Assembly: GCF_003334335.1 (NCBI RefSeq) | Contig: NZ_QOWQ01000167.1 | Reading direction: 5' to 3' (one strand) | Length of the DNA stretch: 600 nucleotides | Source: Escherichia coli | GTDB lineage: Bacteria; Pseudomonadota; Gammaproteobacteria; Enterobacterales; Enterobacteriaceae | Shown here: piece after piece, positions 1 through 600 of the stretch | How positions within the stretch are numbered: the stretch's first letter is position 1 | How the letters are laid out: each line of letters begins with the position of its first letter | Notes under the pieces: generated by a model | Told to the model about the DNA's origin: nothing | Seen by the model: the letters and a program-made list of their open reading frames with translations, nothing else | Database searches by the model: none | Position numbers and translations under genes: made by a program

Positions 1-191
1 AGACACTGGTCCAGCCACTTCAGGTAATCATCGTCGCCCTTCCACTGGTTATCCCAGCCCTCAGGCTTCACTTTAAAGTACGGCGGGTCCGTGACTATCA
101 GGTCAACAGAATTTTCGGGTAACGACCGGATAAATTCCAGGCAGTCGGCGTTGATTAACTCACAACTGGATATTTTTACAGTATTAAGCAT
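1..191 (-). CDS. DNA amino-methyltransferase (probable N6-adenine, beta-class), 5' portion only; the gene runs off the left edge of the window
   Basis: Hand translation of the reverse complement from the ATG at 191..189 gives MLNTVKISSCELINADCLEFIRSLPENSVDLIVTDPPYFKVKPEGWDNQWKGDDDYLKWLDQCL, uninterrupted to position 1. An in-frame TGA sits immediately upstream (197..195), so the ORF cannot start earlier. The motif 'SVDLIVTDPPY' (DPPY encoded at 89..78) is the catalytic motif IV of amino-methyltransferases; its position ~35 residues from the N-terminus is the beta-class arrangement (YhdJ/CcrM/M.PvuII-like). D rather than S before PPY favours N6-adenine over N4-cytosine. This ORF is absent from the supplied track, presumably because it has no stop codon inside the window. 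Confidence 0.85.
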   Translation of the reverse strand, partial: MLNTVKISSCELINADCLEFIRSLPENSVDLIVTDPPYFKVKPEGWDNQWKGDDDYLKWLDQC

Positions 192-202
192 GGATCATTA
201 AG

Positions 203-210
203 CCTGTCTC
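203..210 (-). promoter_or_regulatory. weak candidate Shine-Dalgarno region for the methyltransferase gene
   Basis: Minus-strand 'GAGACAGG'; the AGG (205..203) is 11 nt upstream of the ATG at 191, a long spacer with weak complementarity. No better SD is visible. Confidence 0.3.
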
Positions 211-223
211 TGATAGGCTCATT

Positions 224-242
224 CTGCTTTTGCGCAAAGCAG
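224..242. repeat. short palindrome (7-5-7), candidate operator or leader hairpin upstream of the methyltransferase gene
   Basis: 'CTGCTTT' (224..230) and 'AAAGCAG' (236..242) are exact reverse complements separated by 'TGCGC'. Lies 33..51 nt upstream of the methyltransferase start codon. Confidence 0.45.
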
Positions 243-283
243 TGGGCCTGAGGTTTGCTTGTGATCCGGACGCATGAGCAGAT

Positions 284-314
284 GGCTGGTGAGTGCCCCT
301 AACACCCACCAGCC
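284..314. repeat. GC-rich inverted repeat / stable hairpin, function unknown
   Basis: 'GGCTGGTGaGTG' (284..295) pairs with 'CACcCACCAGCC' (303..314): 12 positions with one mismatch (292/306), 7-nt loop 'CCCCTAA'. Not followed by a T-tract on either strand, so not a canonical terminator. Confidence 0.55.
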
Positions 315-327
315 GCCCATTTACCAC

Positions 328-355
328 AAATAAAAAAGCCTTCACTGCGGAAGGC
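328..355 (-). terminator. putative Rho-independent terminator of the 65-aa ORF
   Basis: Minus-strand transcript would read GCCUUC-CGCAGU-GAAGGC (6-bp stem 338..343 / 350..355, 6-nt loop) followed directly by UUUUUUAUUU (337..328). The stem is short (4 GC pairs of 6), hence moderate confidence. The ORF's stop codon is embedded in the stem. Confidence 0.5.
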
Positions 356-539
356 GTCTGTAACAACCGAACTGATAGTCTGCCAGACCCGCCATAACCA
401 GCTGGGTCAGTATTAACTGGCAGCGTTCGCGTGAAAGGTAAGTATTCTGCGCAATCTCCCCGACTGTCGCCGGTTCGGTGGCACTTAATTCATTAAACAC
501 CACTCTGGCGGTTTCTGTCATATCCTGCTGTTTTAGCAT
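342..539 (-). CDS. small (65 aa) hypothetical protein, putative winged-helix/HTH DNA-binding regulator
   Basis: Part of the supplied 77-aa minus-strand ORF (342..575). I place the start at the ATG at 539..537 (MLKQQDMTETARVVFNELSATEPATVGEIAQNTYLSRERCQLILTQLVMAGLADYQFGCYRRLPQ) because it has an SD-like 'AAGGG' (552..548) 8 nt upstream, whereas the track's start at 575 is a TTG with no usable SD spacing. The stretch 'TVGEIAQNTYLSRERCQLILTQLVMAGL' has the helix / turn / recognition-helix pattern seen in winged-helix regulators. The stop TGA (344..342) lies inside a terminator-like hairpin. Coding status is moderately supported; the functional call is by eye only. Confidence 0.6.
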   Translation of the reverse strand: MLKQQDMTETARVVFNELSATEPATVGEIAQNTYLSRERCQLILTQLVMAGLADYQFGCYRRLPQ

Positions 540-547
540 GTCTTTTT

Positions 548-552
548 CCCTT
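548..552 (-). promoter_or_regulatory. Shine-Dalgarno-like site for the 65-aa ORF
   Basis: Minus-strand 'AAGGG' followed by an 8-nt spacer ('AAAAAGAC') and the ATG at 539..537. Confidence 0.5.
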
Positions 553-600
553 TTCCGGTTAACGTGACACACCAATAACTCTTGTCGAAAAAGCCAGCAA

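Follow-up and report, generated by a model that had tools for sequence, protein, structure and literature searches.

The window, a 600-nt stretch of Escherichia coli DNA (assembly GCF_003334335.1, contig NZ_QOWQ01000167.1), carries two co-oriented open reading frames (ORFs) separated by a spacer of about 150 bp. This arrangement had been proposed in the original prediction; its coordinates were verified, and all features lie on the minus strand:

539..342, minus strand: 65-aa ORF (ATG 539-537, TGA 344-342; from translation), encoding a free-standing, predicted winged-helix protein of PHROG 331, a family of unknown function (phrog_331, E=2e-37)
355..328, minus strand: intrinsic terminator-like hairpin GCCUUCCGCAGUGAAGGC (355..338) with U-tract (337..328), overlapping the stop codon of the 65-aa ORF; from a terminator scan, equivalent to L001 8862..8845
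341..192, minus strand: spacer between the ORFs, 150 nt
191..1, minus strand, running past the window edge: 5′ end of the methyltransferase ORF, 63 codons (ATG 191-189; DPPY motif IV at codons 35-38; from translation)

The occurrence of this ORF pair far exceeds chance, and the window was found in 2,283 of 5,426 complete E. coli genomes (~42 %). In E. coli-type contigs, the methylase comes next after the small ORF in 70 of 73 cases, and in 76 of 77 cases a methylase has the small ORF before it, which agrees with the proposal of a conserved, co-oriented phage orphan-methylase module.

M.EcoGII, an adenine methyltransferase widely employed as a footprinting reagent for chromatin and RNA, is thought to help prophages evade restriction. 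The 63 methylase residues encoded in the window are identical (63/63) to published M.EcoGII, the reference sequence being taken from a machine-read PDF table (PMC11551740 Table S1), and residues 35-38 form the catalytic motif IV, DPPY. Only these first 63 codons lie inside the window; the full-length profile and motif I results come from the homologue in a related locus (L001:7649-8698, 349 aa, ~94 % identical to M.EcoGII). Residues 29-340 of this homologue match PF01555 (N6_N4_Mtase, E=2.8e-42), as expected from the beta-class amino-methyltransferase that had been predicted, and the motif order IV -> TRD -> I, with FFMGSGST near the C-terminus, fits the beta class. On sequence grounds, the window gene is almost certainly an M.EcoGII-family beta-class N6-adenine methyltransferase and the M.EcoGII orthologue. 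The methylase would then not be new but a known prophage enzyme that, like M.EcoGII, putatively methylates every adenine in DNA and RNA. Its identity with an already characterised enzyme had been missed in the original prediction.

M.EcoGII and M.EcoGI, from prophages of E. coli O104:H4 C227-11 (Murray et al. 2018, PMC5778455), share with the window gene their family, the beta-class DPPY ... FxGxG architecture and the prophage-borne location, and within the window there is no protein-level difference from M.EcoGII. The enzyme is silent in lysogens, deleterious if expressed constitutively, and includes single-stranded RNA in its substrate range (PMC5778455). That work notes the silence in lysogens only, leaving the upstream ORF, the terminators and the leader RNA undescribed, and literature searches for a leader, antitermination or late-gene account of M.EcoGII found none.

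Late-operon context and the 65-aa protein

The genes belong to a lambdoid prophage, in whose late operon the order is Q antiterminator, λ-like pR′, terminator, 65-aa ORF, terminator, spacer, methylase, three tRNAs and lysis genes, and the block GGTAAATTTG..AACGATGGG 3′ of Q is common to λ. As in the λ late operon (pR′, Q, tR′), a −10 element and an AACGAT pause block after Q are followed by an intrinsic terminator, and the module likewise sits between Q and the lysis genes. The λ slot, however, has no methylase, and its orf-64 is unrelated to the 65-aa protein, with no homology between the two, whereas a second terminator and a leader RNA are present here. The terminator at 355..328 is kept in the E. 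coli, SfV and cdtI copies and is deleted from the Morganella and Providencia phages. A consensus scan found no sigma-70 promoter-like site between Q and the methylase, including the spacer and the region 5′ of the small ORF.

The flanks, pointed to earlier as the place where an endonuclease might be found, hold tRNAs, lysis genes and the rest of the phage late operon. No endonuclease partner was found in L001, SfV, cdtI or the Morganella and Providencia phages, where tRNAs and/or lysis genes come after the methylase, and the controller-regulated restriction-modification system that had been envisaged is ruled out by this absence in five annotated phage/prophage contexts. Controller (C-protein) type II systems likewise have a small helix-turn-helix-type gene beside the methyltransferase gene, but here the restriction endonuclease is absent, the protein is not Xre/HTH_3, its gene precedes the methylase and not a C-R unit, neither a promoter nor a C-box was detected, and the context is a phage late operon.

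Substitutions in the small ORF fall on codon positions 1/2/3 in proportions of 26/16/58 % (335 pairs), and this coding pattern marks the ORF as a real gene; a Shine-Dalgarno-like GGG-containing stretch lies ~8-13 nt 5′ of it. The AlphaFold2 model of the protein (pLDDT 92.4) has helices at residues 9-16, 26-33 and 37-49 and strands at 53-56 and 59-62, that is, an H1-H2-H3-β-hairpin order. Foldseek gave TM values of 0.7-0.8 to winged-helix domains and of 0.77-0.81 to OhrR and IclR domains, with E-values of 1e-3 or weaker. We are confident in the predicted winged-helix fold, which had been proposed together with a dissimilarity to Xre proteins; the profile searches agree, with no HTH_3 (Xre-type) match and solely sub-threshold winged-helix families. 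No curated family matched significantly (Pfam TrmB best, i-E=1.3e-3; others 0.017 or weaker), NCBIfam gave no match, and the PADLOC defence families gave nothing beyond a weak SWIM match. The one long true match of the family is DprA, through its C-terminal winged helix. No fusion to a methylase or to another revealing domain occurs among 86 cluster representatives, and the window protein contains no CxxC pairs.

The earlier description of a small DNA-binding protein stands in part: a winged-helix fold is predicted, but the charge (net −1 in the window protein; mean −2.0 and pI 5.4 in the family) is acidic and thus unfavourable to sequence-specific DNA binding. Its suggested role as a regulator is not supported, as nothing demonstrates such a role, the protein is acidic, and it is missing from loci that retain spacer and methylase. 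A winged-helix ORF lies immediately 5′ in 52 of 80 species-level loci. The protein appears dispensable because 15 of the 80 related loci keep spacer and methylase without the 65-aa ORF, their leaders being almost identical. Moreover, in ~30 Xenorhabdus and Photorhabdus loci the winged-helix ORF adjoins a truncated leader; given its absence from the 15 loci, it is therefore no obligatory partner of the leader.

A leader RNA with two predicted folds

The spacer had previously been noticed as structured, which is supported by its minimum free energy (MFE) z-score of −3.4 and by covariation; the follow-up identifies it as a putative conserved regulatory element. The features of this element, with coordinates in the window, are:

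184..328, minus strand: conserved structured leader RNA, ~145 nt, ending 8 nt inside the methylase ORF (covariance model R1, 126.5 bits, E=5e-28)
243..319, minus strand: predicted three-way junction, state A; P1 319..315 with 247..243, P2 314..303 with 295..284 (loop 302..296), P3 282..274 with 262..254
224..242, minus strand: predicted P4 hairpin, CUGCUUU, loop GCGCA, AAAGCAG; also a perfect DNA palindrome; 85-90 % paired
192..267, minus strand: predicted start-sequestering helix, state B; GGAUCA-C-AAGC (267..257) with GCUU-AA-UGAUCC (203..192), abutting the AUG
320..315 with 279..274, minus strand: predicted companion helix of state B, AUGGGC with GCUCAU
306..313, minus strand: Chi octamer GCTGGTGG, within the 5′ arm of P2 and incidental to the RNA element

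The covariance model R1 has 44 strong matches, all directly 5′ of the methylase start. The leader is conserved from Escherichia to Vibrio and is better conserved than the flanking coding sequence. Scans of viral contigs at first returned near-identical E. coli phages only, without diversity. No Rfam family, including all SAM and SAH classes, approached its gathering score in scans of the window, L001, L201 and L235; fragment matches to P26 and MicC/isrJ were rejected as terminator-like chance matches. The leader appears to be a previously undescribed conserved RNA with two mutually exclusive folds, for which the evidence is comparative and thermodynamic throughout.

In state A, 87.5-89.3 % of cells are paired, compared to 31-42 % in slid controls. 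Compensatory changes are found at 17 of 32 pairs in the MAFFT alignment and at 24 of 32 in the model-based alignment (4-9 in controls), and the observed covariation was matched in 0 of 500 shuffles. The support is distributed over the helices as follows: P1 is 98-100 % paired, with a single compensatory event; P2, a 12-bp hairpin, is 93-94 % paired, with 9-10 of 12 pairs compensated; and P3 is 76 % paired, with 5-7 of 9 pairs compensated. Double changes in P4 affect two of its six pairs when aligned with MAFFT and all six in the model-based alignment. A further candidate pairing, AUCAG/CUGAU just 5′ of the start, was dropped as U-to-C changes break it uncompensated.

State B is the MFE structure of the window. 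Its helices are 93.7 % paired, compared to 26-41 % when slid, a figure to be read with the fact that state B was derived from the very sequences used to test it, and its variation is mostly one-sided and wobble-preserving, so that covariation is weaker than in state A. State B has the lower energy of the two folds in 32 of 40 copies (mean ΔΔG −3.9 kcal/mol), and state A is favoured in the Yersinia, Hafnia alvei and Erwinia copies, the start-region duplex of Yersinia being weak at −2.8 kcal/mol. The duplex between the 3′ strand of P3 and the start region has an energy of −10.6 for cognate partners versus −9.16±0.23 for swapped ones, with 0 of 5000 permutations as low. In state B, the 12 nt abutting the methylase AUG are predicted to be sequestered, and they contain UGAUC, which would be the sole Shine-Dalgarno-like element 5′ of this AUG.

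The Vibrio copies provide independent support for state B. There the leader precedes a gene for a zinc-finger protein like Com of phage Mu, in the place equivalent to that of the winged-helix ORF, and the state B helix retargets to the start codon of this com-like gene (−10.6 to −12.0 kcal/mol versus −4±1.9 for shuffled sequence). Com-like ORFs were seen only in these Vibrio relatives; in the window, a Com-type zinc-finger activator is absent upstream.

Proposed control of the methylase and its alternatives

How could a phage keep so promiscuous a methylase silent until it is wanted? The best reading of the data, which we regard as probable with some reservation, is a translational switch, off by default, that controls a toxic late methylase within a lambdoid late-operon DNA-modification module. 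We hypothesize that three layers silence the methylase until late lytic growth. With a λ-type pR′ and a pair of intrinsic terminators in front of it, the methylase should be reached by Q-modified RNA polymerase alone. The second layer would be the ~145-nt leader directly 5′ of the start codon with its two computed, exclusive folds. In state B, the energetically favoured fold in most copies, the 3′ strand of P3 would pair with the 10-12 nt just 5′ of the AUG, including UGAUC, and block translation; in state A, the same strands would form the P1-P2-P3 three-way junction and leave the start region free. As a third layer, we suggest by analogy, and with more doubt than confidence, that a trans-acting factor shifts B to A, the likeliest candidate being the small protein linked to the leader, either the 65-aa winged helix or, in Vibrio, the Com-like zinc finger. 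The parallel would be Mu Com, which opens the translation-inhibition hairpin of mom.

The Mu com-mom system likewise concerns a toxic, late, broad-spectrum DNA-modification gene, with a small protein gene 5′ in the operon and the start region held in an RNA helix, which is predicted here. Mu-like prophages are known to combine com with a methylase lacking sequence specificity, the adenine methylases Hin1523, Hia5 and Nma1821 being examples (PMC3299994), and the Vibrio relatives of the present locus carry a true Com-like ORF. On the other hand, Com is a zinc finger and the small protein here a predicted winged helix; mom has a single hairpin, in contrast to a ~145-nt putative bistable three-way-junction RNA; Mu uses control by C, Dam and OxyR, whereas the phage here is lambdoid and Q-controlled; and Hia5 and Hin1523 are Dam-like, whereas the present methylase is beta-class. 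A bolder form of the proposal, which seems to us possible but doubtful, is that the leader represents a new bistable RNA class gating promiscuous phage adenine methylases in Enterobacterales and Vibrio, with the acidic 65-aa protein as an RNA-binding activator, analogous to Com though structurally unrelated to it, or else with the three-way junction as a small-molecule aptamer, which would make it a new phage riboswitch class.

Could the three-way junction instead be the aptamer of a metabolite riboswitch, sensing SAM, SAH or a methylated adenine derivative, with state B as expression platform and the small proteins as passengers? Its architecture is aptamer-like, the nucleotides of junction and loops being invariant and the stems variable but covarying; the platform helix is mutually exclusive with state A; the 15 loci that lack the winged-helix ORF keep the element as a unit; and in Vibrio the leader lies 5′ of whichever gene is first. 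Three-way-junction translational riboswitches (purine and similar) likewise have a P1 that encloses two hairpins, conserved junction nucleotides and an exclusive helix over the ribosome-binding region. The leader differs in that ~55 nt, with the additional hairpin P4 among them, separate the aptamer-like domain from the AUG, and in resembling none of the Rfam riboswitch classes, SAM and SAH included. Why phage late genes should sense a metabolite is not obvious, and two unrelated small proteins of nucleic-acid-binding type (winged helix and Com-like) adjoin the leader, which favours a protein effector; we consider a riboswitch unlikely. Autogenous control, in which M.EcoGII would bind or methylate its own leader to limit its translation and the winged-helix protein would be a partner of the methylase (inhibitor, chaperone or dimerisation aid), is more improbable still. 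The activity of M.EcoGII on single-stranded RNA (PMC5778455), a leader that travels with the methylase and not with the small ORF, and the top Foldseek matches of the acidic protein, which are N-terminal winged-helix domains of SAM-dependent methyltransferases, are all consistent with it, but they are purely circumstantial, fusions of winged helix and methylase number 0 among the 86 representatives, and the Vibrio leader acts on the com-like cistron and not directly on the methylase start.

Control at the DNA level has also to be weighed. A controller-like protein that sets the timing or level of methylase transcription from an operator in the spacer, such as the P4 palindrome TGCTTTGCGCAAAAGCA, would draw on the confidently predicted fold, whose best matches are MarR/OhrR and IclR DNA-binding domains, on the sub-threshold Pfam matches to TrmB, MarR and HTH_24, on NCBI names such as ‘TrmB family transcriptional regulator’, on the location of the most conserved stretch, RCQLILTQ..AGL, on helix 3, and on the perfect palindrome of P4. 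We nevertheless judge it quite unlikely: there is no sigma-70 promoter-like site between Q and the methylase, the family is acidic, the restriction gene is absent, leader and methylase are nearly unchanged in the 15 loci without the protein, and the spacer helices stay paired by means of long-range pairs (P1, state B) and G·U wobbles, features that matter in RNA only. A conservation of the spacer as DNA (a Chi recombination hotspot or a mosaic-module junction), or as the code for a short leader peptide, is largely refuted and receives hardly any weight from us, in spite of the Chi octamer in P2 (313..306), of three deletion variants that break exactly after it, and of an invariant AUG that opens a ~33-codon ORF in some copies. 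The octamer is not conserved in the Providencia, Yersinia, Ewingella, Serratia, Lonsdalea and Vibrio copies, and its replacement by unrelated but still paired sequences in six or more genera rules it out as the cause of conservation. The peptide is ruled out by stops at codon 4, 7, 13, 16, 18 or 27 of this ORF in many copies and by frames that shift between lineages, and the 24 of 32 compensated pairs are inexplicable at the DNA level.

The native restraint of the toxic M.EcoGII has had no earlier description, and a two-state leader atop Q antitermination would offer a concrete and testable answer. If confirmed, the leader would be a new RNA family in phage late-gene control, and phages unrelated to one another would have arrived convergently at the strategy of Mu mom for modifying DNA with broad specificity, the small partner proteins varying from one phage lineage to another. 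E. coli genomes that carry the module often have several copies of it, including in Shiga-toxin phages, where it lies just 5′ of the stx slot.

Late-operon context of a known methylase

The original prediction of a 65-aa ORF, a spacer and a DPPY methyltransferase in one orientation is right in every detail, and the coordinates agree on the minus strand:

539..342, minus strand: 65-aa ORF (translation), sequence MLKQQDMTETARVVFNELSATEPATVGEIAQNTYLSRERCQLILTQLVMAGLADYQFGCYRRLPQ
341..192, minus strand: spacer, 150 nt
From 191, minus strand, past the window end: methyltransferase ORF, first 63 codons, DPPY at residues 35-38

Every one of the 63 methylase residues in the window agrees with the N-terminus of M.EcoGII, the non-specific adenine methylase of E. 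coli prophages (Table S1 of the SUPREM paper, PMC11551740). The corresponding region of E. coli EC931 (locus L001) is 99% identical to the window, and its full-length methylase has 349 aa, is ~94% identical to M.EcoGII, matches Pfam N6_N4_Mtase (E=2.8e-42) and has beta-class enzymes, e.g. M.RsrI and CcrM, as nearest solved relatives. The methylase is therefore not new; judged by its sequence, it is the already known M.EcoGII-type enzyme, which is prophage-borne, silent in the lysogen and harmful under constitutive expression (PMC5778455). In this one respect the observation as first written is ordinary: the methylase is an orphan phage enzyme that was already known, preceded by a small gene. 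The gene order in L001 is as follows:

1: Q-like antiterminator (phrog_127)
2: intrinsic terminator after the Q-like gene
3: 65-aa ORF
4: second terminator, overlapping the stop codon of the 65-aa ORF (window 355..338 and U-tract)
5-6: spacer, then methylase
7: tRNA-Ile, tRNA-Arg, tRNA-Arg
8: iraM and a nanS-p-like gene, the stx slot of Shiga-toxin phages
9: holin, lysozyme, spanin

The block GGTAAATTTG..AACGATGGG directly after Q is common to L001, phage SfV and phage λ, and we take it to be the pR′ -10 element and the σ70-dependent pause element where Q loads, as established in λ. Because of this shared block and the two terminators, the module is placed in the Q-dependent late transcript, behind both terminators, which agrees with silence in lysogens. 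A controller-regulated restriction-modification system, as the layout had first been read, is excluded, since none of the five annotated phage and prophage contexts contains an endonuclease gene. Of 5,426 complete E. coli genomes, 2,283 contain the region, and a single genome may carry as many as 8 copies.

Phage cdtI (L003 1334-2722) carries an insertion of two opposite-strand genes that separates Q from the small ORF; either late transcription would there have to traverse 1.4 kb of antisense sequence before the module, or the module would have a promoter of its own. Phage lambda orf-64 (L246 822-1016) occupies the same Q-S slot at near-equal size, with undetectable similarity to the 65-aa ORF. 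In L001, an Rfam STnc100 sRNA match (7200-7273, minus strand; 48.8 bits, gathering score 47; 3' end clipped by the search range) adjoins iraM downstream of the tRNA cluster, and an extra gene-strand Chi lies between the first terminator and the small ORF (~9130-9137, minus strand).

Linkage of small ORF, spacer and methylase

Among E. coli-type viral contigs, 70 of 73 informative small ORFs have the methylase after them, and 76 of 77 methylases have the small ORF before them. The three exceptions to the pairing are deletion variants whose homology ends inside the spacer. In L006 (2460-2470), L007 and L021, homology to the locus stops exactly after GCTGGTGGGTG within the leader; the methylase and the tRNAs are gone, and unrelated sequence runs instead into a 660-aa nanS-p-like gene. 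These breakpoints have the appearance of junctions formed by deletion or recombination at the hairpin that contains Chi.

In a diversity set of 80 loci, one genome per species from Providencia to Vibrio, the small ORF is directly upstream in 52. Fifteen loci lack it and have a nearly unchanged spacer and methylase; their genera include Yersinia, Ewingella, Rahnella, Hafnia, Serratia, Trabulsiella, Lonsdalea, Enterobacter, Kosakonia, Kluyvera and Rosenbergiella, and two of these loci have a Q-like antiterminator as the next gene upstream of the leader. Since the small ORF is missing in these 15 loci, and the spacer is truncated to ~100 nt in ~30 Xenorhabdus/Photorhabdus loci (L173-L200, L214; ~2400-2510) that have the winged-helix ORF, the constant unit is the spacer plus the methylase.

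Two alternative folds of the leader RNA

The spacer, as a leader RNA, shows stronger conservation than the coding sequences flanking it, and a ~40-nt block does not vary at all between E. coli and Morganella phages, where the small proteins are only ~44% identical. Its structure is supported across 41 diverse copies as a three-way junction (state A):

328..184, minus strand: leader RNA element (covariance model)
P1: UGGGC/GCCCA, closes the junction
P2: 12-bp hairpin inside P1
P3: 9-bp hairpin inside P1
P4: separate hairpin downstream of the junction

In a MAFFT alignment 87.5% of cells are paired in state A (31-42% in slid controls) and 17 of 32 pairs have changed on both sides (4-8 in controls), with 0/500 shuffles equalling the observed values on four of five measures. 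A model-based alignment including Vibrio gives 89.3% (31-41%) and 24/32 (6-9), values again equalled by none of 500 shuffles. The covariance model yielded 44 strong matches, each directly 5' of a methylase start, and weaker ones in three Vibrio loci; it did not detect the short Xenorhabdus/Photorhabdus spacer, which keeps GUGAAAUGG, the P2 hairpin and AUUCGCCUGUU without the remainder of P3 or the P1 3' strand. Rfam 15 holds nothing similar to the leader, and literature searches returned no description of it.

The Chi octamer GCTGGTGG lies in the P2 5' arm (window 306-313, minus strand). Read on the opposite strand (window 285-292, plus), the complementary arm is GCTGGTGA, and in L001 and L230 this arm is a perfect Chi. 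Chi is conserved only in the E. coli-like group, which excludes it as the cause of leader conservation; a leader peptide from the invariant AUG is excluded by its varying ORF length and frame.

The leader has a second conserved fold (state B), which occludes the methylase start region. State B, and not the three-way junction, is the minimum-energy fold of the window, and it comprises these helices:

AUGGGC (P1 5' strand) with GCUCAU (P3 5' strand)
GGCCCAC with GUGAGCC
GGAUCA-C-AAGC (P3 loop and 3' strand, 267..257) with GCUU-AA-UGAUCC (203..192), abutting the AUG

Nearly all copies can adopt state B (93.7% of cells pair vs 26-41% in slid controls), and it is the more stable fold in 32/40, by a mean difference of 3.9 kcal/mol. 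Positions that covary within P3 remain pairable, via wobble, with their state B partners, and the two strands of a lineage-specific extension to the start-region helix vary together (AAGC/GCUU, GGA/UCC, GAG/CUC, GGG/CCC). Cognate start-region duplexes average -10.6 kcal/mol, compared to -9.16±0.23 when permuted, and 0/5000 permutations were as low. The methylase lacks a canonical Shine-Dalgarno sequence, and an invariant UGAUC, complementary to GAUCA near the 16S rRNA 3' end, ends 1 nt upstream of its AUG. If the ribosome makes contact through UGAUC, that site is concealed in state B.

In Vibrio the leader is followed by a 36-38-aa Com-like zinc-finger ORF and not directly by the methylase; in 3/4 loci the conserved leader is upstream of this com-like gene. 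The P3-equivalent GUCAUAAG is perfectly complementary to CUUAUGAC, which spans the com-like start codon, and the duplex reaches -10.6 to -12.0 kcal/mol vs -4±1.9 for shuffled sequences and only -6 to -8 for cross-lineage pairs. The Vibrio copies are independent support for state B. The Com-like ORFs (L235 2352-2468, L243 2335-2445, L236, L245 2365-2526) precede M.EcoGII-family methylases and match PHROG 'translational regulator' and 'gpCom'. In Mu-like prophages, other non-specific adenine methylases likewise occur together with Com-like genes (PMC3299994).

The small protein and proposed control of the leader

Substitutions in the 65-aa ORF fall 26/16/58% on codon positions 1/2/3 and its product has 341 homologues; on these sequence grounds it is a real gene. 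According to AlphaFold2 (22-sequence alignment, pLDDT 92.4) the protein has the canonical winged-helix topology, and Foldseek matched it to winged-helix domains (TM 0.7-0.8), including those of MarR/OhrR and IclR, N-terminal domains of several SAM-dependent methyltransferases, T4 MotA and the RNA-binding winged helices of SelB. No curated family was significant (best Pfam TrmB, 1.3e-3), NCBIfam gave no match, and the assigned PHROG 331 is annotated 'unknown function'. The family is narrow, with only 86 cluster representatives among 1.84 billion proteins, and essentially all members are free-standing proteins of 60-110 aa; the closest outside relative is the DprA C-terminal winged helix. The family is acidic (mean net charge -2.0, pI 5.4), which is unusual for a stand-alone DNA binder.

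We hypothesize that the leader would keep methylase translation off by default, and that a factor stabilising the three-way junction would turn it on. By analogy with Com and mom of phage Mu, the small protein whose gene accompanies the leader is a candidate for this factor. Its acidity and its dispensability count against an obligatory role. Alternatively, a metabolite ligand may act as the switch, or the methylase itself may control the leader autogenously. The leader is a widespread and apparently undescribed bistable RNA that probably gates translation of M.EcoGII-family methylases, which would liken the module to Mu mom as translational control of a toxic DNA-modification gene, and it merits experimental attention.

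One variant of the small protein, P0121 (90 aa), has the helix 2 and helix 3 segment tandemly duplicated, with TTGVSEARCQLILTQLVLAGLAKDNGGY present twice.

Follow-up and report, generated by a model that had tools for sequence, protein, structure and literature searches.

In phage Mu, the start of mom lies in a translation-inhibition structure that is opened by a small zinc-finger protein called Com (PMC6483171; PMC3299994), and in Mu-like prophages the place of mom beside com-like genes is taken by non-specific adenine methyltransferases (PMC3299994). M.EcoGII is a non-specific adenine methyltransferase of 349 aa (PMC5778455; 349 residues are also given in PMC11551740); it is deleterious under constitutive expression and is not expressed in the lysogen, and Murray et al. 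named the methyltransferase of phage 1720a-02 as very similar to it (PMC5778455). Other described arrangements place a short reading frame or a folded leader ahead of a start codon. The bar minigenes of the lambdoid phage lambda consist of two to six codons with an ATG and a stop, have a functional Shine-Dalgarno (SD) sequence and show a defined phenotype in pth-defective hosts. In mok/hok, a highly structured mRNA carries an upstream ORF that runs over the start of the gene for a toxic product, and the mok ORF is conserved and required for hok translation. Start-sequestering leaders also include riboswitch expression platforms and RNA thermometers.

The DNA considered here, a 600-nt stretch of an Escherichia coli contig (the window), carries on its minus strand the sense sequence of a late-operon module from a lambdoid prophage, in which a structured leader of about 130 nt precedes a DNA adenine methyltransferase gene. 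The closest analogue of this leader is com-mom of phage Mu. Both loci combine a harmful late DNA-modifying enzyme, protection of phage DNA from restriction and a small gene directly upstream, and in both the start region of the modification gene falls within or beside the stem of an RNA structure, one that is predicted to be inhibitory in the present case. There are also differences. Mu has the Com zinc finger upstream whereas the present locus has an unrelated 65-aa protein and a terminator between it and the leader; the Mu structure is a short hairpin pair and the present one a multi-helix domain; and mom is controlled by C, Dam and OxyR whereas the module studied here belongs to lambdoid Q antitermination. 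The CxxC...CxxC signature of Com is absent from the 65-aa protein, which contains two cysteines and no CxxC, and this protein was rejected as a Com homologue since it has no zinc-finger signature and matches only the family phrog_331. The present locus is outside the Mu com-mom system.

An earlier note on this DNA drew attention to a four-codon mini-ORF that overlaps the start of the methyltransferase gene, and proposed that it could modulate initiation there or be a coincidence. In length, ATG plus stop and lambdoid origin it resembles the bar minigenes, but it differs from them in its weak SD, its partly base-paired start and its lack of conservation; its position over the start of a toxic gene in a structured mRNA recalls mok, but it is missing from most relatives that keep both leader and enzyme. 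The leader itself shares with riboswitch expression platforms and RNA thermometers a long-range helix before the AUG, covarying stems and conserved junctions, although it has no Rfam match, no evident ligand or temperature logic and, in place of a canonical SD that could be sequestered, only UGAUC as a match to the extended 16S tail.

Genetic Context of the Locus

Matches to the window occur in 2283 of 5426 complete E. coli genomes and in many phages, including Stx2 phages, phiP27, SfV, mEp460 and cdtI. Annotated relatives show the gene order Q antiterminator, terminator, 65-aa ORF, intrinsic terminator, about 150 unannotated nt, DNA methyltransferase, and then tRNAs, stx or lysis genes. The 65-aa ORF precedes the leader in all annotated relatives, including phages of Morganella, Providencia and Hafnia. 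The module formed by leader and methyltransferase occurs in lambdoid prophages of at least 15 Enterobacterales genera, and across at least 15 genera the distance from the leader start to the AUG is constant (129–134 nt). The features on either side of the leader are the following:

342..539, minus strand: 65-aa ORF, phrog_331 (unknown function), called a TrmB-family regulator in some NCBI records
328..355, minus strand: intrinsic terminator with stem GCCTTCCGCAGTGAAGGC + TTTTTTATTT, overlapping the upstream ORF at its stop codon
184..198, minus strand: four-codon mini-ORF ATG ATC CAT GCT TAA (M-I-H-A-stop), read from the sequence; lineage-specific and judged incidental
1..191, minus strand: 5' part of a DNA adenine methyltransferase, assigned by translation and profile matches to the M.EcoGI/GII family (beta class, DPPY); the CDS leaves the window

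Some observations concern the surroundings of the module in individual genomes. In many Shiga-toxin phages the leader lies directly upstream of the stx genes. A contig from an assembly labelled Chryseobacterium sp. 18061 (L146) carries a typical enterobacterial leader and methyltransferase module, and the label probably reflects contamination or mislabelling. The prophage at locus L001 also harbors hokD (L001:2984-3139), a type I toxin from the family that furnishes the classic example, mok, of an overlapping ORF that gates a toxic gene; its presence is a coincidence of neighbourhood only. Cases in which the leader might serve other genes were also considered and rejected: of the loci that lack the methyltransferase, L153 is a decayed remnant, and L050, L107, L169 and L170 carry only the first hairpin (P1) of the leader.

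The Methyltransferase and its Start

An in-frame TGA (197..195) stands ahead of the methyltransferase ATG (191..189), and this ATG is invariant in 91 of 91 unique relatives. The profile phrog_6025 aligns from residue 1 of the protein (further profile matches being phrog_67 and NF008572), and the YhdJ-type model and solved beta-class methyltransferases (PDB homologues) align from residues 8–15. Together, the stop codon, the invariant ATG and these alignments identify ATG 191 as the true start. The full-length enzyme has 349 aa in L001 and is 95% identical to the methyltransferase of phage 1720a-02. DPPY is found at residues 35–38 and FMGSGS, the C-terminal FxGxG motif, at about 309–314. The protein conforms to the M.EcoGI/M.EcoGII family, which is characterised by an N-terminal DPPY, a central target-recognition domain, the FxGxG, a length of about 349 aa and a prophage location. 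Judged from its sequence and through the phage 1720a-02 link, the window enzyme belongs to this family, and by family likeness it would be a toxic non-specific adenine methyltransferase.

Two relatives of the gene deserve mention on their own account. In Enterobacter sp. Bisph1 (L128:2713-2860) the leader is intact (144.8 bits) and the methyltransferase start is destroyed (CTGATTTAAGAAGAATACTGT); this methyltransferase looks like a recent pseudogene. In phage N15 (gene 52, L167:1456-2589) the deposited gp52 CDS runs from 1735, but the reading frame is already open at 1456, and homology, including the DPPY region, begins at about 1501; going by this homology, the annotated gp52 start looks too far downstream.

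The Mini-ORF at the Methyltransferase Start

The minus strand reads A198 T197 G196, ATC (195-193), CAT (192-190), GCT (189-187) and TAA (186-184), in the context ...GAGACAGGCTTA ATG ATC CAT GCT TAA TAC..., and the methyltransferase ATG lies seven bases 3' of the mini-ORF ATG, in another frame and overlapped by the mini-ORF. The coordinates, frame and overlap given in the earlier note are thus exact, and so is its description of the mini-ORF as the tail of a spurious 60-aa ORF: its four sense codons and stop are the last five codons of a mechanical ORF at 184..366. The same note placed it closer to SD-like purines than the methyltransferase ATG. An AGG (205-203) does lie 4 nt from the mini-ORF ATG, but its pairing to the anti-SD is weak (-3.3 kcal/mol, the median of 55 other phage genes being -6.5) and positions -14 and -13 (counted from the methyltransferase ATG) are unconserved.

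Conservation was followed in 120 IMG/VR loci fetched by a 21-mer of the leader, which yielded 91 unique sequences, and in a species scan with one genome per species (37 hits, at least 15 Enterobacterales genera). At -7..-5 the 91 unique relatives carry the codon CTG in 51 cases, TTG in 20, ATG in 15 and CGG in 5. Base -7 (C in 56, T in 20, A in 15 of the 91) is the most variable of positions -12..-1, and the TGATC that follows at -6..-2 is almost invariant, as is the flanking GCTT. At the species level, ATG at -7..-5 was found in E. albertii alone among about 33 representatives, the others having CTG, TTG, CGG, ACG or AAC. The length of the frame also varies: four codons are confined to the clade of the window, and in other sequences it runs from 7 to more than 20. 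Within this clade, 33 of 35 unique sequences have ATG or TTG with a stop four codons on; the clade is young, its members sharing at least 90% identity. An out-of-frame ATG starting at -12..-1 precedes 6 of 63 annotated CDSs (about 10%) in four related phage loci, and ORFs of at most six codons from such ATGs occur in 3 of the 63 (5%), this locus being one of them.

A regulatory upstream mini-ORF should conserve its start wherever the downstream gene is kept, hold its length and stop position constant and possess its own SD and an accessible start. None of these properties was found here: only 15 of 91 unique sequences and one of about 33 species representatives have the ATG, the four-codon length is confined to the window's clade, and the start has an SD of -3.3 kcal/mol with U197 and G196 paired. 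The proposal that the mini-ORF modulates methyltransferase initiation is hence left without comparative support, and the other option of the earlier note, coincidence, is the one favoured, since the ATG falls on the most variable base, its length and stop are unmaintained outside one clade and the chance rate is about 10%. The mini-ORF ATG appears because base -7, which lies in a loop, is A in one Escherichia prophage clade and stands before a constrained UG, and its TAA appears because methyltransferase codons 2–3 are CTT AAT in the window's clade.

The second codon of the methyltransferase (186..188) shows a peculiar pattern in this clade. Its positions 1 and 2 are hypervariable (CTT, TTT, GCT, GTT, ATT, ACT) and position 3 is always T, the reverse of the usual pattern, with the result that TAA or TGA is kept in the mini-ORF frame; the statistical power of the third-position T is low, roughly (2/3)^5 = ~0.13. 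The 33/35 stop pattern and this T leave room for a role of the mini-ORF in its own clade, which it may have.

A Structured Leader Upstream of the Methyltransferase

What the earlier note overlooked is that the flanks TGATC and GCTT are one strand of a conserved RNA helix. The structured leader occupies 320..192 (minus strand), between the intrinsic terminator and the methyltransferase AUG, and its elements, along with two motifs in its DNA, are the following:

274..320, minus strand: P1, long hairpin of about 18 bp with an internal loop, the most conserved leader segment
313..306, minus strand (late-operon sense strand): Chi octamer GCTGGTGG, exact match, in the 5' arm of P1
257..267, minus strand: P2 5' strand, made of P2a 5' (267..262, GGAUCA), bulge C261 and P2b 5' (260..257, AAGC)
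216..248, minus strand: P3/P4 stacked hairpin inside P2 (P3 248-243/221-216; P4 241-236/230-225)
192..203, minus strand: P2 3' strand, made of P2b 3' (203..200, GCUU), internal loop (199..198, AA) and P2a 3' (197..192, UGAUCC)
193..196, both readings: GATC, a Dam site in DNA, nearly invariant; as RNA, the core of the P2a 3' strand

In the closing helix P2, bases -12..-9 and -6..-1 are paired with sequence that lies some 65 nt further upstream, and the 3' strand of P2 abuts the methyltransferase AUG. U197 and G196 form the first two pairs of P2a, and the A of the internal loop at 198 is the A of the mini-ORF ATG. This arrangement accounts for the conservation pattern around the start: base -7 varies freely because A198 sits in the unpaired 2-nt internal loop of P2, and the near-invariance of TGATC and GCTT comes from their place in the 3' strand of the conserved long-range helix.

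The elements were derived from the MFE fold, RNAalifold and inspection of a 59-sequence non-redundant alignment; the structure, fixed by hand, was then turned into a covariance model and 80 loci were realigned with it. The model scores a single hit in each locus, without exception on the sense strand, and the single-sequence fold is unusually stable (z = -3.4). In pair counts, 93.6% of the cells are paired against 31–44% with slid partners, and 56 compensatory cells contrast with 15.6 +/- 3.1 in shuffles (0/500), figures that are supportive rather than proof, since fitting the alignment to the structure and the relatedness of the sequences make the shuffle statistics overstate significance. 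Double-sided changes occur at 10 pairs, including all four P2b pairs (e.g. AAGC/GCUU versus GGA/UCC). P1 is 96–98% paired and exhibits double changes from U-A to G-C (Hafnia) and from G-C to A-U (Erwinia) along with many G-U-compatible one-sided changes; P3, in which G-C pairs have A-U and G-U variants, is 96% paired, and P4 89%. P2a is 90.5% paired and its central four pairs never covary, both strands being invariant; this invariance could have another cause, such as the Dam GATC, 16S pairing or a protein site. An alignment-free view is given by 111 unique sequences folded singly, of which 83 show -6..-2 paired to the upstream partner that the structure predicts, with a mean P(unpaired) of 0.18 for -6..-2 and of 0.72 for -7. 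Overall, the covariation supports P1 and the P2-P3-P4 domain as predicted RNA structures.

Between E. coli and Morganella, Providencia or Hafnia, the first 48 nt (P1) are 71–90% identical and the remainder of the leader 64–68%, while at the same distances the small ORF retains 55–65% and the methyltransferase gene 65–71%. By this measure the leader is conserved as much as, or more than, the flanking coding DNA, and its junction sequences are strongly conserved. In Hafnia, UGAUC is replaced by ACAUC and P2a is not obvious there. As DNA, the GATC just ahead of the methyltransferase ATG hardly varies between genera, the exceptions being Hafnia (CATC) and two single variants.

A scan of Rfam 15 at E up to 10, including the SAM and SAH riboswitches, gave only chance hits, the best being P26 (16.6 bits where the gathering score is 36, E = 0.77, wrong strand), and neither a description of the leader nor its sequence string was found in the searchable literature. 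It is thus apparently an undescribed variant of the known start-sequestering leaders. Described phage RNAs were compared and set aside: AgvB and AsxR are convergent sRNAs downstream of the moron (PMC4104026), StxS is the PR'-tR' transcript and its paper makes no mention of the methyltransferase, and lambda LPR1/PreS is located between ea10 and ral. A small protein encoded in the leader was likewise rejected, as the ORF from ATG 320 varies from 4 to 58 aa, indels shift the frame relative to the methyltransferase (0, 1 and 2 in 66, 38 and 16 sequences) and the open stretch of the 60-aa frame ranges from 0 to 61 codons. A terminator-like hairpin on the plus strand (201..219) is the reverse complement of leader 216..201 and overlaps the P3 and P2b 3' strands; it faces no gene and is considered spurious. 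Finally, a local hairpin AUCAG/CUGAU that would hide the start was discarded, as its middle base varies freely against an invariant partner.

Ribosome-Binding Signals

The methyltransferase is without a canonical SD sequence throughout its family. The median core anti-SD pairing of the methyltransferase sequences is +0.5 kcal/mol versus -6.5 kcal/mol for 55 other phage genes, and a pairing of -5 kcal/mol or stronger is reached by 0% of the former and 71% of the latter. The sole sizeable 16S complementarity is UGAUC at -6..-2 (-4.8 kcal/mol), which matches GAUCA just 5' of the CCUCC core in the 16S 3' tail, and this segment is the very one that P2a is predicted to sequester. Opening of -18..+14 in the window sequence is computed to cost 18.7 kcal/mol.

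The P1 Hairpin, Chi and a Mosaic Boundary

The invariant leader 21-mer AATGGGCGGCTGGTGGGTGTT includes the Chi octamer (GCTGGTGG) of P1, and Chi is present in the leader of 152 of 160 loci. The octamer runs in the sense of the late genes, which in lambda is the active orientation. It is lost in Hafnia and in some Erwinia, Enterobacter and Morganella sequences, where the P1 pairing is kept, and elsewhere in these loci Chi occurs at 0.50/kb on the sense strand versus 0.21/kb on the other strand.

A mosaic breakpoint lies directly after P1 (about 270..275 in the window; L169:1480-1660, L170:1740-1920, L050). In some Stx and other prophages the 65-aa ORF, terminator and P1 are still present, and their C-to-U changes leave G-U pairing preserved; past the breakpoint, unrelated sequence and a 237-aa helix-turn-helix gene replace P2–P4 and the methyltransferase, and the same tRNAs follow.

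Proposed Mechanism and Alternative Explanations

The reading that we prefer, with a probability of about 0.7, is that the mini-ORF is incidental and that the functional feature at these positions is the P2 3' strand of the conserved leader, which probably limits translation of the toxic methyltransferase. The leader would be transcribed only when Q-modified RNA polymerase passes the two upstream terminators, and P2 would place the SD-less methyltransferase start at the foot of a helix. By occluding this start, P2 would repress translation and probably keep it low or conditional, as suggested by the predicted fold and its conservation. A translation-inhibition structure is the most economical reading, in which leaky or early synthesis would be held to a minimum, and we infer that the reason for such control is the toxicity of the enzyme.

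Translation of the mini-ORF in its own lineage would offer another explanation, in which it modulates methyltransferase initiation either by competing with the true AUG or by termination coupling, the ribosomes that stop at UAA 186..184 melting P2a and re-initiating at AUG 191 in the manner of mok/hok. The finding that 33 of 35 clade sequences start a frame at -7 with ATG or TTG and end it four codons later agrees with it, as do the codon 2 that always ends in T in this clade and thereby keeps TAA or TGA in frame, and the AGG found 4 nt upstream in the ATG class; but the third-position pattern has little power (~0.13) in a clade this young (≥90% identity), and -7 and codon 2 are unlinked (CTG occurs with GCT AAT, and TTG with AAA AAT). 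Most relatives lack the start (CTG, CGG, ACG or AAC) and keep leader and enzyme, and where it exists its SD is weak (-3.3 kcal/mol) and U197 and G196 are paired in P2a, all of which makes this explanation quite improbable. Still less probable, and in our view very doubtful, is that conservation acts at the DNA level, through a Chi/RecBCD-protection site within an inverted repeat or an operator for the adjacent winged-helix protein. P1 is indeed an inverted repeat, carries Chi inside the invariant 21-mer in 152 of 160 loci with enrichment on the sense strand, and is directly followed by the mosaic breakpoint. The 3' arms, however, vary in a G-U-compatible way (U-A/U-G, G-C/G-U) with bulges, which points to an RNA helix on this strand rather than a symmetric protein site; the loss of Chi in Hafnia and Erwinia is accompanied by a second change that restores pairing, and P2–P4 covary yet hold no Chi. 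For P1, a constraint on the DNA could hold in addition to the RNA reading.

The leader might also be a regulated switch instead of a static clamp, with P2 opened by a late-phage or host factor, which we regard as unlikely. The candidates would be the 65-aa winged-helix-like protein, acting as Com does in Mu, or a small ligand of the riboswitch kind, and a helix formed by 279..273 and 263..257 is a possible ON state. This alternative helix is mutually exclusive with the lower part of P1 and with P2, is 71.8% paired (11–43% with slid partners) and shows 28 double-change cells versus 9.9 in shuffles, but it has two central mismatches in the majority clade. The junctions are strongly conserved and the small ORF always stands ahead of the leader; on the other hand, the 65-aa protein has no CxxC pairs and matches nothing beyond phrog_331, which argues against a Com homologue, and together with the terminator and P1 its ORF is also found upstream of an unrelated gene. 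No Rfam riboswitch family was matched, even at E up to 10. A precedent exists in the remodelling of the translation-inhibition structure by which Com activates mom translation (PMC6483171), and in Aeromonas phage phiARM81ld (L166:1329-1544) a methyltransferase homologue has its start overlapped by the gene of a Com-type zinc-finger protein (MNLNELRCGNCSRKL...CPRCK...). The overlap suggests that, in other phages, translation of this enzyme family is controlled in the Com manner. The homologue is 56% identical to the present methyltransferase, and a true Com-like protein was seen only with this distant relative. A bolder version of the switch, slightly less probable again and best taken as a long shot, would make the leader an undescribed class of cis-regulatory RNA gating M.EcoGII-family methyltransferases across Enterobacterales prophages, with lower P1 and P2 as the OFF state, 279..273/263..257 as the ON state, a late-phage protein (possibly the 65-aa one, as a non-homologous analogue of Com) or a metabolite flipping between them, and P1 as a Chi-bearing recombination and mosaic boundary.

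Concluding Remarks

There is no case for annotating the mini-ORF or following it up as a regulatory element. The leader, with its predicted occlusion of the start, is a candidate explanation for the silence of M.EcoGI and M.EcoGII in lysogens and for difficult cloning with the native upstream sequence, at a time when both enzymes are in wide use as research tools. It also adds a candidate structured RNA, outside Rfam, that is present in thousands of E. coli genomes. The locus suggests that lambdoid phages have a mom-like solution of their own, in which terminators and a start-hiding RNA would together control a dangerous anti-restriction enzyme.

Follow-up and report, generated by a model that had tools for sequence, protein, structure and literature searches.

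A methyltransferase gene with no recognisable promoter behind a terminator and a conserved leader in Escherichia coli prophage DNA: likely transcription from the late promoter pR'

Introduction

Both genes of the 600-nt stretch of Escherichia coli DNA analysed here (the window) lie on the minus strand, and a hairpin followed by a T-run stands at the end of the first, a small ORF, ahead of the second, which encodes the N-terminal part of a DNA methyltransferase. The question raised by this locus is how transcription reaches the methyltransferase gene. A first-pass annotation had proposed that the gene needs its own promoter within 192..327 if the hairpin terminates efficiently, and had named terminator read-through or attenuation, an alternative sigma factor or an activator as possible routes of expression. 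The features of the window are as follows.

1..191, minus strand: 5' part of the methyltransferase gene (63 codons), ATG at 191..189, the remainder lying past the window edge
192..327, minus strand: 136-nt spacer from the terminator to the methyltransferase ATG, a conserved 5' leader predicted to be structured
328..355, minus strand: predicted intrinsic terminator (terminator 2), hairpin 355..338 (GCCTTC-CGCAGT-GAAGGC) and T-run 337..328 (TTTTTTATTT)
342..539, minus strand: 65-aa small ORF with a weak winged-helix match (PHROG 331)

Results and discussion

The methyltransferase and the preceding small ORF

The methyltransferase translation in the window (MLNTVKISS...VTDPPYF...), which includes the DPPY catalytic motif, is identical to the N-terminus of a 349-aa protein encoded at the related locus L001, where DPPY lies at residue 35 and FMGSG at 310. 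The L001 protein is 94.8% identical to the enzyme of phage 1720a-02, which is very similar to M.EcoGII (PMC5778455), and it is via that enzyme that the likeness to M.EcoGII is drawn. As judged by the N-terminal DPPY, the C-terminal FxGxG, the length of ~349 aa and the similarity to named members, the gene product can be placed in the M.EcoGII/M.EcoGI family, which comprises beta-class non-specific adenine methyltransferases, its activity being predicted. Among solved structures, it matches only generic beta-class methyltransferases (RsrI, CcrM, MboIIA and others). A match of the M.EcoGI/M.EcoGII type was found in 2283 of 5426 complete E. coli genomes (~40%).

Lysogens do not express M.EcoGI and M.EcoGII, which are deleterious when produced constitutively, and it has been suggested that both are turned on at induction (PMC5778455). 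Homologues are likewise inactive in O111 STEC lysogens. The characterised member of the family methylates adenine in any sequence context.

The 65-aa ORF matches phrog_331 (E = 2.4e-37). Its best Pfam match is TrmB (E = 0.0013), other winged-helix families being weaker, and RefSeq labels it either as a TrmB family regulator or as a hypothetical protein. The TGA stop codon of this ORF (344..342) lies inside the terminator hairpin at 355..338.

Search for a promoter in front of the methyltransferase

On the minus strand, nothing scoring above chance was found between the terminator and the ATG (191), which bears out the earlier view that the methyltransferase has no convincing sigma-70 promoter. 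The hexamers cited in the first-pass annotation as the best available are correctly placed, since GCGCAA at 232-237 and CTGATA at 210-215 of the plus strand read TTGCGC and TATCAG on the minus strand with a 16-nt spacer. They agree with the consensus at 3/6 and 4/6 positions, respectively, the second lacking the final T, and score poorly, as had been said of them (2.6 bits, rank 28 in the window).

A consensus scan of the whole window on both strands returned no promoter-like site (0.6 ± 0.8 in shuffles). In a position-weight scan with hexamer frequencies after the Hawley-McClure compilation, the top site with its -10 inside 192..360 scored 5.3. Over 390..161 the top score was 6.8, as compared with 7.07 ± 1.97 for the top site in dinucleotide shuffles, 51% of which reach 6.8; on the same scale, the lambda-like pR' of the closest relative scores 12.0. 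In related prophages, the best sites of 90 variants of this sequence had a median score of 5.3 and a maximum of 8.2, found at a single locus.

None of the sigma-54, sigma-32, sigma-28 and sigma-E consensus sequences looked for is present: the best sigma-54, sigma-28 and sigma-E matches need 4-5 substitutions in 11-12 positions, and sigma-32 has no match within 5. Of the routes of expression proposed earlier, terminator read-through stands, an alternative sigma factor has no motif here to support it, and an activator-dependent promoter appears unlikely by the comparative argument given below. On the plus strand, a candidate antisense RNA from TTAACT(155)-16-TACAGT(177-182), scoring 8.9 and followed by a hairpin at 201-219, was not supported: its score is within about one standard deviation of the shuffles, and the second main haplotype disrupts the hairpin.

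Terminator 2 and the late-operon context

The terminator scan assigned to terminator 2 a stem of 6 pairs (4 of them G-C), a 6-nt loop and a T6AT3 tail, and the hairpin has a folding energy of -8.9 kcal/mol. It was retained in 16 of 17 sequence versions, which represent 187 loci, and in one haplotype a loop change extends the stem to 7 pairs. No T-run follows the stem on the plus strand. The reading of the hairpin at 338..355 as a terminator is thus upheld to the extent that it has the sequence features of an intrinsic (Rho-independent) terminator and is conserved. Terminator 2 is absent from more distant relatives that carry the leader (phiNP and an Stx2c phage), and hence would not be essential to the design.

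The context upstream of the window was read from relatives, the best database match of the window being 99.0% rather than 100% identical. A Q gene, the promoter pR' and the terminator tR' precede the window in 183 related loci as well as in its closest relatives, whose DNA is 99% identical. The order in the late region of these relatives is Q, pR', tR', the 65-aa winged-helix ORF, terminator 2, the methyltransferase gene, tRNAs, stx or other cargo, and lysis genes. One strand carries Q, the small ORF, the methyltransferase gene, tRNA-Ile/Arg, stx or a DUF6645 gene, holin and lysozyme, in that order, in E. coli EC931, phiP27, phage 1720a-02 and Citrobacter phage phiNP; the genes downstream lie on the same strand with no promoter of their own and lead to the lysis genes. 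The Stx1 prophage Sp15 of strain Sakai has no methyltransferase.

At L001, the upstream 273-aa protein matches phrog_127, 'anti-termination protein Q-like' (E = 8e-111), and an antitermination protein or Q is annotated on the same strand in L001 to L005 and L207. Directly after the Q gene of L001 lies a pR' (TTGATT-16-TGgTAAATT, score 12.0), followed, after a short leader, by the tR' hairpin CCCGCCGCCTGGCGGG with TTTTTT, that is, 6 G-C pairs and a T6 run. A strong tR'-like hairpin with a T-run was found 60-79 nt upstream of the window's end in 171 of the 183 loci, which comprise ~25 unrelated upstream contexts with differing Q and pR' types. The pR' sequences vary with the Q type, and half score at least 9. 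As judged by the context in its relatives, the window thus probably forms the beginning of a late operon in a lambdoid (Stx-phage-like) prophage, read on the minus strand.

In Stx phages, pR' is constitutively active, its transcripts are stopped at tR', and antitermination by Q gives expression of the late genes (PMC7547250). The region downstream of pR' tolerates inserted cargo genes (PMC4104026). As the window follows Q, pR' and tR' in its relatives, the read-through to be expected here would be processive antitermination mediated by Q.

Terminator 2 would be pointless if only Q-modified polymerase arrived at it, and its conservation therefore implies some other transcription entering the small ORF. 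This lends some weight to an alternative in which the read-through is not, or not only, Q-dependent, and is brought about either by a ribosome on the 65-aa ORF or by N-type antitermination, with early pR transcripts running through Q and the late region. The ribosome variant has in its favour the TGA within the hairpin, since a ribosome terminating there would occlude the 5' arm and thereby tie methyltransferase expression to small-ORF translation. However, tR' would still stand between pR' and the small ORF, and the sole candidate promoter beyond tR' (TTTATG-16-TACAGT, score 7.1) is at chance level. Furthermore, in N15-like and Klebsiella-type relatives the leader directly follows tR' with no ORF between, so that ribosome-mediated read-through cannot be the general mechanism, and no methylation is seen in lysogens. 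Together, these two variants are considered unlikely, and Q-mediated antitermination is preferred.

A conserved structured leader ahead of the methyltransferase

Sequence comparison identifies the 136-nt spacer (327..192) as a conserved, structured mRNA leader of the methyltransferase, ~138 nt long. The covariance model built for it, R1, matches the window at 323..186 and 44 leaders at E < 1e-5. The leader has a minimum free energy of -62 kcal/mol, with z-scores of -3.5 to -4.3 against shuffles for four haplotypes. Its predicted elements, and two Chi-related sequences that coincide with them, are as follows.

274..320, minus strand: leader domain 1, made up of helix P1 (320..315/279..274) and hairpin HP1 (314..303/295..284, loop 302..296)
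193..266, minus strand: leader domain 2, made up of P3, P4 and HP2
266..262/197..193 and 260..257/203..200, minus strand: helix P3 of domain 2
249..246/218..215, minus strand: helix P4 of domain 2
242..236/230..224, minus strand: hairpin HP2 of domain 2, loop GCGCA
306..313, minus strand: exact Chi, 5'-GCTGGTGG-3', forming the HP1 5' arm
285..292, plus strand: near-Chi GCTGGTGA, one mismatch, complement of the HP1 3' arm

The helices covary among relatives of the methyltransferase down to 51-60% protein identity. In alignment A4, which was fitted to the structure of the model, 90% of the cells are paired, as compared with 32-46% when the partners are slid, and both-sided changes occur at 27 of 38 pairs. 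HP1, which folds at -25 kcal/mol, shows compensatory changes in 11 of 12 pairs with 94.9% of cells paired, and an HP1 of differing sequence folds in each relative independently of any alignment. P1 varies one-sidedly only, via G-U pairs. In domain 2, 6 of the 7 pairs of HP2 are compensatory, and P4 is 97.7% paired, with AGGC:GCCU replaced by AAGC:GCUU. P3 has both-sided changes at 9 of 9 pairs, yet only 81.6% of its cells are paired. RNAalifold independently recovered P1, HP1, P4 and HP2, and did not recover P3. On the plain MAFFT alignment A1, which leaves the HP1 arms of the groups mutually unaligned, the same program chose a long-range AUGGGC:GGCCCA pairing; AUGGGC and GGCCCA are both invariant, and this alternative thus gives no covariation signal.

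The repeats of the spacer might instead work as DNA, namely as Chi in two orientations, as recombination or module junctions, or as operators, for example for the winged-helix protein. The exact Chi at 313..306 is accompanied by the near-Chi on the other strand, and the commonest variant, v0 (38 loci), has CACCCACCAGCC, whose complement contains GCTGGTGG, giving an exact Chi in the HP1 3' arm. The homology shared with the phages PhiR5_1 and phiSTEC1575-Stx2k stops at window positions 302 and 293, respectively, which would place mosaic junctions at 293-302; in addition, HP2 is a near-perfect palindrome and a winged-helix ORF is always nearby. Against this, the stems stay paired though their sequences differ completely between groups, and Chi is limited to the E. 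coli-type group, among whose leaders the HP1 5' arm is invariant. G-U pairs, which can form only in sense-strand RNA, exceed A-C cells by 113 to 39, and this excess points to sense-strand RNA, as does the variation of P1 through G-U only. Moreover, the winged-helix ORF is found also without the leader, and the leader also with the winged-helix ORF upstream of pR'. A function as DNA is therefore regarded as improbable, and the spacer is treated below as an RNA leader.

A 33-aa ORF at 320..219 (MGGWWVL...) was rejected as a gene: its length ranges from 6 to 53 aa across relatives, with frameshifts, a stop occurs at codon 7 in 9 loci, most changes are non-synonymous, and GTG replaces ATG in other groups. 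The 'ATG' of this ORF is the 5' strand of P1.

When the window was searched against Rfam 15 at E ≤ 10, only chance-level matches were obtained (P26, 16.6 bits as compared with a gathering score of 36), and at gathering thresholds no match covered the leader in 11 loci. The R1 search found no leader in Mu com-mom, in Sakai Sp15 or in loci without the methyltransferase, and found a domain-1 remnant alone in phiSTEC1575-Stx2k. The leader may be new: it covaries, accompanies this methyltransferase family in different types of phage and has no counterpart in Rfam.

In the window, P3 pairs the bases at -2 to -14 before the AUG, and opening of the region from -16 to +6 would cost 14.3 kcal/mol (z = 3.1). 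This opening energy is moderately high in some other groups and equals that of shuffled leaders in L233, L237, L239, L275 and L278; burial of the ribosome-binding region may not be a role that all leaders share. The leader probably adds post-transcriptional control, which would act on translation, processing or stability.

Position of the leader relative to terminators and start sites

The leader always starts a few bases past a terminator or a terminator-like hairpin. In the phiNP and Stx2c-type relatives, the hairpin preceding it lacks a T-run. In the window type and in the N15-like and Klebsiella-type groups, the leader starts 5-16 nt past the T-run, which leaves no room for a promoter and implies that functional transcripts cross the terminator. 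In the window itself it begins at ~323-320, 5-8 nt past the T-run, so that transcripts should start upstream of the terminator; the supposition that the gene needs its own promoter within 192..327 was thus not borne out.

This placement also bears on the possibility that a weak, unrecognised or activator-dependent promoter in the spacer or the small ORF acts independently of pR'. The element TGTGGTAAATG at 327..317 differs by a single substitution from TGnTAAATT, the extended -10 of the lambda-like pR', the 10-mer TGTGGTAAAT is common to the -10 region of the L001 pR', and L169 has TAAATT in this element, with a score of 8.2. Internal promoters downstream of tR' are known in Stx phages (PMC7547250). 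However, TAAATG in the window lacks the near-invariant last T, and its score together with its -35 is 2.1. With a start ~7 nt downstream, the transcript would begin within HP1 and miss the invariant P1 5' strand common to all groups. As no alternative-sigma consensus is present and the enzyme is silent in lysogens, such a promoter is considered highly improbable, and transcription from pR' remains the preferred reading.

In four relatives (L274, L240, L281 and L241), an ORF for a Mu Com-like zinc-ribbon protein (Pfam Zn_ribbon_Com, E = 2.5e-6) lies between the leader and the methyltransferase gene and is followed by a hairpin covering the SD sequence and the start codon.

Proposed mechanism

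Taking the observed absence of a promoter, the terminators, the gene order, the family membership and the conservation and covariation of the leader together, the methyltransferase is likely to be a late-operon gene driven from pR' and antiterminated by Q, placed behind terminators and preceded by a folded leader. Transcription would start at pR', just downstream of Q and ~550 nt upstream of the methyltransferase ATG, outside the window, which would account for the lack of a promoter at the gene itself. In the lysogen, pR' transcripts would end at tR', ~65-75 nt beyond window position 600, and any transcription that nonetheless reached the 65-aa ORF, through leakage or initiation at a weak promoter beyond tR', would be halted by terminator 2 (355..328), in what we infer to be an insulating role. 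With tR' and terminator 2 both stopping transcription, the harmful enzyme would stay silent. Upon induction, Q would render RNA polymerase terminator-resistant, and the modified polymerase would cross both terminators and transcribe the leader, the methyltransferase gene, the tRNAs and the lysis genes. The leader, with its two hairpin domains, would then pair the region just upstream of the AUG in the window. The dependence of the methyltransferase on Q is proposed from synteny and from the biology of lambda and Stx phages.

More tentatively, and with rather less than even confidence, the spacer might be an undescribed, widely conserved cis-regulatory RNA of lambdoid, N15-like and related enterobacterial phages. 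As such, it would consist of two hairpin domains with the invariant sequences AUGGGC, AGGCCCA and GAGCCUA and would act as a gate on how non-specific adenine methyltransferases, or a Com-like activator encoded before them, are translated or processed, as the last part of a three-layer lock (tR', the second terminator and the leader). In the same reading, AUGGGC might pair with either a proximal GCYCAU or the distal GGCCCA, so that the RNA could alternate between two folds, triggered perhaps by a ligand, a phage protein, RNase III or the enzyme itself.

Comparison with known systems

The arrangement in the relatives resembles the pR'-qut-tR' region of lambda and of the Stx phages 933W, Sp5 and H-19B (PMC7547250) in having Q, a late promoter of the constitutive type, a short leader and a strong intrinsic terminator. 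As in the lambdoid Q operon, same-strand cargo (tRNAs, stx), holin and lysozyme follow, and such cargo is promoterless and silent in lysogens. Unlike in that operon, tR' is separated here from the cargo by a 65-aa winged-helix ORF and a second terminator, and the first cargo gene, for which control by Q is predicted by analogy, is a non-specific adenine methyltransferase gene with a conserved structured leader of its own.

The accessory gene also lies, as morons do, in the insertion-tolerant region downstream of pR'. Morons are promoter-gene-terminator cassettes inserted downstream of pR' (cited in PMC4104026). They have their own promoter and are expressed in the lysogen, whereas no sigma-70 promoter of its own was found upstream of the methyltransferase gene, which is shielded by terminators. 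The small ORF with terminator 2 could be moron-like, and no promoter was found for this ORF.

Mu com-mom likewise comprises a late, host-harmful, anti-restriction DNA-modifying enzyme under several layers of control, among them an RNA structure hiding the translation start. However, the window contains no com ORF, its upstream ORF being of the winged-helix type, and a Com-like ORF was found only in the four relatives named above. The enzyme is a beta-class methyltransferase and not Mom, R1 finds no leader in Mu, and control would be by antitermination here, whereas Mu uses a Dam/OxyR/C system. Hia5, Hin1523 and Nma1821 of Mu-like prophages (PMC3299994) are also phage-borne, promiscuous N6-adenine methyltransferases in a late-gene anti-restriction position, but they are alpha-class enzymes whose motifs stand in the opposite order (PMC5778455), occur in other types of phage and show no sequence relationship.

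A further parallel lies in the ~20-bp interrupted hairpin in a phage 5' leader and the pairing before the AUG in the window. In the leader of the lambda N gene, a long RNase III-sensitive hairpin masks the N ribosome-binding site. An architecture of this kind would fit control by processing or unfolding. The two leaders differ in that they share no sequence similarity, and masking of the start site is not predicted in all groups here.

Conclusions

The missing promoter alone is ordinary, and is to be expected of a cargo gene in a lambdoid late operon. Enzymes of this family are encoded by ~40% of complete E. coli genomes, yet leave no mark in the methylomes of lysogens, a published puzzle for which a gene that lacks a promoter and stands behind two successive terminators and a folded leader offers an explanation at the sequence level. 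If the leader controls translation or the fate of the mRNA, it would be a new example of how a phage restrains a dangerous anti-restriction enzyme until lysis, parallel to Mu com-mom and relevant to the use of M.EcoGII as a tool for labelling chromatin and RNA. The three-layer lock, if it operates, would restrain an enzyme otherwise able to methylate the whole host genome.

Absence of a promoter for the methyltransferase gene

Both genes in the window lie on the minus strand, with the following features:

539..342, minus strand, small ORF of 65 aa
355..338, minus strand, terminator hairpin (terminator 2), followed by TTTTTTATTT at 337..328
327..192, minus strand, 136-nt spacer
191, minus strand, ATG of the methyltransferase reading frame, which runs off the window (translation MLNTVKISSCELINADCLEFIRSLPENSVDLIVTDPPYF...)

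The translated methyltransferase frame includes the DPPY motif of amino-methyltransferases. The hairpin of terminator 2 has a folding energy of -8.9 kcal/mol and is kept in 16 of 17 sequence versions; one haplotype differs in the hairpin loop and in the final two ORF codons, and has its stem extended to 7 pairs. The stop codon of the 65-aa ORF (TGA, 342-344) sits within the hairpin (338-355), hence a terminating ribosome would cover the 5' arm of terminator 2. This arrangement could modulate termination or could simply be tight packing.

The first-pass annotation had found no convincing sigma70 promoter for the methyltransferase, and a consensus scan likewise returned 0 promoter-like sites on both strands, while the terminator was detected. 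The hexamers that it had named as the best available but poor, TTGCGC (237..232) and TATCAG (215..210) with a 16-nt spacer, are present, and as judged by a position-weight scan the pair scores 2.6 bits, which places it 28th among the window's sites; the scan used Hawley-McClure hexamer frequencies. Among sites with a -10 in 192..360 the best scored 5.3, as compared with 7.07 ± 1.97 for dinucleotide shuffles of the region and, on this scale, 12.0 for the nearest relative's late promoter. Across 187 related loci, which gave 90 sequence variants, the median best score was also 5.3, and a single locus (L169) reached 8.2, through a G-to-T change that makes TGnTAAATT. No sigma-54, sigma-32, sigma-28 or sigma-E consensus was found.

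Directly past the T-run, TGTGGTAAATG (317-327, minus strand) has 10 nt in common with the -10 region of the lambda-like pR' late promoter (TGTGGTAAATT), and the L169 prophage carries the T that completes a full extended -10 within it. This element could be a pR' vestige or a single-step path to constitutive expression. On the plus strand, a promoter-like TTAACT-16-TACAGT (155-182) lies within the 5' end of the methyltransferase gene and is followed by a hairpin with a T-rich tail (201-219), which would give rise to an antisense RNA of ~40 nt directed against the start of the methyltransferase. This candidate is not supported, as its promoter scores no better than chance and the second haplotype lacks an intact hairpin.

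Probable location of the methyltransferase gene in a late operon

The window was matched in 2283 of 5426 complete E. coli genomes (best identity 99.0%) and in 24 phage records (Stx2 phages, phiP27 and phage 1720a-02). The gene order, read in E. coli EC931, phiP27, 1720a-02 and Citrobacter phage phiNP, is on one strand antiterminator Q, the small ORF, the methyltransferase, tRNA-Ile and tRNA-Arg, stx or a DUF6645 gene, then holin and lysozyme. In EC931, TTGATT-16-TGgTAAATT lies directly 3' of Q and is followed by a short leader and a terminator, CCCGCCGCCTGGCGGG with T6. This promoter region is closely similar to lambda pR', down to the AACGAT element that follows the -10. A total of 183 loci that include the small-ORF end of the window and at least 420 nt of upstream sequence were gathered. 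Upstream, these loci divide into about 25 unrelated sequence classes that differ in Q and pR' type, and yet a strong hairpin with a T-run is present 60-79 nt ahead of the window's start in 171 of them. The Q/pR'/tR' layout of the relatives, where tR' is the first terminator, thus places the methyltransferase behind two intrinsic terminators in series, ~550 nt 3' of the late promoter. In N15-like phages, the winged-helix ORF homologous to the small ORF is upstream of pR' and the leader directly follows tR'. The T-run of terminator 2 is gone in phiNP and in an Stx2c phage.

In Stx phages, pR' is constitutively active, and its transcripts are terminated at tR' unless antiterminated by Q, which gives late gene expression (PMC7547250); cargo genes are tolerated in the region after pR' (PMC4104026). 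The layout of the locus fits this scheme, in which Q-modified polymerase would ignore both terminators and read the methyltransferase from pR'. The proposal that the gene needs its own promoter within 192..327 is therefore not upheld, and the missing promoter is most likely explained by ordinary lambdoid late-gene biology. Independently of this, the conserved leader (see below) begins 5-16 nt past a terminator T-run in the window-type, N15-like and Klebsiella-type groups, which leaves no space for a promoter, and functional transcripts must therefore cross the terminator. Read-through, one of the routes suggested earlier, was the right kind of mechanism, but no support was found for the alternative-sigma or activator routes offered beside it.

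Terminator 2 would be useless against Q-modified polymerase, yet it is conserved, which implies that the small ORF does receive some ordinary transcription. Such transcription could arise from leakage at tR' or from a weak promoter after tR', for which the sole candidate, TTTATG-16-TACAGT, has a chance-level score. We infer that terminator 2 is an insulator shielding the cell from the methyltransferase.

A conserved leader structure

The spacer folds at -62 kcal/mol, with z = -3.5 to -4.3 against shuffles in four haplotypes. In the methyltransferase relatives collected, which share 51-87% protein identity with either the window-type or the N15-type enzyme, the 130-139 nt ahead of the ATG have the same blocks but different stem sequences, and hairpin HP1 folds independently, free of any alignment, in each relative's sequence. 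A covariance model built from 11 sequences, with the structure taken from the window's fold, retrieved 44 leaders at E<1e-5.

Table. Base pairing in the alignment of leaders fitted to the covariance model (A4)
Measure; observed; partners shifted 1-3 columns
Cells with a standard pair; 90.0%; 32-46%
Pairs changed on both sides; 27/38; 11-17
Covariation score; 0.41; <=0.106

Both-side changes affect 11 of 12 pairs in HP1, 6 of 7 in HP2 and 9 of 9 in P3. In the same alignment G-U cells outnumber A-C cells (113 versus 39), which argues for pairing on the sense-strand RNA. RNAalifold recovered P1, HP1, P4 and HP2 from A4, but not P3. As A4 was fitted to the model it favours the model's structure, a bias from which the alignment-free folds are exempt. 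No Rfam family matches the leader, and the model had no match in Mu com-mom, Sakai Sp15, contexts without the methyltransferase, or a low-GC group with the methyltransferase 30 nt after a terminator. The spacer is thus a candidate new cis-acting RNA leader, the conservation of which is well supported, though its function is not.

Elsewhere in the same prophages, Rfam matches (EC931 locus L001:4577-4766 and 9612-9787; L209:5240-5451) are to STnc100, downstream of the tRNAs in the region of described convergent prophage sRNAs, and to sok, which adjoins hokD. Two loci (L078 and L044), probably decaying copies, have a 39-nt deletion (~243-281 in the window) that takes the P1 3' strand, the P3 and P4 5' strands and the intervening sequence. 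A 33-aa ORF (MGGWWVL..., 219-320, minus strand), the ATG of which forms part of P1, is longer in some variants and overlaps the methyltransferase start by 8 nt, or by 4 nt (ATGA) in phiNP; its protein sequence is not conserved.

Possible leader function and likeness to Mu com-mom

In the window, P3 pairs GAUCA (266..262) with UGAUC (197..193) and AAGC (260..257) with GCUU (203..200), and is thus predicted to bury positions -2 to -14 ahead of the AUG. Opening -16..+6 costs 14.3 kcal/mol, versus 8.1 ± 2.0 for shuffled leaders; the excess is lower in several leader groups and nil in others. The partner of the invariant AUGGGC could be either the proximal GCYCAU, closing HP1, or the invariant distal GGCCCA, between which covariation does not discriminate. 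Domain 1 of the leader (P1 and HP1) is a ~20-bp interrupted hairpin, presumably similar in size to RNase III substrates.

Each outer P3 strand (263-266 and 193-196) reads GATC, a Dam site, and one of the two lies 2 nt ahead of the ATG; AGCT-containing palindromic strands replace GATC in N15-like relatives. Transcription of Mu mom is under Dam methylation control.

The leader of four relatives runs up to the AUG of a zinc-ribbon ORF of 36-41 aa matching Com (Pfam PF10122, E=2.5e-6; phrog_13819), located between leader and methyltransferase at, for example:

L274:1333-1443, Com-like ORF
L240:1331-1441, Com-like ORF
L281:1333-1458, Com-like ORF

A hairpin covering the SD and TTG start of the methyltransferase comes next. 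This layout is like that of Mu com-mom, also a toxic anti-restriction modification gene system, with the methyltransferase instead of Mom. The window itself contains no com ORF. Promiscuous adenine methyltransferases in place of mom are known in Mu-like prophages (PMC3299994), but are of a different class from the window's enzyme.

Chi sites in and near the leader

An exact Chi (GCTGGTGG) at 306-313 on the minus strand is the 5' arm of HP1, and 154 of 183 loci have a second one, similarly oriented, between tR' and the small ORF (~6624-6631 in L001, ~35 nt past tR'). Both are oriented along late transcription, and Chi so oriented is active for RecBCD entering from the downstream cos end. Homology with PhiR5_1 and phiSTEC1575-Stx2k stops at 302 and 293, respectively, beside the HP1 Chi. 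A near-Chi (GCTGGTGA) at 285-292 on the plus strand is the complement of the HP1 3' arm, and becomes an exact Chi in the most frequent variant (38 loci) as well as in phiNP, which thus have a back-to-back opposite Chi pair within one hairpin.

Silence of M.EcoGII-type methyltransferases in lysogens

In 933W and many Stx2a phages (H67-H76), just the last ~33 codons of the methyltransferase (residues 316-348) are kept, and these matches fall in the region that holds tRNA genes in relatives. This remnant looks like a deletion relic of a cassette once present. One IMG/VR locus (L111) has two identical full-length leader matches (12065-12203 and 13127-13265, 1062 nt apart, same strand), perhaps because the leader-methyltransferase unit was duplicated in tandem, or perhaps through an artefact of the assembly.

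The 349-aa methyltransferase, with DPPY at residue 35 and FMGSG at 310, is 94.8% identical to that of phage 1720a-02, which Murray et al. described as highly similar to M.EcoGII, also an enzyme of 349 aa (PMC5778455). [quoted passage not shown] Homologues in O111 STEC lysogens are inactive too, and the reports give no mechanism for the silence of either (PMC5778455 and the O111 STEC paper). The analysis offers a sequence-level account of the silence of M.EcoGII-type genes in lysogens and, as a second gain, a candidate new cis-acting RNA leader before the methyltransferase.

Follow-up and report, generated by a model that had tools for sequence, protein, structure and literature searches.

A palindrome upstream of a prophage DNA methyltransferase gene as the probable tip of a conserved leader RNA

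The perfect dyad at positions 224–242 of the window, the 600-nt stretch of Escherichia coli DNA analysed here, lies within a leader of ~140 nt that precedes the same type of DNA methyltransferase (methylase) gene at 54 divergent loci; these range from Escherichia to phages of Vibrio, Aeromonas and Gilliamella. The dyad is very probably part of a conserved structure formed by the sense-strand RNA, and covariation backs three helices of this leader. With modest confidence, we favour the interpretation that the dyad is the tip of a hairpin, P3, in a leader RNA that acts as a translation-inhibition structure for a toxic methylase. A statistically ordinary palindrome would then be the visible tip of a far larger conserved RNA structure. 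The coordinates of the leader and of its neighbouring genes are collected in Table 1.

Table 1. Features of the window and of the predicted leader RNA (window positions; paired strands are given 5' strand first, as read on the sense RNA)
Feature	Position	Strand	Remarks
DNA methyltransferase gene, 5' part	1..191	minus	ATG 191-189; N-terminal DPPY; putative M.EcoGI/GII family; without Shine-Dalgarno
Full covariance-model match, leader RNA	186..326	minus	130.4 bits; ends at ATG+6
P2, long-range helix enclosing P3	192..267	minus	P2a + P2b; covariation
P2a	GGAUCA 267-262 / UGAUCC 197-192	minus	3' strand directly 5' of AUG
P2b	AAGC 260-257 / GCUU 203-200	minus	part of P2
Conserved internal loops of P2	256-249 and 215-204	minus	flank P3
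P3, whole hairpin	216..248	minus	P3a basal helix with P3b stacked above
P3a, basal helix	GGCCCAC 248-242 / AUGAGCC 222-216	minus	one C.A mismatch and an A bulge
P3 apex (reported dyad)	224..242	minus	sense CUGCUUU-GCGCA-AAAGCAG; forms in MFE fold; stem covaries in distant phages
P3b, core stem	241-236 paired with 230-225; loop 235-231	minus	inside the 224..242 dyad
P1, hairpin	274..320	minus	P1a + P1b, loop 302-296; helix 2: 8 pairs with double-sided changes
P1a	AUGGG 320-316 / CUCAU 278-274	minus	part of P1
P1b	GGCUGGUGGGUG 314-303 / CACUCACCAGCC 295-284	minus	part of P1
E. coli Chi octamer GCTGGTGG	313-306	minus	inside P1
Intrinsic terminator GCCUUCCGCAGUGAAGGC then UUUUUUA	331..355	minus	overlaps stop codon of 65-aa gene
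65-aa winged-helix protein gene (fold predicted)	342..539	minus	phrog_331; 'TrmB family' in some RefSeq records

The palindrome and the distribution of the leader

As the first-pass annotation reported, window positions 224–242 read CTGCTTT-TGCGC-AAAGCAG, a 7-5-7 dyad whose arms are 100% complementary, and its placement in the methyltransferase leader is also right. This is the only perfect inverted repeat of at least 7 nt with a loop of 0–12 nt in the window. Its size alone is statistically unremarkable: among 2000 dinucleotide-preserving shuffles, at least one equal repeat was present in 32% of whole windows and in 13% of 150-nt spacers. The reality of the dyad as a feature is established by conservation and covariation in homologous loci, not by single-window statistics. 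That equal dyads are frequent in shuffled windows speaks for a functionless chance occurrence; against it, 54 divergent leaders, ranging from Escherichia to Vibrio and Gilliamella, retain the hairpin in this position with compensatory changes, and the probability that we assign to chance is practically negligible. Neither CTGCTTT nor AAAGCAG recurs elsewhere in the window. The 12.6-kb homologous locus L002 contains no second dyad (up to 3 mismatches) and no GCTTT-N3–8-AAAGC, including the region 5' of the 65-aa gene, where the first-pass annotation had proposed a search for CTGCTTT half-sites; a second operator or a cluster of half-sites was accordingly rejected for this locus. An assignment of the dyad as an intrinsic terminator was likewise rejected, since the sense strand continues with AAUGAGCC and has no U-run. 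In the window, the scanner returned just two terminators: that at 355–338 (minus strand) and a weak one at 201–219 (plus strand).

BLAST matches to the window could be divided into classes. In class 1 the whole region was matched; class 2 comprised the methylase and window 150–322 beside a very divergent small gene (cdtI, mEp460 and Stx2c phages), and class 3 the small gene and window ~270/302–400 without the methylase (Stx2k phage and PhiR5_1). Already in the first alignment, of eight loci, the spacer was conserved above the flanking coding DNA. A wider search, consisting of an exact-motif scan of viral contigs and a methylase-based scan, with one genome per species, found the leader in Escherichia, Mixta, Trabulsiella, Kosakonia, Enterobacter, Klebsiella, Citrobacter, Kluyvera, Buttiauxella, Mangrovibacter, Rosenbergiella, Hafnia, Providencia, Proteus and Morganella. 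Across these genera the leader is 65–83% identical to the E. coli version; the adjacent gene is 26–50% identical at 4-fold degenerate sites and 61–78% identical over its coding DNA as a whole. Furthermore, window-like sequence is present in 2283 of the 5426 complete E. coli genomes (~40%), as well as in Stx-converting phages, phiP27 and SfV.

A covariance model (CM) was built from alignment A2, a MAFFT alignment of 31 representatives less than 96% identical to each other. The model matched 43 full-length copies at 96–162 bits, one per locus and all ending at ATG+6. With the filters off, the leader was also recovered 5' of the methylase, at 20–65 bits, in N15, phiKO2, PhiR46_1, Klebsiella 48ST307 and Yersinia P840, in Vibrio VHML, VP58.5, Valp1 and ST2-1pr, in Gilliamella prophages and in an Aeromonas phage; one further Gilliamella copy, at only 17 bits (E = 0.18), was accepted on its fold. 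The match again ends at ATG+6 in N15, phiKO2, PhiR46_1, 48ST307 and P840. In VHML and VP58.5 it stops 6 nt short of the annotated start, immediately before a Shine-Dalgarno (SD) sequence (AGGAAG in VHML). In Valp1, ST2-1pr and Aeromonas PCAh2, ~130 nt lie between the end of the leader and the methylase, a gap in which a 41-aa ORF is annotated in Valp1 only.

Predicted fold, apical hairpin and initiation region

On the sense strand, the leader of the window has a minimum free energy (MFE) of -62.3 kcal/mol (z = -5.0, with 0 of 200 shuffles as stable), compared with z = -3.3 for the antisense strand, and the sense-strand MFE fold reproduces the covariation model. When 43 sequences were folded independently, the mean pair probability per helix was 0.64–0.76. 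Six helical segments were specified (P1a, P1b, P2a, P2b, P3a and P3b), which pair counting groups as five helices. In A2, which was made with MAFFT only, 89.5% of cells are paired versus 29–43% when the 3' partners are slid, and double-sided changes occur at 10 pairs versus 2–7 in the slid controls. For the CM-based alignment, which leans towards the model structure and with which the MAFFT-only result agrees, the corresponding values are 90.1% versus 30–43% of cells and 14 versus 3–7 pairs. With either alignment, none of 500 shuffles matched any of the observed pairing measures. The double changes in P2 (helix 3) comprise A-U to G-C and G-C to A-U. Moreover, two positions, 10/55 and 69/144 (the second in P2), have G.U as their most frequent pair, and G.U is frequent elsewhere too. 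Because the opposite strand would hold C.A mismatches at such pairs, they fit only a structure of the sense-strand RNA.

Several other features of the leader were considered and set aside. The Chi octamer was rejected as the cause of the invariant GGCTGGTGGGTG, since Providencia, Proteus, Hafnia, Rosenbergiella and N15 have lost Chi but preserve the pairing through compensation. A pseudoknot between the P1 loop and J2-3 (UUGG/CCAA) displayed no co-variation by eye. An attenuator-type alternative hairpin with an upstream copy of GCUUACUG, seen in SfV, would use a copy located in the most variable linker and not conserved, and another alternative hairpin, GCCU...AGGC (window 201–219), is present in some lineages only. 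A hidden small ORF on the minus strand (320..219; 33 aa, MGGWWV...), which drew attention since compensating indels preserve its frame in SfV, was rejected because no frame is conserved: the ORF from the ATG in AAATGGGCGG has only 7 codons in 16 of the 43 leaders, and between 3 and more than 43 codons in the others. Among known RNA families, the best Rfam match to the window was P26, at 16.6 bits against a gathering threshold of 36 (E = 0.77), and a scan of six divergent loci returned tRNAs only.

In Enterobacterales, the dyad is near-invariant at its five inner pairs, which hence carry no covariation information. The pair next to them is U-A (n = 20), U.G (n = 4), C-G (n = 3) or unpaired (n = 16), and the outermost 'pair' of the 7-bp arms, C242-G224, is not conserved and falls in a variable 2-nt bulge of most lineages. 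The outer two arm positions vary freely. In contrast to these, a GCTT/AAGC core is kept wherever the small gene is present, and also in Vibrio and Aeromonas phages that do not have the gene. GCTT and AAGC are separated by 7 nt in 5 leaders (E. coli type, including the window), by 8 nt in 31 (most lineages) and by 9 nt in 6 (Proteus, Providencia, Morganella and Hafnia). Below the apex, P3a reads GGCCCAC/(G or A)UGAGCC across lineages; its first pair (86/121) is seen as G-C, G.U and A-U, its last pair (92/115) as C-G and U-A, and the internal C.A becomes U-A in Mixta.

In distant phages the hairpin is 10 to 17 nt long and the apical stem itself changes. It is GCUU/AAGC in Valp1, the Aeromonas phage and VHML, GCUC/GAGC in ST2-1pr, GCGAU/AUCGC in N15 and PhiR46_1, and GCUG/CAGC in phiKO2, 48ST307 and P840, and the two Gilliamella copies differ from each other, with GCU/AGC in one and GCC/GGC in the other. 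All these changes are fully compensated and no disruption was seen; support for the P3b stem comes from about ten such distant sequences, compared by eye and by script. Since the sequence of the arms drifts while their pairing is kept, the apical stem appears to be a hairpin rather than a sequence-specific binding site for a protein.

The 3' strand of P2 corresponds to the 12 nt that precede the AUG (-1 to -12), which are predicted to pair with a segment ~65 nt 5' of them. Relative to the leader, the start codon is fixed in position in Enterobacterales, Gilliamella and N15-like phages. An SD sequence is missing from all 43 Enterobacterales leaders: the best anti-SD duplex in the region -22..-3 averages -2.45 kcal/mol, as against -8.7 and -12.9 kcal/mol for reference SDs. 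Because there is no SD and the 12 nt before the AUG would be held in P2, we infer that the leader probably serves as a translation-inhibition structure. SD-like GAGAGGAAA or AAAGGA is found in several leader-less homologues, but the contrast between leader-bearing and leader-less genes is weak (p = 0.03) and not phylogenetically independent. In single-sequence MFE folds, an AUG lies within the 3' strand of P2 in Valp1, ST2-1pr (GUCAUAAG/CUUAUGAC) and Gilliamella (GGUCAU/AUGACC), although in Valp1 and ST2-1pr the AUG paired by P2 is not the methylase start, and a fold of the same kind for VHML has the 3' strand of P2 abutting the SD.

Gene context and alternative explanations

The window belongs to the late region of a lambdoid (phiP27/Stx/SfV-type) prophage, carried on the minus strand. 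Its annotated genes are, in order, antiterminator Q, the 65-aa gene, the DNA methyltransferase, tRNAs and then stx or lysis genes; in finer detail, pR'/tR', the 65-aa gene, an intrinsic terminator, the 150-nt spacer and the methylase follow each other along the minus strand. In L002, a strong terminator is located after the Q gene (6683–6668, coding strand), with a lambda-pR'-like TTGATT-N16-TAAATT, read by eye, 5' of it. No sigma-70-like promoter site was found in the window or in L002 6100–6850, and a methylase promoter in the spacer was rejected, the TTGCGC...TATCAG seen there by eye not being conserved (TACCAG in SfV). The methylase gene is therefore part of the Q-dependent late operon and lies behind two terminators, so that an operator at the position of the dyad would have no promoter to act on. 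The annotated order in N15 and phiKO2 is late promoter, terminator, leader, methylase, terminator and holin.

Judging by its sequence, the downstream gene is a non-specific adenine methyltransferase of the M.EcoGI/GII type. This assignment was made via similarity to phage 1720a-02 (97.7% identity over the window), the 349-aa length and the DPPY motif (residues 35–38) of the homologue in L002, and the beta-class PDB relatives that were found for the methylase. Phage 1720a-02 has been named as a carrier of an enzyme very similar to M.EcoGII (PMC5778455). M.EcoGI and M.EcoGII (349 aa) are silent in the lysogen and deleterious when constitutively expressed (PMC5778455).

The 65-aa protein belongs to a group of unknown function (phrog_331) and has only weak winged helix-turn-helix matches in Pfam/NCBIfam (TrmB, MarR_2 and HTH_24). 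Nevertheless, an AlphaFold2 model based on 22 homologues confidently predicts a winged helix (pLDDT 91.4, H-H-H-E-E), with helices at residues 4–17, 26–33 and 37–49 and strands at 53–56 and 59–62, that is, three helices and a beta-hairpin wing, in keeping with its first-pass annotation as a putative DNA-binding protein. In Foldseek the model matched WH domains of IclR, MarR and SelB (TMq up to 0.82); the SelB domains score 0.69–0.73, and the DNA-binding domains of IclR and MarR are as good or better. The protein has neither a Com-type zinc finger nor CxxC, and only one Cys is invariant. A homologue of the small gene is found directly 5' of the methylase in 56 out of 78 species-level loci, and the small ORF of cdtI/mEp460 is a divergent member of the same family. 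Conversely, 8 out of 43 leader-bearing loci have unrelated upstream genes in its place, no homologue was detected in the Vibrio and Aeromonas loci, and gp51 of N15 and phiKO2 gives only weak profile hits (E about 3–5e-4). Furthermore, in ~30 loci of Photorhabdus and Xenorhabdus the small gene and P1 are kept, whereas P2, P3 and the dyad are absent. Co-occurrence thus fails both ways. That it binds the leader structure at all is doubtful in our view. If it is a ligand, an RNA hairpin is a more likely target than a duplex, and if its nucleic-acid target lies here, P1 fits its distribution better than does the palindrome.

In the mechanism that we propose, the leader would be transcribed on the minus strand within the Q-dependent late mRNA and would fold into the long hairpin P1 and a second domain, P2 enclosing P3. 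P2 would hold the initiation region of the SD-less gene, and translation would thereby be inhibited. In addition to the transcriptional block imposed by the two terminators, such a fold may keep synthesis of a damaging, promiscuous methylase low or make it conditional, and P3 could serve as a clamp of the fold or as a handle for a trans-acting factor that opens it. We put the chance that the leader structure controls translation at about even, and to name any activator of the leader is speculative. An extended version of this mechanism, for lambdoid and N15-like phages, in which the 65-aa protein, itself translated from that late mRNA, would bind P3 or P1, open P2 and license translation of the methylase as a non-homologous analogue of com-mom, seems unlikely. 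Were it true, the self-complementary loop would be part of a recognition or dimerisation signal, and the system would represent a new RNA-binding use of a minimal winged helix together with a new class of cis-regulatory phage RNA.

The original proposal, in which a dimer of the 65-aa protein would bind the dyad as a double-stranded DNA operator and control transcription into the methylase gene, draws on the confident winged-helix model with its IclR and MarR neighbours, on the frequent position of the small gene 5' of the methylase and on the palindrome being perfect through its centre in many lineages, which a plain RNA hairpin does not need. It must be set against a spacer with no promoter-like site, arms whose spacing is not fixed (7, 8 or 9 nt) and whose outer positions are not conserved, the lack of a second site anywhere in the locus and a small gene that is missing from eight leader loci and from the Vibrio and Aeromonas phages, while it occurs without the dyad in Photorhabdus and Xenorhabdus. 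The arms also change, with compensation, in distant phages, whereas the putative recognition helix, CQLILTQL, is near-invariant in the Enterobacterales and Morganellaceae homologues, a contrast that may weigh against the proposal as well. In addition, the helices that enclose the dyad have G.U among their most frequent pairs, a pairing valid only on the sense-strand RNA. We therefore consider an operator for a dimeric HTH protein very unlikely, and of the promoter or operator region envisaged by the first-pass annotation only a regulatory role remains plausible, the lack of a promoter-like site and the two upstream terminators speaking against the rest.

A different possibility is that the selected feature is the dyad symmetry through the centre, as expected for kissing dimerisation, a hairpin-duplex equilibrium, a cruciform or a symmetric site for a host factor. 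Whatever the lineage, the four bases at the centre of the hairpin are self-complementary, and yet their sequence differs (GCGC, UGCA, UCGA and GAUC); the chance of this is ~1 in 16 per independent change. Perfect palindromes of even length (10 to 16 bp) and of differing sequence occur in several lineages. A simple hairpin model does not require such symmetry, and the invariably self-complementary centre leaves room for loop-loop RNA dimerisation, a DNA-level role of the dyad or mutational bias. However, truly independent changes are few, about three, the commonest Enterobacterales forms are imperfect at the centre (AGCGCA has A.A and the window a 5-nt loop), mutational 'quasipalindrome correction' could give the pattern without selection, and the surrounding helices are clearly RNA-level, which makes selection on the symmetry itself quite unlikely. 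The leader could also be an element for RNA processing, stability or elongation, such as an RNase III site in P1/P3 or a put-like read-through RNA, to which we assign a low but not trivial probability. Indeed, P1 (17-bp) is a long irregular hairpin of RNase III size, the leader lies directly 3' of terminators, a terminator is annotated after the methylase in SfV, N15 and phiKO2, and P1 alone stays with the small gene in three loci where the methylase is absent (L008, L050 and L086). By contrast, the element is locked to the start codon in 43 of the 43 Enterobacterales copies, with P2 in the initiation region, Q antitermination already accounts for read-through, and no Rfam match to put or another family was obtained. 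A ligand-sensing riboswitch, for example for SAM or SAH, upstream of a SAM-dependent methylase is highly improbable: its very highly conserved internal-loop nucleotides (CACAAGCxAACC, GAGCCUAUCAGAG), its covarying fold and its position abutting the start codon would suit such a device, but no known class is matched and no ligand pocket can be inferred from the sequence. We know of no riboswitch 5' of a DNA methylase gene.

Comparison with known systems

Enzymes of the M.EcoGII type methylate essentially every adenine and are now widely used tools, and we know of no description of how the prophage genes for them are silenced and switched on. We could not find an earlier description of the leader RNA, and literature searches for a regulatory element or sRNA encoded between the Q and methylase genes of Stx phages gave no result. 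The leader, which may gate translation of the methylase, occurs in ~40% of the complete E. coli genomes and among phages from many genera; in Stx phages it lies on a transcript that continues into the tRNA and stx genes.

The arrangement resembles that of C proteins with their C-boxes, and of lambdoid operators, in that a small HTH-type protein is encoded beside a methyltransferase and a palindrome lies nearby. C-boxes, however, are located 5' of the C gene, overlap a promoter and have a fixed geometry, whereas the dyad is 3' of the small gene, is not associated with a promoter, varies in spacing and lies within an RNA fold. A precedent for RNA binding by a related fold is offered by SelB and SECIS: the WH domains of SelB, which are structural neighbours of the 65-aa protein, bind an mRNA hairpin, although the similarity is one of fold only, with no sequence relationship. 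Retroviral dimerisation initiation site hairpins have loops with a self-complementary GCGC- or GUGCAC-type sequence. P3 is alike in loop type, but the context is entirely different and the likeness is one of sequence only.

The closest parallel, and in its logic an exact one, is with com-mom of phage Mu and the related arrangements of FluMu, Pnm1 and B3. Com of Mu binds a hairpin adjoining a translation-inhibition structure that holds the mom start codon, and Mu-like prophages carry non-specific adenine methyltransferases behind com (PMC6483171, PMC3299994). As in these systems, a small gene lies directly 5' of a host-damaging promiscuous DNA-modification gene in one late operon, a short hairpin adjoins a start-sequestering structure between the two genes (here predicted, with P3 nested in P2), and the enzyme is silent in the lysogen, as reported for M.EcoGI/GII (PMC5778455). 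Unlike Com, the small protein is a predicted winged helix without a CxxC zinc finger and is not its relative; because this defining zinc-finger protein is absent, the methylase leader is not a member of the com-mom family. Furthermore, the leader is far larger (~140 nt, three helices) and has another sequence, its carriers are lambdoid and N15-like phages and not transposable phages, and the small gene is missing from some leader-bearing loci. The leader suggests that the logic of com-mom, translational gating of a dangerous DNA-modification enzyme, may have arisen independently in lambdoid phages.

Terminators and the start of the methylase gene

The intrinsic terminator that follows the gene of the 65-aa winged-helix protein (the small gene) and tR', the terminator located after the Q gene in the late operon of lambdoid prophages, constitute two terminators separating the late promoter from the methylase (see the table for positions). 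The methylase gene lacks a Shine-Dalgarno sequence, both in the window (186–215) and in all 43 full-length covariance-model matches to the leader, the conserved structured mRNA segment 5' of the methylase. The methylase coding sequence has an A-rich beginning, which in most lineages reads AUGAAAAAUACUGUAAAAAUA. Some 15–21 nt upstream, where helix P2 of the leader has its far end, there is a conserved block of purines, either CAGAG or AAAAAGG.

Two further elements overlap the leader helices. On the sense strand, the hairpin corresponding to the plus-strand terminator-like call would compete with P3a and P2b, sub-helices of the leader. Since only some lineages have this hairpin, it is unlikely to be an alternative fold that has been conserved. 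The second element is a 33-aa ORF, the frame of which is preserved in SfV via compensating indels and is broken after 7 codons in 16 of the 43 leaders.

Positions of the features in the window and in homologous loci (L-numbers)
Feature	Location	Strand	Remark
Intrinsic terminator	window 331-355	minus	overlaps stop codon of the 65-aa gene
tR'	L002 (12.6-kb locus) 6683-6668
E. coli Chi octamer GCTGGTGG	window 306-313	minus	5' arm of hairpin P1
Hairpin-capable sequence AGCCTGTCTCTGATAGGCT	window 201-219		terminator-like call on plus strand
33-aa ORF MGGWWVLGALTSHLLMRPDHKQTSGPLLCAKAE	window 219-320	minus	runs from P1 to P3
Region of leader end and gap before methylase	L216 912-1051 and 1040-1165
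Photorhabdus/Xenorhabdus prophages	L155, L160, L186, L203 and Xenorhabdus loci, ~1395-1506
gp51	N15: L208 706-933; phiKO2: L209 703-930

Mosaicism and the Chi octamer at hairpin P1

Breakpoints of phage mosaicism are located within or adjoining hairpin P1 of the leader (window ~270–322; loci L008, L009, L050, L062 and L086). In one mosaic class, represented by some phages, the small gene, the terminator and P1, or only the 5' half of P1, are followed by unrelated genes; in the other, a divergent small gene precedes P1 and the methylase. The junction between the small-gene and methylase modules is found in the same place as the Chi octamer, which has the orientation of late transcription and, by our own reasoning, would be active for RecBCD arriving from the downstream (cos) side. 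Most Enterobacteriaceae-type leaders retain the octamer; elsewhere it is lost, with the pairing of P1 still kept.

Divergent arrangements in other phages

About 130 nt lie between the leader end and the methylase in two Vibrio phages, Valp1 and ST2-1pr, and in Aeromonas phage PCAh2 (L215, L216 and L217). In Valp1 the leader stops where an annotated 41-aa ORF begins, and the gap in ST2-1pr and PCAh2 contains no annotated ORF. Prophages of Photorhabdus and Xenorhabdus retain the small winged-helix/methylase gene pair together with P1, the leader being much shorter and devoid of P2 and P3; in some Xenorhabdus copies, a normal Shine-Dalgarno sequence is found in place of the P2/P3 leader. Finally, N15-type gp51 (75 aa) is encoded just 5' of the late promoter, which is followed by the leader and methylase, and displays weak profile matches to the 65-aa winged-helix family (E about 3–5e-4).

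Follow-up and report, generated by a model that had tools for sequence, protein, structure and literature searches.

RNase III processing hairpins, known in phages from the lambda N leader and the T7 R1.1 type, control the translation or the stability of downstream or upstream mRNA, and structured cis-regulatory 5' leaders that mask the ribosome-binding region include translational operators and riboswitch expression platforms. At the DNA level, the C-box operators of restriction-modification controllers are inverted repeats near a small HTH gene and a methylase gene, and the Chi sites of E. coli, which attenuate the RecBCD nuclease and, when correctly oriented, stimulate recombination, are defined by their sequence and need no hairpin. 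The late regions of prophages are also known to encode short sRNAs (PMC4104026, PMC7547250). Methylases of the M.EcoGII family, which methylate adenine in any context in both DNA and RNA, are found widely among lambdoid prophages, Stx-converting ones included, as well as in plasmid prophages of the N15 kind. M.EcoGII itself, a 349-aa adenine methylase, is non-specific, harmful if constitutively expressed, and silent in lysogens (Murray et al., PMC5778455), which gives tight control of such an enzyme a rationale; phage 1720a-02 has been named as the carrier of a very similar methylase (PMC5778455). Here, we describe a hairpin that precedes a methylase gene of this family in a lambdoid prophage of E. 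coli and that we consider rather probably to be helix P1 of a conserved structured 5' leader ahead of M.EcoGII-family phage methylases, where it would act in cis at the post-transcriptional level.

The window, that is, the whole stretch of 600 nucleotides that was analyzed, belongs to the late region of a lambdoid prophage whose genes are read on the minus strand. It matches lambdoid prophages in 2,283 of the 5,426 complete E. coli genomes as well as Stx-converting and related phages, among which 1720a-02 is the best phage match (97.7%). In an annotated relative (L001), the order of features, all in the sense of the window's minus strand, is Q, a pR'/tR'-type unit, a 65-aa ORF (ORF65), a terminator, the hairpin, the 349-aa methylase gene, tRNA-Ile, tRNA-Arg, tRNA-Arg, and the lysis genes; the short transcript of pR'/tR' lies upstream, outside the window. 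The features of the window itself are collected in Table 1. The domain search with ORF65 returned weak matches only (TrmB, MarR, and HTH_24), and gp51 of phiKO2 is annotated as a wHTH protein. A terminator equivalent to the one behind ORF65 stands ahead of the leader in all phage groups and is annotated as such in SfV, N15, and phiKO2, being in the last two the terminator annotated directly after the late promoter. The terminator scan of the window reported just this terminator and a weak one on the plus strand (201-219), and the promoter scan found no promoter-like site in the whole window. An apparent extended −10 element (TGTGAAAAT) upstream of P1 in some phages was dropped because it is conserved neither in the window type nor in the N15 type.

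Table 1. Coordinates of the features in the 600-nt window
Feature	Position	Strand	Basis or remark
ORF65, small winged-helix-like protein	342..539	minus	ORF list, annotation of the relative, weak domain matches
Intrinsic terminator after ORF65	331..362; stem 355..338, then TTTTTTATTT (T-run)	minus	Terminator scan
Conserved A/U-rich spacer and AUGGGC (320..315)	315..330	minus	Invariant TGGGCG
Full match to leader model R1	222..321	minus	90 bits, E 1e-20, model positions 1-99 of 99
P1 hairpin	284..314	minus	12 bp, one G·U on the sense strand; inverted-repeat search and folding
Chi octamer GCTGGTGG	306..313	minus	Read from the sequence, inside the 5' arm of P1
3' bulge AUCU (283..280) and GCUCAU (279..274)	274..283	minus	3' strand of the P1 extension, or else 5' strand of P2
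P3 hairpin CUGCUUU-GCGCA-AAAGCAG	224..242	minus	7/7 pairs changed on both sides
Last leader part, conserved GAGCCUAUCA motif and stem reaching the start codon	193..223	minus	Window MFE
DNA methylase gene, 5' end	1..192; ATG 192..190	minus	PF01555, M.EcoGII/M.EcoGI family, 349 aa

Several observations concern the surroundings of the leader. The same leader was found behind several unrelated upstream sequences. Phages as different as N15 (gp51), phiKO2 (gp51), PY54 (ORF59), and Hafnia yong2 (QXN68774) carry a wHTH gene like ORF65 along with the methylase module. Such a gene is a frequent but non-obligatory neighbor of the methylase in seven phage types (lambdoid, Morganella, Hafnia, phiNP, N15, phiKO2, and PY54); in the N15/phiKO2 group, it is located upstream of the late promoter, not downstream. 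About 60-170 nt past window position 600, the relative L001 (9160-9270) carries a pR'-like promoter (TTGATT...TGGTAAATT) followed by a strong terminator (CCCGCCGCCTGGCGGG and a T-run), with another Chi after it, a unit that is expected to give a short 6S/StxS-like late leader transcript. In Serratia phage OS31 (L213 415-476), a sub-threshold match to isrK (27 bits versus 50, E 0.018) covers a short terminated unit approximately 100 nt upstream of the leader, which is possibly the late-promoter short RNA of that phage.

The inverted-repeat search placed the two 12-nt arms of P1 at positions 284-295 (GGCTGGTGAGTG) and 303-314 (CACCCACCAGCC), with 92% complementarity and 7 nt between them. On the sense strand, this gives a 5' arm GGCUGGUGGGUG (314..303), the loop UUAGGGG, and a 3' arm CACUCACCAGCC (295..284). 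The coordinates, the 12-position stem with a single mismatch, and the 7-nt loop had all been given in a preliminary description of this DNA, which is confirmed in each of these points. Folding of both strands, the check that it had proposed, showed 284-314 to be far more stable than shuffled sequences, with −17.6 kcal/mol (z −4.6) on the plus strand and −23.5 kcal/mol (z −5.4) on the minus strand, none of 200 shuffles being as stable in either case. The sole mismatch becomes a G·U pair on the minus strand, where the stem lengthens to 14 bp, and inclusion of the flanking AUGGGC and GCUCAU (326..276, minus strand) yields −30.7 kcal/mol (z −6.1). P1 begins 16 nt past the T-run of the terminator, close to the distance of about 15 nt first estimated. 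The hairpin had been taken not to be a terminator since no T-tract follows it, which holds on both strands and agrees with the terminator scan. Poor conservation of the element at homologous loci, named at the outset as a result that would speak against it, is clearly not what we observed, as the stem is kept across homologous methylase loci. Hairpin P1 is real, and no other element of the leader is as stable or as well supported. The preliminary description was thus right about the hairpin, but it overlooked the larger motif around P1 and the Chi octamer in its sense arm.

Homologues were sampled independently of the hairpin, through the methylase protein, by tblastn against phage records and by searching viral contigs with the phiKO2 methylase as the seed. 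A viral-contig scan with the methylase alignment returned only relatives of at least 95% identity and was used as an unconditional population sample rather than for covariation; the 79 close relatives sampled through the methylase protein serve as this population sample for P1. Every homologous methylase of enterobacterial lambdoid, N15/phiKO2/PY54-type, and Hendrixvirinae phages shares one layout, in which a terminator is followed by an A-rich spacer ending in RUGGGCG and, at a constant position, by a hairpin of 11-12 bp. P1 is found at the equivalent position in Hafnia, Morganella, and Serratia phages as well, where its sequence is often wholly different and yet paired. Seven loci found by BLAST (75-99% identity) show no change in the sense 5' arm or in the AUGGGC before it; their 3' arms differ by C-to-U and A-to-G changes that keep a G·U pair, or by one-base bulges. 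With the 5' arm as the query, 120 loci were found in viral contigs; they comprise approximately 30 hairpin variants, all paired except for one class that has no 3' arm. Over larger distances, the arms of PhiR46_1 (CGCAGGACAAG/CUUGUCCUGCG) differ from those of N15 (CGCGGGACGAG/CUCAUCCCGCG) by two compensatory changes and one repaired mismatch, and further P1 arms were read in NAR688 (GCUACAGCAUG/CAUGCUGUAGC), PY54 (GCUGCAACCACG/CGUGGUCACAGC), L250 (GGCUGGUAAGUG/CAUUUACCAGCC), and L252 (GGCUGGCUAGUG/CACUGGCCAGCC), with L271 likewise showing a differing P1 sequence at the homologous position.

Since a MAFFT alignment across the groups mis-registers P1, pairs were counted on a model-based alignment (A5), where 11 of the 12 pairs of P1 have changed on both sides and 91.3% of the cells are paired. 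This alignment was fitted to a covariance model and therefore leans towards structure; the independent check is the folding of single sequences, by which all 44 complete distinct P1 variants form the hairpin, with ΔG values of −9.8 to −28.5 kcal/mol. Pairs at homologous loci are thus kept by compensatory change, the generic hallmark of a conserved structured RNA, here on a model-fitted alignment. The leader as a whole is at least as conserved as the adjoining coding DNA of the methylase, with 84-85% nucleotide identity compared to 76-80% for the 5' part of the coding sequence (SfV, mEp460, and Kp4866).

P1 is part of a leader of about 135 nt in total, located between the intrinsic terminator and the start codon of the methylase. 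A covariance model of approximately 100 nt (R1), composed of helices P0, P1, P2, and P3, matched 97 times in 100 sources, each time a short way upstream of the methylase. The covariation of the whole structure amounts to 0.34; slid controls give no more than 0.14 and shuffles 0.135, with 0 of 500 shuffles attaining 0.34. The invariant RUGGGC motif directly 5' of P1 has two mutually exclusive and equally conserved partners, both compatible in essentially all sequences. Pairing with the proximal partner, (G)CYCRU (GCUCAU, 279..274, in the window), would lengthen P1 by 5-6 bp over a 3' bulge of 4-6 nt to a total of approximately 18-20 bp and is the MFE fold of the window leader. Pairing with the distal partner, GCCCAY (GCCCA, 247..243, in the window), would form the long-range helix P0, which closes a three-way junction and is the MFE fold of the SfV and N15-type leaders. 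The five pairs of the P1 extension are 100% compatible, with one-sided, wobble-preserving changes only, and P0 is invariant and 99.7% paired. N15-type phages have GCGAU..AUCGC at the position of P3. The closing pair of P2 covaries (T-A/C-G/A-T), yet all lambdoid sequences carry two A·C mismatches in this helix; as drawn, it contains 100 A·C cells in the lambdoid leaders, and we do not claim that P2 forms there. In addition to the helices, the motifs UGGGCG, GGCCCA, and AGCYUA are invariant and unpaired.

Two departures from this arrangement were seen. In one viral contig, L271 (539-637), the leader motif lies approximately 160 nt further upstream, and an apparent small cysteine-rich ORF is inserted before the methylase start. 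The Vibrio/Aeromonas-type relatives (L273-L289), whose methylases are more distant homologues (approximately 59-61% identity), have a different, strongly structured leader in the roughly 125 nt upstream together with a good SD; this leader has an 11-bp closing helix (GCCUUGAGUAC/GUAUUCAAGGC) and two internal hairpins (ΔG −51 kcal/mol, z −4.6).

The wobble pairs bear on the question of which strand, and which nucleic acid, is under selection. In the P1 extension, the variable cells comprise 58 G·U and no A·C on the sense strand. The 79 close relatives include 49 perfect palindromes, 13 of the window type with one G·U, and 9 of the phiP27 type with two G·U; their P1 cells hold 35 G·U, 3 A·C, and 6 other mismatches, and variants that break a sense pair occur once or twice. 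In the phiKO2-type group, imperfect P1 variants are few, and they have A·C mismatches, the counterparts of wobble pairs on the antisense strand. The strand call from wobbles is therefore clear for the sense strand in the P1 extension and in the E. coli-type P1, and contradictory for P2 and the rare phiKO2-type variants. A sense RNA is favored by the population pattern, by the restriction of changes in the P1 extension to G·U, and by the constant placement and orientation of the element with respect to the methylase start, and we infer that RNA, not DNA, is the functional form of P1. In the E. coli-type group, where the 5' arm with its Chi is nearly invariant, part of the constraint may act on DNA.

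How such an RNA might act is suggested by what surrounds the methylase start. No canonical SD was found before the methylase AUG in any of the groups, the best anti-SD duplex being no better than −4 kcal/mol, compared to −13.5 kcal/mol for a consensus SD. In the fold of the window, GGAUCA (270..265) pairs with UGAUCC (193-198 region, minus strand) directly 5' of the AUG. The GGAUCAC of lambdoid leaders is identical to part of the 3' end of 16S rRNA, and a duplex of the UGAUCC before the AUG with the GGAUCA stretch of 16S rRNA has −9 kcal/mol; the leader GGAUCAC could thus be a mimic of the anti-SD. Given its position between an intrinsic terminator and the start codon in a Q-dependent late operon, the leader would be made only on read-through, when antiterminated RNA polymerase passes the upstream terminator. 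P1 would then organize a leader fold that keeps translation of the toxic, SD-less methylase low or timed. Alternatively, P1 may be a double-strand-specific determinant of processing or stability, such as a protective hairpin or a site of the RNase III type, and would in this way uncouple the methylase mRNA from the upstream RNA; the predicted 20-bp helix with its 4-nt 3' bulge fits the size rule for RNase III (dsRNA of roughly two helical turns, in many cases interrupted by an internal loop), size alone being compared. With a leader made only on read-through, the lack of an SD, the pairing 5' of the AUG, and the toxicity of M.EcoGII, a cis-acting leader that limits or times methylase synthesis would be the most economical reading. 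A more specific proposal, which we put forward as tentative and on balance unlikely, is that the leader constitutes a new class of riboregulators specific to promiscuous M.EcoGII-type phage methylases, in which RUGGGC alternates between CYCRU, giving the long P1 hairpin, and GCCCAY, giving the three-way junction, and thereby gates methylase synthesis during lytic growth. Such a switch would respond to a protein, to a metabolite like SAM or SAH, or to RNase III.

The hairpin also marks a recurrent mosaic junction (window positions 302-322). In PhiR5_1-type phages (L006), ORF65, the terminator, and the 5' arm are kept, after which the sequence passes into the region ahead of a nanS-p-like gene and the methylase is absent; in LLS (L007) and Eeyore, the leader stands behind unrelated genes. 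Decayed versions of P1 with up to 4 G·U are present in the Sakai prophages Sp4 and Sp11 (L291 5152-5262; L292, between ECs_1086 and ECs_1087) and in contigs of the L048/L084/L092 type. In Sp4/Sp11 and the L048 type, P1 is followed by A/T-rich DNA and a 588-bp gene that replaces the methylase; its annotation reads AraC-family regulator in Sp4 and phage regulatory protein in Sp11. In L095, the 3' arm and the P2 region are partly duplicated. Within the methylase coding sequence of L001 (~8000-8013), a double Chi palindrome is arranged back to back (CCACCAGCTGGTGG).

A cis-acting RNA has to be weighed against explanations at the level of DNA, the nearest of which is provided by Chi itself. The exact octamer is read at 313..306, and the plus-strand arm at 285-292 (GCTGGTGA) is one base short of it, so that Chi is a real sequence property of the P1 arm and may be a functional Chi in E. 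coli. One could hence suppose that the hairpin exists as a Chi site, mostly as a back-to-back pair, to shield the linear phage DNA from RecBCD or to promote recombination through RecBCD, and that the RNA fold is incidental. This appears improbable to us, although the octamer is placed on the late-sense strand and kept in 74 of the 79 close relatives, with both strands carrying it in the 49 perfect palindromes; hardly any change is seen in the 5' arm across E. coli, Shigella, Klebsiella, Citrobacter, and Morganella-type phages, in contrast to a drifting 3' arm; the 21-kb prophage segment of L001 is rich in Chi (7 late-sense, 3 on the other strand); and mosaic breakpoints fall at the hairpin. 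However, Chi is absent from P1 in Hafnia, Serratia, Yersinia PY54, phiKO2-type, and N15-type phages, whose hairpins keep the stem through compensatory changes, and one of these phages, N15, has E. coli as its host. Phage Eeyore has lost Chi (GCTGGAGG) by a change at a site that does not pair in its variant, and the conserved block far exceeds 8 bp and includes further covarying helices. The near-invariance of the G-rich 5' arm can be explained by RNA pairing alone, because a G-to-A change breaks the pair and a C-to-U change on the other arm does not. Since the homologous hairpins of phages outside the E. coli type keep their stem without Chi, Chi cannot explain the element and is probably a secondary, DNA-level property of P1.

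An inverted repeat of 12 bp with a 7-bp spacer, adjoining a wHTH gene that recurs beside the methylase in the seven phage types listed above, could also be a double-stranded DNA operator for a dimeric protein, for example, for ORF65 as a C-protein-like controller or for the methylase, and a symmetric change in the half-sites would mimic base-pair covariation. We nevertheless hold such an operator to be quite unlikely. The hairpin and leader persist behind an unrelated gene in LLS, Eeyore, L053, L123, and Serratia OS31, and in N15 and phiKO2, the late promoter and terminator separate the wHTH gene from the hairpin. Many variants have unequal arms (12 and 13 nt), bulges, or G·U-type asymmetries that fall mostly on one strand, and the 5' arm is constant while the ORF65 proteins diverge strongly. 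Moreover, wHTH dimers do not typically have half-sites spaced 19 bp apart, which we counted against the operator. A protein-binding palindrome is thus disfavored, given that pairing rather than sequence is conserved, that bulges and G·U pairs are tolerated, and that the hairpin is kept without the wHTH gene. It had been one of three functions offered in the preliminary description, of which an RNA processing or stability element in a read-through transcript comes closest to the comparative data; the third, part of a small RNA, found no support. We regard it as very improbable that the hairpin is a piece of a separate small RNA or that it terminates or pauses transcription on one strand, even with short sRNAs being known from prophage late regions. 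Of 4,227 Rfam models searched against the window at E up to 10, none reached its gathering threshold, and the best, the Pseudomonas sRNA P26 (244-314, plus strand), is a weak, non-significant resemblance (16.6 bits versus a gathering threshold of 36, E 0.77); Rfam returned nothing for the leaders of N15, phiKO2, Hafnia, SfV, and Serratia. In all cases, the element is joined to a leader that runs to the methylase ATG. An Hfq-dependent prophage sRNA of the AgvB/AsxR/EcOnc or StxS kind was rejected, as the window has no fitting promoter or terminator, the sequences (AgvB, AsxR, and EcOnc03) differ, and the Hfq-CRAC peak table of E. coli O157 Sakai has no peak at the related Sp4 and Sp11 copies, which is weak evidence, given that these copies are without the methylase and that uninduced cells do not express the late operon. 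The Sakai Sp12 stretch examined contains no such locus, and the Pas sRNA preprint does not describe it. An intrinsic terminator was discarded on the ground that the hairpin is followed by AUCUGCUCAU on the sense strand and by GCCCAUUUACC on the antisense strand, with no U-run. REP/BIME elements, which occur in hundreds of copies between genes of the core chromosome, were ruled out as well: the element was found in 1,597 of 5,426 E. coli genomes at 1-5 copies each (median 1), and all inspected contexts are prophage late regions. This settles whether it is a genome-wide repeat and bears out the initial impression that it does not match REP. Nor does it correspond to a lambda-type nut/boxB (5-bp stem, GNRA-like pentaloop, boxA), as P1 has a stem of 12-14 bp and a non-conserved loop of 3-7 nt and lies in the late operon.

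The element is unannotated in RefSeq in 30 of 30 cases among the E. coli matches listed, is absent from Rfam 15, and is not mentioned in the literature that we searched. It is best described as a new candidate family of structured leaders that serve a phage gene in cis-regulation or processing, with the unusual extra feature that, in E. coli-type phages, one arm is at the same time a Chi octamer. As a candidate for the catalogue of phage cis-regulatory RNAs, it is carried by about 30% of complete E. coli genomes. With its position behind a terminator, its lack of a ribosome-binding site, and its covarying stem, the leader would provide a concrete control point for the methylase beyond its assignment to the late operon, and the combination of an RNA helix with a single or double Chi at a recurrent mosaic junction makes it a tractable case of joint selection at the RNA and DNA levels.

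Compared to the described systems, the leader has in common with structured cis-regulatory 5' leaders its conserved helices, unpaired motifs, mutually exclusive pairings, the lack of a free SD, and its association with one gene family; it differs in that no ligand, protein partner, known aptamer class or fold, or Rfam family was identified for it. The phage RNase III hairpins share with it an irregular helix of approximately 18-20 bp, an asymmetric bulge, and the location in an untranslated spacer of a phage operon upstream of a gene; in contrast to these, with which no sequence relation was found, P1 is part of a larger multi-helix leader in which its basal strand has a second partner, and cleavage is here conjectured from the predicted fold. 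Intrinsic terminators such as tR' are likewise G+C-rich stem-loops in a late-operon leader, and P1 lies 16 nt from a genuine one, but it has no U-run and its stem of 12-14 bp is longer than usual. A small HTH gene and a methylase gene near an inverted repeat recall the C-box operators, whereas here the repeat is located after a terminator in a transcribed leader, has unequal arms, and persists without the HTH gene. Finally, the sense arm of P1 shares the exact octamer with the Chi sites of E. coli, on both strands in most close relatives, but unlike these sites, the element keeps its structure in homologous loci that have no Chi.

Follow-up and report, generated by a model that had tools for sequence, protein, structure and literature searches.

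Locus and gene content

The window (the whole 600-nt stretch of Escherichia coli DNA analysed here) carries a small gene, the beginning of a DNA methyltransferase gene, and a structured interval between the two. The following features were placed on it.

547-552, minus strand: Shine-Dalgarno sequence AAGGGA, 7 nt ahead of the ATG of the small gene (read from the sequence)
342-539, minus strand: gene for a 65-aa protein, predicted winged helix (PHROG 331 / N15 gp51 family)
328-355, minus strand: intrinsic-terminator-like hairpin GCCUUC-CGCAGU-GAAGGC followed by UUUUUUAUUU (terminator scan and fold)
306-313, minus strand: Chi octamer GCTGGTGG, in the 5' arm of hairpin P2 (read from the sequence)
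186-326, minus strand: conserved structured RNA leader of the methyltransferase, with a P1/P2 domain, a P4/P3 domain and a long-range helix (fold and covariation)
1-191, minus strand: N-terminal 63 codons of an M.EcoGI/GII-type beta-class N6-adenine DNA methyltransferase, running off the window

Of 5426 complete E. coli genomes, 2283 (~42%) contain a match to the window, some at as many as 8 places. Among phages, there are matches in Stx2a, Stx2c, and Stx2d converting phages, phiP27, SfV, mEp460, and others, the best being 1720a-02 (97.7% DNA identity). In a 99%-identical chromosome (locus L001), the gene order is RusA, Q antiterminator, small gene, 349-aa DNA methyltransferase, tRNA-Ile/Arg/Arg, and lysis genes; in many Shiga-toxin phages, the small gene has Q on one side and the stx genes on the other. 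The stretch belongs to the late region of a lambdoid (Stx-type) prophage.

Right after Q (L001 5836-5945) there is a late promoter/pause region, TTGATT-17-TAAATT followed by CTCTAACGATGGG, and after the promoter comes a strong terminator (L001 5918-5933, CCCGCCGCCTGGCGGG plus a T-run). This region lies outside the window; window position 600 corresponds to L001 6001, about 55 nt downstream of it. The promoter resembles lambda pR'. The promoter and terminator are presumably pR', qut, and tR', and they would yield a short StxS-like RNA. Because they stand just after Q, the small gene is the first late ORF after tR', and the methyltransferase stands behind a second hairpin. The cassette thus reads, in order, small gene, a hairpin/terminator over its stop codon, a structured leader of ~140 nt, and methyltransferase.

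Coding status of the small gene

The small gene is encoded by a minus-strand ORF (539..342) with an ATG start (539-537), a TGA stop (344-342), and a 65-aa product, MLKQQDMTETARVVFNELSATEPATVGEIAQNTYLSRERCQLILTQLVMAGLADYQFGCYRRLPQ. The original prediction had placed a 65-aa protein at 342-539 without a strand; the ORF is real and lies on the minus strand. An alternative, TTG-initiated version would be 77 aa long (342..575). The ATG and an SD-like purine run at equal spacing are kept in the Salmonella, Klebsiella, and Morganella homologues, and the N-terminus MLKQQDMTE is conserved across other genera; for these reasons the 65-aa form is taken as the gene. Another frame of the window contains a 60-aa ORF, so the length of the 65-aa ORF proves nothing and it is the comparative signal that does.

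Homologues of the small protein form 341 clusters at 90% identity. At 50% identity there are only 65 representatives, all from Enterobacterales prophages or phages. In codon-aligned comparisons, the gene differs from that of phage SfV by 19 synonymous and 3 non-synonymous changes (omega 0.03) and from that of a Salmonella prophage by 23.8 synonymous and 11.2 non-synonymous changes (omega 0.08). Against Klebsiella, the synonymous sites are saturated (pS 0.82) at a pN of 0.10. These comparisons show that the small gene is protein-coding and under purifying selection; a lack of conservation or coding signal across related genomes, which would have spoken against the original prediction, is thus not what is seen. 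The ORF is short, flanked by two terminators, and annotated merely as hypothetical, and it might on those grounds be read as a chance ORF inside the transcribed leader between tR' and the methyltransferase, with no gene there at all. The omega values of 0.03-0.08 and the saturated synonymous sites effectively refute this reading, against which the conserved start codon and SD, the confident fold prediction for the product, and the extension of the family to N15-type phages also speak.

Protein family and predicted fold

The only strong family match of the small protein is PHROG 331, annotated as “unknown function,” which covers residues 1-64 (E 2.4e-37, 128 bits). Its members include N15 gp51, PY54 ORF59, and the P0177 protein. 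The remote homologues N15 gp51, phiKO2 gp51, and PY54 ORF59 were linked to the small protein by hhalign (95.6%, E 1e-8) and by matches to phrog_331 (E 6e-28 and 2e-26). The best Pfam match is TrmB (PF01978; i-Evalue 0.0013, 19.0 bits), with no domain at E <= 0.001; MarR and HTH_24 are further weak Pfam matches. Close homologues are named “TrmB family transcriptional regulator” by NCBI. With a sub-threshold domain match, this label is a fold-level guess and not a statement of membership, and the TrmB-type C-terminal sugar/effector-binding domain is absent, the 65 aa being a winged helix alone. In NCBIfam, Lrs14 (NF040939) scored 13.1 bits against a curated cut-off of 90. The earlier failure to assign the protein to a characterised family was therefore borne out.

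Other searches of the small protein gave the following results. The PDB sequence search returned a match to YraP only, which was taken as chance, and the PDB profile search gave weak matches to O-methyltransferase and PCI winged-helix domains (E about 1e-3). PADLOC gave a single weak match (SWIM_XIII, E 0.0011) and no defence or anti-defence family. There was no Pfam match to an HTH_3 (Xre-type) domain, and the model carries a beta-hairpin wing. A Com-type Cys4 zinc finger is not present in the protein, whose only cysteines are C40 and C59, with no CxxC. A literature search found no paper on the protein.

An AlphaFold2 model built from a 15-sequence alignment has a mean pLDDT of 93 and a pTM of 0.80. 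It has helices at residues 9-16, 26-33, and 37-49 and a beta hairpin at 53-62, and it shows the winged-helix topology H1-S1-H2-H3-S2-wing-S3. The best structural neighbours are the DNA-binding wHTH regulators BlaI, Lrs14, ArsR, and MarR. The structural and profile matches also include protein-binding winged helices, namely RPA32C, ScpB, PCI domains, and O-methyltransferase dimerisation domains. The model thus confirms the helix-turn-helix or winged-helix fold guessed from residue pattern, and the product is predicted to be a stand-alone winged-helix protein of about 65 aa. It is an uncharacterised member of a very common fold class, and its family is already in databases without a function.

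Positions conserved in the family are M1, M7-T8, C40, Q41, L44-T45-Q46, A50-G51, and, in the last strand, a basic pair. Among polar positions, conservation is highest at Q41, T45, and Q46 of helix 3 and at the basic pair of the wing. Family members are acidic to neutral, most of them acidic (median net charge -2, pI 5.1), and they do not conserve the arginines and other basic residues opening helix 3.

Linkage to an M.EcoGII-type methyltransferase

The downstream gene (191..1) translates as MLNTVKISS...DPPYFKV, with DPPY at residues 35-38, and the full gene (349 aa) is present in L001. Its assignment to the M.EcoGI/GII type is based on the DPPY motif, the Pfam N6_N4_Mtase domain found in its homologues, and the 97.7% identity of the window to 1720a-02. 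M.EcoGII is a prophage-borne, non-specific adenine methyltransferase of 349 aa, silent in the lysogen and harmful when expressed constitutively; phage 1720a-02 carries an enzyme very similar to it, and sequence-independent adenine methylation is known only for M.EcoGII itself (PMC5778455, Murray et al.).

An N6_N4 methyltransferase of 336-357 aa follows the small gene in every diverse homologue looked up. This set comprised Salmonella, Klebsiella, mEp460, SfV, a Morganella phage, an Stx2c phage, Hafnia, and four divergent metagenomic or genomic types (to 42% identity). The first IMG/VR scan yielded near-identical loci only, and diversity came from exact-protein look-ups and two further scans. 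N15 gp51, phiKO2 gp51, and PY54 ORF59 likewise sit directly upstream of a homologous methyltransferase (gp52). A census of 192 fetched loci found the small gene in 187, with the methyltransferase next to it in 171. The rest were nine loci at contig edges, one disrupted methyltransferase, four deletions or replacements that keep the 5' part of the leader, and two loci (L158/L159, one element) in which a gp51-like copy stands in a plasmid-like context without a methyltransferase. The enzyme is therefore next in 171 of the 178 loci with enough downstream sequence (96%); many loci are near-identical and these are not independent events, but the diverse subset is unanimous. Neighbourhood analysis of homologues, proposed with the original prediction, thus bears out the expected company of a methyltransferase. 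Spacer lengths between the two genes are ~150 nt for lambdoid phages, ~70 nt for the P0177 type, and 270-320 nt for the N15 type. The Q genes upstream come from three different Pfam families, so the small gene and the methyltransferase move as a unit.

The converse does not always hold. Phage LLS carries the leader and a methyltransferase of 77% identity, but its small gene is replaced by an unrelated 192-aa gene (gene 50), whose product belongs to phrog_18859.

The small protein might also be a DNA-binding transcription factor of the usual kind, acting on other promoters of the phage or the host, its adjacency to the methyltransferase reflecting only a shared mobile cassette of the late region. 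Its repressor-like structural neighbours and weak Pfam matches fit such a role, as do the persistence of the small gene after deletion of the methyltransferase in L012, L018, L078, and L191 and the gp51-like copy in L158/L159. We consider this reading unlikely: co-occurrence is 96% over divergent phages with different Q types, the protein is acidic and has no dimerisation or effector module, and no operator-like repeats were found in the interval. In addition, the methyltransferase-less copies keep the 5' part of the leader, which marks them as secondary deletions.

The stop-codon hairpin and Chi

Codons 62-65 and the stop codon of the small gene are overlapped by a hairpin with a GC-rich 6-bp stem (338-355) and UUUUUUAUUU behind it (-8.9 kcal/mol), and a terminator scan found it at 6246-6263 of L001. 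The earlier remark that the C-terminal tail is encoded partly within a terminator stem is thus correct. The hairpin recurs with different sequence in most lambdoid homologues (L003, L005, L008, L097, and L107), and the U-tract after it, by which it would qualify as an intrinsic terminator, is found in the E. coli and SfV types only.

In most lambdoid loci, the Chi octamer GCTGGTGG occurs on the late-sense strand in the 5' arm of P2. In L092 (about 3240) and L107 (about 1050), where P2 lacks Chi or the leader is absent, Chi is found instead just past the stop codon of the small gene. This suggests selection for Chi at a site that lies about 2-3 kb from cos and the lysis genes. Three prophage variants, L012 (about 2450), L018 (about 1045), and L078 (about 3225), have lost most of the leader together with the methyltransferase, with breakpoints a few bases past Chi (GGCGGCTGGTGGG|...), consistent with recombination at or near Chi.

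A structured RNA leader before the methyltransferase

The spacer between the stop codon of the small gene and the start of the methyltransferase spans exactly 192..341. It is conserved more than the small gene, being alignable from E. coli to Morganella where the synonymous sites of the gene are saturated. The leader (326..186, minus strand, 141 nt) has a minimum free energy of -62.3 kcal/mol and a z of -5.0. P1 (AUGGGC / GCUCAU) encloses a long hairpin, P2, and P4 (AGGC / GCCU) encloses hairpin P3. The two strands of the long-range helix are GAUCACAAGC and GCUUAAUGAUC; in it GGAUCACAAGC pairs with GCUUAAUGAUCC, the latter immediately 5' of the methyltransferase AUG. The AUG itself is also paired, so that the helix takes in the start codon and roughly 10 nt before it. 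A usable SD is lacking for the methyltransferase. With no usable SD and the AUG in a covarying long-range helix, something must open the methyltransferase start.

In a 17-sequence alignment, 89.3% of cells are paired compared with 26-43% for slid partners, and 24 of the 35 pairs change on both sides compared with 11.2+-2.0 in shuffles (0/500); this alignment was fitted to the covariance model. A plain MAFFT alignment of ten sequences gave 91% paired against 25-42%, and 8 two-sided pairs against 2.5+-1.2. The covariance model (ten sequences) finds the leader before the homologous methyltransferase in N15, PY54, phiKO2, YDC107_1, and Vibrio phage VHML. An Rfam scan of the window at E<=1 returned a chance P26 match on the wrong strand and nothing for the leader. 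We regard the leader as a candidate new cis-regulatory RNA, located before M.EcoGII-type methyltransferases, or before a Com-like ORF and methyltransferase together, in Enterobacterales, Vibrio, and Aeromonas phages. It is a more unusual object in the window than the small protein.

In Aeromonas phiARM81ld and Vibrio ST2-1pr, the covariance model places the leader upstream of a Com-like ORF that precedes the methyltransferase. The ORF is annotated in phiARM81ld (L099 1329-1544); in ST2-1pr (L105 about 1029-1140) it is an unannotated 36-aa Com-like zinc-finger ORF. In both, the 3' end of the leader falls on the start codon of the Com-like ORF. Com PHROGs match these Vibrio and Aeromonas ORFs and do not match the small-protein family. 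An 82-aa upstream ORF in ST2-1pr was considered as a remote homologue of the small protein and rejected (hhalign probability 2%).

The invariant UGGGC (window about 315-319) can pair with GCUCA of P1 (about 270-274) or with an invariant GCCCA (about 241-245). The phiARM81ld leader has compensatory changes in all three segments, which read GUGGC, GCCAC, and GCCAC. This one sequence hints that the leader may form mutually exclusive structures, that is, act as a switch.

Two other readings of the interval were rejected. A leader peptide might be suggested by a 33-aa ORF (MGGWWVLGAL..., 219..320, minus strand) whose AUG lies within the invariant AAAUGGGCG. Across 17 homologues the corresponding ORFs are 4-45 aa long and unrelated, and in one homologue the AUG is replaced through a compensated helix change. 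A methyltransferase promoter in the spacer was also considered; TGTGGTAAAT resembles the pR' -10 but lacks both the final T and conservation, and no sigma-70 site came up in the scan.

The small protein and the leader are separable both ways. L092 and L093 have the small protein and the methyltransferase with a 73-nt spacer, a plain terminator, a normal SD, and no leader, and the leader occurs without the small protein in LLS, VHML, and the Vibrio and Aeromonas phages. Its conserved unpaired motifs are kept where the small protein is absent and are therefore not maintained for the small protein. The original prediction had put forward the spacer 192..341 as the binding target of the protein. 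This is not established: the spacer is a structured RNA leader that also occurs in phages without the protein.

Possible roles of the small protein

The reading we rank first is that the small protein is a dedicated accessory controller of the methyltransferase, acting on nucleic acid between the two genes in analogy to Com-mom; we put its probability at roughly 0.4. It is ranked first because Com is the closest functional precedent and because relatives of the methyltransferase carry Com-like genes. The protein would act on the interval between the two genes, either on the leader or hairpin of the mRNA or on the same stretch of DNA, and would set the timing and amount of methyltransferase once Q-dependent late transcription starts. 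It would thereby do for the methyltransferase what Com does for mom (or for Hia5-type methyltransferases), using a different fold. Nucleic-acid binding by the protein, a target within this interval, and the sign of the effect are all inferred.

Purifying selection, the winged-helix model with its wHTH structural matches, the conserved Q41, T45, Q46, and wing basic pair, and the synteny point to such a controller. So do the buried start site, the Com-like zinc-finger regulator beside Vibrio and Aeromonas relatives of the same enzyme, and the silence of M.EcoGII in the lysogen. Against it stand the acidic to neutral charge of the family, the lack of conserved basic residues in helix 3, and the separability of protein and leader; the scan also found no conserved inverted-repeat operator or sigma-70 promoter in the interval. 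A further point against it is the position of the late promoter in N15-type phages, where the small gene is separated from the methyltransferase by this promoter and a terminator; the two genes of N15-type phages are therefore not bound to be co-transcribed. In lambdoid phages both genes are downstream of pR'/tR'. Given the acidic family and the separability, neither a classical DNA-binding repressor nor an obligate leader-binder is established, and this applies equally to the DNA binding and expression control of the original prediction. The specificity role that it offered as an alternative is unlikely, since M.EcoGII is active and non-specific without a partner (PMC5778455).

A protein-level partner comes second and is somewhat less probable. 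Here the small winged helix would bind the methyltransferase itself, either as an inhibitor or antitoxin-like buffer to leaky expression in lysogens or by directing or limiting methylation, with no gene regulation. Acidity, the separability of protein and leader, the independence of the leader motifs, and the N15 promoter position favour it as the second reading. The sole invariant companion of the small protein is the methyltransferase and not the leader, an acidic charge with a hydrophobic helix 3 suits a protein-binding winged helix, and RPA32C, ScpB, PCI, and O-methyltransferase dimerisation domains are among the matches. The enzyme is toxic (PMC5778455), and the small gene lies upstream of the extra hairpin/terminator, so leaky transcripts would give more small protein than toxic enzyme. 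However, M.EcoGII needs no partner for full activity, either in vivo or in vitro (PMC5778455), and no winged-helix-methyltransferase fusions were seen among the homologues of the small protein. The 150-nt structured spacer is also unlike tightly coupled toxin-antitoxin pairs, and close relatives of the methyltransferase lack the small protein (LLS).

A role as reader or shield of hyper-methylated DNA, in which the winged helix would recognise m6A-rich DNA and block Type IV restriction or sense complete modification, seems quite improbable. Winged-helix domains are known m6A sensors, as in the DpnI type (PMC11037411), the conserved Gln and Thr with a hydrophobic residue would lie on the exposed face of helix 3, and linkage to an any-context adenine methyltransferase is strict. 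The idea is nevertheless purely inferential; similarity to DpnI-type sensor domains was not detected by sequence or profile, the protein is acidic, and it matched no defence or anti-defence family.

Returning to control of the methyltransferase, a more elaborate version would be a two-layer switch, which we think unlikely. The ~140-nt leader would belong to a new riboswitch-like or protein-responsive RNA class in which the invariant UGGGC has two mutually exclusive partners, and an RNA- or methylation-state-sensing winged helix would open or lock it, as a non-homologous replacement of Com.

M.EcoGII-type enzymes, which methylate adenine in any context, have toxic effects on the host and find wide use as reagents for chromatin work and footprinting. 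Their presumed benefit to the phage is a blanket protection of its DNA against restriction. If the small protein controls or buffers the methyltransferase, it would be a missing part of a common anti-restriction module and could be a handle for taming M.EcoGII-type enzymes in the laboratory. The leader RNA may likewise represent a new family of regulatory RNAs, a proposal that is open to testing.

Comparison with known systems

The PHROG 331 relatives N15 gp51, phiKO2 gp51, PY54 ORF59, SfV orf47, and mEp460_052 are homologous to the small protein and similar in size, and they share the N-terminal MTE motif and helix 3. They also lie directly upstream of the same methyltransferase family, and all are uncharacterised.

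Regulators of the TrmB, MarR, ArsR, Lrs14, and BlaI types differ from the small protein, which has sub-threshold similarity to them, no dimerisation helices, no effector domain, and an acidic charge. Z-alpha domains (ADAR1, E3L, ORF112, and PKZ) use an Asn/Tyr/Trp contact triad; the small protein does not have this triad and shows no sequence similarity to them.

C proteins (C.PvuII, C.AhdI, and C.Esp1396I) are alike in that a small regulator-like gene stands beside DNA-modification genes, with presumed control over the timing of a dangerous enzyme. They are Xre-type all-helical HTH dimers that bind C-box repeats and mainly control an endonuclease, whereas the protein here is a predicted winged helix beside an orphan methyltransferase. 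The scan found no promoter-like site in the interval, and reading of the aligned loci shows no conserved inverted repeat, C-box-like or other, besides the RNA helices.

Com is a small protein whose gene adjoins mom and also the genes of the non-specific methyltransferases Hia5 and Hin1523; its function is to control how the harmful modification gene is translated (PMC3299994). The Com-mom pair of phage Mu and Com-Hia5/Hin1523 resemble the present locus in that a small gene stands beside a harmful, promiscuous, late adenine-modification gene whose start is occluded by mRNA structure. Com is a Cys4 zinc-finger RNA-binding protein, whereas the small protein is a predicted winged helix with two non-equivalent cysteines and is a candidate RNA binder. 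The arrangement also differs, as the Com gene lies between the leader and the enzyme and the small gene lies upstream of the leader.
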